58,619 nucleotides of DNA from Phormidesmidales cyanobacterium (GTDB lineage: Bacteria; Cyanobacteriota; Cyanobacteriia; Phormidesmidales; Phormidesmidaceae). The notes below the pieces were generated by a model. It ran no database searches, was not told the DNA's origin, and saw only the letters and a program-made list of their open reading frames with translations. The position numbers and the translations under genes were made by a program. The stretch covers positions 1 to 58,619 of the forward strand of contig JBBQAC010000001.1 of NCBI GenBank assembly GCA_038315915.1, in the 5' to 3' direction. Below, in pieces: positions 1 through 58,619 of the stretch; within the stretch, counting starts at the first letter, position 1, and the number at the start of each line of letters is the position of its first letter.

Positions 1-224
1 ACTACCTCACCGTTGTTCCAAATCTCAACGTTTGCGAGCTGATGATTTTCTGGCCTTGGGATGCGTTTCCAGCCATCGTCAGTTCGTTCTTTCATCTCAA
101 GCGCATCGACCGGCCAGCGGTATTTGGAGCCGGTATTAAACGCTATCTCTAGCTCCCGGCTGTCAGGGATAAATTTACCTGCTATTGGTAGCACGCCTTG
201 CTGTATGTCTGTGCTCACGCTCAT
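1..224 (-). CDS. DUF2442-like putative antitoxin, partial (runs off window start)
   Basis: Open frame MSVSTDIQQGVLPIAGKF...ELEIAFNTGSKYRWPVDAL...QLANVEIWNNGEVV; ATG overlaps the TGA of the upstream DUF4160 gene (ATGA). Confidence 0.55.
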   Translation of the reverse strand, partial: MSVSTDIQQGVLPIAGKFIPDSRELEIAFNTGSKYRWPVDALEMKERTDDGWKRIPRPENHQLANVEIWNNGEV

Positions 225-490
225 CCGTGCATTTCCTCCCAAACCTTCTGCAATTGTCTCAGATTTTCGTTAACCAGCCGAATCGCTTTCTTTCTTAGTT
301 TAGCGTCCGAAGCAGCACGGCTGTGCTCCTCGCCCCTCACCAGCGTTGCTTCAGCCTTGGAAATATCTATTTTGACTTCAAACGCGCCTTTTCCTCGGCC
401 CTTTCTGACATGAACGTGAGCAGGCTGATGGTCGTTGGACAGAATGAAGAATCGAAATCCGTCAATTGGATCAATAGCTCTACCTGTCAC
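221..490 (-). CDS. DUF4160 family protein (putative toxin of a DUF4160/DUF2442 pair)
   Basis: GFRFFILSNDHQPAHVHVRKG motif; C-terminal 'QKVWEEMHG'. Confidence 0.75.
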   Translation of the reverse strand: MTGRAIDPIDGFRFFILSNDHQPAHVHVRKGRGKGAFEVKIDISKAEATLVRGEEHSRAASDAKLRKKAIRLVNENLRQLQKVWEEMHG

Positions 491-520
491 TGCGTCAGAC
501 CTCGAATGAATTGCTCAGGC

Positions 521-1624
521 TTAAACCGTTTCTGCGGTAGAGGCGGCCAGTTCTTCTAGCCTTTCCTGCTGATCCTGGGTAATGCAAGACTGCACAACCG
601 TTTCGATGTCGCCCTCTAAAATGCCGCTGAGGCCGAAATTCTGATTGAGCCGATGGTCGGTCATGCGGTTGTCTTTGTAGTTGTAGGTGCGGATTTTTTC
701 GGAGCGGGAGCCGGAGCCGACTTGCGATCGCCGCATCGAAGTAATCTCCGCCTGCTGCTCAGCGAGCTTCATTTCATATAGCTTGGCCCGCAGAATTTGC
801 ATGGCTCGCTCGCGGTTTTGGAGCTGTGATCGCTCCTCCGTGCAAAACACCCGAATGCCGGTAGGCTTGTGCATCAGGTCAACCGCCGTCTCCACCTTGT
901 TCACGTTCTGACCGCCCGCACCGCCAGACCGGGCCGTCGACATGTCAATATCCTTGGGGTCAATGTGAATTTCCACATCGTCCACTTCCGGCATCACCGC
1001 CACCGTCGCTGTCGAAGTATGCACCCGCCCGCCCGATTCAGTCATCGGCACTCGCTGCACCCGGTGAACGCCCGACTCAAACTTCAGCTTGCTATAAACC
1101 TGGTCGCCCTTCACTTCAAGAATGGCTTCTTTCACGCCACCCATATCTGCCCGCGACTCGCTGACCAAATGAGCCTTCCAGCCCTGCCCCTCCGCGTACC
1201 GGCTGTACAGACGCATCAGGTCACCCGCCCAAATGCCCGCCTCATCACCACCCGTCCCCGCGCGGATTTCTAACATGATGTTTTTGTCATCATTGGGATC
1301 TCTGGGCAGCAGCAGTACCTTCAGCCTGCTCTCTAGAAGTTCATCCTTTTCTTCTAGCTCAGCAACTTCAAGCCCGGCCATTTCGTGCATTTCTTCGTCG
1401 CTGACCGACTCCTTATACACTTCCTGAGCGCCCTTCAGCTCCTCCTGAAGCGCCTGCCACTGGCGATAGGTCATCACCGTCTCTTCTAGAGAGGCCCGGA
1501 GCTTCGCGATTTCTTGAAATTCATCAGGATTACTGGCCACATCAGGGTCGGCCATGCGGCGAGTGAGTTCAGTAAAGGTTTGCTCTACCGACGCCAGCTT
1601 TTTGAGTAAATAAGGTTCAGCCAT
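521..1624 (-). CDS. prfA: Peptide chain release factor 1
   Basis: GGQ motif ([11 protein letters not shown]), [16 protein letters not shown] (PxT). Confidence 0.97.
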
Positions 1625-1741
1625 CGTTTTTTACCAGAGTTGCGTTTGCTCAGAAGTCAGAAAAAATTCACTGCCAAAAAAATATCCGAGTAGCCTACCT
1701 ATAAAGGTCTGCCACCCGGAATGTTTAACGGAATAGAGTCG

Positions 1742-1990
1742 CTACTTCTTAGCGTCGCCTTCAGTCGCAGTATCGTCAGTCTCTTCGGACATGCCGTACT
1801 TACGCAGGAAGCGCTCAACGCGACCTTCGGTGTCAATAATTTTTTGCGTGCCAGTGTAGAAAGGGTGATTGCCCGACCACACGTCAACGCTCAGTTCGGG
1901 CTTGGTAGAGCCTACGGTCATGACCTGTTCGCCGTTGCAAAAGACTTTGGCCTCGGGGTACCACTTCGGATGAATATCAGCTTTTGGCAT
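1742..1990 (-). CDS. rpmE: 50S ribosomal protein L31
   Basis: MPKADIHPKWY...HPFYTG...DTEGRVERF. Confidence 0.97.
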   Translation of the reverse strand: MPKADIHPKWYPEAKVFCNGEQVMTVGSTKPELSVDVWSGNHPFYTGTQKIIDTEGRVERFLRKYGMSEETDDTATEGDAKK

Positions 1991-2028
1991 TGTTCTTGAG
2001 GGGATGGAGATGTGTTGAGATTAGAAAA

Positions 2029-2436
2029 TTAACGCTTCGAGAACTGACCTGCCTTGCGGGCTTTCTTCAGGCCGTACTTCTTACGCTCTTTCTGACGGGG
2101 ATCACGGGTCAGGTAGCCCTCAGTTTTTAGAGGCATCCGGTTGTCAGGATCCAGAACGCAGAGTGCTCTAGCGACGCCTAGCTTGATCGAATCGGCTTGG
2201 CCGGTGAGTCCGCCACCGCGTACGTTGACTAGAATGTCGTACTCGCCTTCTAACCCCAGCGTTTCTAGCGGGGCTTTGGCAGCAGTTAAATAGGCGGCGT
2301 TGGCCTGAAGGTATTCCTCACCCGGCTTTTTATTAATCGTCAGACTGCCGTTACCAGGAATCAGGCGAACCCTGGCGACTGAGGACTTGCGACGGCCAGT
2401 GCCCCAGTAAATAGCGCGATCAGATTGTTCAGCCAT
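2029..2436 (-). CDS. rpsI: 30S ribosomal protein S9
   Basis: [12 protein letters not shown]...[19 protein letters not shown]. Confidence 0.98.
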
Positions 2437-2439
2437 GGA

Positions 2440-2895
2440 TTAGTTACCTCCGGGAGTGGTGTTAACGGTCAGTACTTGGGGGTTTTGAGAAGCGTGCGGG
2501 TGATTGGGCCCGGCGTACACTTTGAGCTTGGTGAAGAGCTTACGGCCCAAAGCATTCTTGGGCAGCATTCCTTTGACGGCTTTCTCCAGGATGCGCTCAG
2601 GAATGCGATTTTTGAGCTGGTCAAATGTCTCGGTCTTCATTCCGCCAGGACGGCCAGAATGACGGCGGTAAAGCTTTTGAGAATTCTTGTTGCCAGTGAC
2701 GGCCACCTTTTCAGCATTGACGATGATGACGAAGTCGCCTGTGTCCATATGCGGCGCGTAGTTGGGCTTTTTCTTGCCTCGCAGCACCTGCGCAATCTCA
2801 GTTGCGAGCCGACCTAAACGCTGATCGGCGGCATCTACCACATACCAATCGCGTTCGATTTCATTAACAGGAGTAAGGGTAGTTTTAGTAGACAT
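2440..2895 (-). CDS. rplM: 50S ribosomal protein L13
   Basis: WYVVDA...[16 protein letters not shown]...[11 protein letters not shown]. Confidence 0.98.
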
Positions 2896-2966
2896 AGCGG
2901 TTACCGTGAATCATTGATTGTCTGAAAGACAAGAGCGAGTAAGGAAGTCACTGATCAGCAGTGGCG

Positions 2967-3839
2967 TTAGACACTGAAATCGGTGGAGAGTGAAAACTGA
3001 GGCTGAGTGTCGACCCAAGCCTCGGGGGGGAAGGGAAAGTCTGCGTAGCCCACCCGCAGCAGACACAGCCCTTGGGGGGGAGCAGAATATTTTACCAAAT
3101 CGCGGCGCTGATTTTGCCAGATGGCGGTAAAACCTTCGGGGGATAGCTGCTGTCGCCCGACCTGAACAATCAGGCCCATGATCAGGCGCACCATGCCGTA
3201 CAAAAAGCCCTTTGCCTGTAGCTCAACCCGCACAAAGTGACCTGAGCGATCGCATTTTACCGCCTGCATTTCCACCCAGGAGTGAGCCCTATCTGAGCCA
3301 GCGCGATGAAACGCGGCCAAGTTATGATAGCCCACTATGGGAGTCAGTGCGGCCAGCATCAGGCTTTCATCCAGCGGCTGATAGTAGTAGTGCCAGACAT
3401 AGGGCTGAACGAACAGGTTGGGGTAGCGACCGGTATAAAAGGTGTAGCGGTATCTGCGCCATTCCGCTGAAAACTGAGCGTGCCAGCGGTCAGCGACAGA
3501 AGCAGAAGCGCGAATCACAATGTCGTCACCGGGCAGTCGGTCGTTGAGAATGGCAGCCCATCGCGCTGCCGGAATGACGATGGGAGCTTCAAAATGAGCT
3601 ACCTGAGCAGCAGCATGGACACCGGCGTCGGTGCGGCCTGCACCCTGGAGGGTTACCGGCTGGGTGAGGATGGTGGCGATCGCCGCCTCAATCTCTGCCT
3701 GTACCGTTCGTTCCTGAGTCTGACGCTGCCAGCCATGAAACGCAGTACCCCTGTACTGAATTATCAGGACGACCCGCTGCCACTGATCACCAGGCGCATT
3801 TGCCAGTTGATGAGAGAGCTTCGCCGCGCGGCCAGCCAT
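2967..3839 (-). CDS. truA: tRNA pseudouridine(38-40) synthase
   Basis: GAGRTDAGVHA catalytic motif, FLYGMVR, conserved position after rplQ. Confidence 0.96.
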   Translation of the reverse strand: MAGRAAKLSHQLANAPGDQWQRVVLIIQYRGTAFHGWQRQTQERTVQAEIEAAIATILTQPVTLQGAGRTDAGVHAAAQVAHFEAPIVIPAARWAAILNDRLPGDDIVIRASASVADRWHAQFSAEWRRYRYTFYTGRYPNLFVQPYVWHYYYQPLDESLMLAALTPIVGYHNLAAFHRAGSDRAHSWVEMQAVKCDRSGHFVRVELQAKGFLYGMVRLIMGLIVQVGRQQLSPEGFTAIWQNQRRDLVKYSAPPQGLCLLRVGYADFPFPPEAWVDTQPQFSLSTDFSV

Positions 3840-3854
3840 CAGCGCCCAAACCCA

Positions 3855-4205
3855 CTAGGTGAGTTCAATGATAGCCATGCGCGCATTGTCACCTCGTCTG
3901 CTGACCGTGCGCACAATGCGAGTGTAGCCACCCTCACGATCCGCGTACCGACCAGGTGCCTCTTCAAACAAGGCATGAACTAGCTGCTTGTCGTAGATGT
4001 AGCCCATCGCTCTGCGACGAGCAGAGAGTGAGCCATCTTTAGCCAGCGTCACCATGCGCTCAGCTTCAGAGCGAATTGCCTTCGCTCTAACTTCAGTCGT
4101 TTTGATCCGACCGTTTCGCATCAGCTCAGTAGTAAGCGCTCTCATCAAGGCTTTACGCTGATCGGCAGCTTTGCCTAACTTCGGTACACGACAACCATGT
4201 CGCAT
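3855..4205 (-). CDS. rplQ: 50S ribosomal protein L17
   Basis: [11 protein letters not shown]...GGYTRI...[13 protein letters not shown]. Confidence 0.98.
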
Positions 4206-4244
4206 GAATTTTCCTCCTTCCTAAACAATCTAAACAGTTGATGG

Positions 4245-5189
4245 CTACGCAGGCTTCGCCGTTTTCTCTAGCGGTAGCATAATGCCGAGATGTACTTGCA
4301 AAGCCTCAACGACCTCTTCAGCCGACTTTTGACCAAAGTTTTTGATCTCTAGCAGGTCTTCTTGGCTATAGTCGAGCAGGTCAGAAACGGCGTTGATTTG
4401 CGCTCGCTTCAGGCAGTTATAGGCTCGCACCGATAGCTGTAGCTCTTCAATCGGAATCTGATAGGTCGGATCTTCTTCCTTCGTATCTTCATCTCGCTTG
4501 GGTTCTAGCGTGACATCCTTGAGCGGGTTGAACATGTCAACCAGCAGCGCCGCCGCTTCGCTCATAGCCTGCTGCGCGGTCAGGCTACCGTTTGTCCAAA
4601 TCTCCATCATCAGGCGGTCTTTAAAGTCGCCTGATGCGTCAATAAAGTTCTCAACGCTGTAGTTAACCTTCCGCACTGGCATGAAAACCGCATCGATTTG
4701 CATGAAATCGACGCCACCAGTTTCCTCACGGCTGCGGTCAATGGCGCGATAGCCTTTGCCCTTTTCAATCCGGAATTCCATTTCCAGCGTGTGGCCCGCT
4801 GACACCGCTGCGATGTACTGATCGGAGCTAATCAAATCAACCTCGGACGGCAGGTCGAAGTCGCTCGCCGTTACCTTAGCAGGCCCCTGAACGACCATCC
4901 GACCAATCTGAGGCTGAGACGAATAACTTTTCATCACCGTCTCTTTCATATTCAGCAAGATATCGAGGACATCTTCCCGAACACCTGGAATTGTTGAAAA
5001 CTCATGGCTAGCACCCGCGATTCGCACAGAGGTGACCGCCGTCCCTTCCAAATTAGAAAGCAACACCCGACGCAAGGCGTTGCCAACGGTGGTTCCCTGG
5101 CTACGCTCTAGCGGCTCGATTATGAACCGGCTGTATTGACTTTGATCATCGTCAATAATGGATTCTACGCAATTAACTTGAAATACCAT
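4245..5189 (-). CDS. rpoA: RNA polymerase alpha subunit
   Basis: GTTVGNALRRVLLS; alpha-CTD LSVRAYNCLKRAQI, NFGQKS. Confidence 0.98.
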   Translation of the reverse strand: MVFQVNCVESIIDDDQSQYSRFIIEPLERSQGTTVGNALRRVLLSNLEGTAVTSVRIAGASHEFSTIPGVREDVLDILLNMKETVMKSYSSQPQIGRMVVQGPAKVTASDFDLPSEVDLISSDQYIAAVSAGHTLEMEFRIEKGKGYRAIDRSREETGGVDFMQIDAVFMPVRKVNYSVENFIDASGDFKDRLMMEIWTNGSLTAQQAMSEAAALLVDMFNPLKDVTLEPKRDEDTKEEDPTYQIPIEELQLSVRAYNCLKRAQINAVSDLLDYSQEDLLEIKNFGQKSAEEVVEALQVHLGIMLPLEKTAKPA

Positions 5190-5261
5190 TCACTAACCTC
5201 TCTCTTTGCTCAACTGGCCTAATACGACTGGCCTGACAATGGCTCAATAAAAATAAATGCT

Positions 5262-5654
5262 CTAGACGCGGCGACGCTTGGGTGGACGGCAACCATTATG
5301 GGGAATCGGCGTCACATCTCGAATGAGGGTGATTTCAAGACCGGCCCCTTGCAACGCCCGAATCGCCGTTTCACGGCCAGACCCTGGGCCACTTACCTGC
5401 ACTTCACACTGACGCATACCCTGATCAATCGCTCGACGCGCTGCCCCATCAGCCGCAGTCTGCGCAGCAAAGGGTGTGCCTTTTTTGGCCCCCTTAAATC
5501 CGCTGGAGCCCGCAGAAGCCCAAGAAACCGCGTTGCCACTAGCGTCGGTAATCGTGACGATAGTGTTATTGAATGTGGATTGGATATGTGCAATCCCGTT
5601 GGGAATGTTTTTCTTCTGCTTACGAGGGCCGGTCTTTCTAACTGGTTTTGCCAT
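5262..5654 (-). CDS. rpsK: 30S ribosomal protein S11
   Basis: [12 protein letters not shown]...[18 protein letters not shown]. Confidence 0.98.
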
Positions 5655-5751
5655 ATGTCTAGTGATCCAAGTTGTCCAAGGGGTGAGTGAGGGTGAATGT
5701 TTGGGGTTGATGCTGAGGCCAGCACTGGGGAATTGCGGTGGCCCTCAGGCG

Positions 5752-6132
5752 TTACTTACGGGGGGGCTTTTTCTTACCGGCGATCGTCCGCTTGCCGCTG
5801 CGACGAGTGCGGCTGTTCGTGCGGGTGCGCTGGCCGCGTACGGGCAGACCCGCTCGGTGACGACGGCCCCTGTAGCAACCGATATCCATCAGCCGCTTGA
5901 TATTCATGTTCACCTGACGACGTAAGTCACCTTCAATCAGGTAATCGCCTTCGACGGCTTCTCTGAGCTTGATGGTGTCCGCATCGGTCAGATCCTTGAC
6001 GCGAACGTCAGGATCTACGCCCGTTTTCTCAAGAATTTGTTGAGAACGACTGAGGCCGACCCCGTAAATGTAGGTCAGGCCAATCTCGATTCGCTTGTCT
6101 CTTGGCAGGTCAACGCCCGCAATCCGTGCCAC
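5752..6132 (-). CDS. rpsM: 30S ribosomal protein S13
   Basis: [10 protein letters not shown]...[11 protein letters not shown]; GTG start. Confidence 0.98.
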
Positions 6133-6276
6133 TAATTATCTCTCCCTCGTTTTGTCTATTCACACTAAATCTGCTCGTGCTAGTGACGAACAGACAGGCT
6201 TAAATATTTTAGCTACTAACTCTGAAGGTCACTATTTGCAACCTTTTTCGTGATGAAACGTCGTTGCTCGTTACCA

Positions 6277-6390
6277 CTAACCCTGACGCTGCTTGTGCTT
6301 AGGGTTAGGGCAAATGACCATTACCCGACCGCGACGGCGGATAACACGACACTTTTCACACATTTTTTTGACTGATGCGCGGACTTTCAT
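6277..6390 (-). CDS. rpmJ: 50S ribosomal protein L36
   Basis: [37 protein letters not shown]; true ATG at 6390 inside the longer listed ORF. Confidence 0.97.
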
Positions 6391-6427
6391 GTCCCACCAA
6401 ATTTGTTGTTTACTACACAGATTTGCA

Positions 6428-6456
6428 ATCCTAGCAAAGATCTCTACAACTATCAA
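6428..6456 (-). promoter_or_regulatory. Putative sigma70 promoter for the rpmJ-prfA block
   Basis: Minus strand TTGATA-N17-TAGGAT with TG extended -10, about 35 nt upstream of the rpmJ ATG. Confidence 0.45.
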
Positions 6457-6513
6457 ACATATTGTCAAGATCTTTGCATAGGATCGGACGCAACTGTCAC
6501 GCAAAGGGGTTGT

Positions 6514-6918
6514 TTAGGCTCCTCGGCTCAGAGCGGCTTCGACCTGCTTAAACTCTTGCTCAAGGCGGTCTTGTAGCTTCTGGGGCACCGGGCGATTGGG
6601 ATAGGAGCTATAGTGGCCGGCCAATGCGTTGAGCGCAGTGCGCATTGTCGCAAAAGAGCTTCGGTTAGAAACGGCATCATCTCGGCGGTAGCGAGAAGCA
6701 AAGTCGTTGATTTTTTGCTTGGCTTCGTTTTGCAACTCTATTTTATCAGGGGCGTCTCCGGGAATTGAGATGGAATCTCTGAGGCTGTCAATCAGCGCAA
6801 TCGTGTCATCGTTGTAGTTACCACTAAGACCGTTGGTCGGCCCTACAGCGCTACAGCCAGTCAGGCCAATAACGGCGACCAGCATCAGAGCAAACAGGCG
6901 GGACAGTAAGCTTTTCAT
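6514..6918 (-). CDS. psb27: Photosystem II assembly lipoprotein Psb27
   Basis: Lipobox LTGC; SFATMRTALNALAGHYSSYPNRPVP; start taken at MKSLLSR. Confidence 0.93.
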   Translation of the reverse strand: MKSLLSRLFALMLVAVIGLTGCSAVGPTNGLSGNYNDDTIALIDSLRDSISIPGDAPDKIELQNEAKQKINDFASRYRRDDAVSNRSSFATMRTALNALAGHYSSYPNRPVPQKLQDRLEQEFKQVEAALSRGA

Positions 6919-7085
6919 AGGGAAACAGGAGGTTGGCGAATGGGCGGGATGGCAGCTAGGCGAAGGCAAACGTACACATCCCTAAAGCTGCGAATGTGAT
7001 TCAGTATCTTATCTGAATGAGGGTCTGCAAGAATAGCCCTCTAAGGATAGTGATCCCCGAGGGCCGCAGCCACGTTACCTCTTTC

Positions 7086-9044
7086 TCAAGCAGGATAAAT
7101 CCGCAACCGCCGGTTGGGTTCATCGCCAAAGCTCATGGATTTGAGCCGGTAGTGCTCGGCAAGCTCGTGCTGCATTTTACGGATTTTGGGCGATCGCGGC
7201 AGCAACTCCACCGGCTGACTTTTGGGGATCACAATCTGCTCGACCGCGAGCCGCGCTTCTTCTAGGGCCTCTAGCTCATCGTCTGCGCCGCTGCGAGAAA
7301 ATAAGTCTAGATTGATCGCTTCGGCTGATTCGCCGTCGTCGTCGAGATCGAGTACGCGCCGCAGCGAGCGAGTAATCTGCGGGATGCTGTTGGATTTGAC
7401 GGTGTAGACGGGCACCTGATGAGCCTGAGCGATTTGCTTGAGCTTGGCGTGATTTTTGAGGTGCGATCGCAGCGCTAGCACCGCATCGGCAGAGCCCAGG
7501 TCTTTGGTAAACTTCACCGGTAGGGACAGCGTTCGCACGACGTGATCGAGCTGCTGACGGCTGATCCCGTAGGCGTAGATCCGGGTGGCCTCGCTGTCTT
7601 CTTCCTCAATTAGGTTTTCCACCTGCGCTGAGCGATCGCCCGGCAGCGGTAGCTGAGCGAGCGATTCATTCAGCAGAGACTGAAAGCGCTGCTGCTCATC
7701 GAATATCACTGAAGGACGGCTGGCTCGCTTGCCAAACGAGTCAGAACCCAGTGGCTTCATCCGGCCAGAGGATCGCCAGCCGCCTTGACCGGAGCTTGGA
7801 GTGGATTGGGGCGATCGCAGACTCCCCGGACTCAACTGCCCCCGCCGATTCGACCTGAGCGCTGGCGCTATTAGCCCAGACTGACTCGGCAGTTCATTGG
7901 TGATTGTCACCTGGTTATCCTCGCCCAGTTCCCTCACCTGCTGCTCCGGCACTCGCCCCCGTAGCAGGTAGTCAACGGTATCAGACACATCTTCGTGCAC
8001 TACCCACCGCTGGCGCTCGTGCATCTCCACAGCAATATCAAAAGTGGGCGGGGCTTTGCGCTCTAGCACACTCTTTTGGCTACCGCGCCTGCGGGCCTCA
8101 TCGTCGCCCAGCGTCACCGATTGGATGCCACCTACCAGATCCGACAGGGTCGGGTTCTTAATCAGATTTTCCAGACGATTGCCGTGAGCTGTGCCAACCA
8201 GTTGAACGCCTCGCTCGGCGATGGTACGAGCGGCGAGCGCTTCCAATTCGGTGCCGATTTCGTCGATCACGATGACTTCCGGCATGTGATTTTCTACTGC
8301 TTCGATCATCACCTGATGCTGCTGTTCAGGGCGCGCGACCTGCATTCGCCGGGCTCTACCAATGGCCGGATGCGGAATATCGCCATCGCCTGCGATTTCG
8401 TTAGAAGTATCGATAATCACGACTCGCTTCATCAGGTCGTCGGCCAGCACCCGCGCAATTTCTCTGAGCGCAGTGGTCTTCCCGACGCCCGGTCGGCCCA
8501 GCATGAGGATAGACCCACCCGTTTCGACCAGGTCGCGAATCATCCCGATGGTGCCAAAGACAGCACGACCCACCCGGCAGGTCAGCCCGATGACTTCACC
8601 AGCCCGGTTGCGCATGGCGCTAATTCGGTGCAAAGTTTTCTCTAGCCCAGCCCGGTTATCTCCACCGAAATGACCGACCCGGTCGATGCAGTGCTGCAAG
8701 TCGGCTTTTGACACGGGCGTTTCAGAAAGGTACTCCACAGCGTCAGAAAACCGCGCTTCCGGCTGACGGCCCAGATCTAAAATGACCTCAATGAGCTGGT
8801 CGCGGCGAGGATGTTCGCTCAGAGGGGCGCGAATGTAGGCAGGTAAAATGGCTAATAGCTGAGGCAGGTCGTCGGTGATGTCCGGAGGCACTAAATTGAT
8901 CGGCGCGGACTCTGCATGGGAGTTATTCGAGGGAGGAGACGTTGCAGGCTCTGTCGAAGGGACACTTTCAAACAAGTGGTCGTCAAAACTCGGCATAGAG
9001 AACGAATGAGGAGAAAGAATATCGTCAGAAAGACGCTTGAGCAT
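7086..9044 (-). CDS. Ycf45-like AAA ATPase (SpoIIIAA-like) with C-terminal R3H domain
   Basis: Walker A GRPGVGKT, IVIDEIG, C-terminal RKMQHELAEHY (R3H). Confidence 0.9.
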   Translation of the reverse strand: MLKRLSDDILSPHSFSMPSFDDHLFESVPSTEPATSPPSNNSHAESAPINLVPPDITDDLPQLLAILPAYIRAPLSEHPRRDQLIEVILDLGRQPEARFSDAVEYLSETPVSKADLQHCIDRVGHFGGDNRAGLEKTLHRISAMRNRAGEVIGLTCRVGRAVFGTIGMIRDLVETGGSILMLGRPGVGKTTALREIARVLADDLMKRVVIIDTSNEIAGDGDIPHPAIGRARRMQVARPEQQHQVMIEAVENHMPEVIVIDEIGTELEALAARTIAERGVQLVGTAHGNRLENLIKNPTLSDLVGGIQSVTLGDDEARRRGSQKSVLERKAPPTFDIAVEMHERQRWVVHEDVSDTVDYLLRGRVPEQQVRELGEDNQVTITNELPSQSGLIAPALRSNRRGQLSPGSLRSPQSTPSSGQGGWRSSGRMKPLGSDSFGKRASRPSVIFDEQQRFQSLLNESLAQLPLPGDRSAQVENLIEEEDSEATRIYAYGISRQQLDHVVRTLSLPVKFTKDLGSADAVLALRSHLKNHAKLKQIAQAHQVPVYTVKSNSIPQITRSLRRVLDLDDDGESAEAINLDLFSRSGADDELEALEEARLAVEQIVIPKSQPVELLPRSPKIRKMQHELAEHYRLKSMSFGDEPNRRLRIYPA

Positions 9045-9084
9045 TGGTCGACCCCCGCAGCAGAGAGAGCAGTTAAGCGCTCTG

Positions 9085-10173
9085 CTATTGAGTATTGACG
9101 GCTTGCTTTAAAGGCTCTACTAAAGATTCAGCTAGCGCCACTGCCTTCCATAACGTTGAGGGGACTTCTTCAAGATAAAGGGTTTGCTCAATAAGTGGCA
9201 TTAATAAACGCCGAGCAAAGCTCCCGTAGGCGATCCCTGCGACCGCGCGACGCCTTTTTAGATCATCTTTTAGGGGGTTATTTAACATTTCTAAAGCGCG
9301 TAGTTTTGGCACGGTATGTTGATTGGTTCCGCCTGCAAGCTGCACGTAGCCTGAGAGGTCTGAAGCAAGCACTTTTTGCGCCAAGCGAATAGCCGCGTGG
9401 GTGGTGCCTTTACCAATGTCACCACTCATGGGGCGTCCGTCTGTCTGCCACATTACATTCGGTGGGCGATCGCCAGGACAGGTCAAGATGCGCTGTAAAT
9501 CTTGCAGGTAGCCGATTAGTCCGGGAGCATCTGGGCAGCTAATCGAAATTAACTTGAGCTGTCCTGCCTGGGGCTGAAGGCGCTGCCACAAATGCTCGAC
9601 AGCAGCGGACTGACCTACCTGAGTGTGAATTTCCAAGGCGTCGGCAGCGGTAAGTATTTGGTGAGCGGTGCTGGGTTCAGTCGGCTGCGATCGCGCCTCG
9701 ATCAGCCCCCAAGGACACAGCGGTAAACAGCGCCCACAGCCATAGCAGAGATCGCGAATGACGCCAGTACGGTCAATCGCGTCCGCCGGACAAACCTTTT
9801 CACAAGGGCGCAAGCAGTCTGCTGGACAAATCTCTGGATTAAACCAGGCTTTGCGAAAGTGCGGATCTTCGCCAGCACTCATGCTGACCATCAGCCAGGG
9901 TCTCCGGTAGGGGTGACCCACACGTTCCCCAGCAATTTTTTCAGCCGCTGCCAGCCCAGCCTTCGCCGCCGCCACCACAGCCGGATCGGCGGCAACATCA
10001 ATGCAGTCTGCGCCCGCCAGGGCATAGGCCAGCGTTAAGTTTCTCACTGCTGGCAGGGCTTGATAGCTCGCCCCACAAATCAGCTTGAACCAGTGCCCCG
10101 CCTGAAGTGAATGCAGGGGCGCTGTATGCGCTGTAAAGGGGGCGATATTTGGGGTCACATCAGAGGATTTCAC
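9085..10173 (-). CDS. ldpA: Circadian input Fe-S protein LdpA
   Basis: WFKLICGAS, 4Fe-4S motifs CPADCLRPCEKVCP and CYGCGRCLPLCP, DGRPMSGDIG; next to ndhN. Confidence 0.92.
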   Translation of the reverse strand: MKSSDVTPNIAPFTAHTAPLHSLQAGHWFKLICGASYQALPAVRNLTLAYALAGADCIDVAADPAVVAAAKAGLAAAEKIAGERVGHPYRRPWLMVSMSAGEDPHFRKAWFNPEICPADCLRPCEKVCPADAIDRTGVIRDLCYGCGRCLPLCPWGLIEARSQPTEPSTAHQILTAADALEIHTQVGQSAAVEHLWQRLQPQAGQLKLISISCPDAPGLIGYLQDLQRILTCPGDRPPNVMWQTDGRPMSGDIGKGTTHAAIRLAQKVLASDLSGYVQLAGGTNQHTVPKLRALEMLNNPLKDDLKRRRAVAGIAYGSFARRLLMPLIEQTLYLEEVPSTLWKAVALAESLVEPLKQAVNTQ

Positions 10174-10238
10174 GCCCCCATGCTATCGAAAATCCAGGGC
10201 TATCGAAAATTCAGGCGGTTTAACCCTGAACTGAGTCG

Positions 10239-10709
10239 CTACGCAGCGACGACGATTTCCTGCAAAGGGAACCAGGTGAAGGAGCGCTCTCCGCCGACTT
10301 CTACTACCACCTTGACCCGGGGCTCAATCGTAGGCAGCGTCGTCAAAAACTCAATTTCATCGTTCGATAAGATATGTCCTTCTATTAGCCAGAGCAGTAA
10401 TCCTTTGGATTTTGGCTGAAGGGCCTCCAACCGATAGCTCACAATCGGCGGAATGAAGTAGCGATCGCCCGTTGCTGAATTTTCCATATTCTTTTTGCCC
10501 AGGTGAGGCGGACGCACCCCGTGCACATCTAGTAAATAGGCAGAAAGATCGCCTAGTCCCCTAGCCGACATATACGCGCACTCGTAGCCGGCAGTGCGTA
10601 CCCGTCGCCGGTAGCGGCCCTCATGCCCGCCTTCTAAGGGCATCCGAACGCCCAGCGCACCGGCTTTTTCTAGATCGCGGGTGAATTTGTTAAATGCAAG
10701 CAGTGCCAT
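10239..10709 (-). CDS. ndhN: NAD(P)H-quinone oxidoreductase subunit N
   Basis: PLEGGHEGRYRRR...SARGLGDL...HGVRPPHLGK. Confidence 0.95.
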   Translation of the reverse strand: MALLAFNKFTRDLEKAGALGVRMPLEGGHEGRYRRRVRTAGYECAYMSARGLGDLSAYLLDVHGVRPPHLGKKNMENSATGDRYFIPPIVSYRLEALQPKSKGLLLWLIEGHILSNDEIEFLTTLPTIEPRVKVVVEVGGERSFTWFPLQEIVVAA

Positions 10710-11237
10710 AGGAAGTCAGCGTATTAAGGACACAAGGGTCATCATACAATGGAAGATATTAAGGTATGATGCAAACTCGCTGATAATCAGCAATTCATAC
10801 CCGGCTAAATTCTAAAGCTGAACTTTTTCAGAAATAAAATCCTGAAAGTTTCTTCTGAAAGCGTAGACAGCATCAGAAAAGCATGTATGATTAAAGACTG
10901 TCGCCGGTAAAGCAGATACTAGAGGCATGCAGATTTCTTTGAGCAATGCTCCGAAGATCTTTTGCAGACGCATCCTCCCAGTCTGAGGCGAAAAGGTGAG
11001 GCAAGTTTTTGAGCATTCTCTGTGGCTAAGGCCGCTTAGCTGAATCTCTACCAAAACTTCCACCGATTGTTTTCCAGTGTGGCTACCAGAGCAGACGCCG
11101 ACTGTTTTTAGCGCTCAAGGGCGCTCAGAAGCAAGGTGAAAATGCGATCTGCTGCTAGCTGGTTGTGTGTCAAAAATCCCTAGCGCGATATGGCTTTGCC
11201 ACTGATCGCTGGGGCGTTATGAAGCGGAGTCGAGAAA

Positions 11238-11873
11238 GTGTCTGTCGGTATTCTTGGTACCAAACTTGGTATGACCCAGGTGTTTGACGAAATTGGAAAT
11301 GCGATTTCAGTGACCGTCATTCAGGCTGGCCCCTGCGTGGTTACGCAGATCAAAACAGAACAGACAGACGGCTATTCGTCTGTGCAAATAGGATATGGAG
11401 CGGTCAAGGAAAAGGCGCTGAACAAGCCTAAGCTTGGCCATCTGGCAAAGTCTGGCGCGACGCCCGTGCGTCACTTGCGTGAGTACCGTGTCGATGAAAC
11501 CGGTGAGTTTGAAGTGGGTCAGGCGCTTTCAGCCGACCTGTTTGAAGCCGGACAAGTTATCGATGTCAGCGGCATCAGCATTGGTAAAGGCTTCGCTGGC
11601 AACCAGAAGCGCAATAACTTCAGACGAGGCCCGATGGCGCACGGTTCTAAAAACCACCGCGCCCCCGGTTCAACCGGTGCGGGTACTACCCCGGGCCGCG
11701 TCTATCCCGGTAAGAAAATGGCCGGTCAGATGGGTAACGAAAGAGTGACTGTTCGCAAGCTGAGCGTCGTGAGAGTAGATGGCGAACGCAATCTGCTGCT
11801 TGTCAAAGGCGGCGTGCCTGGAAAAGCTGGTTCACTGCTCAGCATTGTGCCCGCAACTATCGTCGGGCAGTAG
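11238..11873 (+). CDS. rplC: 50S ribosomal protein L3
   Basis: [10 protein letters not shown]...GKGFAG...[11 protein letters not shown]. Confidence 0.98.
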
Positions 11874-11888
11874 GAGAGGATTTAGATC

Positions 11889-12521
11889 GTGGTTGATTGT
11901 GTAATTAAAGACTGGCAAGGCGAAGAGGCAGGCACCGCCACCCTCGACCTGAGAGTAGCCAGCGAAGAAAACGCCTCGCACATCGTCCACCGGGCGCTCG
12001 TGCGACAAATAAATAACGGTCGTCAGGGCAACGCCTCTTCCAAAACTCGCGCTGAAGTGCGCGGCGGCGGTCGCAAACCCTGGCGGCAAAAAGGCACTGG
12101 CCGCGCCAGAGCCGGTTCTATCCGCTCGCCCCTGTGGCGGGGTGGTGGTGTCATTTTTGGCCCCAAGCCTCGTGATTACACCACCAAAATGAACCGCAAG
12201 GAACGTCGTCTGGCGCTGCGCACGGCATTCCAAAGCTGCGCGGACAGCATGGTGGTGGTTCAGGACTTTGTCAGCGAGCTGACCCAGCCCAAGACCAAAG
12301 AGATGATTGCAGCGATCGCCAGGTGGGGCGTAGACACCGACGCCAAGATTTTGATGATTGCTGTCGAAAAGGACGAAACCCTGCACCGCTCAGTGCGCAA
12401 CGTCCCTAATATCAAGCTGATTGCGGCGACCAATCTCAACATCTATGACATTTTGAATGCCGACAGCCTGATCGTGACGGCATCCGCCCTTGAGAAGATC
12501 CAGGAGGTATACGGTGAGTAA
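11889..12521 (+). CDS. rplD: 50S ribosomal protein L4
   Basis: [26 protein letters not shown]. Confidence 0.98.
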
Positions 12522-12819
12522 ACGAATCCAAGCGTATGAGCTGCCCGACATTATTCGCAAGCCGCTGATTACTGAAAAGGCCACCATTGCCTTAGAAAAC
12601 AACCAGTACACCTTTGAAGTGGCACCCAAAGCCACCAAGCCTCAAATCAAAACAGCCATCGAGTCGCTGTTTGAGGTCACCGTCACGGGGATCAGCACGC
12701 AAAACCCGCCTCGCAAAAAGCGCCGGGTTGGCCAGTTCATCGGCCACCGCGCCACTTACAAGCGAGCGGTTGTCACCCTGGCTGAAGGCGACTCCATCAC
12801 GCTTTTCCCGGACGTATAG
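12514..12819 (+). CDS. rplW: 50S ribosomal protein L23
   Basis: PLITEKA...YKRAVVTL; probable GTG start at 12514. Confidence 0.95.
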
Positions 12820-12882
12820 TCTCCCACTCCCTACTTCCACATCCCCTCTTCCCCTCAGACGTAATTCAAGCGAAGACAAACC

Positions 12883-13746
12883 ATGGGCATTCGCTCCTAC
12901 AGACCTTTAACCCCCGGCACGCGCGAGCGTACCGTCTCCGACTTTGCTGCCATCACGACAGACAAGCCAGAGAAATCACTTACCTACTCGGTGCACCGTC
13001 CTAAAGGGCGTAACAACCGAGGGGTGATCACCTGTCGTCATCGCGGCGGTGGCCACAAGCGGCTGTATCGCCAGATCGACTTCAAGCGTGACAAGCGCAA
13101 TATTCCCGGGAAAGTGGCTACCGTTGAGTACGATCCCAACCGCAACGCCCGGATTGCGCTGGTGAACTACCAGGACGGCGAGAAGCGCTACATTCTCCAT
13201 CCCATTGGGCTGGAAGTGGGGACAACTATTATTGCCAGCGAAGACGCGCCCTTTGAAGTGGGTAACGCCCTGCCGCTGCACCGCATTCCTTTAGGTACCA
13301 CCGTTCACAACGTTGAGCTGGTGGCTGGCAAAGGTGGCCAGATGGTCAGGGCCGCAGGCGCAGGCGCACAGCTTGTCGCTAAAGAAGGCGGCTACGTCAC
13401 GCTCAAGCTGCCGTCGAGTGAAGTGCGCATGGTTCGCCGTGAGTGCTACGCCACGATTGGCCAAGTGGGCAACACTGAGCACCGCAACTTGACCTTAGGT
13501 AAAGCAGGTCGCAAGCGCTGGGCAGGTCGTCGCCCGGAAGTACGCGGTAGCGTTATGAACCCGGTCGATCACCCCCATGGTGGTGGTGAAGGCCGCGCCC
13601 CGATCGGTCGCAGTGGGCCGGTGACGCCCTGGGGTAAACCTGCGCTAGGCTACAAAACCCGGAAGAAAAAGAAAGGCAGTGACTCGCTGATTGTGCGTCG
13701 TCGTCGTCGGTCTTCCAAGCGCGGTCGCGGCGGTCGTAGCGCTTAA
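12883..13746 (+). CDS. rplB: 50S ribosomal protein L2
   Basis: [12 protein letters not shown]; [13 protein letters not shown]. Confidence 0.98.
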
Positions 13747-13763
13747 TCTTAAGAGGAAAAAAT

Positions 13764-14042
13764 ATGTCTCGTTCCCTAAAGAAGGGGCCATTCGTGGCGG
13801 ATCACCTTCTCACCAAAATTGAAAAGCTCAATGCGAAGAACGAAAAGCAGGTGATTAAAACCTGGTCTCGGGCTTCGACCATCATTCCTCAGTTCATCGG
13901 TCATACGGTCGCCGTTCACAACGGTCGTCAACACGTGCCCGTCTTTATCAACGAGCAAATGGTGGGCCATAAGCTGGGCGAGTTCGCACCGACTCGAACC
14001 TTTCGGGGCCATGCTAAGAGCGATAAAAAGGCACGTCGCTAG
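13764..14042 (+). CDS. rpsS: 30S ribosomal protein S19
   Basis: [10 protein letters not shown]...[11 protein letters not shown]. Confidence 0.98.
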
Positions 14043-14053
14043 AGGAGACAACC

Positions 14054-14416
14054 ATGATTGATATTGATTCAGAACTACAGGTAAAGGCGACGGCTAAGTT
14101 CGTCCGTATGTCTCCTTTAAAGGTGCGCCGGGTACTCGACCAGATTCGCGGTCGCTCCTACCGGGAAGCGCTGATTATGCTCGAATTTATGCCGTATAAA
14201 GCGTGTGAGCCGATTCTTAAGGTTTTACGCTCGGCGGTTGCTAACGCAGAGCATAACAACGGACTCGATCCGGTTGGGCTGTATATCAGTGAAGCCTACG
14301 CTGACCAAGGGCCAGTGCTGAAGCGTTTCCGCCCGCGCGCTCAGGGCCGTGCCTTCCAGATTAAGAAGCCGACCTGCCATATTGCGATCGCTGTCGCCCC
14401 TGGCACCGAAGCATAG
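14054..14416 (+). CDS. rplV: 50S ribosomal protein L22
   Basis: [16 protein letters not shown]...[11 protein letters not shown]. Confidence 0.97.
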
Positions 14417-14482
14417 CGACCGTCTTAAACGCACCGCTCAACCCTTCCCTTTCACCCGCAAATTTTTCTAAGGAGTACATCA

Positions 14483-15214
14483 GTGGGACAGAAGATACAC
14501 CCAATCGGGCTTCGTCTTGGCATCACTCAGGAGCATCGCTCCCGCTGGTATGCCGGCAAAAATCGCTACCCAGCGCTGCTACAAGAGGACTATGAGATCC
14601 GCAAGTACGTCGAGAAAAACCTGGCCAACGCTGGGATCTCAGATGTTTATATCGAGCGCAAAGCCGATCAAATTGACCTTGAAGTTCGCACCGCTCGCCC
14701 CGGCGTAGTGGTCGGCAGAGGCGGCGCAGGCATTGAAGCCCTGCGAGTGGGTCTGCAAAAGCAAATTAAAGACGACAGCCGCCAGATCAAAATCAACGTG
14801 GTTGAAGTGGCTCGGGTCGATGCCGACGCGGGACTGATCTGCGAGTACATCACTCAGCAGCTAGAGCGCCGGGTTTCTTTCCGACGGGTCGTTCGTCAGG
14901 CGATTCAGCGGGCGCAGCGCGCGGGCGTAGAAGGGATCAAAATTCAGGTGAGCGGTCGTCTCAACGGGGCTGAAATCGCCAGAACTGAGTGGACTCGCGA
15001 AGGCCGGGTGCCGCTACATACGCTGCGGGCCAACATCGACTATGCCTATCGGACAGCGCAGACGACCTACGGCATTTTGGGTGTAAAAACCTGGGTGTTC
15101 AAAGGCGAAGTGATTCCCGGACAGGAGAATCAGGTCGAGGAGGCCAATGCTCAGCCCCGTCGTCGTCAGCCCCGTCGTCGTCAGCAATTTGAAGATCGCT
15201 CTAACGATTCATAG
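14483..15214 (+). CDS. rpsC: 30S ribosomal protein S3
   Basis: [13 protein letters not shown]...[10 protein letters not shown]. Confidence 0.98.
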
Positions 15215-15280
15215 GCTAGTTCATAGGCGACTGCCCTCTCCAAACTTTATTCTTACTGCTCACTTCAAGCGCGATCCATC

Positions 15281-15700
15281 ATGTTAAGCCCAAGAAGAAC
15301 AAAATTTAGAAAGCAGCATCGCGGTCGGATGCGCGGCATGGCCCACCGGGGCAACGAGATCAACTTTGGTCAGTTTGCGCTTCAGGCCACTGAGCCGTCC
15401 TGGATGACCTCCCGGCAAATTGAAGCAGCTCGGCGAGCGATGACCCGGTATATCAAACGCGGCGGCAAAATCTGGATTCGGGTTTTCCCGGACAAATCGG
15501 TCACGATGCGCGCCGCTGAAACTCGAATGGGTTCTGGTAAGGGTAACCCTGAATTTTGGGTGGCGGTGATCAAGCCGGGCCGGGTTGTCTTTGAAATTGC
15601 CGGGGTGACTGAGGAAATTGCAAGAGAAGCCATGCGGCTTGCCTCCTTTAAGCTTCCTTTTAAGACCAAGTTCATTATGAAAGATAGCGAGGAGGGATAA
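15281..15700 (+). CDS. rplP: 50S ribosomal protein L16
   Basis: [15 protein letters not shown]...RMGSGKG. Confidence 0.98.
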
Positions 15701-15706
15701 TTTCTG

Positions 15707-15940
15707 ATGGCACTGAGTAAAGCAAAAGAGCTAAGAGCGCTCACCGATGACGAAATCACAACGGAGATTGCCAGCATTAAGCGATCGCTGTTCGACCTTC
15801 GCTTCAAGAAGGCAACCCGTCAGATCGAGAGCGGATTTCATGAGTTTCGGCATAGCCGTCGCAAGCTAGCCCAGCTAATGACGATTGAAAGAGAACGGCA
15901 GCTAGCTGCTAACGCGACAGAGAAAGAGGCTAAAGAATAA
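15707..15940 (+). CDS. rpmC: 50S ribosomal protein L29
   Basis: [10 protein letters not shown]...[10 protein letters not shown]; position between rplP and rpsQ. Confidence 0.95.
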
Positions 15941-15942
15941 AA

Positions 15943-16191
15943 ATGGCAGTAAAAGAAAGGATTGGCCTGGTGGTCAGCGACAAGATGGACAAGACGGTGG
16001 TGGTCGCGGTGGAAACCCGCGTGCAGCACGCCAAGTACGGCAAGATTATGGTGCGAACCCAGCGCTATAAAGCCCACGATGAGGAAAATACTTGCAAGGA
16101 GGGCGATCGCGTCAAAATCAGCGAAACCCGCCCGCTTAGCAAGACCAAGCGATGGGTAATCGCTGACATCCTCAGTTCTTCTGACGTATAA
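15943..16191 (+). CDS. rpsQ: 30S ribosomal protein S17
   Basis: [14 protein letters not shown]...[11 protein letters not shown]. Confidence 0.98.
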
Positions 16192-16206
16192 GGTGAGGAT
16201 TTAGAC

Positions 16207-16575
16207 GTGATTCAGCAAGAGACCTATTTAAACGTAGCCGACAACAGCGGCGCTCGTAAGCTCATGTGCATTCGAGTGCTCGGCGGTCGCAAGCAGTATG
16301 CAGGCGTAGGCGATGTGATCGTCGCCGTCGTTAAAGACGCCCTGCCCAACATGGCCGTGAAAAAGTCAGATGTGGTCAAAGCCGTAGTGGTTCGTACCCG
16401 TAAAGGCATTCGCCGTCAAAGCGGTATGAGCATTCGCTTTGACGACAACGCTGCGGTGATTATCACCCAGGATGGCAGTAATCCCCGAGGCACTCGGGTA
16501 TTTGGCCCGGTGGCCCGCGAACTGCGAGACAAGGGCTTCACCAAGATTGTTTCTCTAGCGCCGGAGGTGCTCTAG
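16207..16575 (+). CDS. rplN: 50S ribosomal protein L14
   Basis: VADNSGA...[13 protein letters not shown]. Confidence 0.98.
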
Positions 16576-16920
16576 ATGCTTAAGCAGAAGAAAACCGTGC
16601 GTCAAAAGATGCACGTCAGAAAAGGAGACACCGTTCAGGTGATCACCGGCAAGGACAAAGGCAAAGTGGGCGAAGTCGTCGCCACCAATGCCAAAAAATC
16701 ACAGGTGATCGTGCAGGGCGTGAATATTCGCACCAAGCACGTCAAGCCGCAGCAAGAGGGCGAATCTGGGCAAATTCTCACCAAAGAGTTTCCCATTCAC
16801 AGCTCTAATGTGATGCTTTACTCCACCAAGCAAAAGGTTGCTAGCCGCGTGGCTCACACCTTGACCGAAGATGGCCGTAAGGTACGCATGCTGAAGAAAA
16901 CCGGTGAGATTTTAGACTGA
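16576..16920 (+). CDS. rplX: 50S ribosomal protein L24
   Basis: KOW motif [17 protein letters not shown]. Confidence 0.97.
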
Positions 16921-16967
16921 TCAACCCCCCCTGACCAAGCCCAGGGACATCGTTTCCAGAGGAACCA

Positions 16968-17513
16968 ATGGCCGACTCACTCAAAACCCTCTACCTAGAG
17001 AAAGTGGTGCCCAAACTCACCGAAGAGTTTGGATACACCAATCCGCATCAAATTCCCAAGCTCTTCAAAGTAACGGTTAACCGTGGCTTAGGAGAAGCTT
17101 CTCAGAATGCCAAAGCGCTTGAATCTTCGATCAACGAACTGGCAATGATCACCGGGCAACGTCCGGTGGTAACGAGAGCTAAAAAAGCGATCGCAGGCTT
17201 TAAGATTCGCGAGGGTATGCCGGTCGGCGTCAAAGTGACGCTTCGAGCAGACCGCATGTACGCCTTCACGAACCGCCTAATCAATTTAACCCTGCCCCGC
17301 ATCAGAGACTTCCGGGGCGTTAGCCCTCGTAGCTTCGATGGGCGCGGCAACTACACCCTGGGCCTGCGCGAGCAGCTGATTTTCCCAGAGGTTGAATACG
17401 ACAGCGTTGACCAAATTCGCGGCATGGACATCACCATTGTCACTACCGCGAACTCCGATGAAGAAGGCCGAGCCCTTCTGAAGGAATTGGGAATGCCCTT
17501 CCGAGATAACTGA
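16968..17513 (+). CDS. rplE: 50S ribosomal protein L5
   Basis: LPRIRDFRG...[10 protein letters not shown]. Confidence 0.98.
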
Positions 17514-17535
17514 GGCAGTAGCAAACAAGAGGACT

Positions 17536-17937
17536 ATGGCGTCTAACGACACGATTTCAGATATGCTGACGCGCATTCGGAATGCTACGCTTGCGCATCA
17601 TCAAAGCGTCGATATCCCATCGACCAAAATGACTCGCAGCATTGCTAACGTACTTAAAGAAGAAGGTTTCGTAGCGGAAACCGAAGAAAGTGGTGAAGGC
17701 ATTACCCGCAAAATCACGATTACGCTCAAATACAAAGGCAAGCAGCGTCAGCCCATCATTCGCAACCTGACCCGCGTCAGCAAACCAGGCTTGAGAGTGT
17801 ACTCCAACCGCAAAGAACTCCCCCGAGTGCTCGGCGGCATTGGCATTGCGATTATTTCAACCTCGAGCGGCGTCATGACCGACCGCGACGCCAGACGCCA
17901 GGGTATTGGTGGAGAAGTCCTTTGCTACATCTATTAA
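17536..17937 (+). CDS. rpsH: 30S ribosomal protein S8
   Basis: [13 protein letters not shown]...SKPGLRVY...GGEVLCYI. Confidence 0.98.
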
Positions 17938-17973
17938 ACCCGACCATGCAGGCCCTACAGGAGGAAAGAAACC

Positions 17974-18510
17974 ATGTCTAGAATTGGCAAGAAGCCTGTG
18001 CCAGTCCCCAAAGGCGTGACCATCACTATCGATGGCCAAAAGGTAACCGTCAAAGGCGCTAAGGGCGAACTCTCCAGAGAGCTTCCTCCCGAGATTGCCT
18101 TTGTTCAGGAAGGCGAAGAAATTGTCGTTACCCGTCGCAATGAGTCGCGCAATGCAAGACAGCGCCATGGCCTGGTGCGCACCCTGATCGCCAACATGGT
18201 CGAAGGGGTTTCTAACGGCTATCAGAAAAAGCTGGAGATTCAGGGCGTGGGCTACAGAGCTTCGCTGCAAGGACAAAAGCTGGTGATGGCGCTCGGCTAC
18301 AGTCACCCGGTCGAATTTGAGCCACCGCAGGGCATTCAGTTCGCGGTTGAAGGCAACACCAATGTGACGGTAACTGGCATTGACAAGGAAATTGTGGGTA
18401 ACACCGCAGCGAGAGTTCGCGCCGCGAGACCGCCTGAGCCCTACAAAGGCAAGGGCGTGCGCTACGCGGGCGAACAGGTTAGACGCAAGGCGGGTAAGGC
18501 AGGTAAGTAA
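17974..18510 (+). CDS. rplF: 50S ribosomal protein L6
   Basis: MSRIGKKP...[13 protein letters not shown]. Confidence 0.98.
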
Positions 18511-18513
18511 ACA

Positions 18514-18870
18514 ATGAAAACATCACGTAGAGAATCTACCCGTCGCCGGCACGCACGCGTTCGCCGCCGGGTAAAAGGCACCACCGAACGGCCAAGACTA
18601 GCGATTTTTCGCTCCAACCAGCATATTTATGCCCAGGTAATTGACGATAGCGAGCACACAACGCTAGCGGCAGCCTCTACCCTGGACAAAGACGCCGATC
18701 TTTCCACCGGTTCGACCGCCGCAGCCGCAGCCGCAGTTGGTAAACTGATTGCAGAGCGCGCTTTGGCAAAAGACATCTCGCAGGTCGTCTTTGATCGCGG
18801 CGGCAAGCTCTATCACGGTCGAGTAGCGGCTTTAGCTGATGCGGCCCGTGAAGCAGGTCTAAAATTTTAG
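18514..18870 (+). CDS. rplR: 50S ribosomal protein L18
   Basis: [16 protein letters not shown]...[12 protein letters not shown]. Confidence 0.98.
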
Positions 18871-18939
18871 AGCAACTGTTCTCTAAGACTGTTCTCTAAG
18901 TAAGACAAATCACTCGCGCGTACATCTAAGGTTAAACAC

Positions 18940-19464
18940 ATGGCAGAGCAGCGTCGAAAGAAAAATAAAGGCCGAGAAAAAGAGTCCGAATGGCAAGAGC
19001 GCGTGGTTCAAATTCGCCGCGTTACCAAGGTTGTCAAAGGCGGTAAAAAGCTAAGCTTTAGAGCAATTGTGGTCATTGGCAACGAAAAAGGCCAGGTCGG
19101 TGTCGGCGTCGGCAAAGCGAGCGACGTTATCGGCGCAGTCAAAAAGGGCGTCGCCGATGGCAAAAAGCATCTGGTCGAAGTGCCTTTGAACAAGGCTTAT
19201 TCCATTCCTCATCCTTCTACCGGACGAGCCGGGGGTGCCCGAGTATTCATGCGTCCGGCAGCGCCCGGTACCGGGGTAATTGCGGGCGGGGCAGTTCGGA
19301 TTGTTTTGGAGCTGGCCGGTATTCGCAATATTTTGGCCAAGCAGCTAGGATCGGACAACCCGCTAAACAACGCTCGGGCGGCGGCTGAGGCACTCGATTC
19401 CCTCAGAACGCTCTCTGACGTAGCTGAAGAGCGCGGGATTGCGCTCGAAAAACTATACGCATAG
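18940..19464 (+). CDS. rpsE: 30S ribosomal protein S5
   Basis: [11 protein letters not shown]...PGTGVIAGG. Confidence 0.98.
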
Positions 19465-19501
19465 GCCGGTGCGCCGCAACCAGTAAGGAGACTATCTAAA
19501 A

Positions 19502-19945
19502 ATGAGATTAGAAGATGCAAGGCCGAAGGCGGGCTCTAAAAAGCGTAAGACGCGCAAAGGTCGCGGGATCGCGGCGGGCCAGGGAGCAAGCTGCGGATTT
19601 GGTATGCGCGGTCAGAAGTCTCGCTCAGGTAGCGGTACCCGCCCCGGATTTGAGGGGGGTCAGCTTCCGCTCTATCGTCGCATTCCCAAGCTGAAGCACT
19701 TTCCCATCGTCAATCAAAAGGTGTACACCGTGATTAACGTCAGAGGGCTGAACGATTTGCCTGCTAACAGCGAAGTCACGCTGCAATCGTTGATGGAAGC
19801 TGGCATTATCACTTCTGATGACGGCCCGCTCAAAGTATTGGGTGATGGTGAAATTTCGACCGCGCTCACGGTGAAAGCGGCAGCATTTACCAAGTCCGCT
19901 CAAGAAAAGATTGAGGCGGCAGGCGGCAGCTGCGAGATCGTTTAG
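19502..19945 (+). CDS. rplO: 50S ribosomal protein L15
   Basis: RGQKSRSG...[12 protein letters not shown]. Confidence 0.98.
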
Positions 19946-19964
19946 GTAAAATGTCTGAAAAGTT

Positions 19965-20015
19965 GGGAGCAGAGAGACCCTTTTTATCCCCAGGGCTCCC
20001 TGCTCCCTTTATTAT
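19965..20015 (+). terminator. Stem-loop / intrinsic terminator between rplO and secY
   Basis: GGGAGCAGAGAG(A)CCCT 19965-19981 pairs imperfectly with AGGGCTCCCTGCTCCC 19992-20007, followed by TTTATTATT. Confidence 0.55.
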
Positions 20016-20096
20016 TAAATAAGGCCCTTGATTGGGTATTGAAATAGCAGTGCGCCCTAGCGCGTTTATAAGGTTTCTGTCTAAAGGTTTTTGAGT

Positions 20097-21410
20097 ATGG
20101 TTGTAAGTCAAGGCAAGTCGCCCAGCGCTCAAGAGACGTTTTTACAAATGGCCCAGGCCGCCGGGTTGCGCAGCCGTTTGTTAGTTACGGTGGGCCTGCT
20201 GGTGCTGGTGCGGTTGGGCATTTATATTCCGGTGCCTGGGATTGACCGGGCGGCGTTTTCTGACTTTGTCAGCGGCGGCGGGGCAGGCGGCGTGCTTGGC
20301 TTTTTAGATATTATCGGCGGCGGCGGCTTATCGCTGGTGGGCATTTTTGCCTTGGGCATTCTGCCGTTTATTAACGCTTCTATCATCATGCAGTTGCTGA
20401 CGGCGGCGATTCCGGCGCTGGAGGACTTGCAAAAGAATGAAGGTGAGGCCGGACGGCGCAAAATTTCTCAGGTGACGCGCTATGTGGCCTTTGGCTGGAC
20501 GATTTTGCAGAGTACGATGCTTTCGTGCTTTTTGCTGAGAGACTTTGCTTACAATTTTGGCGTGCCGTTTGTGGTGGAGACGGTGCTGGCGCTGACGGCA
20601 GGCTCTATGTTTGTGATGTGGGTGGGCGAACTGATTACCGAGCGGGGCTTGGGAAACGGGGCGTCGCTGCTGATTTTCCTGAATATTGTGTCTTCGCTGC
20701 CTCGGGTGCTGGGTGAAACGGTGGATCTGGCACAGACGGGCGATCGCAGCACCATCGGCGGCATCGTCATTTTATTCCTGGTCTTCATTGCCACGATTAT
20801 CGGGATTGTCTTTGTCCAGGAAGGTACCCGTCGGATTCCGATCATTTCGGCGCGGCGGCAGGTTGGCAGAAAGCTGTACTTAGAGAAAAGCAATTATTTG
20901 CCGCTCCGGCTAAATCAGGGCGGAGTGATGCCGATTATTTTCGCTTCCTCAATGCTGATTATCCCGCTCTCGTTAGTGCAGTACATCAAAAACCCGGCCT
21001 TTGCCAATTTTATGGGCCAAAATTTCAGTGCCACTTCACCGCTGTACATTTTTGTGTATCTGGTGATGATTGTTTTCTTCAGCTACTTTTATGCGTCGCT
21101 GGTGGTCAACCCTGAAGATATGTCTCGCAACTTGAAAAAAATGGGTGCGAGTATTCCAGGCATTCGGCCCGGTCGGGCGACGACTGACTATATCAGTAAG
21201 GTATTGAACCGGCTGACCTTTTTGGGGGCGATTTTCTTAGGGCTGGTGGCGGTTGTGCCTAGCTTGGTAGAAAGCGCGACTCGGGTGCAGACCTTCCAGG
21301 GATTCGGAGCCACATCGCTGCTGATTTTGGTGGGTGTTGCTATCGACACGGCCAAGCAGATTCAGACCTATGTCATCTCCCAGCGCTATGAAGGCATGGT
21401 GAAAAACTGA
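20097..21410 (+). CDS. secY: Preprotein translocase SecY
   Basis: GILPFINASIIMQLL, GLGNGASLLIF, IPGIRPG; multi-TM. Confidence 0.98.
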   Translation: MVVSQGKSPSAQETFLQMAQAAGLRSRLLVTVGLLVLVRLGIYIPVPGIDRAAFSDFVSGGGAGGVLGFLDIIGGGGLSLVGIFALGILPFINASIIMQLLTAAIPALEDLQKNEGEAGRRKISQVTRYVAFGWTILQSTMLSCFLLRDFAYNFGVPFVVETVLALTAGSMFVMWVGELITERGLGNGASLLIFLNIVSSLPRVLGETVDLAQTGDRSTIGGIVILFLVFIATIIGIVFVQEGTRRIPIISARRQVGRKLYLEKSNYLPLRLNQGGVMPIIFASSMLIIPLSLVQYIKNPAFANFMGQNFSATSPLYIFVYLVMIVFFSYFYASLVVNPEDMSRNLKKMGASIPGIRPGRATTDYISKVLNRLTFLGAIFLGLVAVVPSLVESATRVQTFQGFGATSLLILVGVAIDTAKQIQTYVISQRYEGMVKN

Positions 21411-21988
21411 TGACGAGGCTGATTTTTCTGGGCCCGCCGGGGGCGGGTAAAGGCACGCAGGCGAAAATTCTCTCGAAGCGCTGTGAGGTACCTCACATTT
21501 CGACGGGTGATATTTTGCGAATGGCGGTCAAAGCCGGGACGGCACTTGGACAGAAGGCTGAGGGATACATGAGCGCCGGAGAGCTGGTGCCCGATGAGCT
21601 GATTTTGGATTTGGTGCGTGAGCGCTTGAGCCAGGCAGATACGTCCCACGGCTGGCTATTTGACGGGTTTCCCCGCAATGTGGAGCAGGCCGAGTTTTTG
21701 AGCGAGCTGCTCACTGAGATTGATCAGACCTGCGAAGTCGTCATCAACCTGGAGGTGCCTGACGATGAGCTGGTGATGCGGATGCTGGGGCGAGGCCGCG
21801 CGGACGATACAGAAGATGTTATTCGCAATCGTCTGGAAGTGTACCGCGAGCAGACTGAACCGTTGATTACTTTCTACCGGGCGCAGTCGCTGCTGGTGTC
21901 AGTAGATGGCAATCAGTCGTTAGATACGGTGAGCGAGACGCTTCACAAGATAGTGCAGGGCGAGGGCGCAGAAGCGAGTGAGGTTTGA
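21410..21988 (+). CDS. adk: Adenylate kinase
   Basis: GPPGAGKGT, HISTGD, DGFPR. Confidence 0.97.
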   Translation: MTRLIFLGPPGAGKGTQAKILSKRCEVPHISTGDILRMAVKAGTALGQKAEGYMSAGELVPDELILDLVRERLSQADTSHGWLFDGFPRNVEQAEFLSELLTEIDQTCEVVINLEVPDDELVMRMLGRGRADDTEDVIRNRLEVYREQTEPLITFYRAQSLLVSVDGNQSLDTVSETLHKIVQGEGAEASEV

Positions 21989-22092
21989 ATCTCTCACTGT
22001 CCGGGGCGGGATTCCGCCATTCTGTGTTGGTTCGAGGATTTGCTACGCTTAAAGTAATTATGTATACGTCTGAGAAAGAGAGGAACGACTAA

Positions 22093-22320
22093 TTGTCTAA
22101 GCAAGATTTGATTGAAATGGAAGGGACGATCACTGAATCGCTTCCAAACGCTATGTTTAGAGTGGATCTCGATAACGGGTTCAACGTGCTTGCCCATATT
22201 TCGGGTAAGATTCGACGGAACTATATCAAGATTTTACCGGGCGATCGCGTCAAGGTAGAGCTGACTCCCTATGACCTGACTAAAGGCCGTATTACCTATC
22301 GCTTAAAGAAGCCGCGCTAG
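22093..22320 (+). CDS. infA: Translation initiation factor IF-1
   Basis: LPNAMFRV...AHISGKIR...GRITYR; TTG start. Confidence 0.97.
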
Positions 22321-22409
22321 ATTGTCTGCGTAGGCGAAAATATTATTTATGCCCCTGACCTTGATGCTGACTTACCGGCGCTAGGGCACAAGTTGCACCG
22401 AATGCATAT

Positions 22410-22638
22410 TTATCGATCGTAAAGTTCGTCTCGATGGGTAGGTACTAGATCGGTGATAGCTAAAGGGTGGTCTAGCGTTTGCTGAATGAAGTCTGCGCTA
22501 TCGTCAGCAGGTGTAGCCTTGCTGTGACTCACCAAGATGACCTTTATGCTTGCTTGTTTTTCCAAAAGCACTCTTATACTCGTCGGGAATGGCGATTTTG
22601 CCATCTTCTACTTTTGCTTCAAATTCTGCTGTAAACAC
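22410..22638 (-). pseudogene. Frameshifted small antitoxin-like gene
   Basis: MFTAEFEAKVEDGKIAIPDEYKSAFGK (GTG 22638) continues after a 1-nt shift in the short A-run near 22557-22561 as QASIKVILV...DFIQQTLDHPL...RDELYDR*. Confidence 0.45.
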
Positions 22639-22727
22639 GCTTGAGCCTCAATGCTTTCTGGGTGAGCGATCGCAACGTCTTTCTTCTAAGCGGTTAGTAC
22701 ATTTTACGATAGTTTCTTCAGGCTGTA

Positions 22728-23369
22728 TTAGGCCGCTTTAGCAGTTTCGGCATACTGCCAGTAAGCAATGCTGCCTTTGTCATCGGGAATGACCAGGCCG
22801 AACCATTCTAGGCGCTGGAGGTTTTCGGTAATGGCGTCCAGTTTATTTTTGGTGATGCGGCCTTTGAATTGGGCGGCGATTTGTTTGGCGCTCCATTCGC
22901 CGGGGGTGGTGCGCAGGAGGTCGCGGATGGCGGCGAGCTGTTCTTTAGGTTTGGTGGGCCATTTTTGCTGCTCTACGGGTTCGATGATGGGTGCTTCGGT
23001 GGGGGTGATGCCTGCGAGGGTAGGTTGGTCAATGGCTTCGGTGGGGGTCTGCCCTGGATTTTGATAGTCGGGGCGGAGCCAGCGAATGAGGCCGTTGCGT
23101 TCTTCTTCGGCGCGTTCGGCGTTGAGGGCAACGAGGTTTTCGAGGATTTGTTCGTCGGTGATGGTGTGGGGCCAGCCGTAGGCGTCGAGGACTGCGGCAT
23201 CTAGGTCGTCGTGGATTTGTTTGAGGGTGGAGACGAGGGCTTTGTTGTTGTAGTCGCGGTCGGCGTCGGTGAAGGGTTCGCCTGCGCGGAGTTTTTCGAG
23301 CAGGTTGTACATGCCGGTGATGGTGATGTCGGGGTGGGCGGCTTGGACTTGTTTGCGGTGAGTGTCGAG
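22728..23369 (-). pseudogene. C-terminal remnant of MmeI-like (Type IIG/IIL) restriction-modification enzyme
   Basis: LDTHRKQVQAAHPDITITGMYNLLEKLR...IHDDLDAAVLDAYGWP...LVALNAERAEEE..GLIRWLRPDYQNP resembles the C-terminus of these fused MTase/REases; no methyltransferase motifs, begins abruptly at a composition boundary. Confidence 0.8.
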
Positions 23370-23425
23370 ATACCTAAACAACTTACAGCTTCTTCGTTCG
23401 ATGGTTCAATAAATATGGAAGTCTC

Positions 23426-24034
23426 TCAACAAGTTGAATAGAGAACAAAGATGAAAGGTGGTATAACGATGACGAATAGAGAGTATAGCCAATAGTTCAC
23501 AAAAAAGGATCTTGCTTTTATCCAGAAACATCTCAGTGGACTTAATCGAAAATCCTTCCTATGTTGTATTTGAAATTCCAAATAGTCTTCAGGCTCGTGA
23601 TTCTCTGGGCATTCTTCGATTATCTCAGAGTACCGACGCTGTATATTATCCACCCCATCGCCTAAACTCTCAGGAGTGCGATTTATTGCTATTAAAACTT
23701 CTAACTCTGAATACAGAGATGAGATTTTAATGGCGTTCGTGTGCATTTTCTCTGACTTTCCTGCATAGTTATTGGCACCTTCTAATAGACTCAATACTAG
23801 GATAAATACGGACAGGGTAAGCGATATTACCGTATATAGATTGTTTGTCTTTGGGCAAGATGTAGTATCAAGAACAGCCTGAATGACGGGTATGGATATC
23901 CCGTAAACAGATAGCACGGATATACTGAATATAGATACTTGTTGCCTTCTCTTTAGCCTTCTGTATGCGTTAAATCTCGAACCTTTCGTTTTCCAAAGCC
24001 TGAATTTGAGAGAATTAACATAGTCGTCTAACAT
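23426..24034 (-). CDS. SLATT-domain (SLATT_5-like) transmembrane effector
   Basis: N-terminal LWKTKGSRFNAYRRL, two hydrophobic helices (SIFSISVLSVYGISIPVI; VISLTLSVFILVLSLL), ENHEPEDY, third C-terminal TM helix. Confidence 0.8.
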   Translation of the reverse strand: MLDDYVNSLKFRLWKTKGSRFNAYRRLKRRQQVSIFSISVLSVYGISIPVIQAVLDTTSCPKTNNLYTVISLTLSVFILVLSLLEGANNYAGKSEKMHTNAIKISSLYSELEVLIAINRTPESLGDGVDNIQRRYSEIIEECPENHEPEDYLEFQIQHRKDFRLSPLRCFWIKARSFFVNYWLYSLFVIVIPPFIFVLYSTC

Positions 24035-24059
24035 ACTAAAATTAAAACCATCCAGAATA

Positions 24060-24226
24060 GCAGGTCATCTGTAGAGTCATTAGCAATCGCTTCGAAGGCT
24101 AGTCCGAAGCTCCAATCACTTGGCAGTGGTTGGCCTCACTTAAGAGTTTAGTTACAGCCGCTTCTTAGAAGTTTTATCTCCAAGAAGGTCTTATTCAGCA
24201 TTAGCATGACAAAGAGATGACCTGCC
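24060..24226 (-). ncRNA. Putative RT-associated structured ncRNA
   Basis: Perfect 11-bp terminal inverted repeat (24060-24070 / 24215-24225) enclosing three hairpins (24089-24110, 24112-24133, 24161-24187); fills most of the 227-nt RT-SLATT gap. Confidence 0.7.
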
Positions 24227-24232
24227 GCACTT

Positions 24233-24241
24233 ATGGTAGCA
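24233..24241 (-). promoter_or_regulatory. Extended -10 promoter for the ncRNA/SLATT transcript
   Basis: TG-C-TACCAT on minus strand; predicted +1 at about 24226/24225, the first base of the terminal stem. Confidence 0.5.
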
Positions 24242-24261
24242 TATACTTTTTGGTTTATAGT

Positions 24262-25692
24262 TTACGCCAGAGGATATATATTCCTCTCATCATTCTCTAG
24301 CTCTGATATCTCTCTATACTGGCAGTTAGTAAATAATGCTTCTATTTGTTTGGGAGTGTACTCTTTCTTCTTCTCTATCTCTCCTTTGCTTATTAGATAG
24401 TCTCGTTTTTGCTGTACTGTTTTATACCTCTTATAGTCATGAATATAACCGCTGTCAGGGCTATGTTTCGACTCATAAAAAGCCCTCGATAGTTTCTTTA
24501 AATTGCCCGGAGAGCCATCAGGAAAGTCTTTTAATCTTTTGAAAAATCTATCGATGCATCTATCTATCCTGTGCAATACAGACAAATCGTTTATCTCACT
24601 ATAGTAAAAGATCCAACCATATCTTCTATCTTCACTGACTGCACCCGTTATTTTTAGATTAAGTTCTCTTACCAAAATTGACTGTCTTTCTTCCTTTGTG
24701 AGTAGCTTATCCTTGTCTATCGTATACCGCCTTCTCTTTGAGTAGGCAGTAAACTTAGAGGCTATACCCTCTATATACCTTTCAATACTGGACTCGCTTA
24801 CTGAAACTAATCCGTTTGGTTTAAAGTAATAGCCAAGATACTTAAACCCGTCACTACTATCTCCAGAGAATGTTTTTTCTTTATCATGAAGCGTAAGATT
24901 AAAGCGCCTGCTTTCTATTTCTTCCTTCATCTTCTCCTGAATGGTTTCACGTTCCAGGACATCGCAGACAATTAAAATATCATCAATGTATCTGAAATAG
25001 TGCCCTCCTTGCCTTTTCATTACTTCATCAAAATCAGATAGATATATGGAAGCGAGTATGTTGGATATAGCTAAACCCTGAGGTATTCCTTTCGCGTTCG
25101 ACTCATACTTCTTTAGGTCGGCTTTCCTGTAGCCCTTTGGCATGATAGGGGACTCGACTGCTTTCCTTATCAGAGCTAATATTTTTTTTGATTTTATTCT
25201 CCTACCTATTCTCTCGAAAAGTATGTGTCGGTCGATAGAATCATAAAAGCTCTTAATATCACCGTATATAATTGATATTTCAGTCCCTTCTTTAGAAGCC
25301 ATGCAACTGTTGACTTCTTGTATATAGTTCCTAGAAGTTTTCCTTCTGACATACTCTGGAAATATCTCAAATAATGTCTCTTTCAATTGGCATAGAACTA
25401 TCCTGTCACGCACTGTAGGTATGCTTATGACGCGAGGTTCTTTACCTCTACCTTTTAGCTTTAGGAATTCTAAATAGGGAGAAAATTTATATGTTCCCCT
25501 CAGACACTTCTTGCTAATTACTTTGATATTTTCATTTAAGTTTTTCTCGAAACCACTTGGATCAGCCCTGTCCACACCTTTTGTATTTTTCTGCCTTACT
25601 TTTCTGCAAAATCCCTCTTGCAAGCTTTGCTGGGAAAAATTCTTTCTAAAAATTTGAGAAGGAAAGCTTTTCAGGCTAGTAGGTCTTTGCAT
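24262..25692 (-). CDS. Defence-associated reverse transcriptase (UG/DRT type, DRT10/UG17-like)
   Basis: RVISIPTVRDR, GDIKSFYDSI, GIPQGLAISNILASIYL, catalytic YIDD, FKYLGY, C-terminal LNLKITG...YGWIFYYSEIND; no intron maturase/endonuclease domain. ATG 25692 (ORF extends to TTG 25716). RT call is firm, subfamily is tentative. Confidence 0.9.
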   Translation of the reverse strand: MQRPTSLKSFPSQIFRKNFSQQSLQEGFCRKVRQKNTKGVDRADPSGFEKNLNENIKVISKKCLRGTYKFSPYLEFLKLKGRGKEPRVISIPTVRDRIVLCQLKETLFEIFPEYVRRKTSRNYIQEVNSCMASKEGTEISIIYGDIKSFYDSIDRHILFERIGRRIKSKKILALIRKAVESPIMPKGYRKADLKKYESNAKGIPQGLAISNILASIYLSDFDEVMKRQGGHYFRYIDDILIVCDVLERETIQEKMKEEIESRRFNLTLHDKEKTFSGDSSDGFKYLGYYFKPNGLVSVSESSIERYIEGIASKFTAYSKRRRYTIDKDKLLTKEERQSILVRELNLKITGAVSEDRRYGWIFYYSEINDLSVLHRIDRCIDRFFKRLKDFPDGSPGNLKKLSRAFYESKHSPDSGYIHDYKRYKTVQQKRDYLISKGEIEKKKEYTPKQIEALFTNCQYREISELENDERNIYPLA

Positions 25693-25792
25693 TTTGTCTG
25701 TAGCTGATGTGTGCAACCGATGTTACCGATATTTTTGAGATTCATCAATTCATTTTTCTGTAATGCTTGCGCAATCAACCTAAATATACCTA

Positions 25793-26029
25793 TCAAGAGA
25801 TCAGCGAACTGCGTCGAAGGTAGGGTGCCATTTTCTCGCCGCTGTAGAACTTAATATCCTTATCAAAGCAGTAAGCGCCCACGACACTTCCCTTTGGCGG
25901 TGGCCCTTCTACACCGACCACCCCACACAAGTCGATAAAAAAGCCCTGATAGTTCGCCCGCTCGTTGCTCTCGGAGCCCAGCCGCTTACCCAAAAACTGT
26001 TCGACCCGCTGCTGATCTGCCCTATCCAT
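25793..26029 (-). pseudogene. N-terminal remnant of MmeI-like restriction-modification enzyme
   Basis: VEQFLGKRLGSESNERANYQGFFIDLCGVVGVEGPP...YCFDKDIKF resembles the MmeI-type N-terminus (ERANYQ.F...LC..LGV), then stops. Confidence 0.7.
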
Positions 26030-26178
26030 CCATGCCCTCGTGCGATCGCCTAGCCATCGGGTTACTCCCGTTAGCCCTCACTATTCCCATAGTAGCCACG
26101 TCTGTCAGTGACCCCGCCCCAAAAGTTTCTTTGGGAATCGCTACAGACTACTTACATAGCAGCTCACACTGGTCAGGG

Positions 26179-26409
26179 AAGCGATCGCACTTCTCCTGCA
26201 CCAGCGTGGGCTTTTTTGTGAAGCGATCGCACTTCTCCCAGCGCAACGCCCACTTCTCTCAAAATAGCCAACACTGTTTGCGCAGTAGCGCCCATTTCTC
26301 GCAAAGCTGCTCCCACTGCCTACAAAGCAACTCCCCATTCTCGCGGAGTAACAAATACTTCTCGCTTAACCGTAAATGTACGCCTAGCAACAGCGAACAG
26401 TTTTCATCA
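26179..26409. repeat. Degenerate 21-nt tandem repeat (about 11 units)
   Basis: AAGCGATCGCACTTCTCC at 26179 and 26221; CACTTCTC/CATTTCTC/CACTG recur at 21-nt spacing. Confidence 0.55.
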
Positions 26410-26852
26410 TCGGCAAAAATCTTGTAATTATGCTGAGACTGCCCTGTATTTTTTATTCGTCGCTACGGGCATAGATTATCTGCCGAATATCCTCGGGGTG
26501 CTCTAGCAAAATGTGGCGGAGCGATCGCCTCCCCCCACTCCCAACAGGCACCAGTTCAGGCAATGCTATTCTCCCTGTGTACGCAGTGTTAGAGGCGAGC
26601 GATCGGTGTTGATTGCCCCCAACGCCGGTAGCGGCTAAATTTTTCAAGGCGGTTATGCCATCGCGCAGAATCCCACAGTGGTTGCGACACCACAGTGGTT
26701 GCGGGTGTGCGATCGCATAAGCAATAGCGTATCAGCCCCTTTCCAAAGGCGTCAACTATCTAGCGCGAAGTCTCGATAAGGGCAAATGGAGCAGTTCAAT
26801 GATTATCTGCACAGTCGGTTAAAATTAGTACATCGGTTTTATTAGGCTATTT

Positions 26853-27083
26853 ATGGAACAGATTGCTAAGCTTCATATTCAAAAGCTACCTGAAGGCTTC
26901 TACTTGGCAACCTCAGACGATGTACCTGGATTAGTTGCACAGGGGCGTACTGTAGCCGAAACCATAGAGATTGCTCGCGACGTTACTAAAAAGCTGCTAG
27001 AAGCGCAAGCCGAACGGCAGAGTTCAATCAAGCTAGTCGATATTGAAGAAGCGTTTGAATATCCCTTGGTTATAGGCATCTAG
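26853..27083 (+). CDS. hicB: HicB-like antitoxin (DUF1902-type)
   Basis: YLATSDDVPGLVAQGRTVAETIEIARDV. Confidence 0.8.
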   Translation: MEQIAKLHIQKLPEGFYLATSDDVPGLVAQGRTVAETIEIARDVTKKLLEAQAERQSSIKLVDIEEAFEYPLVIGI

Positions 27084-27084
27084 T

Positions 27085-27309
27085 ATGGGTCGTTTGGCAG
27101 GGTTTAAATATAGAAAAATCGTCAAACGTCTCAAGCAGCTAGGATTTCAATTTGACCGTCAAGCTGCCGGTAGCCACGAGATCTGGCATAATCCCGCCAC
27201 CAAGCGATTTACAACAATACCAAATCATCCTGGTGATATGCCTGAAGGGACGCTCAGAGCAATCCTCAAACAGGCTTCTATCTCACCAGAAGAATTCTTA
27301 GATACTTGA
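27085..27309 (+). CDS. hicA: HicA family mRNA interferase toxin
   Basis: GFQFDRQAAGSHEIW...TTIPNHPGDMPEGTLRAILKQA. Confidence 0.9.
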   Translation: MGRLAGFKYRKIVKRLKQLGFQFDRQAAGSHEIWHNPATKRFTTIPNHPGDMPEGTLRAILKQASISPEEFLDT

Positions 27310-27347
27310 GATCATAGAGCGTCAACTATCCAACCGCTTTCTATCTT

Positions 27348-28136
27348 CTACACCGGTTTCTCAAAGAACATCAGATGCTGCTGCGGTAGGCGATCATCTG
27401 TTTTTACCCACGTTAATCCCGCAGCGGTGAGTTCTCTTTTTACCTGCTTTTGAGTCATTTTATGGTGCTTTTTAATCAGCACCAGCGGATTCTCTGCCCG
27501 GTACTCGGCGAGCACGACCTGACCACCCGGTTTGAGCGCGCTGACAATCCCCGCCATCATTTCTTGCGGATAGGCAAATTCGTGATACGCATCAAACATC
27601 ACCGCCATGTCGATGCTTTCCGGCGGCAGATTCGGATCGAGTTCGCTGCCTAGCACCGTCTCTACATTGCCTACACCGTATTCGTCTCGCTCGGCTGCAA
27701 GCAATGCCAGCATCTCCGGCTGAACATCGACCGCGATTACCTTGCCCTCATCTACCCAATGCGATAGCTGAAAGCTAATGTAGCCCATCCCTGCGCCGAT
27801 ATCTGCCACTACGTCATCGCGGTCAAGCATAAGCGCATCCACTGCCAGGTCGGATCGTTCTTCACTGGTGCGGCTAGGTCGTGCCAGCCAATTGGCCCCC
27901 TGGTAGCCCATTACGTTGGCAATTTCGCGGCCATAGTACATCTTGCCGATGCCGTCCGAACTAGGAGACTTGTAGCTATAGCTGCCATCTGACGGGGCAG
28001 CGGCATTGGCGGTGCAGCCAAGCGTCATCAACAGGAGTGCACAAATTGCGGTTTGCACTACCCAGCGTGGAAGGCAGCGGAGAGTAAAACAGGCCATAAA
28101 AATATTCGCGCAGATAAAAGCTTCGCAGGTTGTCAC
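27348..28136 (-). CDS. Class I SAM-dependent methyltransferase (probably exported)
   Basis: VADIGAGMGY, AVDVQPEM, DAYHEF, LKPGG; start uncertain (alternative ATG 28097). Confidence 0.85.
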   Translation of the reverse strand: MTTCEAFICANIFMACFTLRCLPRWVVQTAICALLLMTLGCTANAAAPSDGSYSYKSPSSDGIGKMYYGREIANVMGYQGANWLARPSRTSEERSDLAVDALMLDRDDVVADIGAGMGYISFQLSHWVDEGKVIAVDVQPEMLALLAAERDEYGVGNVETVLGSELDPNLPPESIDMAVMFDAYHEFAYPQEMMAGIVSALKPGGQVVLAEYRAENPLVLIKKHHKMTQKQVKRELTAAGLTWVKTDDRLPQQHLMFFEKPV

Positions 28137-28175
28137 GACTTTATTGTGCGATATTTCTGTCTGTTTGGCCGATGG

Positions 28176-29420
28176 CTACAGATCCAGCGGCTGATCAACA
28201 CCACAGTGCTTGCAATAGGGTAGGTGCTGATAGGTCAGATTGTGGCAGTTGTTGCAGTCATGATACTGCGCGTAGCTGCAATGAGGACAGTGGATGTCGT
28301 GTCTTCGGAGCCTTTTCGCACAGCGGATGCAGCGCATACTTTGCACCCGGCCCGCCGCCTGTAGCCTGGTATTAAAAACAACTCTTTGAAAGAACTTAAT
28401 CAGACCAAAGCCGATCACCGGAATCAACAAGATTTGAAGATAGTTGAGTAAAAACCGAAGCCCGCCAAACAGAAACTCAACCAGGTTTGCCAACAGTTGA
28501 AGCAAAAAGCCGACCTGGAAAAATTCAAAAATCTTCCAGATCAGCGGAATCGTGAAAATGACCAGCAGGTGCCAGCTAATCAGCGCCACATAGCCATAGT
28601 CACGGCGCTGCGCGAACCGATGCACGGCTGAAGCCAGCACAATCAGCGGGAGTAAAAATAATGCCTGGAAAAATAGCTGAATGCTGGGATACCAGAACGC
28701 AGCCCGACTGTAGTCCTGCTCGACGTTGGCAAAGGCGGTGTCGTTGTTGAGCAGGGTGAGAAAGTCCTGGCTTTCTGGGTTGTTGACTAGCTCTGTTTTA
28801 AGCCCGTCTAAAGTTTGTTGGCGCTGAGAAATCGCCCCTTCATTCCGCTCAATTTCCGCTCTGGCTTGGGCGGCTTCTACCGCGTTAATCGACTGGTCAC
28901 GCGGCTGACCGGCAATCTCTTCTAGCAGCGTCGAATCGTACTGCTGACGAATCTCACTGTTGCGCGCGGCAAAGGAATTGATTTCTGCTTGAGTGTTGTT
29001 GATTTTCAGGGCGATCGCGCTATTCGCTGGCGAGGAGACTGCATTCACTGCGCTCTGGTACTGCAAGCATATTTCAGAAACTTGGCCCAGGTGGCCGGTC
29101 GCAAAGTTTTGATAGTCCAGCTGATCAAACGCCTGCTCGGGCCGAATCGCCTGGTTGATAATGTCGTAGTCTTTGCTGTCAGCAGTATTTTGACGATAGC
29201 TCTGCCACTCACTCTGACAGGGATAAGCCTGCTGCGGACTAAGAGGCCAGCGGCTGATGTCATCTAGCCCTGAAAACACATTGAACAAAATAAACAAGTC
29301 AACCAGAATGATTACAATCAGGCTGACTTTGTTAATCGGCTCGTGGTTGATCTGGCGCGACCTGTTAAAGAAGCGGTTTATAGCGCGACGTAGCCGCGAA
29401 GGACGAAATCTTGAAAACAT
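28176..29420 (-). CDS. Hypothetical membrane protein with coiled coil and C-terminal double zinc ribbon
   Basis: N-terminal TM, Q/E-rich helix, several TMs, four CxxC motifs at the C-terminus. Confidence 0.75.
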   Translation of the reverse strand: MFSRFRPSRLRRAINRFFNRSRQINHEPINKVSLIVIILVDLFILFNVFSGLDDISRWPLSPQQAYPCQSEWQSYRQNTADSKDYDIINQAIRPEQAFDQLDYQNFATGHLGQVSEICLQYQSAVNAVSSPANSAIALKINNTQAEINSFAARNSEIRQQYDSTLLEEIAGQPRDQSINAVEAAQARAEIERNEGAISQRQQTLDGLKTELVNNPESQDFLTLLNNDTAFANVEQDYSRAAFWYPSIQLFFQALFLLPLIVLASAVHRFAQRRDYGYVALISWHLLVIFTIPLIWKIFEFFQVGFLLQLLANLVEFLFGGLRFLLNYLQILLIPVIGFGLIKFFQRVVFNTRLQAAGRVQSMRCIRCAKRLRRHDIHCPHCSYAQYHDCNNCHNLTYQHLPYCKHCGVDQPLDL

Positions 29421-29604
29421 AGGAACTTTACCAAAGCGATCAGCCCTGGCCCCGGCCATGACTATTCTCGTAAGGTATCAAGTCCTCATTTTCGGTCGCC
29501 CGGAGGCTATACCTCTCTGACAATTGGCTCTGATTAGAGAGTAGCGCTAACGCCTCTGCCCTATCTAGAGCCAACATTTTCGATTCAACCTGAGGTCAAA
29601 AAAA

Positions 29605-30912
29605 CTACTGGCTGCTGCTGCTGCTGCCGACGCCCTTGCGAGCAGCCGTTTCCAAATTGAACAATACTTGCAGGGTCTCCATCGCATTATCGCGGGCATC
29701 CATATCCCTTTGGGCGCGAAGCTGCGTCATCGGATCGTGCAAAATTTTGTTGACGATGCCGCGAGTGAGCGCTTCGACTACGCCGCGATGCTTTTCAGAA
29801 AATTCCGAGCCCAGGCGCGACATTGCTTTTTCTAGTTCCTGAGTGCGAATGGTTTCGACCTTGCTGCGCAGGCTGCTGATAGTCGGGACGGTATCGAGCG
29901 ATCGCAGCCAATCCATAAATTCATCGACTTCCTCATCTAGCAGCGCTTCTGCCTCCCGCGCCATCTGCCGGCGGCTCTCCTGATTTTGCGCCACAACCGC
30001 CTTCAGGTCATCCACATTAAAGGCAAATACCGCATCAATTTCGCTGATATTGCTGTGCACGTTGCGCGGTACGGCAATATCAAATACCAGCAGCGGATTG
30101 CCCTGGCAGACAGGCTCTAGATTCTGCCGGTGCAAAATTGGCTCGACCGAAGAAGTACAGGTGAAGACCACGTCAGCCGTGACGACCGTATCGAGCATGA
30201 TATCGAGCGTGCCGGTTTTGATCGCAACATCGCCAAACTGAGCGGCTAGCTCGTCAGCGCGGCCAATCGTCCGGTTGAGAATAGTGATTTGGGTGGCCCG
30301 CTTAGAAATCAAATGCTGCACCAGCAATCGGGCCATTTTACCTGCCCCTAAAATCGCAATGTGGCAATTGTCAAAATTTTCGACCTTCATCAGCGCCAGT
30401 TCAGCGGCAGCGGAGCTAATTGAAACCGCCCCCGTGCCCAGGTTAGTCTCTGTGCGGACTCGCTTACCGGCTTTAATCGAGTCTTTGAGCAGTCGGTTGA
30501 GAATGCGGCCAACGCCCTTGTGCTGCTGACCCAGGCTGAGAGCGTGCTTGACCTGAGAAAGAATCTGCCCTTCGCCCAGCACCAAGCTATCGAGCCCAGC
30601 CGAGACGCGCATCAGGTGCATCACCGCATCCTGCTGGAGCAGCACGAACAGGTGAGGACGCAAGTTGCCCAGGCCAATACCGCTGTGATCGCAGAGGAAG
30701 CGCATCACATCGCGCACACCCGTCTCAGTTTCGGTGGCGACGATATGGATTTCCAGGCGATTGCAGGTGCTGAGGATAGAAACTTCTTCAATGCAGGGCG
30801 AGCCGCTGAGATAGGCGATCGCATCGGCGACCTGAGCAGAAGGGATGCTCAGCTTTTCTCGAACTTCGACTGGCGCAGTCTGGTGACTGAGCCCGATGAC
30901 AGCAATGTTCAT
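29605..30912 (-). CDS. hemA: Glutamyl-tRNA reductase
   Basis: [37 protein letters not shown]. Confidence 0.97.
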
Positions 30913-31077
30913 TTTTGCTTCCTAAGGAATCTGTTATGAAGAATCTTCTAAATAAGATGGGAGCCAGTGAGGCCCTCTCCTTAAAGTATTAAATAAACAA
31001 AGGCCATCTCAAGAAAACTCAACAAAACTCTATTTTAAGAGAGGGAAGAGGACAGTGGGGGACGGGAGTTATCCAAA

Positions 31078-31110
31078 ACCAAAAGGCGCAGGGCAATGCC
31101 CAACGCCTTC
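31078..31110 (-). terminator. Intrinsic terminator after glpX
   Basis: Minus strand AAGGCG-TT-GGGC ATT GCCC-TG-CGCCTT followed by T-rich tail. Confidence 0.5.
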
Positions 31111-31171
31111 TAGCCACTGTCTCTTAGACTCTTAGACTTCTCAGACCTCTCAGACTTCTCTGACGTGCAGC

Positions 31172-32209
31172 CTAGTTCAGGCTCACGCGCTTGGGATTGC
31201 CGCCCATGTGAACCGTATCGACAAAGCGAGCCGTCTTACTCTGGCTAGAGATAACCAGGCTCTGAGTGCGATAGCCCCCGTTGAAGAAGCGAACGCCGTT
31301 CATCAAAGTGCCGGGCGTAATACCACAGCCAGCGAACAGTACGTTTTTACCGTTGGCCAATTCTTCGGCTGTGTAGATCTTATCTGGATCGGTGATACCC
31401 ATTGAGGTTAGGCGATCCAGGTTGGCTTCCTTGCTCTCGCCGATCAAGCCGGTTTTAACAATGGCCGGGTCATAAATGAGCTGACCCTGGAAGTGACCGC
31501 CCAAGCAGCGCATTGCCGCCGCCGAAATCACACCCTCGGGAGCCGCCCCAATGCCCATCAGCGCATGGACGTTCGTGCCTTCAAAGCCGCAGGAAATCGC
31601 CGCAGAGACGTCGCCATCGCTGATCAGGCGCACGCGGGCACCCGCATCGCGAATTTCTTGAATTAGCTCGTTGTGCCGCTCGCGCTTCATCACAATGACG
31701 ACTAGCTCATCCACCCCGCGATCCAGGCATTCACCCAAAATCTTGAGGTTTTCAGCGGGGCTTTTGCTGATGTCGACTTTGCCTTTGGCAGCCGGGGGAG
31801 CCGCTAGCTTGCGCATGTAGAAGTCAGGCGCTGCGAACAAACCGCCTTTTTCAGAAATGGCCAGCACTGCCATCGAACCGGGCTGACCGTAGGCGCACAG
31901 GTTGGTGCCTTCGCAGGGGTCGACGGCAATGTCGATTTCGATCAGCTCGTCAGGGGTGCACACCTTGTCAGCATCAGGCTGCGTGCAGATCCCAACTTCC
32001 TCACCGATATAGAGCATGGGCGCGTCATCGCGCTCGCCTTCACCAATCACGATTCTGCCGCGCATGTGGATTTTGTTCATCCGCTCACGCATGGCTTCTA
32101 CCGCAACTTCGTCAGCGATGTCTTTTTCGCCTTTTCCCATCCAGCGAGCAGAGGCGATCGCTGCCTGCTCGACGACTTCAATAATCTCTAAACCGAGGGT
32201 GGTTTCCAC
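31172..32209 (-). CDS. glpX: Class II fructose-1,6-/sedoheptulose-1,7-bisphosphatase
   Basis: [35 protein letters not shown]. Confidence 0.96.
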
Positions 32210-32352
32210 GGGGTATTTATTCCTCCAAACTGCCGAATATAGCCGGTATTAAAAGAGTCTTTAAATTCTTTCCAGGGCCATCTTTGAGTTTATCAGAGAT
32301 TTCACCCAAGCCTCTTTTAAACCCAGCGGGAAACTCGCACAAGCAGTCAACG

Positions 32353-34110
32353 CTATAGCGGCTCAGGCTTACTCCCCTTGACCAGCTTGACATACAGGTC
32401 GTAATCCATGGTGCGATCGGCCACCGTGGAGGTGAGCCCAATCGCCTGAATCGCTGCTGTAGTCCCGACCGATGAAAGCTGGGATAGCGGAAACATATTG
32501 CTTTCTAAAGCATTAATCTGAGTTAAATCAATATAAAAGTGGCCGTTATTGGGCGTGGTCGCTGGGTCGTTCAGCGTTTGAAAAAGCGGCGCTTCGGCCA
32601 GAGAGCGGCTGGGTGAAGGGGAGATCGCCGCTGCGGCACCTTCTCCTACCGCAAAAAAGACCACATTGCCCGGTAGCCAGCCATGGCTGAACTTCACGCC
32701 TTGAAAGGGCGATATCCACTGAGTGACAGAGCCCCCGTCAAACTGACGGGTCTCGACCTGATAGCGATAGCGACTCGCCATCACATCGTCAAGTTGGGCC
32801 CATGCCGACTCTGCCAGCTTACGGTCGTTGGTTTGCACCATAAATAGGAGCGGCGCACTCTCTACCGCTGGAACCGCAGGTTGATCGGGAGTTTCACTGT
32901 CTTGAGCAGGCGGTGGCAGCAGCCCTATGGCGAATTCACCCGCCGCCCAGGGCATAACGTCCTCGTCCAAATCGAGGCCAGTCTGCGTGAGCAGGCCCGC
33001 TTTGAGCGTTTGCGGCGTGGGTAAGAAAGGGGGTGAACTGTTGCCCTCGCTGAAGCTTTGCCAGACTCGCTGAAGGTTGCTGCCGGACATCATCATCAAG
33101 GTGTCGCTGGGCAGACGACGAGGCATTGCCTCGGCTGAATTGCTCAGATCGCTATAGGCCAGGTCTTTCTTGGGAGAAAGCCAGCTCGTGCCCTGAAAGC
33201 GAATGCCCTCCGACTCAATTACGGCGTTGGCGACGATACCCTGCGAATCCTGCAAGGGCAGAATACTGCCGCGCTGAGGGACATCAGGAGCCGCCGCCGC
33301 GTCGGTAGGGGGAACGGCCAGGACTTGAGTTGCCGCTGGCAGGTTGAGATAGAGCTGGGCAAAGTTTTTCCCTGGCGGCTGCGGCGATTCGGCGCGGGTG
33401 GCGGCTTTCCGATAGCCTGCGATATCGAGTAAGGAACGGCCTCCTTTATAGGTGTCAATGGTCTGGTCGAGCGCGTCAGCAGTGGTAGCCAGCAGCAGCC
33501 AGTTTGTACCTAGTACGGCTGTTTCAAAGGTTTCGCCAGCTTGGGTTTGAACTGTTTGCGTATTGACACCGCGATAGGTGCGCTGCTGGTCGCTGCCCAA
33601 GTCTTCCTTGCCCTCAGCTAGCAGTGCTTTGGCCTTGAGCGCATCAGCGATAGGGACAATCAGCACCAGATTTTGCACGGCGGTGGCAACGCCTTGATTT
33701 TGCTCGCTGGGGCCAGCCGAATTGCCAGCCGAATTGGCAGACGGTTCGGGGCTGAGCACTGCCAGGGTAACGCGATCGCCGATCCAGGGCTTAATATCTC
33801 GCTTGAAGCTGTAGCCGGTGCCAGTAAGACGATCTTTCCAGGCGCTGAGGGCCGCGTCAAACTGCTGCTGCGTGTCAGGGGTGCCAAACTGCCTTAGCTT
33901 TGTCCAGGTCAACTCGTCGGTAGTGACGCTCATGGTTGCCAGCGCCGTTTGCGGCACGAGCTGGGTGCCTGCTGGCGAAAGGCTGCGGGGCGCGCGCTGG
34001 ACAAAGTTCAGGTAGGCGATCGCCCCACCGCTGATCAAAATAGCCGCCCCTAACAGCAGCAGCTTGGAAGGCTGTTTGATGGGCGATCGCAGCGCAAATT
34101 TTGAAGTCAT
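32353..34110 (-). CDS. DUF3352 domain protein
   Basis: N-terminal TM, DIKPWIGDRVTLA, DVMPWAAGEFAIG, NNGHFYID. Confidence 0.75.
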   Translation of the reverse strand: MTSKFALRSPIKQPSKLLLLGAAILISGGAIAYLNFVQRAPRSLSPAGTQLVPQTALATMSVTTDELTWTKLRQFGTPDTQQQFDAALSAWKDRLTGTGYSFKRDIKPWIGDRVTLAVLSPEPSANSAGNSAGPSEQNQGVATAVQNLVLIVPIADALKAKALLAEGKEDLGSDQQRTYRGVNTQTVQTQAGETFETAVLGTNWLLLATTADALDQTIDTYKGGRSLLDIAGYRKAATRAESPQPPGKNFAQLYLNLPAATQVLAVPPTDAAAAPDVPQRGSILPLQDSQGIVANAVIESEGIRFQGTSWLSPKKDLAYSDLSNSAEAMPRRLPSDTLMMMSGSNLQRVWQSFSEGNSSPPFLPTPQTLKAGLLTQTGLDLDEDVMPWAAGEFAIGLLPPPAQDSETPDQPAVPAVESAPLLFMVQTNDRKLAESAWAQLDDVMASRYRYQVETRQFDGGSVTQWISPFQGVKFSHGWLPGNVVFFAVGEGAAAAISPSPSRSLAEAPLFQTLNDPATTPNNGHFYIDLTQINALESNMFPLSQLSSVGTTAAIQAIGLTSTVADRTMDYDLYVKLVKGSKPEPL

Positions 34111-34398
34111 ATCGGCTTAAGGGTTGACGGGGTCAAGCGTCGCACTGAACTGTAGCAGACAACTTGACAAAAGTGACAGATAAAATGGTGGACTTAACAG
34201 ATTTCAGGGGCCGGGTTTTAGCGATCGCCGAGAATCGCACCGCAGCTCAAACTGCAACCTTGAGTTTTTTTACTGTCCGCCTAACGCCCCTGAGCAAAAA
34301 GCTATGCTAGCTCTTGTGCCGTTCTCCGCTGTGACAGTTGTTTTCGTGTTTCCCGCGATCCACAAACGCGCTCCCTAAGACTCATAGACACCTTTTTT

Positions 34399-35406
34399 AT
34401 GACCACCCAAACGGTTAAGCCTAATCATCAGTCCCCTGGTCAACCTGTCGATCAAGCCGGTCACAGGCAGAAGAGCCCGAGCCGTCAGCAGCTCTGGATG
34501 GCTGCGATTAAGCCGCCGATGTACTGCGTAGCGGTCATGCCTATTTGCATCGGCAGCGCAGTTGCCTACGCTCAAACGGGACGCTTCAAGGCCGGTGTAT
34601 TTATCGCCTTCAGCCTCTCAGCAGTGCTATTGCTAGTGTGGGAAAACCTGACCAATGACGTTTTTGATGCGGCCACCGGTATTGATGAAAATAAGCATCA
34701 CTCGCTGGTGAATCTCACCCAAAATCGCGGTTTGATTTTGGGCTTGGGAAATGCCTGCTTGCTGCTGGGAATAGCGGGAATTGTGGCGATCGCCTACCAT
34801 CAGCAAGACCCGACCGTACTCGGGATGGTGCTGGCCTGCTGCGCCCTGGGCTATCTCTACCAGGGGCCACCCTTCCGGCTGGGCTACCAGGGACTGGGCG
34901 AAATTCTCTGCTTTTTCAGCTTTGGGCCATTGGCCGTGGGCGCAGCTTACTACGCTCAGGTGCAGCGTCCCCTCTTCTGGAGCTGGCAGTCGCCGCTGTT
35001 ACCGGCGGCGATCATCGTCGGGATGGCCACTACCCTGGTGCTCTTTTGCTCGCACTTTCATCAAGTTGACGACGATCTCAAAGCGGGCAAAAAATCGCCG
35101 ATTGTTCGTCTTGGCACCCAGCGGGGGGCGCAGCTCCTACCCTGGGCCTGCGGCAGCATTTTTGCCGTTTTGCTGGCGGCTGTGGTAGCGGGCGGACTGC
35201 CCAAAAGCACCCTTTTATTAGGGGCGAGCCTGCCCGCAGCGGTGCAGCTATGCCGGCATGTGCTCAGGTTTCACGCTCAGCCTGAGCGGGTGAGCAACGC
35301 CAAGTTTTTGGCGATTCGTTTCCACGTTTGGAGTGGGCTGCTACTGTTGCTAGGGCTGCTGATTTCTCAGGTAGAGCTACCGGCTGCTTTCGCTATCGGC
35401 CTGTAA
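34399..35406 (+). CDS. menA: DHNA phytyltransferase (phylloquinone synthesis)
   Basis: AAIKPPMY, NLTNDVFD, YQGPPFRLGY, DDLKAGKKSPIVRLG. Confidence 0.93.
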   Translation: MTTQTVKPNHQSPGQPVDQAGHRQKSPSRQQLWMAAIKPPMYCVAVMPICIGSAVAYAQTGRFKAGVFIAFSLSAVLLLVWENLTNDVFDAATGIDENKHHSLVNLTQNRGLILGLGNACLLLGIAGIVAIAYHQQDPTVLGMVLACCALGYLYQGPPFRLGYQGLGEILCFFSFGPLAVGAAYYAQVQRPLFWSWQSPLLPAAIIVGMATTLVLFCSHFHQVDDDLKAGKKSPIVRLGTQRGAQLLPWACGSIFAVLLAAVVAGGLPKSTLLLGASLPAAVQLCRHVLRFHAQPERVSNAKFLAIRFHVWSGLLLLLGLLISQVELPAAFAIGL

Positions 35407-35447
35407 GGTCTCTCGCTTGCAAATTTTTTTAATTTTCGGGTGAGCGC

Positions 35448-36449
35448 ATGACCAACCCTCACGAGTTGCGATTTGAATTTCGCCCTTACCGGCGACCTTT
35501 CCGGCAGACCCTGCGAACCCGCCACGGCGCTTGGAAGCACCGGGAAGGGATCATTTTAAAATTTACTGATCGGCGGGGGCGGGCGGGCTTTGGTGAAGTG
35601 GCTCCGCTGCCCTGGTTTGGCACCGAAACTCAGGAACAGGCGCTGGCCTTTTGCACGCAGGTTCCCCGGCAAATTTCCCTGAGCTGTGGGTTTACGATTT
35701 TATCGACGCTACCCGCCTGCAAGTTTGGCTTTGAAGTAGCGCTAAATAATCTGGCCCGCGACATTCACTGCGCCGAACTTGAAAACGCGCAGTACAGCGC
35801 TTTGCTGCCTGCGGGTAAAGCGGCGCTGTCGGCCTGGACGGCGCTTTGGGCGCTGGGTCATCGCACGTTCAAGTGGAAAATTGGCATGGCTCCGGTCGCC
35901 GTCGAGCTGGCCTGGCTGTCGCTACTAATGGATCGGTTGCCGCTAGGGGCCAAGCTGCGGCTCGATGCCAATGGCGGACTCGATGAGCTGACAGCTCACC
36001 ACTGGATGGATCAGTGCGATCGCCTCGGTCACCGCATTGAGTTTATCGAGCAGCCCCTACCGCCCGACCGCTTTCCCGACCTGCTCAAGCTCGCCCAGCG
36101 CTACCAAACTCCCATCGCGCTGGATGAGTCGGTCACTACCTTAGACCAGCTCAAGACGCATTATTTTCGGGGATGGCGCGGCGTCTATATCGTCAAGGCG
36201 GCGATTATGGGATCTCCCAGCCAGCTCAAACAGTTTTGTCTGGACTATCCGATCGATATTGTCATTTCTTCGGTGTTTGAAACCGATATTGGCCGTCAGG
36301 CGCTGATTGATCTGACCGTAGAGCTAGCCGCCTTGCTGCCTCATGCGCCTCACCGGGTAATGGGTCTGGGCACTCAGCGGTGGTTGCCGAATGACGGGCT
36401 GGACGATCCCGATTGGGAGGCGCTGTGGCAGCGGCTGACTCCGGCGTGA
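35448..36449 (+). CDS. menC: o-succinylbenzoate synthase
   Basis: TFKWKIG, LRLDANGG, IEQPL, IALDES enolase-superfamily motifs. Confidence 0.92.
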   Translation: MTNPHELRFEFRPYRRPFRQTLRTRHGAWKHREGIILKFTDRRGRAGFGEVAPLPWFGTETQEQALAFCTQVPRQISLSCGFTILSTLPACKFGFEVALNNLARDIHCAELENAQYSALLPAGKAALSAWTALWALGHRTFKWKIGMAPVAVELAWLSLLMDRLPLGAKLRLDANGGLDELTAHHWMDQCDRLGHRIEFIEQPLPPDRFPDLLKLAQRYQTPIALDESVTTLDQLKTHYFRGWRGVYIVKAAIMGSPSQLKQFCLDYPIDIVISSVFETDIGRQALIDLTVELAALLPHAPHRVMGLGTQRWLPNDGLDDPDWEALWQRLTPA

Positions 36450-37873
36450 TGGGGGCATCTTCTGTGCAAGCGGTCTGGCAGGGGCTGAATCCGGCCTGGT
36501 TGGGCAGCGATCGCTCCCGCACAGCAGCCTGGAAAGGGCAGGTGGGCGATCGCCGCCGTCAGCTCGAAAACTATTCGCCTGATCCTTCGTCTCGGCCGCT
36601 GGTACTCATAGCAGAAGCCGACCCGGTTGATTTTTTGGCTGGTTTTTGGGCAGCGCTGCTGGCCGGGTGGGATGTAGCGATCGCCAATCCGCAGTGGGGC
36701 CAGCAGGAATGGCAATCGGTCAGCCAACTTATCTGCCCAACCGTTATTTGGGGCGACAGCATTCAGTGGCCTCAACTACCAGTCTCCCGACCGCAGACAA
36801 ACTACCAAGCTGGTTCAGACACCGAGCCCGCTATTCTTGTTCCGACTGGCGGCAGCAGCGGCCAGGTAAAGTTTGTCGCTCACCGCTGGCGGAGTCTAAT
36901 CGCTGCGGCAGATGGATTTTGTCAGTTTTTTCAGCCAGCCGGTGAGCCGGTGAACGTTTACTGTGTTCTACCGGTCTATCACGTCAGCGGGCTGATGCAG
37001 GTGCTGCGGGCCTGGGCCAGTGGCGGCGAGGCGGTGATTGCGCCTTTTAAGCCGCTGTTGCGATCGCAAATTGACGATGGCAGCGGGTTTATCTCTCTGG
37101 TACCCACCCAGCTAGAGCGGCTGATACAGGCGGGCAAAGGCACCTGGCTCCAATCTTTTCAGGCGGTGCTACTCGGCGGCGCACCTCCCTGGCCGACTTT
37201 GCTCGACCGCGCGGCTGATCTGCGCATTCCGCTCTGCCTGTCTTACGGCATGACCGAAACGGCGGCGATGGTAAGCGCCCTGAGCCCTCAGGATTTTTTG
37301 CGAGGCGATCGCAGCAGTGGCCGCGCCCTACCCCACGCCACCATTCAAATTATCCGCAACGCTCAGCCTCTCCCGCCAAGAGAACTGGGCCAAATTGTGG
37401 TGCACATAGCAACCCTGACCGCCCCTGTGTACACCGATGATCTGGGCTATCTGAGCGATGACGGATATTTGCATATTACCGGTAGGGCTAGCCACAAAAT
37501 TATCAGCGGCGGTGAAAACATTTTCCCGGCTGAAGTTGAAGCCGCGCTGCGCAGTACCGGGCAGGTGAAGGATGTCTGCGTGATGGGTTTGCCGCATTCT
37601 GAATGGGGTGAAGCCGTAACCGCTATCTACGTTCCGGCCAGTGCAGCCGTCTGCGCTGAAAGCCTGCGGCAGGGATTGCTCAAGCCTGATTCAGCGGGCA
37701 TCGTCCCTGCACTCAGCCGCTACAAGCTGCCCAAGCACTGGGTACAGTTGCCTGCACTGCCCCGAAATGCGCAGGGAAAGCTCAATCGTCTGGATCTGCT
37801 GACGCGTTTACAGCGTCTATCCAGTCAACCAGCGCAGGCGTCAGAGCATGACGACGACGGCTGTGAACATTGA
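36449..37873 (+). CDS. menE: o-succinylbenzoate-CoA ligase
   Basis: PTGGSSG, SYGMTET, IISGGENIFPAEVE, LPRNAQGK; start coupled to menC stop. Confidence 0.9.
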   Translation: MGASSVQAVWQGLNPAWLGSDRSRTAAWKGQVGDRRRQLENYSPDPSSRPLVLIAEADPVDFLAGFWAALLAGWDVAIANPQWGQQEWQSVSQLICPTVIWGDSIQWPQLPVSRPQTNYQAGSDTEPAILVPTGGSSGQVKFVAHRWRSLIAAADGFCQFFQPAGEPVNVYCVLPVYHVSGLMQVLRAWASGGEAVIAPFKPLLRSQIDDGSGFISLVPTQLERLIQAGKGTWLQSFQAVLLGGAPPWPTLLDRAADLRIPLCLSYGMTETAAMVSALSPQDFLRGDRSSGRALPHATIQIIRNAQPLPPRELGQIVVHIATLTAPVYTDDLGYLSDDGYLHITGRASHKIISGGENIFPAEVEAALRSTGQVKDVCVMGLPHSEWGEAVTAIYVPASAAVCAESLRQGLLKPDSAGIVPALSRYKLPKHWVQLPALPRNAQGKLNRLDLLTRLQRLSSQPAQASEHDDDGCEH

Positions 37874-38228
37874 TGCAAACATGGCGAGTCAGCGCCGAAA
37901 CCAGCGGCTTTTCGGCAGATTCAGCCACCGCGCTTTGGCCCCAAATCGCATAGGCAACTTCAAAACTGTGAGGGCTGAGCTGCTTGGGTTTGACGACGAC
38001 GGAAATGGCATCTCCACACCGCAAAGCCTGATAGAAATCGGCCTCGGTATGGATAATCGGCACAGCGGTTTCATCTGCATCCGAAAAAAATACCTGCAGA
38101 TCGATATCCGCTGCCGCCAGCGCCGCCTCATAGGCTTCATGGCATAGCGTTAGCAGGTTCGCAAAGTAAACCACCCCGGCTGCATCGGTCTCATGAAAAC
38201 GGATTACCCGGCTATAGACAAAAGGCAT
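37782..38228 (-). CDS. DHNA-CoA thioesterase (hotdog fold)
   Basis: RFHETDAAGVVYFAN...CHEAYE; adjacent to men genes. Confidence 0.85.
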   Translation of the reverse strand: MPFVYSRVIRFHETDAAGVVYFANLLTLCHEAYEAALAAADIDLQVFFSDADETAVPIIHTEADFYQALRCGDAISVVVKPKQLSPHSFEVAYAIWGQSAVAESAEKPLVSALTRHVCINVHSRRRHALTPALVDWIDAVNASADPDD

Positions 38229-38248
38229 CAGACAAAAGGCAGCGATCG

Positions 38249-39970
38249 CTAGCTGGCATTCGGTTGGGCAGGGCGGAAGGGAATCCCGTTCTGTCCTGGT
38301 AGAATCGGCAGTTCGACGGCAGCGTTAGCGCCTGCCGCGTTGGCAACACCGCTTCTGTTCAGATTCAGATCAGACAGGTCAAAGCTCATCGCCTGCATTG
38401 GATTGTTAAGCGCCTTCACCAGGTTGGCCAGAGACACCTGAATCAAGCCATCAGGATTTATCAGCACCCACTCACCAGCGGTGTATTGCAACATCTCAAA
38501 GTGCAAGTGGGGGCCAGTGGAATTACCTGTACTGCCCACTAAGCCAATCACATCGCCTTTTTTCACCCGCTTACCGGGCTCTACCAGAATCTCTGAGAGA
38601 TGGGCATATCGGCTTTGCAAGGGTGTCTCTTCAGCTGGATGGGTGAGCACGACCATCAGTCCATAGCCGCCTGCATAGTCGGCGCTTTCTACGACACCAT
38701 CTTGAGCAGCCAAAACCGGCGTGCCCTGAGCCGCCCCAATGTCAGTACCGGCGTGAAAACGGCGATCGCCCGTAATGGGGTGAATGCGAAAGCCAAACAG
38801 CGAGGTAATAGGGGAGGGAATCGCCAGCGGAAAAATAAACCGCTGAGCCATTTGAAGATTGACCAGTGGCCGAACTGAGCGATTGAGATAATCGCGGCCT
38901 GCCGCTGTGGTCGCACCCGAAAATCGAATGCCTGAGGTGCTGAAGCTGACCGGCCCGACATTGACTGCCGGTGCACTCGCCACCGGACGGACGTTGGGCC
39001 GAGTAGACCCGCCTGCTGCTGCGCTCTGCGTACCGGCCTGCCCGCCTGAGGCAGTGCCCGTCGCACAGGCCCCACTGGGGACAGACTGATTGGCCCCAAC
39101 CGTGAACTGGCAACCGGTAGACTGCTCAGAAATAACCACATCGGGCGCTTGGGTAGCCCCTACGCTGTAGTCCGTTGGGTCGACGAAAACACTGTCGTCG
39201 GGCAAACGAGTGCCTTCTGGGAGGGCGATGGGAACGGCTTCAGCGGGGCGTACCGGTGCGGGCGCGGCGGCTGGGGGGGCAATATCGACCACTGGCGGCG
39301 CGGCCTGAGGGGCTGGCAAAATATCTGGAACGGCCTCTGGTTCAGGAGACTGGGCGATGCTTGCGGCTGTGTTTCTCAGTGGTGCGGCAGTAGAGGCTGC
39401 GCCCTCGACCGATGCACTGGGCGCTTGGGCACCGGTCACCATGGCAATGGGGCTACCGACATAGTCAGAAAGGGGTGCGGCGATCGCCCCTGCTTGCATC
39501 AATCCTGCGAGCGGGCTATGGCGCTGAGCGGTCTTTGTCGCCGTCGGTTTTGTCACCGCTGAGAACGTGGGTGGCGCAGGTGGGGTGACCGTCGGCGTTG
39601 TCGGCGGCGTTGTTATAGAGACGGGCGCGGCGATCGGGGCGATCGCGACTGGCTCAGTCTGGGCGAGCGCGGTGGGCTCCACTGGGCTGGCGGACATCAC
39701 CTCAAAGGACGCTGCCATCGCCGCTTCAGCACCGGCAACGGTGTAGTTCACCGGCATTGCCGCCCCAGAATCGGCATGATCGCCAATGGCTAAGCTGCTT
39801 TCAGCCTGGGCAAAATTCATCTGACTGGCAACAAAGCCAATGCTGCCCAACCAGCCTAAGCTGACAAACCAGCATCGTTGCAAGCTATAACCCTTAGCCT
39901 TGTGGCTCTGAGCGGCTGCGCTATTTTTTTGATTTGCTGTGGACTTGGCAGGATGCTGGGGCGCAGTCAT
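38249..39970 (-). CDS. M23 family metallopeptidase with Pro/Ala-rich N-terminus
   Basis: HAGTD, YAHL, STGPHLHFE. Confidence 0.9.
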   Translation of the reverse strand: MTAPQHPAKSTANQKNSAAAQSHKAKGYSLQRCWFVSLGWLGSIGFVASQMNFAQAESSLAIGDHADSGAAMPVNYTVAGAEAAMAASFEVMSASPVEPTALAQTEPVAIAPIAAPVSITTPPTTPTVTPPAPPTFSAVTKPTATKTAQRHSPLAGLMQAGAIAAPLSDYVGSPIAMVTGAQAPSASVEGAASTAAPLRNTAASIAQSPEPEAVPDILPAPQAAPPVVDIAPPAAAPAPVRPAEAVPIALPEGTRLPDDSVFVDPTDYSVGATQAPDVVISEQSTGCQFTVGANQSVPSGACATGTASGGQAGTQSAAAGGSTRPNVRPVASAPAVNVGPVSFSTSGIRFSGATTAAGRDYLNRSVRPLVNLQMAQRFIFPLAIPSPITSLFGFRIHPITGDRRFHAGTDIGAAQGTPVLAAQDGVVESADYAGGYGLMVVLTHPAEETPLQSRYAHLSEILVEPGKRVKKGDVIGLVGSTGNSTGPHLHFEMLQYTAGEWVLINPDGLIQVSLANLVKALNNPMQAMSFDLSDLNLNRSGVANAAGANAAVELPILPGQNGIPFRPAQPNAS

Positions 39971-40121
39971 AAGTCATCAACTCTAAAAAATAATCCCAAT
40001 CGATCTTAATCTACGTGAATCTCGTTCGGTTTGAGCAGCAAGATATGACTTCTCGGCTGCGCTTCAGGGTCTATTGTTTCGCAAATGTTTCGCAAACGAC
40101 ATCCTGGCCTGGAGAACCCTG

Positions 40122-40991
40122 TCAGTAACCCTCTTCTGAGATCCCAATCACCTTTCCGGAACGGTTGGCGGCTAGTCCTTCTCCCGAATTAGCCAAAGAA
40201 TGCTGCATGAGAAAGCTTTCAGTCAAATCAGCAGAAAGTGAGCTTTGATCCATTGAAACCGTTTTGCCGACCTGGGTCAGTAATTTTGAGTAGGTCTTTA
40301 TGAAAACTTGACTGCTCGCTCGCTGTTGAAAATAAAGTCCCTGTAAAATTCCCTTGAGCACCAGGGCCGCGAGCACCTCTAAGCAATTTATTTTGCTTTG
40401 AGCGGCACTGTCCGGCATTAGCCTCTGTATTTTCGCTAAGGTGATCCCAGTTTCAGGCACCAAATTGTGCCAATTAATTCCGACGCCGATCACAGCCTGT
40501 TTTATACAGGGCAGGGGTTTATCGGGTAAATTTGCGGACGAAAAAATAGCCGTTGGCTGTGCCAGTTTGGTCTCTGTTAAGATTCCGCCTAGCTTTTTGC
40601 CTGCAAAAAATAAGTCGTTGGGCCACTTAATCTGTACCGGTAGCCCCAAATTGTTCAGAGCAGTAGCAATACCCCAGGCGCTACAGCAAGTGAGCAGAGC
40701 GCTATGGGCAATCGGCCAGTCTGGCTCAAGGGCCAGAGACAGATAGAGCCCGCCGGGTGCCGACTGCCAGATGCGCCCCCGCTGGCCCCGCCCGCTGGTT
40801 TGATGGTGGGCGATCGCTACCGTCCCCGACCCGGCCCCTTGCGCCAGCATTTTCCATAGCTGCGTGCTGGTCGAAGGCAGGCTCTCGAACACATGCACAT
40901 CGAACTGTGGCTGAATCGGCCTGAATTCTGGGCAGATGCCGAGGTCAGCGCCGTCTGCCCTGAGTGCGGCGCGGATTTTTTGCACGTCCAT
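40122..40991 (-). CDS. birA: Biotin-[acetyl-CoA carboxylase] ligase, C-terminus apparently truncated
   Basis: QTSGRGQRGRIW, IKWPND, KKLGGILTE, IGVGIN; ends at GISEEGY*. Confidence 0.88.
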   Translation of the reverse strand: MDVQKIRAALRADGADLGICPEFRPIQPQFDVHVFESLPSTSTQLWKMLAQGAGSGTVAIAHHQTSGRGQRGRIWQSAPGGLYLSLALEPDWPIAHSALLTCCSAWGIATALNNLGLPVQIKWPNDLFFAGKKLGGILTETKLAQPTAIFSSANLPDKPLPCIKQAVIGVGINWHNLVPETGITLAKIQRLMPDSAAQSKINCLEVLAALVLKGILQGLYFQQRASSQVFIKTYSKLLTQVGKTVSMDQSSLSADLTESFLMQHSLANSGEGLAANRSGKVIGISEEGY

Positions 40992-41077
40992 AGGGGCGCT
41001 TGACCTACGATAGGGAGGGTGACGACCCGCTTCACACAGGTCTTTGTTTGCCGAAGCTGGTTGGTATTATCGGTTGT

Positions 41078-41452
41078 ATGATGACGAACCTCCCTCTGCT
41101 TTCGACTGAAACGCTGTGGGCCATTCTCCACAACGAGCTGCCTGATGACGCGGTCAACCAGTTGGTGTGGCACCATTTAGGCTACCGCTATGACGATCAA
41201 GACCAGGGCTGGCGGGTCGATCAGGTTGCACCAGTCTGGGCTGAAAAGTACCCGGAACCACCCAACTTTATTGAGAGTCGGCCAGCGACTGTACAGCTTA
41301 CTCGCTCTATTCCCAAAGAAAATAAGCAGCTACTCAAAACCGTCTTAGGATTTAAAGGCTACAGCGTCGATCAGCTCGTGCCCCGACTGACCCGGCGAGC
41401 CACTATGGCCAACTGGCTGCTGAGCGAGATGCGCGTTCAAGCACTGATTTAA
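41078..41452 (+). CDS. DUF1823 family protein
   Basis: VNQLVWHHLGYRY...SRPATVQLTRSIPKENKQLLK..LGFKGY...RRATMANWLL. Confidence 0.8.
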   Translation: MMTNLPLLSTETLWAILHNELPDDAVNQLVWHHLGYRYDDQDQGWRVDQVAPVWAEKYPEPPNFIESRPATVQLTRSIPKENKQLLKTVLGFKGYSVDQLVPRLTRRATMANWLLSEMRVQALI

Positions 41453-41613
41453 AGGCTTGATTTTGGCTCGGCTTTAATCTTTTGTTTACCCGAGCAAAGA
41501 GTGATACCGCTATAGTCCTCTAAACCTCAAAATCAGGTTCGAAGTCGGGCCAGCGGCGAAATTAAGCGATCGCCTCACAGTGTTCAAGGTTCAAGCAAGT
41601 ACTTTTTAAGCAT

Positions 41614-42363
41614 ATGGCAACCGTATTCGATTTTTTGGTAAAAGGTGGCCCCGTGATGGTGCCGATCATCGGTGCATCGGTGTTCACAGTTGCCTGCGCG
41701 CTAGAGCGGGCAACTTTTTGGACTAACCTGCTCAAGCGCGAGGGCCAGGTTGTCAATGAGGTGCTCGATATGGCCCGCAGAGACCTGGAGGGGGCAGCAG
41801 CGATCGCCGCTAGAGCCCGCGACTTACCTATTGGCCGCTTTTTGCTCGCTCCCCTCAGCTTGAAAAATCCTTCGCCTGACACCTTTCGGCTGGCGCTAGA
41901 AAATGCGGGCGATAAAGAATTTGTCAAAATGAAAAAAGGCGACAAGCTGCTCGAAACCGTCGTTGCCGTCGCCCCTTTACTCGGGCTGCTCGGTACGGTA
42001 ACCGGCTTGATCAACACCTTTGAAAACCTCAATATTGGCGGTGGCGATGGCGCAGCCGGGGCCACCGAAGCCGCAGGTGGCATTGGCGAAGCACTGATCA
42101 CCACGGCAGCCGGGATGGTAGTGGCTATTTTTGCCCTGCTGATTTTTCGGACGATGGTGTCGTTGCAGACCCAGCAGATGGACTATTTTTCTGAAGCGGG
42201 CAACGAACTGGAGCTGATTTACCGCGAATATTGGGTGGAATCCGGGCGGCTACCGCTGTCAGACGCCTCACCGCGAGGGTCGGCTTTGAGGGAATCGCTG
42301 AGCGAAGGCCGGTTCACGCCAGAGATTGCGGCTGAAAGGACTATCGAGCGTCCTTCGTTTTGA
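41614..42363 (+). CDS. exbB: MotA/TolQ/ExbB proton channel protein
   Basis: APLLGLLGTVTGLI...GIGEALITTAAG. Confidence 0.88.
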   Translation: MATVFDFLVKGGPVMVPIIGASVFTVACALERATFWTNLLKREGQVVNEVLDMARRDLEGAAAIAARARDLPIGRFLLAPLSLKNPSPDTFRLALENAGDKEFVKMKKGDKLLETVVAVAPLLGLLGTVTGLINTFENLNIGGGDGAAGATEAAGGIGEALITTAAGMVVAIFALLIFRTMVSLQTQQMDYFSEAGNELELIYREYWVESGRLPLSDASPRGSALRESLSEGRFTPEIAAERTIERPSF

Positions 42364-42407
42364 GTCTTTTTCACACTGACTCCTTTTTACCCTGACATAG
42401 CTTTCCT

Positions 42408-42842
42408 ATGCGCTTTCGCCAGACCGAAGACAGTGGCATTCCGACAATTGATCTCATTCCTATGCTCACCGTAATGATGGGCGTACTGGCCTTTTTTGTG
42501 GTGATTTCTGTCTCCTTGGGGAGCGAGGAACTGATCCAGGTCAATCTACCGCCCGAGCAGACGCAGGATACGCCGGTTGGCGATGCCCAAGAGCCTTTTA
42601 TCGTAGAAATAGATGCCACCGGTCAGCAGTTTCTCAATGACGTGCCGGTGACCACCGAACAGCTAACGGCTGAAGTGCAGGCTTATTTGTCCCGCAATGC
42701 CGAAAACACTGTCTACCTGGTGCCTAGTCGGGAATTGCCTTACGAGCAGGTGATGCAGTTTTTGGGCAATATGCGGGCGGTAGGGGGCGATCGCGTTTCT
42801 TTGGCCTTGGAAGATAATGAGGAGATAGAAGCCAAAAAGTAG
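42408..42842 (+). CDS. exbD: ExbD/TolR protein
   Basis: IDLIPMLTVMM TM; LPYEQV...RVSL. Confidence 0.8.
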   Translation: MRFRQTEDSGIPTIDLIPMLTVMMGVLAFFVVISVSLGSEELIQVNLPPEQTQDTPVGDAQEPFIVEIDATGQQFLNDVPVTTEQLTAEVQAYLSRNAENTVYLVPSRELPYEQVMQFLGNMRAVGGDRVSLALEDNEEIEAKK

Positions 42843-42876
42843 ACAATCTAGTTAGCTAAAAGAGCCCTGACATCCT

Positions 42877-43296
42877 ATGCGCACCAGACGCCGCCGCCCG
42901 ACCCGTACACCCGAAGTCAATCTCGTACCGATGATGGACGTGCTGATGACGGTGCTAATTTTTTTCGTGTTGATTTCGATGGGGCTCACGGGCGTGCAGA
43001 TCAGCGGCGTCAGGCTCCCTCAATCGGTAGAGGGCGCGGACGAAGCGATCACCGATAAAGGCGAAGAAGTACAGCCGCTGGTGATTGGGCTCACGGGCGA
43101 GAAGGCGCTTATTTTAGCGGGCGAACCGGTCGAAGTCTCGGCGCTTGCCCCTGCTATTCAGGCTTATTTCGCTGAAAATCCTGACGGTAGCCTCATGCTT
43201 AAGGCCGATAGAGCCCTGCCCTACGAGGATATTGCTGCGCTGCTTAGCGAACTGAGAGAGATGGGCGGGCGTCGGGTCTCTTTAGCGGTCGAATAG
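42877..43296 (+). CDS. exbD: ExbD/TolR protein (second copy)
   Basis: NLVPMMDVLMTVLIFF; LKADRALPY. Confidence 0.85.
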   Translation: MRTRRRRPTRTPEVNLVPMMDVLMTVLIFFVLISMGLTGVQISGVRLPQSVEGADEAITDKGEEVQPLVIGLTGEKALILAGEPVEVSALAPAIQAYFAENPDGSLMLKADRALPYEDIAALLSELREMGGRRVSLAVE

Positions 43297-43417
43297 CGCG
43301 CAGGTGTCCGTCTTACAGGGGACATTCCCAAGGCTATAATCACCTCAGCGCCAGATGGCTAACGGATACGACAGCGCCCACACTGATCGGCACTGCCGCC
43401 TAAGGACTTTTTCACTT

Positions 43418-43897
43418 ATGGATCCGATGGAGCACGACCGGATTGAGCAGCTGCTTGCCGATCTCAAACACCCAGAGACCTCAGTGCGCGATCGCGCCTC
43501 ATCCGCACTCTGGCAACTGTGGTTTCACCAAAAAGGCGTCTACGGCGCGCAGCAGCTGATGCAGGCTCAGTCCCTGCTCGAAGCTAGGCAGCTTGCCCGC
43601 GCAGAGGCTTTCCTGAGCGAAATTGTTCAAGCCCAACCCGATTTTGCCGAAGCCTGGAACCGGCGGGCCGTTTTGCACTATACCCAGGGTCATCACTGGC
43701 GGGCGATCGCCGACTGCCAAAAGGTCGTTCAGCTCATCCCCTACCACTTTGGCGCGCTCCACGGACTGGGACTGTGTCACAGCGCCGTCGGCAACTACAC
43801 TGCCGCCATCCAGGCTTTTCGGCAGGCGCTAGCAGTACAGCCCTACGCATTCGTCAACCAGCGCATGATCCTCGAATGCACTGCTAAATTGGGATGA
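43418..43897 (+). CDS. Tetratricopeptide repeat protein
   Basis: PDFAEAWNRRA, HFGALHGLGLC; start uncertain (43355-43427). Confidence 0.8.
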   Translation: MDPMEHDRIEQLLADLKHPETSVRDRASSALWQLWFHQKGVYGAQQLMQAQSLLEARQLARAEAFLSEIVQAQPDFAEAWNRRAVLHYTQGHHWRAIADCQKVVQLIPYHFGALHGLGLCHSAVGNYTAAIQAFRQALAVQPYAFVNQRMILECTAKLG

Positions 43898-44076
43898 GCA
43901 AGCTGGGATGAGCGCAGGTCGCCGACATCACCTGTCGCCCTAAATCTGGCCAGTGCATCTTACATAGCGCACGCAAAGCGGTGCGTTCTATGGCAACCTG
44001 AAAGAGAGCCTAGCTCTTTTACCAAACGCTTCACCGACCGCGTTTCACTGTCCACTTTTAACTGTGGGTCCGCACT

Positions 44077-45312
44077 ATGCAAACTCTGTCTGCCCCGCCT
44101 ATCTCTGCTGGCAACACTCCTGACACTGCCGAATTTGATACCACTATTACGCGGCGCAAAACTCGCCCGGTACAAGTGGGCGATGTCATCATCGGTGGCG
44201 AGCATCCGGTCGTCGTCCAGTCGATGATCAATGAAGATACGCTCGACATTGACGGGTCGGTAGCGGGCATTCGGCGACTTCACGAAGCAGGCTGTGAAAT
44301 TGTCCGCGTGACGGTGCCCAGCATGGCCCATGCCCGCGCTCTAGCACAGATCAAAACCAAGCTAGCCGAAACTTACCAGCGGGTGCCGCTAGTCGCCGAT
44401 GTGCACCACAACGGCATGAAGATCGCCCTGGAAGTGGCCAAGCATGTCGATAAAGTGCGGATCAATCCGGGCCTGTATGTGTTTGAAAAGGGCGATAGCG
44501 ATCGCACCGAATACACCCAGGCCGAATTCGACCACATCGGCGCAAAAATTCGTGAAACCCTAGCGCCTCTGGTCATTTCCCTCCGCGACCAGGGTAAAGC
44601 CATGCGCATTGGCGTCAACCACGGCTCCCTGGCCGAGCGGATGCTCTTCACCTACGGCGACACCCCAGAAGGCATGGTCGAATCCGCCCTGGAGTTCATC
44701 CGCATCTGCGAATCGCTCGACTTTTACAACCTCGTGATTTCGCTCAAAGCGTCGCGGGTGCCGGTGATGCTGGCGGCCTACCGACTGATGGTCAAGCGCA
44801 TGGACGATCTGGGCATGAGCTACCCGCTACACTTGGGCGTCACTGAAGCAGGTGACGGCGAATATGGCCGAATCAAATCGACCGCTGGCATTGGGACGTT
44901 GCTCGCCATGGGCATCGGCGATACCATTCGCGTTTCCCTGACCGAAGCCCCCGAAAAAGAAATTCCGGTGTGCTACAGCATCTTGCAGGCACTGGGCCTA
45001 CGCAAAACCATGGTGGAATATGTCGCCTGTCCCTCTTGCGGTCGCACTCTATTCAACCTGGAAGACGTGCTCCACAAGGTACGCGAAGCCACCAGCCACC
45101 TCACTGGTCTCGATATTGCGGTAATGGGCTGCATTGTCAACGGCCCCGGCGAAATGGCCGACGCTGACTATGGCTATGTGGGTAAGCAAGCGGGCACCAT
45201 TGCGCTGTATCGGGGCCGCGAAGAAATCAAGCGAGTACCCGAAGCGCAGGGCGTAGCAGAACTGATTGACCTGATCAAATCCGACGGTCGCTGGATAGAG
45301 CCTGAGGCATGA
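44077..45312 (+). CDS. ispG: HMBPP synthase (GcpE)
   Basis: [35 protein letters not shown]. Confidence 0.97.
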
Positions 45313-45483
45313 TTCCAGAATTCGACAGTTCAATTTAAAAGTTCAAAAGTTGTCACCGCAGTGCCGTCGTTGATATCTTTTAATATCTGGTCGGGTTACA
45401 CTCGCTGACCCCATAGGCGATCAACCGAGGGTGTGTGTTAAATTGGGCATAATTAACGTCCTCCCCACAGGATTTTTTCCTCT

Positions 45484-46782
45484 ATGGCAATTACCCAGCG
45501 CGGCCTTATTCTTGGAGCCACCGCATTAGCAAGTGCCGCCGTTGTCATTACCGGCACCGGTATTCACTTGGCCAACGGTCAAGCTTTCTTTAAAGAAAGC
45601 CCCAAAGAACTGATAGATGAAGTCTGGCAGCTCATTGACCATGAGTATGTCGACGGCTCATTCAATTCGCTTGATTGGGATGATGTTCGGACAAAGTATT
45701 TGAACCGCACCTACACCGATCAAGAAGAAGCCTACACCGCCGTGCGTGAGATGCTCGGACAGCTTGAAGATCCCTACACTCGGTTTATGGATCCGCAAGA
45801 GTTCAACAACATGCAAATCGACACCTCAGGGGAACTTACAGGAGTCGGCATTCAAATTTCTCAAGACGAAGAGACAAACGACATTGTAGTGGTCTCTCCT
45901 ATTGAGCAAACGCCTGCCTATGAAGCGGGCATGCTCTCTGGCGACATCATCACTTCCATTGATGGTCAGAGCACCGAAGGGATGGAACTCAGCGACGCGG
46001 TCAATCTGATTCGCGGCCCGGTAGATTCACAGGTACAGATCACGGTCAGCCGTAACGACAAACCGCTTGAGTTTGAGCTAGCTCGCGCTCGTATTGAGAT
46101 TCACCCGGTGCGCTACTCCGTTAAGAGCGGGCCGGAGGGTACGGTAGGCTACATTCGTCTGACACAGTTTAGTGCCAACGCCGCTGCTGAAATGCGCGAC
46201 GCCATTGATGCTTTAGAAGAGCGTGAGGTCACAGGCTACGTGCTCGACTTGCGTTCCAACCCCGGCGGACTCCTGTTTGCAAGCATTGATATTGCAGAAA
46301 TGTGGATTGCAGACGGCACCATCGTCTCGACGGTAGACCGTAACAAGGTGACCGATGAAGAGATAGCGCACAACAAGGCGCTGAGTGATCGCCCGCTCGT
46401 TGTCCTAGTTGACGGTGGCTCGGCTAGTGCCAGTGAGATTCTCTCTGGGGCGCTGCAAGACAACCACCGCGCTGCGCTGGTAGGCACCCAGACCTTTGGT
46501 AAAGGATTGGTACAGTCCGTCAGGGGATTGACCGATGGCTCTGGCGTGGCGGTAACAATTGCCAAATATCTGACGCCGTCAGGCCGGGATATCAACAAGC
46601 TTGGGATTGAGCCAGACTTTGTGATCGAACTCACCGATGAGGAGCGTGATGTCCTCGCCGCTGATCGCGAAAAAATTGGCACCCCGGAAGACCCGCAATA
46701 TCAAAAGGCACTCGAAGTCCTGACTGATTCCATTCGCGGTCAGCGGCAGTCAGCTAGCAGTGCAGGTGTTTCAAGTCGCTAG
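45484..46782 (+). CDS. Carboxyl-terminal processing protease (S41, PDZ)
   Basis: DPYTRF, GVGIQI, DLRSNPGG, SASASEI, TFGKGLVQ. Confidence 0.93.
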   Translation: MAITQRGLILGATALASAAVVITGTGIHLANGQAFFKESPKELIDEVWQLIDHEYVDGSFNSLDWDDVRTKYLNRTYTDQEEAYTAVREMLGQLEDPYTRFMDPQEFNNMQIDTSGELTGVGIQISQDEETNDIVVVSPIEQTPAYEAGMLSGDIITSIDGQSTEGMELSDAVNLIRGPVDSQVQITVSRNDKPLEFELARARIEIHPVRYSVKSGPEGTVGYIRLTQFSANAAAEMRDAIDALEEREVTGYVLDLRSNPGGLLFASIDIAEMWIADGTIVSTVDRNKVTDEEIAHNKALSDRPLVVLVDGGSASASEILSGALQDNHRAALVGTQTFGKGLVQSVRGLTDGSGVAVTIAKYLTPSGRDINKLGIEPDFVIELTDEERDVLAADREKIGTPEDPQYQKALEVLTDSIRGQRQSASSAGVSSR

Positions 46783-46797
46783 ACTGGGTTTCTTCTA

Positions 46798-46986
46798 CTA
46801 ACTAGGTTGGCATTTACCAGATCTGATCAGGCCAACGCGCTTTGCGATGGCCTGACTTTGCGTTTTAAAGGGCCCCCATCGCTGTAAGCTTTGTCCCTCT
46901 AACGCGTTGAGTGCTTGCGCCGAGATAATTTGACACCGCTCTGCCTCCTGCTTGACGATATACCAGCCTTCTTCCGATGATTCCAT
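46798..46986 (-). CDS. Small conserved cyanobacterial hypothetical protein
   Basis: WYIVKQ...WGPF...AIAKRVGLIRSGKCQP. Confidence 0.6.
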   Translation of the reverse strand: MESSEEGWYIVKQEAERCQIISAQALNALEGQSLQRWGPFKTQSQAIAKRVGLIRSGKCQPS

Positions 46987-47154
46987 AGCTGACCATTTCT
47001 CCAACAGACTCCTATTTAAAGAGTACACATCCCAGAGGGGTCAGATTGTGTAGTTTCTGCAAATAATTGAGAAACTTCCCTGACCAGGAAAATCCCTGAT
47101 TTGCGTCAAATCAGGCGTTAGCGGCAGAGAGGAAGCGGCAGGCGCATGATTGTC

Positions 47155-48231
47155 TTAACGGGTTTCCTGAAATCCTCGCAGGACATTGGCTACGTTCTTC
47201 GCGATCTCCAAGTGATAACCGCCTTCCATCACAAACAGCGTAGGCCACTGTTTTGCTCCAATGCGTCTGCCGAGTTCAACAAAGTCTTCACTTTCCAACA
47301 AAAATTTGGAAATGGCATCGCCTTTAAAGGTATCTACCCCCAAAGAAACAATAAGATACTGAGGGTTATGGTCTTGAATTGTTGTCAGCGCGGTCTCTAA
47401 AGTGCGAGCATACTCGGCCCATGAAGTGCCCTGAGGCAAGGGAAAGTTAGCGTTCCACCCTGAAGCCTCTGCGCCACCAGTCTCATTGGCATACCCCAAA
47501 AAGTAGGGGTAGTCGTGGCTGGGATCGCCGTGAATAGAGGCAAAGAAAACGTCTTTGCGGTCATAGAAGATAGACTGCGTACCGTTGCCGTGATGGTAAT
47601 CCACATCCAGGATGGCAACGCAGGTGGTCGGGTCGTACTGTCGGAGGGCTTGGGCTGCGATCGCCGCATTATTAAAAAAACAATACCCGCCGCACATATC
47701 CCAATGCGCGTGGTGACCGGGCGGGCGACAGAGCGCAAAGGCCATTCCTTCCTCGCGGGCGATTTCCTGCCCTTTGACCGCGCACCAGGCCGAGCCGATT
47801 GCCGCATTCCAGGTTCCGGCGGTGATGGGGGTACCGGTATCGAATGAGTAGTAGCCCAACTTTGCATAGGGGCTTGCCGGTTCTGCCAGGTCTGACCTGA
47901 GCCGGTTGAAAGTATGCGGCAGGGCGTACGCTTGGGCGGGCATCTCCTGCTGCCATGCCGGGAAGATTGTTCGGACAAAGTCTACATACTCTGCTTTGTG
48001 AACTTGCCGAATCAGCGTGAGTAAATCGGGGGCAGGTTCTATCTGTGTCTGATACCCTGCTTGCGCAGGCAACGGGCAGGCAGGCATCGTAATCACCTCA
48101 CCGAGTTTGCGCACTTCTTGGAGGATAGCGATCACCCGATCCGGCTTTTCAAAACACTCAACCAAATTACCTCTGAAGAACTCCATCTCAGGGGCATGTG
48201 CACAGTGCAAAGAACTATAGGTAGTCTTCAT
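47155..48231 (-). CDS. Histone deacetylase family protein (acetylpolyamine amidohydrolase-like)
   Basis: RPPGHH, GYCFFNN, LDVDYHHGNGTQ, SLGVD, EGGY. Confidence 0.92.
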   Translation of the reverse strand: MKTTYSSLHCAHAPEMEFFRGNLVECFEKPDRVIAILQEVRKLGEVITMPACPLPAQAGYQTQIEPAPDLLTLIRQVHKAEYVDFVRTIFPAWQQEMPAQAYALPHTFNRLRSDLAEPASPYAKLGYYSFDTGTPITAGTWNAAIGSAWCAVKGQEIAREEGMAFALCRPPGHHAHWDMCGGYCFFNNAAIAAQALRQYDPTTCVAILDVDYHHGNGTQSIFYDRKDVFFASIHGDPSHDYPYFLGYANETGGAEASGWNANFPLPQGTSWAEYARTLETALTTIQDHNPQYLIVSLGVDTFKGDAISKFLLESEDFVELGRRIGAKQWPTLFVMEGGYHLEIAKNVANVLRGFQETR

Positions 48232-48544
48232 CAATTTTGCGTCTGGGGGTCATAACCGGGAGGCTTTAGGCAAAAGATAACCCGTCCCATTTTACTGAAG
48301 CAGGTAAATCTGGGCTGCTTTTGGCTGTATGCGAGTCAGGATATCATTGTAGTTGAGGCGATCGCTCTGGCCCAGCCATACAAAACAGATATTGCTAAAT
48401 CTGGAATAAGCGCCTCTAATACAATCGACCAGTTCCACTCAAGGCGGGACTTACGCCCTAAAATAGCCGGGTTGATAACGGCATGGAATGGCGTATTCAT
48501 ATAGGTTACGTCCAGGTTCTTTTATTTACGTTCTTTTACTCACT

Positions 48545-48997
48545 TCATGACGATTGAAAACCCAGAATTGCAGATGCTGCGGCTATAATCGCTACCGCTA
48601 CGCGCACCCAATGCAGCAGCACCCAAGTCTGTAACTTGCTGGTTGCCTTTGCTGCACTGTACTTCTGTTCAATGAAACCAAAATTAGTTGGCAAATGGTA
48701 AGCTAGCGTAATTGCGATAGTAAGCAACAGTCCCACTAAAGCAATTAGCCAAAACAATCGAGCTGTAGGATCTCCCCAATTAAAAACAACAGACAAAAGT
48801 GTTGCAATTAAGGCAGGCAAAAGAGTCGCTGCTGTGGGGGGTAAAAGATAAGGGATAAATTTTGCCTTGAAATTTTGCATAAAGGCAATTGGCTCGAGCG
48901 ATCGCCAATAGCGTGCATAGCTCAGGCCGATATTAATCATGTTGCCAGCAAAAGCCGCAATGGCAATAATGGCAATAATCTCTACTATGGTTTCCAT
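48545..48997 (-). CDS. DUF1772 / anthrone oxygenase-like membrane protein
   Basis: Four TMs, HLPTN, WVLLHWVR. Confidence 0.7.
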   Translation of the reverse strand: METIVEIIAIIAIAAFAGNMINIGLSYARYWRSLEPIAFMQNFKAKFIPYLLPPTAATLLPALIATLLSVVFNWGDPTARLFWLIALVGLLLTIAITLAYHLPTNFGFIEQKYSAAKATSKLQTWVLLHWVRVAVAIIAAASAILGFQSS

Positions 48998-49130
48998 TTC
49001 TTGTAAGCCTCTAAGCTAAAGGTAAGATTCATAATGTTTAATTCCGACTTCTAATCCAGCTTCTAAATAGACTGTCAAAGCAGATGCTGTTGCTGTGCGG
49101 TGCATAGGACAGGAGAACAGATCACTCGGT

Positions 49131-49823
49131 TCAAAACTGTTCGACCCAGGGACGTAGCTCTATTTCCCATGTCCAAGCGCTGCGGTGCTGCATTAGGGTG
49201 TTTAGATAGGTTTGGGCGATCGCATCCGGTTCTAAGAAACTATCCGGCTTATCCTCAGGCTGCTGTCGGTGAGGCGAGGCAATGCTCCCATCAATAATAA
49301 AATGAGCCACGTGAATATTCTTCGGTGCTAGCTCTCTGGCCATACTTTGAGCCAGCCCGCGCAGGGCAAACTTACCCATCGCGAAAGGCGCAGAAAGCGC
49401 ATAGCCTTTCACACTCGCAGAAGCACCTGTGAACAAAACTGCCCCATGCCTCTTTTCTAGCATTCGCTTCACTGCCTGCTGGCCGACGAGAAAACCGCCG
49501 TAGGCTGTGACTGCCAGTGTTTTTTCAACATCGGCAGGCTTCAAATCAACCAGAGATCCCTGCGTGCGGTAGCTAGGATTGTAAACCACTACATCAGGCG
49601 AGCCCAGGCGATTATCAAAGTCAGTAAAAAGCTGCTCAACCTCATTTTGCTGCGAGGCATCGCACTGAAAAGCCTGTGCCTTGATCTCATCGCAAAGAGA
49701 CTTTAATTTTTCAGTATTTTGAGCGGCTAATCCTATAGTCATACCGTTTTCAGAAAAAAGTTGGGCTATCGATGCACTGAGCCCATTGCCTGCACCAACA
49801 ATTAAAGCGTTTTTGAAATTCAT
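49131..49823 (-). CDS. Short-chain dehydrogenase/reductase
   Basis: GAGNGLS, FTGASAS, FAMGKFALRGLAQS. Confidence 0.9.
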   Translation of the reverse strand: MNFKNALIVGAGNGLSASIAQLFSENGMTIGLAAQNTEKLKSLCDEIKAQAFQCDASQQNEVEQLFTDFDNRLGSPDVVVYNPSYRTQGSLVDLKPADVEKTLAVTAYGGFLVGQQAVKRMLEKRHGAVLFTGASASVKGYALSAPFAMGKFALRGLAQSMARELAPKNIHVAHFIIDGSIASPHRQQPEDKPDSFLEPDAIAQTYLNTLMQHRSAWTWEIELRPWVEQF

Positions 49824-49938
49824 ATGCTTGAATTAATTCCCTGTAGTATTGACGTGATGATTTTTGGATGTTCCGATTGTCGCGTTATTGCTGCTCTTAC
49901 TGTTTAAAGTGGGCAACAACATCGCGGCGAAACAGCAG

Positions 49939-50304
49939 CTAGAGCGCGATTAGCTGCAACACCATGAAGCCGCCAATCCCAGCATAGACTGTTGCAGGCA
50001 AGGCCATCTCTGCTGGCATCGGACTGACATATTGCGTAATCAGACCTTGGAAATAATCAAAGGCTCCGACAGCGTTATAGCCCACAAGCACGCCCCAGAC
50101 ACGAATTCCGCGCTGCGTCCAAAATAGGAAGAGCATTACCGGCAAGAGGAAGCCGAGGGTGGCATCGCTTAGCCACGGCCCAAACCAACCATCCGGAGCA
50201 GCACCGCCGAACATTTCTACGGTGGGAAGGAAAAGGACTGTTTGAGCCCGGAAAAGCGTTGCCGCCATCAATGTGGCGATCGCCCATCTGACTGTTTTGG
50301 TCAT
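49939..50304 (-). CDS. Hypothetical membrane protein (possibly prematurely terminated)
   Basis: Hydrophobic ORF; frame continues past TAG to 49897. Confidence 0.6.
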   Translation of the reverse strand: MTKTVRWAIATLMAATLFRAQTVLFLPTVEMFGGAAPDGWFGPWLSDATLGFLLPVMLFLFWTQRGIRVWGVLVGYNAVGAFDYFQGLITQYVSPMPAEMALPATVYAGIGGFMVLQLIAL

Positions 50305-50372
50305 TGTCGATACCTTTCTAGTTAGTCTGTCTGCGTTATCTCAGACATGTCAGGATTTTGAGGAGATTCTCA

Positions 50373-50882
50373 TTAGGTGCTTTCAATCCTTTTAAGGTCT
50401 TCGTTTTCTTTGTTGATGAGACGATACATAACATAGACGTGTGCGATTATAAGAATCGGAAAAAACAAGATCGATACAAACCACATCGTGCCGATATAGT
50501 AATTGAACAAATCAAGACTGATGGCGATACGTCCGACATTCGCGATGTCTGCAACGCCGATGAGGGTGAAGATCCAAATCAGCGGCACTGCCAAGCCAGA
50601 GCGTCCGCGTAGGGCGATCGCTGCAATTAACGCACTGATACCAGCGAGTAAATCACCGTAGGCGATCGCAGACATCACTTGCCGTGGCAAAGACGGATCT
50701 ACCTGTCCAACAACCAGCAACGCAAAGCCCGCGAATCGAAAAACGTGCAGCAACAGCAGCGGCAAAACAGCTTTTTCAAAGGGTAGCTTTGAGAGACTGG
50801 GTTGCACGTACCAGAAAAATATCAACGTGTATACAACTAATCCTATGGTGCTCTGACCGCCCAAAATAATCCAATTATTCAT
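50373..50882 (-). CDS. Hypothetical membrane protein
   Basis: Multi-TM, LLLHVFR...AYGDL. Confidence 0.7.
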   Translation of the reverse strand: MNNWIILGGQSTIGLVVYTLIFFWYVQPSLSKLPFEKAVLPLLLLHVFRFAGFALLVVGQVDPSLPRQVMSAIAYGDLLAGISALIAAIALRGRSGLAVPLIWIFTLIGVADIANVGRIAISLDLFNYYIGTMWFVSILFFPILIIAHVYVMYRLINKENEDLKRIEST

Positions 50883-50926
50883 GATGATTCGCTTTCTCCA
50901 TTATTTAAGCTGTTGGTGTCTAGTCA

Positions 50927-51427
50927 TTAAATTCTCTTTGACGCAATCTGTTGTCCTACTCGCATGGCGTCTTTAAGTGCAGCGCTAACCGCAAAATATG
51001 CCGTCGTTAGTGCGATCGCAATTCGAAGCCAGTGAAGCCCTAACCAAGTTGTGACTACTGAAGGTAATTCGTCTGCTGTGTAGCTTCCCGACATCGCTCT
51101 AAAAACAACCGGCACATGATAGACAGATGTAATCACGCCATTCACGATCCACAGCCCCAGCGCGGTCAGCCACAAATTCCGGATATTACGTCTGGGCCAC
51201 GCCAACCTGACCGACAACGCTAGGAACAACGTTTGAATCAGGGCAACAGGGATGATAGTCCAGGCCATGTATATCCAATCTTGGGGAAAATCATGAACCA
51301 ACTGTGCAGGCTCCAGATCGCTCCAACGTAGGCCAAGCGTCACCCCAACCATCAGTCCACCGCCTGCGAACATGCCGGTTGCAATGACTGCAATTATGTT
51401 TACTTTCTGGATGACTGAATATTTCAT
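50927..51427 (-). CDS. DUF1772-like membrane protein
   Basis: YHVP, WLGLHWLR; probable start MKYSV. Confidence 0.65.
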   Translation of the reverse strand: MKYSVIQKVNIIAVIATGMFAGGGLMVGVTLGLRWSDLEPAQLVHDFPQDWIYMAWTIIPVALIQTLFLALSVRLAWPRRNIRNLWLTALGLWIVNGVITSVYHVPVVFRAMSGSYTADELPSVVTTWLGLHWLRIAIALTTAYFAVSAALKDAMRVGQQIASKRI

Positions 51428-51501
51428 GTTTTGCTTGCCTAACTTGGCATTAGCTCTGAATTTGAGGCTGAATATATGGTTAGCTGGCTTCACGCTCAGA
51501 C

Positions 51502-51894
51502 CTAAAAGAGCTTCGGGCGTCCCCACCAAAAGGTAATAGCTAAACCACCAAAAAGGCAGGCTTCACCCATTGGAATAAAGCCAATCCAGGCTCTGACATC
51601 AGCACTGCTAAGCACAATCACAAATCGATAGAGCGCCATTAATGCCATACCCGTTGCACTAGCAGGAGCAAGGATACGCGCTAGATCCATATCCCGAGAG
51701 GCTATTTGCAGACTCAACCCCCAGGCCACTAGAACAGAACCCGTAAAGGCCACAAAGTAGTGCCCTACGCCATTCGCTAGAATTGGGGACTGACCAGTGC
51801 CCAAGAAAAAGAGCATCACGGCAAGCAGGATAAAGCCAAGCAATATCAGGGCACCACCGGTAATGCCACACAGCCTTCCATAGGCAGAATTCAT
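51502..51894 (-). CDS. Hypothetical membrane protein
   Basis: Four hydrophobic segments, within operon. Confidence 0.6.
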   Translation of the reverse strand: MNSAYGRLCGITGGALILLGFILLAVMLFFLGTGQSPILANGVGHYFVAFTGSVLVAWGLSLQIASRDMDLARILAPASATGMALMALYRFVIVLSSADVRAWIGFIPMGEACLFGGLAITFWWGRPKLF

Positions 51895-51941
51895 CTATTG
51901 ACTCCAAAATTGAATGCTAACTACTGGGATACTGCAAATTC

Positions 51942-52859
51942 CTAACGGCGGTAAATTTCTCTCAGGCATTGTTCGACATTTTGATCTTGGAAGACAAAGC
52001 CCGCATCAAGCAGTTTGCTGGGTGAGACGCGCTGCCCAAGCAGAATCAGTTCTTGCCCAAGTTGCCCCATCAATCCTTTGACCAAGAAAGCAGGTGCAGG
52101 CATAAAACTTGGCTTGCCCAACGCTTTACCCAGGCTTTGAGCAAAAATCCGATTGCTACAGGCTCCTGTTGAAACAATGTTAATCGCTCCGTTGAGGTCT
52201 GGATGGTCAAAAATGAAGCCAATGGCGGCTACTACATCGCGCAAACTGACCCACGACATCATTTGATTTCCAGTTCCAGCTTTTCCACCCACGAAATAGT
52301 GAAAGGGAGTTGCCATGGCTGGTAGTGCGCCTTCGTTGCGATCAAACACGACCCCAATACGCAGCAGTGCGACCCGATTGCCCGCTTCCATGGCTGGCTT
52401 CGTTGCCTGTTCCCATTGGTCAATCAGCTCCTGCAAAAAGCAAGTGCCTGTCCTGCGATCGGTGTCTGCTTCTGAAAACGCCTCGTGGTCATCGTCATAA
52501 AACCCGTAGGCACTGACTGCTGATGCGTTAATCAGACGAATAGCTGGATTCTGTTTGCAGACTTCCACGCAGATCTTTGTTGTGTCAACACGGCTATCGG
52601 TCATGACTTTTTTATAGGCATCCGACCACGGTTGATCACTAATATTGCCACCCGACATGTTGATGATCACCCCTAATTCCTCAGCTGGGTAGGCAGAAAA
52701 TTCCTCCCAAGAACAGCAATCCACCGCAAAGGGAAATTTTTCTTTAAGCCGCTGAGGGGTTCTTCCTACGAGCACCAGAGAACAAGACTTTTCATGGAGT
52801 AACTGAACCAGTTTGGTTCCCACCATGCCACTGGCTCCGCAAATAGCAACTTTTTTCAT
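51942..52859 (-). CDS. TIGR01777 family epimerase/oxidoreductase
   Basis: GASGMVG, SRVDTT, ASAVSAYG, GQRVSPSKLLDAGFVF. Confidence 0.88.
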   Translation of the reverse strand: MKKVAICGASGMVGTKLVQLLHEKSCSLVLVGRTPQRLKEKFPFAVDCCSWEEFSAYPAEELGVIINMSGGNISDQPWSDAYKKVMTDSRVDTTKICVEVCKQNPAIRLINASAVSAYGFYDDDHEAFSEADTDRRTGTCFLQELIDQWEQATKPAMEAGNRVALLRIGVVFDRNEGALPAMATPFHYFVGGKAGTGNQMMSWVSLRDVVAAIGFIFDHPDLNGAINIVSTGACSNRIFAQSLGKALGKPSFMPAPAFLVKGLMGQLGQELILLGQRVSPSKLLDAGFVFQDQNVEQCLREIYRR

Positions 52860-53935
52860 GACGGTACGACAATCCCCTCATCAATTAACTGCTGGAACAT
52901 CTCAGTGATGGTTTCCTGCAACGGACGATAGGTTATGCCCAACTCACGAATACTCTTACGGTTATCGATTTTGACTGGATACCCAACATTACGAGCTATC
53001 ACCTTGCGCGATAGTGTCTTGTCAACCAGCGGGCCAATTAGCCAGATTAATCCCTTAGGGATAATCCGCTTCGGAAAGGGGAAATCACCGCCAAATTGAT
53101 CGCGAAGGAGCTGAGCAACTTCAGGAAAGCTGCTGTTCTTTGCAGAGATCAGGTAGCGTCCCTCCGCTTCCGGTATGAACGCAGCAGCCAGATGAGCGTC
53201 GGCCACCTCGCGAACATCCACTAAGCCCACTCCAAAGTTAGGGACGCCGCTCTTGAACGTGCCATCAGCGAGTTGCTTCATAAAGTTGAAGGATTCAGAC
53301 GTCGCGGAGGGACTGATTCCTGGCCCCATGATGAAGGCAGGATTAACCGTGACAAGCCGCCACTGATCCTGGGTTTGGGAAATTTTCCAAGCCTCCTTTT
53401 CCGCTTCGGTTTTTGAAAAGGAGTAGGGCTGGTGGGTTAACGAGGAGGTGGTGTTCCAGTCGTCTTCAGAGAGAAACGCCTTGTCGCTCGCTAAAAAATC
53501 GACATTATCTCCAAAGACAGCAACATAGCTGCTAGTGACCACAACACGCCTAACGGATGCCGTTCGCTTTGCCTGCTCAAGCACATTGCGAGTACCCAGC
53601 TTAGCCGGATCGACAAGGTCTCGTTGGGCATCTTTTACCCTCAGAGAGAACGGTGATGCAGTATGAAAAACAATTTCACAGTCCGCCATTGCCTCCGCAT
53701 ACGAACCCTCGGTGAGCAGATCAGCCGCAAAATAGGTGATGTTGCCGGGTAAGTCGGCTTGAAGGGCTTCTAAGTGAGCCAGTTTTTGCTTATTAGCAGG
53801 GTCGCGAACAGCAGCATGAACCTGGTGCCCGGCTTCGAGGAGGCGCTTGATTAGCCAACCGGCAACGTAGCCAGTTGCACCAGAAACCATCACTTGCTTG
53901 GGTGATATAAAGGTAGATCGGTTGGAGGTAAACAT
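52856..53935 (-). CDS. NAD-dependent epimerase/dehydratase (aldehyde reductase/dihydroflavonol reductase-like)
   Basis: SGATGYVA, FHTASP, YSFSK (YxxxK), VDVREVA. Confidence 0.9.
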   Translation of the reverse strand: MFTSNRSTFISPKQVMVSGATGYVAGWLIKRLLEAGHQVHAAVRDPANKQKLAHLEALQADLPGNITYFAADLLTEGSYAEAMADCEIVFHTASPFSLRVKDAQRDLVDPAKLGTRNVLEQAKRTASVRRVVVTSSYVAVFGDNVDFLASDKAFLSEDDWNTTSSLTHQPYSFSKTEAEKEAWKISQTQDQWRLVTVNPAFIMGPGISPSATSESFNFMKQLADGTFKSGVPNFGVGLVDVREVADAHLAAAFIPEAEGRYLISAKNSSFPEVAQLLRDQFGGDFPFPKRIIPKGLIWLIGPLVDKTLSRKVIARNVGYPVKIDNRKSIRELGITYRPLQETITEMFQQLIDEGIVVPS

Positions 53936-53999
53936 AATGGCGATAATGGCTGCTGTATTTTCATCTTTGTCTAAACATTTAATCTAAAGATGTGGAGCG

Positions 54000-54740
54000 T
54001 TAGCTCTTGATGTTCTTATTCATCTGCTGAAAAAGGAGTCCTGGGGCTAAGCGACTCATCAGCTTCAGCTGCGCCGACTGGCCGGGAGTGATTTCGTCAG
54101 TATTGTTTTTAAGCCCCTTAATCAGTGCTGTGACTAGCTTTTCAGGCGACATGCGAGAGAGCGACGGGTCTAGGTCAGTGGCCAGTTCCGTATCGACGAC
54201 CGGCGGCAACAGCTCCACCACCCGAACTGAAGTTCCCGCTAGTTGTGCCCGCAAGCTTTGGGTGTACGAGTGCAAAAAGGCTTTGCTAGCGCTGTAAACC
54301 GGGGCCGAGGCGTAGGGAACGTAGGCTAAGCCTGAGCTGACGTTGACAATCACCGACTCGCGTTTCAGCATCCCCACCAAAAAATGGTGAACTAGGCGCA
54401 CCGGGCCTGACACGTCGATGTCAATTTCTTGTAGCTGTTTCTCCAGCGGGAATTCCTTTGTGACATCAAACCAATGCATTATCCCGGCATTATTGACCAA
54501 CATATCTGTTCCGCCCGCTGAATCCATCGCGTTGCGCAGTGCGACAACAGCCGCCTCGTCAGTCACATCGCAGACCTGCGAGAAAATATTGGGATGTTGG
54601 GCTGCCGCCGCCGCTAGCTTAGCCTGATTGCGGCCAGTGATCACCACGTGAGCCCCTTCAGAGGCGAGCGATCGCGCCATCGCTAACCCAATTCCTGAAC
54701 CACCACCCGTAATCACAACGCGCTTTCCATTTAGATCCAT
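54000..54740 (-). CDS. Short-chain dehydrogenase/reductase (DltE-like)
   Basis: TGGGSGIG, NNAG, YSASK, VELLPPVVDT. Confidence 0.9.
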   Translation of the reverse strand: MDLNGKRVVITGGGSGIGLAMARSLASEGAHVVITGRNQAKLAAAAAQHPNIFSQVCDVTDEAAVVALRNAMDSAGGTDMLVNNAGIMHWFDVTKEFPLEKQLQEIDIDVSGPVRLVHHFLVGMLKRESVIVNVSSGLAYVPYASAPVYSASKAFLHSYTQSLRAQLAGTSVRVVELLPPVVDTELATDLDPSLSRMSPEKLVTALIKGLKNNTDEITPGQSAQLKLMSRLAPGLLFQQMNKNIKS

Positions 54741-54796
54741 ACAGTAGATGGCTCCTCAGCCAAGACTGGCTGACTTATTTGAACTGACTCAGTTAA

Positions 54797-54867
54797 CTTG
54801 CAAAACGCAAGGCATTTAGCTTGCAAAACAAGAGTAACCTCTTAGCTTGTAAAATGCAAGGTATAAT
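54797..54867. promoter_or_regulatory. Divergent promoter with three palindromic operator-like boxes
   Basis: CTTGC-AAAAC-GCAAG 54797-54811, CTTGC-AAAAC-AAGAG 54820-54834, CTTGT-AAAAT-GCAAG 54846-54860, then TATAAT 54862-54867. Confidence 0.6.
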
Positions 54868-54903
54868 TTTGAGGCTAATGAACTGTAGGGAACTTCCCCA
54901 TTC

Positions 54904-55320
54904 ATGCCATCTGGCAAAGACACACCGCGCTCCAATTGTCCGATTGCCTGCGCCCTAGATCTATTAGGAGACCGATGGACGCTAGTAGTGCTTCGCGATG
55001 TGCTGATAGGTCACCGCCGTGCGTTTTCAGAACTGGCCGCTGACGAAGGTATCGCGACGAACACGCTTACTGACCGGCTCGAACGCTTGATCGAAGCTGG
55101 CGTGCTTGAACGTAGGCGGGATCCTCGCGATGGCCGCAGTCGGAGATATGTTCCGACTGAGTGTGGTCTAGAGCTGATTCCGGTACTGGTTGATCTGATG
55201 GTCTGGGGGCAGAAGCATACGTCAGGCACAGTGCCTGACGAACTCTTTGTCCGTGCCTCTACTGATCGTGAAGCGTTACTGGCCGCACTGGTTGAACGTG
55301 CCCGCGATTTTGACGGTTAG
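54904..55320 (+). CDS. HxlR family winged-helix transcriptional regulator
   Basis: CPIACALDLLGDRWTLVVLRD...LTDRLERL...WG. Confidence 0.9.
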   Translation: MPSGKDTPRSNCPIACALDLLGDRWTLVVLRDVLIGHRRAFSELAADEGIATNTLTDRLERLIEAGVLERRRDPRDGRSRRYVPTECGLELIPVLVDLMVWGQKHTSGTVPDELFVRASTDREALLAALVERARDFDG

Positions 55321-55352
55321 GCACCTGTATAGTCATGGGCGACAACCAGGAA

Positions 55353-55396
55353 GTAATACCTAATTGAACGCTGATAGGAGTTCAATTAGGTATTAC
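55353..55396. repeat. Perfect 17-bp inverted repeat (hairpin; possible bidirectional terminator)
   Basis: GTAATACCTAATTGAAC-N10-GTTCAATTAGGTATTAC. Confidence 0.75.
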
Positions 55397-55475
55397 ATAT
55401 CGCGGACTACGCAGGAAAATGCTGAAGCGAGTCTATTAAGATCAGAACCTTTGTCACATGGTGTCGCAATTTCGA

Positions 55476-55913
55476 CTATGCGGTCTCGGTTTGGAGTAGC
55501 GGTGCGACCTGCCGATAGTAGGTAGACTGAGATCTTGCACCATTCTCAAGAGGGGTTGCAGGTTCGGCCAGGTCTGACCGGAGACGGTTGAAAGTGTGCG
55601 GCAGGGCGTACGCCTGGGCGGGCATCTCACGCTGCCATGCTGGGAAGATTGTTCGCACAAAGTCTATATATTCTAATTTGTGAACTTGCCGAATCAGCCC
55701 GAGTAAAGCGGGGTCGGGGTCTACCTGTGTCTGATACCCTGCTTGTTCGGACAGCGGGCAGGCAGGCATCGTGATCACCTCACCGAGCTGGCGCACTTCT
55801 TTGAGGATAGAGATCGCCCGATCCGGCTTTTCAAAACACTTAACCAAATTACCCCTGAAGAACTCCATCTCAGGGGCATATGCACAGTGAAGATTACTAT
55901 ATGTGGTCTTCAT
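55476..55913 (-). pseudogene. 3'-truncated second copy of the HDAC-family gene
   Basis: First 121 codons match 47155-48231 with 18 aa differences, then unrelated tail; catalytic motifs missing. Confidence 0.85.
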
Positions 55914-56145
55914 CGATTTTCTGTACGCGAATCGTCACGGCTGAGAGTTTCTTGCAAATCAGATATCACTGCTGAGTGATCGCAACAGTAGCACAGCCAA
56001 CTACAGCTATTGCGATCCACAAATTTCCACATGCTACTTAAGCACCAAGGTCTTCAACGAGATTTTTAGCCCTTCACTTCCTGCTCTTTACTTTCTACCC
56101 CTTGTGTCCTGTAGCTTGTGTCCTGTGGATAGCTAAACTATTCCA

Positions 56146-57645
56146 CTATTTCCCATACTTAGTGTAGAAGTAATTTTGAAAAGTTTCATCCGGGTCATAT
56201 TGGCGCTTCAGTTGGAAAAACTCAGTGGCTTGGGGATAGGCTCGCTGAAACTGCTCAGGCGTACTATGAAGACGATAAGGCAAATAATATCTACCTCCAA
56301 CCTCAAGCGCCGCCTCAACTAATTCTTGCGTTAGCGCTTGCATTTCTGCCTCATCAGAGACACTCCGTTGTTGATGAAACAGCATTACTAAACCAACCAT
56401 CTCTTGATCGGCATAGCGGAGAAAACTATCGCTGTCTAGCTCAACATTCCGAACTGTTACATTCAGCAAATCAAGCTTATATTTAGGAATAATTTCGCGG
56501 CACTTTTCGAGAAAGCGTTCTAACGATTCCGGTGGAATAAAGTACTCGTGCAAGATATCAGTTTCTGTCTGCCGATGGTTTTCGAACAGGGTAGAAGGGC
56601 GATTCATAATTTGGTTGCGAGATACCCTAGTACCTGCCTCTCCACCGCTCGACTTCTCCAACTGCCAACGTAGTTGCTTGCCGTAGTCACTATCGACGCT
56701 TCCCCGAAAAACGGTACGGGCAAGCCCAGCCTGTGAGGGATTTGTGAGCGAAACCTCGGGTTCGGCGGCGACTTTTTGATACGTCGTCAAGATAGCTTCT
56801 TTTAAAAAACTATCCGGCGCAATGGAGAGCCGCCCATAAACCATCCCCACGTCAGCAGACACTTGCTGCTGATAGGTCTCAACATAGTCCTCGCTAGGAA
56901 TGATCGTTCGCTGCGCTGAGTACAGTTCATTTGGAACAACTCTTAAATTTACGTCTAAGATGACGCCGAACAGCCCGTATCCACCTAAAACAAGCGAAAA
57001 GAGTTCTGTATTTTCTTGTCTGGAACATTGCACTACGGTGCCATCGGCCAGCATTAACCGGAAGCTTTCAACGGTACTGGCAAAGGGTGGGCTATCGTGC
57101 TGCCATCCGTGAGCATTGGCGCTCATGGTGCCGCCAACCGAAAAATCATTGTTCGACTGCATGACAGCAACAGAGTATCCCTGTTGATTTAAGTAGGGAA
57201 TCACATCTGACCATACAGCGCCAGACTGTACCGTTAGAATTTGAGTTGTAGCATTCAGCTGCATTTGTTTGAACTGGGTCATATCCAGTGAAATGCCGTC
57301 AGGATAAATCGTCTGTCCGCCCATCGTATGGCGAGAGCCTGCCATCGTTACTTTCTTACCTTGCGCTTTCGCATGCTTTAACACTGTTCTCAACTGTTCC
57401 TTCGCGGTAGGAAGCTCGCTTGAAACCTGCACGAGCTGCATGTGAGTGGGATTTAGGCGGCTGGCATCGTCAACAGTACCGGGCGGTAAGGGGAGAATTT
57501 CGTCGCGATCATGCAAGGCCGCTCGCACCAGATGAATAGCCGGTCGAGCCACTACCGCGAGGGATACCGTGAGCATTGCTAAAAGAATGAGAACAACAGT
57601 CTTGACTTGATTGCGGCTCGATAGGCTGTGAAGCTGATGCGGCAT
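56146..57645 (-). CDS. FAD-binding oxidoreductase (PCMH-type)
   Basis: AGSRHTMGGQ, SVGGTMSANAHG, GGYGLFGVI, YYLPY, KRQYDP..F.N. Confidence 0.88.
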   Translation of the reverse strand: MPHQLHSLSSRNQVKTVVLILLAMLTVSLAVVARPAIHLVRAALHDRDEILPLPPGTVDDASRLNPTHMQLVQVSSELPTAKEQLRTVLKHAKAQGKKVTMAGSRHTMGGQTIYPDGISLDMTQFKQMQLNATTQILTVQSGAVWSDVIPYLNQQGYSVAVMQSNNDFSVGGTMSANAHGWQHDSPPFASTVESFRLMLADGTVVQCSRQENTELFSLVLGGYGLFGVILDVNLRVVPNELYSAQRTIIPSEDYVETYQQQVSADVGMVYGRLSIAPDSFLKEAILTTYQKVAAEPEVSLTNPSQAGLARTVFRGSVDSDYGKQLRWQLEKSSGGEAGTRVSRNQIMNRPSTLFENHRQTETDILHEYFIPPESLERFLEKCREIIPKYKLDLLNVTVRNVELDSDSFLRYADQEMVGLVMLFHQQRSVSDEAEMQALTQELVEAALEVGGRYYLPYRLHSTPEQFQRAYPQATEFFQLKRQYDPDETFQNYFYTKYGK

Positions 57646-57901
57646 GGGTGTGGATCAGGCGTAATTTACTTTACTATCAGCAAGGTTGCTGAAAATTAGA
57701 TCGAAGCAGGTGGCGCTCTTTAGTTTGTCCATTGGAGCGATCGCAATAAAGCTAAAACAGTCGACAAAGCGGCACCCAAACGGCATGACACCAAGAATCG
57801 GGCGTTGCATAAGCAAGAGATGATTTTCTATAATTGACGTATTAGTGAAGCGATTCTCCACGGGAGAGGCTGCGCCAACGCTGAAGGAGCAGCCACCGCA
57901 A

Positions 57902-58240
57902 ATGAAATGTCCAGAATGTCAGTCAGAGCATATTCGCAAAAACGGTCACAGAGGTGACAAACAAAAACATATTTGTGTCGATTGTGGCCGTCAATTCGTC
58001 GAAAATCCTCGAACGGAACGCGGGTACAGCGACGAGGTCAAGAAACTTTGTCTCAAGATGTACGTCAACGGCAGCGGATTTCGGGCTATCGAACGGGTCA
58101 CTGGCGTGCACCACACCACCGTTATCAATTGGGTTAAACAAGTCGGTGAGCTGCTTCCAGATGCCTATGAACCAGAAGAAATTGCTCAAGTTGGCGAACT
58201 AGACGAACTCCAAACGTTTGTCGGCTCGAAAAAAAAATAA
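57902..58240 (+). CDS. insA: IS1 InsA (zinc finger + HTH)
   Basis: MKCPECQS..IRKNG...CVDCGRQF...GFRAIERVTGVHHTTVINW. Confidence 0.85.
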   Translation: MKCPECQSEHIRKNGHRGDKQKHICVDCGRQFVENPRTERGYSDEVKKLCLKMYVNGSGFRAIERVTGVHHTTVINWVKQVGELLPDAYEPEEIAQVGELDELQTFVGSKKK

Positions 58241-58607
58241 GGTGTGGATATGGACAGTGGTTGACCACTTCAAGCCCGGTATTCTGGGTTGGGTTGTGGG
58301 TGACCATAGCGCTCAAACGTTTGAGCCTCTCTGGTTGGCCGTGAGTTTTTGGCAGTGCTTCTTTTACGTCACTGATGGATATAAGGTCTATCCCCAGTAC
58401 ATTCCAGACGGAGATCAGATTGTCAGCAAGACCTACATGACTAGAGTAGAGGGAGAGAATACGCGCTTAAGGCACTACCTAGCCCGCTTACATCGCAAGA
58501 CGTTGTGCTATTCCAAGTCGGTGGAGATGCTCGAACATTCCATTCGACTGCTGATTCACTATCTCAAGTTCTGGGATGTCCCCATTCCCTACCGATCCAT
58601 CTTTTAA
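58218..58607 (+). CDS. insB: IS1 InsB catalytic part (expressed only through a frame change)
   Basis: KVWIWTVVD...VTDGYKVY...TRVEGENTRLRHYLARLHRKTLCYSKS. Confidence 0.85.
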   Translation: MSARKKNKVWIWTVVDHFKPGILGWVVGDHSAQTFEPLWLAVSFWQCFFYVTDGYKVYPQYIPDGDQIVSKTYMTRVEGENTRLRHYLARLHRKTLCYSKSVEMLEHSIRLLIHYLKFWDVPIPYRSIF

Positions 58608-58619
58608 TTCAGCAACGCC

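Follow-up and report, generated by a model that had tools for sequence, protein, structure and literature searches.

A cyanobacterial DRT10 (UG17) cassette in RT-ncRNA-SLATT order, lodged in a broken type IIG restriction-modification gene, with a predicted six-nucleotide repeat template

What is the compact block that replaces about 2.6 kb of internal sequence of an MmeI-like type IIG restriction-modification gene in a Phormidesmidales cyanobacterium, and is it likely to be active? The preliminary description of the window (the whole stretch of 58,619 nt analyzed here) had pointed to a three-part assembly of a reverse transcriptase (RT), a structured ncRNA and a SLATT membrane protein. This assembly is confirmed: the cassette (23370..25792) consists of the RT, then the ncRNA gap, then the SLATT gene, all on the minus strand (Table 1), and it represents DRT10 (UG17), a published anti-phage system, in intact form in a cyanobacterium. 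The best explanation, which we hold with good confidence, is a DRT10 in RT-ncRNA-SLATT order, likely providing phage defence through a predicted Tyr473-primed (TTAGCA)n DNA, a change in whose level would trigger SLATT. The block is AT-rich, as had been noticed, with a GC content of 0.376 versus 0.531 for the genome, and none of the 1628 tiled genome windows of 2423 nt has a GC content of 0.382 or less. It is also free of HIP1 sites, as had been judged by eye (0 versus 2.8 expected), although this absence is weak on its own because 91 of the 1628 windows lack HIP1 as well.

Table 1. Positions in the window of the cassette features and of the interrupted gene
Feature	Coordinates	Strand	Remarks
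MmeI-like type IIG restriction-modification gene, 5' remnant	25793..26029	-	about 227 nt; PADLOC PDLC03627 positions 3-61 of 1136
DRT10 (UG17) RT	24262..25692	-	476 aa from ATG 25692, stop at 24262
Possible extended -10 promoter (TGn-TAnnnT) for ncRNA and SLATT	24233..24241	-	by eye
DRT10 ncRNA core	24059..24226	-	168 nt, six stems; RNA ends provisional
ncRNA SL1		-	closing stem, 12 bp
ncRNA SL2	24214-24190	-	pair probability only 0.16-0.37
ncRNA SL3	24187-24161	-	from folding
ncRNA loop A	24158-24147	-	12 nt
ncRNA SL4	24146-24135	-	from folding
ncRNA SL5	24133-24112	-	from folding
ncRNA SL6	24110-24089	-	from folding
ncRNA loop B	24087-24071	-	17 nt
Predicted A-B-A' template UG-CUAA-UG in loop B	24085-24078	-	gives (TTAGCA)n; from geometry
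SLATT_5 membrane protein	23426..24034	-	202 aa; three predicted transmembrane segments
Same type IIG gene, 3' remnant	22728..23369	-	from about nt 2815; PDLC03627 positions 939-1130

The RT frame is intact over the roughly 476 aa first described (an alternative start, TTG 25716, would give 484 aa), with the PQG, YIDD and YLG motifs located at 204, 235-238 and 285, respectively, and catalytic residues D145, D237 and D238. The PADLOC profile RT_UG17 matches it with 458 bits over positions 4-429 of 429, the next family reaching 153 bits; the Drt2 profile scores 90 bits and Drt9 is not among the best 25 PADLOC profiles for this protein. Together with the tree presented below, these profiles narrow the proposed class 2 UG RT system with ncRNA and SLATT to UG17/DRT10 rather than DRT9. 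NAxxH and VTG are motifs of retron RTs, and inspection of the sequence reveals neither of them. Pfam returns RVT_1 only, with no maturase or HNH domain, so that the reported lack of group II maturase or endonuclease domains and of NAxxH stands.

With the RT of Escherichia coli H120 (WP_000344414.1), a DRT10 for which the accessible text of 10.64898/2026.10.08.757509 provides plaque data and cryo-EM structures, identity is 39% over 461 aa, and the nearest proteins outside the small cluster of the query RT are 47-48% identical to it. H120 residues R37, K75, R77, R82, D140, F144, Y145, Q200, D232, D233, K268, R380 and Y467 are kept, D232/D233 and Y467 aligning with D237/D238 and Y473, while R64, R172, L175, T176, T178 and possibly H262 are altered and Lys319 takes the place of His313, the H120 residue stacking on the first base of the loop. 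In the AlphaFold2 model (pLDDT 87.7), a C-terminal helix (447-470) precedes residues 473-476, which are of low confidence. DRT10 RTs carry a priming Tyr or Ser behind a conserved C-terminal helix, and Y473 is the predicted priming residue here.

Next to the RT and co-directional with it lies a SLATT_5 gene, its product scoring 189 bits with Pfam SLATT_5 (cut-off 29.5), 166 with NCBIfam SLATT_5 and 155 with PADLOC RTasSLATT, in agreement with the 202-aa SLATT-like transmembrane protein initially seen. Its three hydrophobic peaks begin at residues 33, 66 and 183; it is 29% identical to the SLATT of the H120 locus (L130) and is the presumed effector. Does this association hold among relatives? 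In a tree built with FastTree only, the RT falls in a clade of 45 rows with the H120 RT (support 99), and not with retrons or group II introns; the other rows comprise 33 RT-SLATT loci, 3 without a called SLATT and 7 without context. Among 100 loci examined, 96 carry an RT of at least 270 bits, namely 55 in RT-SLATT order, 25 in SLATT-RT order, 11 without SLATT that are cut within 900 nt and 5 without SLATT despite both flanks being present. SLATT hence co-occurs with the UG17 RT in 80 of 85 informative loci. The suggestion that the RT-ncRNA-SLATT order might be an uncharacterized variant is not supported: a published description of this order gives gaps of about 200 bp (10.64898/2026.04.29.721553, section 28), and H120 shows it with a gap of 194 nt. 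H120 is assigned there to UG17-B (section 31), and the query shares the features of this group, i.e., RT-SLATT order, a gap of comparable size (227 nt) and grouping with H120. With system and gene order both already in print, a specialist would not find the cassette itself surprising.

A phylum-wide search (E 1e-40) matched 17 of 401 genomes, with full-length UG17 in only two, the identical two being returned by a class search (2/401), and an order search matched 4 of 173 genomes. A plasmid search with the RT gave 8 records at 30-34% identity, and a scan of genome contigs with this single RT retrieved five distant, unrelated RTs. The word 'cyanobacteria' is absent from the main texts of 10.64898/2026.04.29.721553, PMC12632851 and PMC9226505, and searches by name in the PMC12632851 supplements, up to Table S4, gave no cyanobacterial DRT10 row; the supplements of three bioRxiv-only preprints may list some. 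A cyanobacterial DRT10 host thus seems uncovered in the published texts searched.

The gap separating RT and SLATT (24035-24261, 227 nt) had been proposed to fold into a multi-hairpin RNA, and in silico it does. The 168-nt six-stem core has a z-score of -5.45, and a 236-nt stretch folds at -70 kcal/mol (z -4.12), none of 200 shuffles being equally good; when ten 168-nt windows were tiled across the cassette, the window that overlaps the RNA scored -3.07, one within the RT -2.68 and the remaining eight -0.91 to +0.91. In SL1 and SL3-SL6, pair probabilities are mostly 0.8-1.0 (minimum 0.61). The predicted fold displays the hallmarks of a DRT10 RNA: a closing stem, further stem-loops, two loops, pseudo-symmetry and a position upstream of SLATT. 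For naked RNA, the minimum-energy fold has the template partly paired with SL2 (-60.1 versus -58.2 kcal/mol for the open model). In the RNA of the close homologue L025, pairing is preserved in 96 of 98 cells; five changes are one-sided and one is two-sided, and covariation between these two sequences does not beat shuffles. An RNA model built from the same pair gave 5 matches in 87 sources, two being its own inputs; it matched intergenic RNAs in L007, L057 and L095 and not the H120 RNA in L130. Extended -10 motifs similar to the one in Table 1 lie upstream of SL1 in L007, L055 and L067; a two-hexamer promoter/terminator scan returned nothing above chance and no ncRNA promoter match.

What would this RNA template? 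In DRT10 RNAs an A-B-A' repeat sits just after the last stem-loop, and such an element is found in loop B at anchor +3, with an A/A' match of just 2 nt. We base the call on its offsets, which equal those of H120 loop 2 and the Eco3 linker rule; moreover, the loop lengths (12 and 17 nt) are those of H120 loops 1 and 2, and a G occupies the initiation position in loop B. The first templating base is accordingly predicted to be the G at 24078 and the product a Tyr473-primed (TTAGCA)n; that the unit is exactly the 6-nt TTAGCA is probable, though less firmly held than the DRT10 reading itself. An A/A' match of at least 2 nt starting at anchor +3 occurs in all 6 distinct nearest loops, query included (13/2000 shuffles; six offsets tried), and in 6 of 7 other RT-SLATT loops (107/2000 shuffles), and loop B of L025 is identical to that of the query across the template. 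Anchors were set by a motif rule that yielded none for 15 of 46 loci, duplicates being merged; earlier automatic anchor finding was noisy, misplaced the anchor of the query RNA and spread the enrichment over +1 to +5.

An active DRT10 making a different repeat is a minority possibility, yet the most serious of the alternatives. Short direct repeats for a 7-nt CU...CU unit located further on in loop B, a 7-nt unit from the start of loop B and a 5-nt AACU-A-AACU unit at the loop A/SL4 border are all present, the 5' boundary varies by subclade (in H120-clade loops +4 fits 11/11 and +3 only 3/11), and the His313 equivalent is altered. Each candidate nevertheless meets an obstacle. The CU...CU repeat would place the end of the DNA 6 nt away from SL1, equivalent to the 2-nt 3'-linker deletion that abolished the product in Eco3; a repeat at +1 leaves no 5' linker; and AACU-A-AACU extends into the paired region of SL4 (probability about 0.86), outside the template window, and was rejected. 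Boundaries at +3 and +4 both give the identical 6-nt unit in loop B.

The unusual cDNA proposed in the preliminary description is known for the DRT10 family, whose reported products are protein-primed tandem-repeat single-stranded DNAs and whose systems need all three parts. By analogy with the family literature, the six-stem RNA would be bound by a pair of RT molecules (2:1 assembly), one of which is predicted to use its own Tyr473 as the primer and to copy the template in loop B repeatedly into (TTAGCA)n single-stranded DNA. Synthesis would run from G24078 to U24085, after which the DNA end would re-pair on the downstream UG, and the 12-nt loop A would yield only short abortive products. A change in the level of the repeat DNA during infection would likely set off the SLATT membrane protein, which would then arrest or kill the cell; the accessible DRT10 papers conflict on whether the cDNA rises or falls upon infection.

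How does this system compare with characterized ones? H120 shares with it the RT-ncRNA-SLATT order, the 12- and 17-nt loops and the RT clade, but is reported with five stems instead of six, a different template sequence and an inferred unit of 5 nt instead of 6; it has His313, lost in the query, whose host is a cyanobacterium without SbcB, and its locus has a phage polarity-suppression gene on one side and an integrase on the other rather than sitting within a broken type IIG gene. According to PMC12632851 and 10.64898/2026.06.29.735271, Eco1DRT10 and Eco3DRT10 similarly have a pseudo-symmetric RNA with loops A and B, and in their RTs a mobile priming residue comes after the C-terminal helix. 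Six stems are described for Eco1, a 2-nt A/A' for Eco1 and Eco2 and a 2-nt 5' linker for Eco3, all as in the query, whereas Eco1 has an 8-nt repeat and Eco3 differs by an RNA upstream of SLATT, serine priming and a 9-nt repeat. The UG17-A system of Escherichia sp. E3659, as presented in the accessible part of 10.64898/2026.04.29.721553, also combines three parts, a SLATT_5 protein and a repeat bordered by short direct repeats within its template loop; it differs in its ncRNA-SLATT-RT order, its 7-nt repeat and its dependence on SbcB and a phage SSB-like trigger. The present cassette offers a test case, with a specific and checkable repeat prediction for a divergent DRT10 branch.

In the same preprint, the exonuclease SbcB restrains DRT10 DNA below a toxic level in E. 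coli, and a UG17-A system kills E. coli cells from which sbcB is missing. The SbcB C-terminal domain PF08411 was found in 0 of 173 genomes of the host family, the E. coli control being positive, whereas XseA and one RNase_T-family domain are present. The SbcB arm of E3659 cannot therefore transfer as is, and the brake must differ in this family, where the threshold is likely set by a lower RT output or by a different 3'-5' nuclease, the candidates present being exonuclease VII and a DEDDh enzyme. With DRT10 in a SbcB-less family, its restraint and trigger outside enterobacteria become testable.

The lethality seen without sbcB also raises the idea that the cassette, which would be toxic if active, is a recently silenced or decaying DRT10 carried as passive cargo, and decayed forms do exist: in genome G829 an orphan SLATT piece adjoins the same type IIG remnant, and in an independent metagenome run (X2) a low-depth contig skips the RT. 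We consider this improbable. Both frames and all stems are intact, and the cassette is under purifying selection, with dN/dS values against L025 of 0.07 for the RT (344 codons) and 0.03 for SLATT (dS saturated). The X2 sample contains the cassette with 16 differences on two contigs, one of these contigs spanning the upstream junction, and a second variant, roughly 86% identical, spanning the downstream junction. Three further intact DRT10 loci occur in the SbcB-less family.

Still less probable is that the RT-RNA pair defends alone, like DRT2 with its hidden repeat-encoded protein or DRT9 with its poly-dA, SLATT being accessory as in some UG28 and UG3+UG8 loci (PMC9226505, in its accessible part). 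Four UG17 loci do have another membrane protein. However, the RT is UG17 by the Drt2 and Drt9 comparisons above, loop B has only 17 nt and no poly-U tract, which also speaks against DRT9 (UG28), and SLATT deletion abolishes defence in every DRT10 test of the accessible reports, including H120 (10.64898/2026.10.08.757509). Finally, a group II intron fragment or a retron beside an unrelated SLATT gene can practically be dismissed: PDB sequence and fold searches rank group II intron and G2L4 RTs best, also returning DRT2 and DRT9 RTs, but these rankings arise by default, as no DRT10 entry is among the hits shown (copy to April 2026), and TIGR04416 gives 147 bits (cut-off 300), the retron model 36 (cut-off 235) and Rfam no intron, ribozyme or retron match in 22300-26900, in addition to the missing retron motifs and the SLATT linkage.

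The 5' remnant of the type IIG gene matches the start of an intact 1149-aa paralogue in the same genome (L160), to which the 3' remnant is 92% identical. The MmeI-like gene occurs at several chromosomal positions, with many junctions at or near HIP1 sites. It is conceivable, although we hold this only tentatively, that the dead gene serves as an exchange platform whose two conserved ends allow entire defence cassettes to be swapped by natural transformation into every copy of the gene, the original junctions having been seeded by HIP1 sites, DRT10 being tuned here for a SbcB-less lineage with a different nuclease brake and phage trigger. The literature accessible on defence hotspots in MmeI or type IIG genes gave no cyanobacterial match and one review, on other hotspots. 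In the accessible text of PMC12707154, the enterobacterial immigration control region and hotspot 37 are defence hotspots and likewise hold variable defence-type cargo between conserved flanks; by contrast, a single restriction-modification gene with its middle replaced supplies both flanks here, and this gene stands at several chromosomal positions, with many junctions at or close to HIP1. In same-genus genomes, eight loci carry four other cargo types between the same type IIG gene ends, including known defence-type genes and uncharacterized ones, and the occupants of this slot provide a ready list of cyanobacterial defence candidates.

The cassette is a well-supported member of the DRT10 family, of the RT-first subtype and in a cyanobacterial host. 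Its RT matched the PADLOC RT_UG17 model with 458 bits across the entire profile (runner-up 153 bits) and scored far under the cut-offs of the group II intron and retron models, while an Rfam search of the cassette region gave no match. UG17 corresponds to DRT10 in the published material consulted (PMC12632851). Profile models identified the small protein as SLATT_5 and, together with the RT_UG17 score, this supports the UG17/DRT10 composition proposed in the preliminary description. Using a 48-sequence RT alignment as query, we fetched the best 80 of at least 533 metagenome loci and 20 viral-contig loci, and 96 of these 100 carried an RT scoring at least 270 bits. SLATT, called with a profile seeded from the window's own protein, lay beside the RT in 80 of the 96 (55 RT-SLATT, 25 SLATT-RT); 11 SLATT-less loci had an incomplete flank and five lacked SLATT with both flanks present. 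In a FastTree phylogeny, the window RT was placed in a 45-row clade (support 99) that includes the E. coli H120 DRT10 RT and no SLATT-RT locus.

Features of the DRT10 cassette and cargoes of the type IIG gene
Feature	Location	Strand	Description
RT	25692 to 24262	minus	476 aa; PQG 204, YIDD 235-238, YLG 285
RT-SLATT gap	227 nt	minus	between the two open frames
SLATT gene	24034-23426	minus	202 aa, three hydrophobic segments
Both type IIG ends kept	L157, L158, L164-L168, L170 (same-genus genomes)		low-GC, HIP1-free cargo
Cargo GmrSD_N + HEPN	G807, G436, G833, G595, G832		between type IIG gene ends
Cargo Mrr_cat + DUF6414	G668		between type IIG gene ends
Cargo NotI-family + D12 methylase	G831		between type IIG gene ends
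Cargo pentapeptide-repeat protein	G501		between type IIG gene ends

The three parts described from the sequence (an intact RT with its PQG, YIDD and YLG motifs, a structured RNA in the gap and a SLATT-like transmembrane protein) were all confirmed, and the RT contains neither the retron motif NAxxH, as had been stated, nor VTG. The block is indeed AT-rich, its GC content of 0.376, against 0.531 for the genome, being below that of every one of 1628 tiled genome windows. Its lack of HIP1 was borne out, yet 91 of the 1628 windows are equally devoid of it; the window as a whole has 59 sites for 1.7 expected, as is usual in cyanobacteria. An independent metagenome run contains a near-identical copy of the cassette together with another version of roughly 86% identity and, because each copy spans one junction, an assembly artefact is ruled out. 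A low-depth contig of the same run joins 24195 to 25917, skipping the whole RT and linking the ncRNA start to the 5' remnant of the interrupted gene, possibly as an RT-deleted variant. In comparison with a close homologue (L025), the RT has a dN/dS of 0.07 and SLATT one of 0.03.

Regarding the RT-ncRNA-SLATT order, the suggestion that it might be an uncharacterised variant does not hold, since this order is already published (10.64898/2026.04.29.721553) and present in H120. Section 28 of that source describes the RT-SLATT arrangement with an intergenic region of ~200 bp, and H120 is classed there as UG17-B (section 31). The H120 RT is WP_000344414.1 (Table S1, PMC12632851), which lies 194 nt before a SLATT gene in locus L130. 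Plaque data and cryo-EM are reported for this system, with a 2:1 RT:RNA complex and priming from Tyr467 (10.64898/2026.10.08.757509). The two RTs are 39% identical; H120 D232/D233 and Y467 align with window D237/D238 and Y473, and the H120 loops, with their numbering read onto L130, equal window loops A and B in length. An AlphaFold2 model of the window RT has the expected C-terminal helix (447-470) followed by a low-confidence tail. From the supplement text, we infer that H120 has a 5-nt repeat unit and is the Eco2 system. With a homologue of the same order already solved, the added value of the present locus lies in its repeat prediction, its SbcB-less host and its cargo slot.

Folding of the gap is far more stable than that of shuffled sequences (z -4.12 over 236 nt; z -5.45 for the 168-nt core 24226-24059). 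The model has six stems, and its loops A and B measure 12 and 17 nt, each preceded by a stem of identical base sequence, a pseudo-symmetry also described for DRT10 RNA (10.64898/2026.06.29.735271). Pair probabilities support SL1 and SL3-SL6 well and SL2 not; in the minimum-energy fold, 1.9 kcal/mol below the open model, part of the template is paired with SL2. L025 keeps 96 of 98 paired cells, although covariation cannot be shown from two sequences. A model built on this pair matches the RNAs between the genes in L007, L057 and L095. The 8-nt template sequence occurs twice on the minus strand, at the SL2 tip (24206-24199) and in loop B (24085-24078); since L025 differs by one base at SL2, the SL2 copy is probably due to chance.

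In Eco3, an anchoring purine sits at the foot of the last stem; the template begins at position +3 from it, and the first base copied is the eighth ahead of SL1 (10.64898/2026.06.29.735271). In H120, too, synthesis starts at the eighth base (10.64898/2026.10.08.757509). By analogy, synthesis on the window RNA would start at G24078 and the +3 base would be U24085, with A = UG, B = CUAA and A' = UG, giving (TTAGCA)n as DNA product; we consider TTAGCA fairly probable as the exact repeat unit. With the +3 rule and an anchor set by a fixed motif, A and A' match over at least 2 nt in all six distinct nearest-locus loops, a result reached by 13 of 2000 shuffles; the six loops include the query, and a total of six offsets were tried. 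Other RT-SLATT loops agree in 6/7 cases. In the H120 clade, a +4 boundary fits 11/11 loops of related sequence; applied to window loop B, it leaves the 6-nt TTAGCA-type unit unchanged with a match of only 1 nt. The motif rule gave no anchor in 15 of 46 loci, and an earlier automatic anchor search was noisy.

On either side of the cassette lies one end of an MmeI-like type IIG gene, its first ~227 bases at 25793-26029 and its last ~635 at 22728-23369; an intact 1149-aa paralogue exists elsewhere in the genome. This gene acts as a cargo slot, DRT10 being one of five cargo types. Among 21 stretches fetched from search hits, eight retain the two gene ends with a different cargo between them, of four types in all (see table), six have the 3' remnant only, four have the gene whole or broken by IS or stops, and three are other DRT10 loci without remnant. 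The five genomes sharing one cargo probably reflect a single origin. For each cargo type, DRT10 included, one 3' junction is located within nt 2788-2815, a stretch surrounding the HIP1 at 2807-2814, and the 5' junction of the commonest cargo coincides with a different HIP1, at 272. A connection between HIP1 and site-specific recombination has been described (PMC4390886). This clustering may instead reflect a conserved block that starts near nt 2743, after a variable part of the gene. A likely route is rare insertion followed by spread via homologous recombination at the conserved ends. Literature searches on defence hotspots, MmeI/type IIG enzymes and cyanobacteria gave no published description of such a slot.

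DRT10 becomes lethal to E. coli when SbcB is lost (10.64898/2026.04.29.721553), and H120 DRT10 renders sbcB essential (PMC9226505). None of the 173 genomes of the host family, of which 116 have a completeness of 90% or more, gave a match to the SbcB C-terminal domain, the control search matching in E. coli only; the host's own genome encodes the exonuclease VII large subunit and one RNase_T-family domain. As this family holds four intact DRT10 loci, DRT10 is tolerated there without SbcB. SbcB absence being common outside enterobacteria, how DRT10 is restrained thus becomes a testable question in such a host rather than a peculiarity of it.

Several minor observations concern related loci. In G829, a 5'-truncated SLATT gene (L159:4727-5577; 75% DNA identity to the window's) adjoins type IIG 3' remnants, and the 12-kb stretch contains no RT; it is a decayed cassette copy. 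In G674 (L172:1183-4117), a CHAT-TPR protein and then a retron-type RT, best matched by the type XI and XII retron models of PADLOC, lie directly upstream of a short type IIG 3' remnant. L027 and L040 are SLATT-RT by call, yet their RTs nest among RT-SLATT loci, possibly through independent changes of gene order. In L086, L087 and L088, SLATT follows a UG17 RT after only 11 nt, with no room for an RNA between them, and the ncRNA position was not found in these loci.

Within the window, the ribosomal-protein operon ends at an infA-like gene (22093-22320), ~400 nt before the broken type IIG locus; rpmJ, rpsM, rpsK and rpoA, which usually follow infA, are not among the adjacent ORFs. A HicB-like (DUF1902) and HicA toxin-antitoxin pair (26853-27309, plus strand) lies ~0.8 kb from the 5' remnant. 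Finally, four metagenome contigs (L069, L070, L075, L081) form a separate UG17 clade (support 100). Their RT is followed by a folded RNA resembling that of DRT10 (z -3.9 to -6.7), and SLATT is replaced by a conserved ~210-aa protein that has 3-4 hydrophobic segments. This protein had no Pfam match above cut-off, no PADLOC match, only unnamed Atlas clusters and a profile-profile probability of 0.6% against SLATT; these loci are possibly a DRT10 variant with a different effector.

Follow-up and report, generated by a model that had tools for sequence, protein, structure and literature searches.

What is the structured element that lies between a reverse transcriptase (RT) gene and a SLATT gene on the minus strand of the 58,619-nt stretch of DNA analyzed here (hereafter the window)? 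An earlier note on this DNA described it as an unannotated RNA of ~167 nt. The element measures 166 nt from stem to stem, or 167 nt if transcription starts at G24226, and it is not unrecognized: it belongs to the 'Eco2-like' RT-SLATT subtype of the DRT10/UG17 ncRNAs, and several of its homologues match published ncRNAs. We regard its membership in the DRT10 anti-phage module (UG17, RT-ncRNA-SLATT subtype) as close to certain. The best explanation as a whole, to which we give a probability of about 0.88, is a DRT10 ncRNA that likely holds two copies of the neighbouring RT as a dimer and also serves them as template. The main features are as follows.

24262..25716, minus strand: UG17/DRT10 reverse transcriptase (PADLOC RT_UG17, E 6.8e-138; residues mapped to those of H120)
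24233..24241, minus strand: extended -10 (TG-N-TACCAT) of the ncRNA, from sequence and positional conservation in homologues; predicted +1 at 24226/24225
24060..24225, minus strand: DRT10 ncRNA, 166 nt, six-stem pseudo-symmetric fold (fold z -4.92; covariance-model match)
23426..24034, minus strand: SLATT_5 membrane effector, 202 aa (PF18160, E 8.6e-56; PADLOC RTasSLATT, E 3.4e-46)

The combination of a UG17 RT, a SLATT protein and an ncRNA defines DRT10 (Tang et al., 10.1101/2025.10.16.682844; PMC12632851). In the UG17-B subtype, to which the Escherichia coli H120 system is assigned, the RT precedes SLATT with a gap of ~200 bp and promoters lie before both genes (Sanchez-Nieto et al., 10.64898/2026.04.29.721553). 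The structure of the H120 RT-RNA complex has been solved (Chen et al., 10.64898/2026.10.08.757509), and the loop geometry of DRT10 RNAs was defined by Ramirez et al. (10.64898/2026.06.29.735271).

The RT, 484 aa from the TTG at 25716 (476 aa in the protein-database call), matches the PADLOC RT_UG17 model (PDLC03754) with 458 bits over positions 4-429 of 429, and the next-best PADLOC models reach 153 and 136 bits, which places UG17 300 bits above the best other model. The adjacent SLATT_5 gene also scores above the NF033631 cut-off, and its product has hydrophobic segments near residues 33, 66 and 183. The gap between the two genes is 227 nt, in the UG17-B order RT-ncRNA-SLATT, and the RNA that fills it is structured, closed by a basal stem and directly upstream of SLATT. 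In a 90-sequence FastTree phylogeny rooted on locus L104, the RT groups with H120-type RTs (support 0.97), as expected of UG17-B, and it is 39% identical over 461 aa to the H120-type RT of locus L091. Its residues D153, YIDD 243-246, R394 and Y481 map to D140, YVDD, R380 and Y467 of H120; the YxDD motif is thus intact, and from this alignment Y481 near the C-terminus is predicted to be the priming residue. The locus is therefore a divergent new member of the described DRT10 family and not a new kind of element. DRT10 RNAs, the RT-ncRNA-SLATT order and the structure of a homologue are already in print. In our literature search, preprint supplements (which may list the clade) aside, no report of DRT10 in cyanobacteria was found, and cyanobacteria are unmentioned in the UG17-B main text of Sanchez-Nieto et al. 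Two short motifs of the ncRNA had no match in the accessible supplement of Tang et al. 2025. With this locus, the RT-SLATT subtype gains a likely cyanobacterial host, an advance of incremental value.

The fold of the RNA resolves into six stems and two single-stranded loops.

24215..24225, minus strand: SL1 5' arm, perfect 11-bp inverted repeat; 8 of 10 SL1 pairs show two-sided changes in homologues
24190..24214, minus strand: SL2, whose pairs form in 27, 27, 27 and 25 of 32 homologue rows
24161..24187, minus strand: SL3, the anchor stem before Loop A, with the AC-CUUC...GAAG-N-G-G family motif (sequence and homologues)
24147..24160, minus strand: Loop A, 14 nt, the length of H120 loop 1 (H120 geometry from Chen et al.)
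24135..24146, minus strand: SL4, a short and weak hairpin of 3 bp, present in computed folds and in the same register in locus L007
24112..24133, minus strand: SL5, in which substitutions in the homologue L009 keep or improve pairing
24089..24110, minus strand: SL6, the template boundary stem (sequence and homologues)
24078..24085, minus strand: predicted A-B-A' template UG-CUAA-UG, predicted cDNA (TTAGCA)n, from homologue register
24071..24088, minus strand: Loop B, the template loop, of the same length as in H120; its equivalents in homologues are the 'predicted template loop' of Tang et al. Table S2
24060..24070, minus strand: SL1 3' arm, perfect 11-bp inverted repeat

In 23300-25900, no perfect non-palindromic inverted repeat as long as the 11-bp stem between 24060-24070 and 24215-24225 occurs elsewhere with a spacing of up to 250 nt. 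The 3' arm of this stem ends 25 nt before the SLATT ATG at 24034, as the earlier note had estimated. The three minus-strand hairpins reported earlier are present at 24161-24187, 24112-24133 and 24089-24110, the first with two G-U pairs, the last with one and the middle one with a single C-A mismatch, all as described; that set overlooked SL2 (24214-24190) and SL4 (24146-24135). On the minus strand, the segment 24055-24230 folds at -60.9 kcal/mol (z -4.92), and none of 200 shuffled sequences was equally stable; the plus strand gives z -2.74. No meaningful Rfam match was found in 22000-27000. Parsing and covariation show a pair of anchor stems with a single-stranded loop after each of them, as in other DRT10 RNAs.

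The same plan recurs in homologous loci. In 74 of 104 loci, this one included, the RT is followed by a gap of 129-243 nt and then SLATT; six loci have SLATT first, and 24 lack a SLATT match, some of them being truncated or unrelated. The gaps share, in this order, SL1, SL2, an AC linker, SL3 and Loop A, then a hairpin or two, and finally an anchor stem, Loop B and the SL1 3' arm. Locus L059 matches the published Eco2-like UG17_locus_1101, and L063 and L091 match E. coli H120, which the supplement of Tang et al. 2025 lists as Eco2-like. Covariation was assessed in a structure-blind MAFFT alignment of 28 homologues that excluded this RNA and L009. In that alignment, 85.9% of cells pair, compared with 70.2% after shuffling, a control that is inflated by related sequences, and 44-49% after sliding; 27 of 32 pairs change on both sides. 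The parser forces the pairing of SL1, SL3 and SL6 by construction and leaves SL2 and its rival stem unforced. The parse set comprised 32 rows (L046, L071 and L084 were left out of 35); among the 66 intergenic regions, 13 were unparsed and 18 more were not accepted, most of these being shorter RNAs of the Ser-primed grade. In the 32 rows, 106 of 128 SL2 cells pair (permuted mean 81, maximum 95), with A-U/C-G swaps. RNAalifold recovered just 4 pairs from a ragged MAFFT alignment of 35 rows and was hence not used as support.

A covariance model built from the 28-homologue alignment and run with filters off over 10 kb recovers exactly 24225-24060 on the minus strand (20.8 bits, E 7e-5; next-best match 6.1 bits). 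Homologues keep the stems through compensatory changes. Under default filters, the model gives a single partial and non-significant match with the right 5' end (8.4 bits, E 0.73), and among 65 loci it misses L006 and L009. Since the filtered matches are weak and these two loci are missed, the RNA at 24060-24225 is considered a divergent member. L009 differs from it at 17 of 166 positions, seven of them in SL5, where pairing is kept or improved (U-A for C-G, G-U for A-U and U-A for the C-A mismatch), one in Loop B and none in SL6. A contig search with a single protein returned only 5 distant RTs, viral contigs contained no exact SL6 match, and plasmids gave no blastn match.

Two loci (L031:2865-3011 and L053:2090-2233) have the order SLATT-RT-ncRNA, with the RNA downstream of the RT and the only SLATT match upstream; this order is absent from the UG17 subtype section of Sanchez-Nieto et al. 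In locus L008 (G314:C2), a UG17-like RT match covers residues 15-195 only, with an early stop and no SLATT match in the locus.

The earlier proposal of a discrete, RT-associated minus-strand RNA agrees with the published properties of DRT10 RNAs, but it overlooked the single-stranded template core of the A-B-A' type in Loop B. Loop B has the length of its H120 counterpart, and G24078 occupies the H120 first-copied position (SL1-8). Copying in H120 begins at G134, which a 7-nt linker separates from SL1 (Chen et al.; numbering checked against Table S3 of Tang et al., PMC12632851). UG is found at SL1-9/-8 in 22 of 32 rows. The Eco3 template is preceded by a non-canonical purine pair at the foot of the stem and then by a linker of 2 nt (Ramirez et al.). 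Applied to this RNA, the Eco3 rule places the template start at U24085, thereby reading UG-CUAA-UG at the expected stem distance, and a product unit of exactly 6 nt, (TTAGCA)n, is the reading that we moderately favour. The repeat unit is uncertain because A is only 2 nt long. Each of the 9 nearest-grade loci carries a repeat that begins there. Counted by lineage (6 of 6), P is 0.012, or 0.035 once six possible starts are taken into account; the test is modest and was chosen post hoc. The period is 6 nt in the nearest-grade loci L007 and L107. In proteobacterial homologues, A starts 1-3 nt later. L108, a locus added later, fits the register only with an 8-nt period, and this check is weak because roughly one in two shuffled loops passes it. 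The host assembly contains no tandem copies of the predicted 6-nt unit or of the 9-nt one considered next.

The most serious competitor keeps the DRT10 RNA and changes its template to CUA-AUGACU-CUA (24083-24072), with a 9-nt repeat (AGTCATTAG)n, or takes another period (7 nt). It offers a 3-nt A/A' homology, longer than UG/UG and kept in L009, and its A would begin at position 129, a start shared by many proteobacterial homologues. It is also the sole pattern that satisfies the repeat scan of Tang et al. 2025 (PMC12632851), which uses 3-5 nt for A/A' and would leave the 2-nt UG/UG uncalled. However, its A' ends 1 nt before SL1, a shorter linker than Eco3 tolerates; Eco3 has a 4-nt 3' linker, and removing 2 nt abolishes synthesis (Ramirez et al.). 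Moreover, the nearest-grade homologues start A at 127, and L007 and L107 have the 6-nt period. We therefore consider the longer or otherwise shifted template unlikely, at perhaps one chance in five, and retain UG-CUAA-UG as the predicted template.

The RT itself bears on the register. In the H120 complex, His313 stacks on G125 (Chen et al.). Across 38 homologues, His occupies the equivalent position in 28 of the 30 rows that carry G125 and in 1 of the 8 that lack it, the 8 non-G rows representing about four lineages. In this locus, Lys327 is paired with an A at RNA position 24087 as the equivalents of His313 and G125. This covariation, by inference, supports the template register and RT binding. 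The locus thus offers a testable new repeat unit, the RT-RNA covariation of His313/G125 and a template-boundary register rule for this grade.

Loop A was also considered as a second processive template (AACU-A-AACU or UAA-C-UAA) and rejected, as both repeats are out of register. Since Loop A has no in-register A-B-A', only a short abortive product is predicted from it. A clade of four other loci (L010:2064-2218, L070:1183-1336, L011:1759-1926 and L013:2262-2427) has a Loop A of 19-20 nt instead of 14, with an A-B-A' at the Loop B register (GUAA-AU-GUAA, UGU-GAC-UGU and, in two of them, a 3-nt UUA repeat), and their Loop B has one too. These are possibly natural two-template DRT10 RNAs; in the accessible sections of Ramirez et al., a two-template RNA appears only as an engineered construct. 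Such RNAs, together with the SLATT-RT-ncRNA order, may merit more attention than the present locus.

The extended -10 proposed earlier (TG-C-TACCAT, 24241-24233) is in place, and homologues keep its position. A -10-like hexamer ends 5, 6 or 7 nt before SL1 in 8, 21 and 8 of 57 homologue rows, compared with 0-5 elsewhere, and one lies 4-9 nt before SL1 in 43 of the 57 (background mean 10, maximum 22, over 64 six-wide windows); 9 of 66 rows, in which SL1 was mis-called, were dropped. Many homologue -10 boxes carry the TG extension. A generic promoter scan did not list the ncRNA -10 site because the scan requires a -35 box. No terminator-like site was found on the minus strand in 23200-26100, and therefore read-through of the transcript into SLATT is plausible. 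The RNA is positioned to run into the SLATT mRNA, as are published DRT10 ncRNAs, in line with the suggestion that it might also be the SLATT leader. In compact loci (L010, L011, L013, L040, L070 and others), SL1 begins at the RT stop codon, and the extended -10 overlaps codons of the RT C-terminal priming tail (dual coding).

The cassette is embedded in a split gene.

25834..26029, minus strand: type IIG restriction-modification N-terminal remnant (PDLC03627 positions 3-61), upstream flank
22728..23369, minus strand: type IIG restriction-modification C-terminal remnant of the same gene (PDLC03627 positions 939-1130), downstream flank

The cassette (23370-25833) replaces ~2.6 kb in the middle of this type IIG gene, of which host contig C293 carries an intact paralogue (G000:C293 1333-4758). 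It has 37.8% GC and no HIP1 octamer, compared with 53.1% GC and 1.17 HIP1 sites per kb for the genome. This genomic HIP1 density, together with the named homologues, points to a cyanobacterial host. Other contigs diverge at both cassette junctions, and strain-variant contigs over the region show 334 differences (40 of the 334 listed). UG17 is found in 4 of 173 genomes of the order and in 2 of 401 genomes of the class sample. The intact paralogue has a HIP1 octamer exactly at the left junction, and L009 has the same downstream flank as this cassette. A HicB-like (DUF1902) and HicA toxin-antitoxin pair lies near the cassette at 26853-27309, and a large ribosomal protein operon, ending at infA (22093-22320), lies alongside.

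This foreign composition and patchy distribution, together with the competing RNA fold described below, would suit a genuine DRT10 locus that is inactive in its host, through poor transcription after capture into a broken restriction-modification gene or through trapping of the RNA in a closed fold. However, neither reading frame is disrupted, the catalytic residues and the -10 box are preserved, and a relative 85% identical in protein carries the module in the same flank. There, 17 of 166 nt are changed; a single change falls in Loop B, and SL6 has none. An inactive locus is thus improbable.

The competing fold concerns the GUCAU/AUGAC complementarity, which the earlier note took as an inward continuation of the closing stem. 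The sequence match at 24076-24080/24206-24210 is real, and GUCAU, which is contained in SL2, can pair with Loop B instead. The free RNA has a minimum-energy fold of -58.5 kcal/mol in which part of Loop B pairs with SL2; the DRT10-type fold, at -57.0 kcal/mol, is 1.5 kcal/mol above it, and Loop B is fully open in ~4% of the ensemble. The family fold would thus have to be selected by the RT. If GUCAU/AUGAC did extend the closing stem, the RNA would be mainly a structured SLATT leader or a non-templating ligand of the RT. The helix belongs to the computed minimum-energy fold with pair probabilities of 0.69-0.83 and is kept in L009. In homologues, however, its five positions pair in 9, 7, 21, 21 and 4 of 32 rows, i.e., 62 of 160 cells against a permuted mean of 57, and 206 of 2000 permutations are as high. 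SL2, its competitor, is conserved in its place, and in DRT10 structures Loop B is open in the active site (Ramirez et al.; Chen et al.). The inner stem, which would bury the template loop, was therefore rejected as a conserved structure, and a leader or non-templating ligand is very improbable compared with a templating DRT10 RNA.

A retron msr-msd or a DRT9/DRT2/DRT3-type RNA is hardly credible: the terminal inverted repeat resembles retron a1/a2, and retron-type and Drt3a models also pick up the RT, but UG17 leads with 458 bits against 153 and 136, and the RT does not reach the NCBIfam thresholds of Drt2, Drt3a or retron St85 (36 bits against a cut-off of 235 for the latter). DRT9 and DRT10 RNA folds are similar (Tang et al., 10.1101/2025.10.16.682844), but UG28, the DRT9 RT, is absent among the best 25 models and Loop B has no U tract.

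With the DRT10 reading, a mechanism can be proposed from the E. coli homologues. The ncRNA would be made from its own extended -10 promoter with +1 near 24225, and the transcript would probably continue into SLATT, with a 166-nt species protected by SL1. A single RNA would take up two RT molecules, at its SL3 and SL6 anchors, and Tyr481 would prime DNA synthesis. The RT at Loop B would copy from G24078 back to U24085, slip via the UG/UG microhomology and repeat, yielding protein-linked ssDNA (TTAGCA)n, while the RT at Loop A would make only a few nucleotides. A phage-induced change in the level of repeat DNA may then activate the SLATT membrane effector and cause abortive infection; activation of SLATT by the repeat-DNA level is still a proposal in the literature (Tang et al., 10.1101/2025.10.16.682844). 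By this analogy, we infer a discrete RNA, a 2:1 RT-RNA complex, Tyr-primed repeat synthesis and SLATT-dependent defence.

SL2 contains a segment, AUGCUAAUGCU (24207-24197), whose 11 nt are all complementary to the predicted (TTAGCA)n, a match length reached by none of 5000 shuffles. The segment is itself a repeat of 6-nt period and adjoins the GUCAU that can pair with the template. The pattern was found post hoc. SL2 might conceivably be a product sensor, in which the cDNA opens SL2 and flips the RNA to the closed fold that buries Loop B, but we consider this a long shot; as a variant reading, SL2 may be a fossil of the RT's own product. L009 keeps the complement only with one G-T wobble, the middle base alone being changed, and a product complement occurs in only 3 of 25 homologues, where it is located in Loop A. 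Such a negative-feedback switch is not described for DRT10 in the accessible sections of the Tang, Sanchez-Nieto, Chen or Ramirez papers. If true, it would address how constitutive DRT10 DNA synthesis stays below the level that triggers SLATT.

Among known systems, the locus is closest to H120 and the 'Eco2-like' RNAs (Chen et al., 10.64898/2026.10.08.757509; PMC12632851), with which it shares the succession of RT, ncRNA and SLATT, a Tyr, here the predicted primer, that lies three to four residues before the C-terminus, SL1, SL2, the AC linker, SL3 and the CUUC/GAAG anchors of the last stem, a Loop A of 14 nt and a Loop B of 19 nt when counted from the anchors, and UG at SL1-9/-8. Unlike H120, this RNA has six stems instead of five, another template (predicted TTAGCA), A in place of G125, Lys in place of His313 and a G-C pair closing the last stem, and its locus is embedded in a type IIG restriction-modification remnant of a likely cyanobacterial host. 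It resembles UG17-B in the RT-SLATT order, the ~200-bp gap, the promoter before ncRNA/SLATT and the ncRNA upstream of SLATT, whereas that subtype was described mainly from Pseudomonadota and Bacteroidota (Sanchez-Nieto et al.). Like Eco1DRT10 and Eco3DRT10 (Tang et al. 2025; Ramirez et al.), it has a pseudo-symmetric RNA of the SL1-SL6 type in which Loops A and B are present and the last stem rests on a non-canonical purine pair, followed by a 2-nt linker and A-B-A'. It differs from Eco3, which is primed by a serine, has five stems, makes a repeat of 9 nt and carries its ncRNA upstream of an overlapping SLATT-RT pair, and from Eco1, whose repeat is 8 nt. Telomerase RNA offers an analogy (Tang et al. 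2025) in its internal template, alignment segment, boundary stem and repeat-addition cycle; DRT10 is not a member of that class, being protein-primed, antiviral and not directed to chromosome ends.
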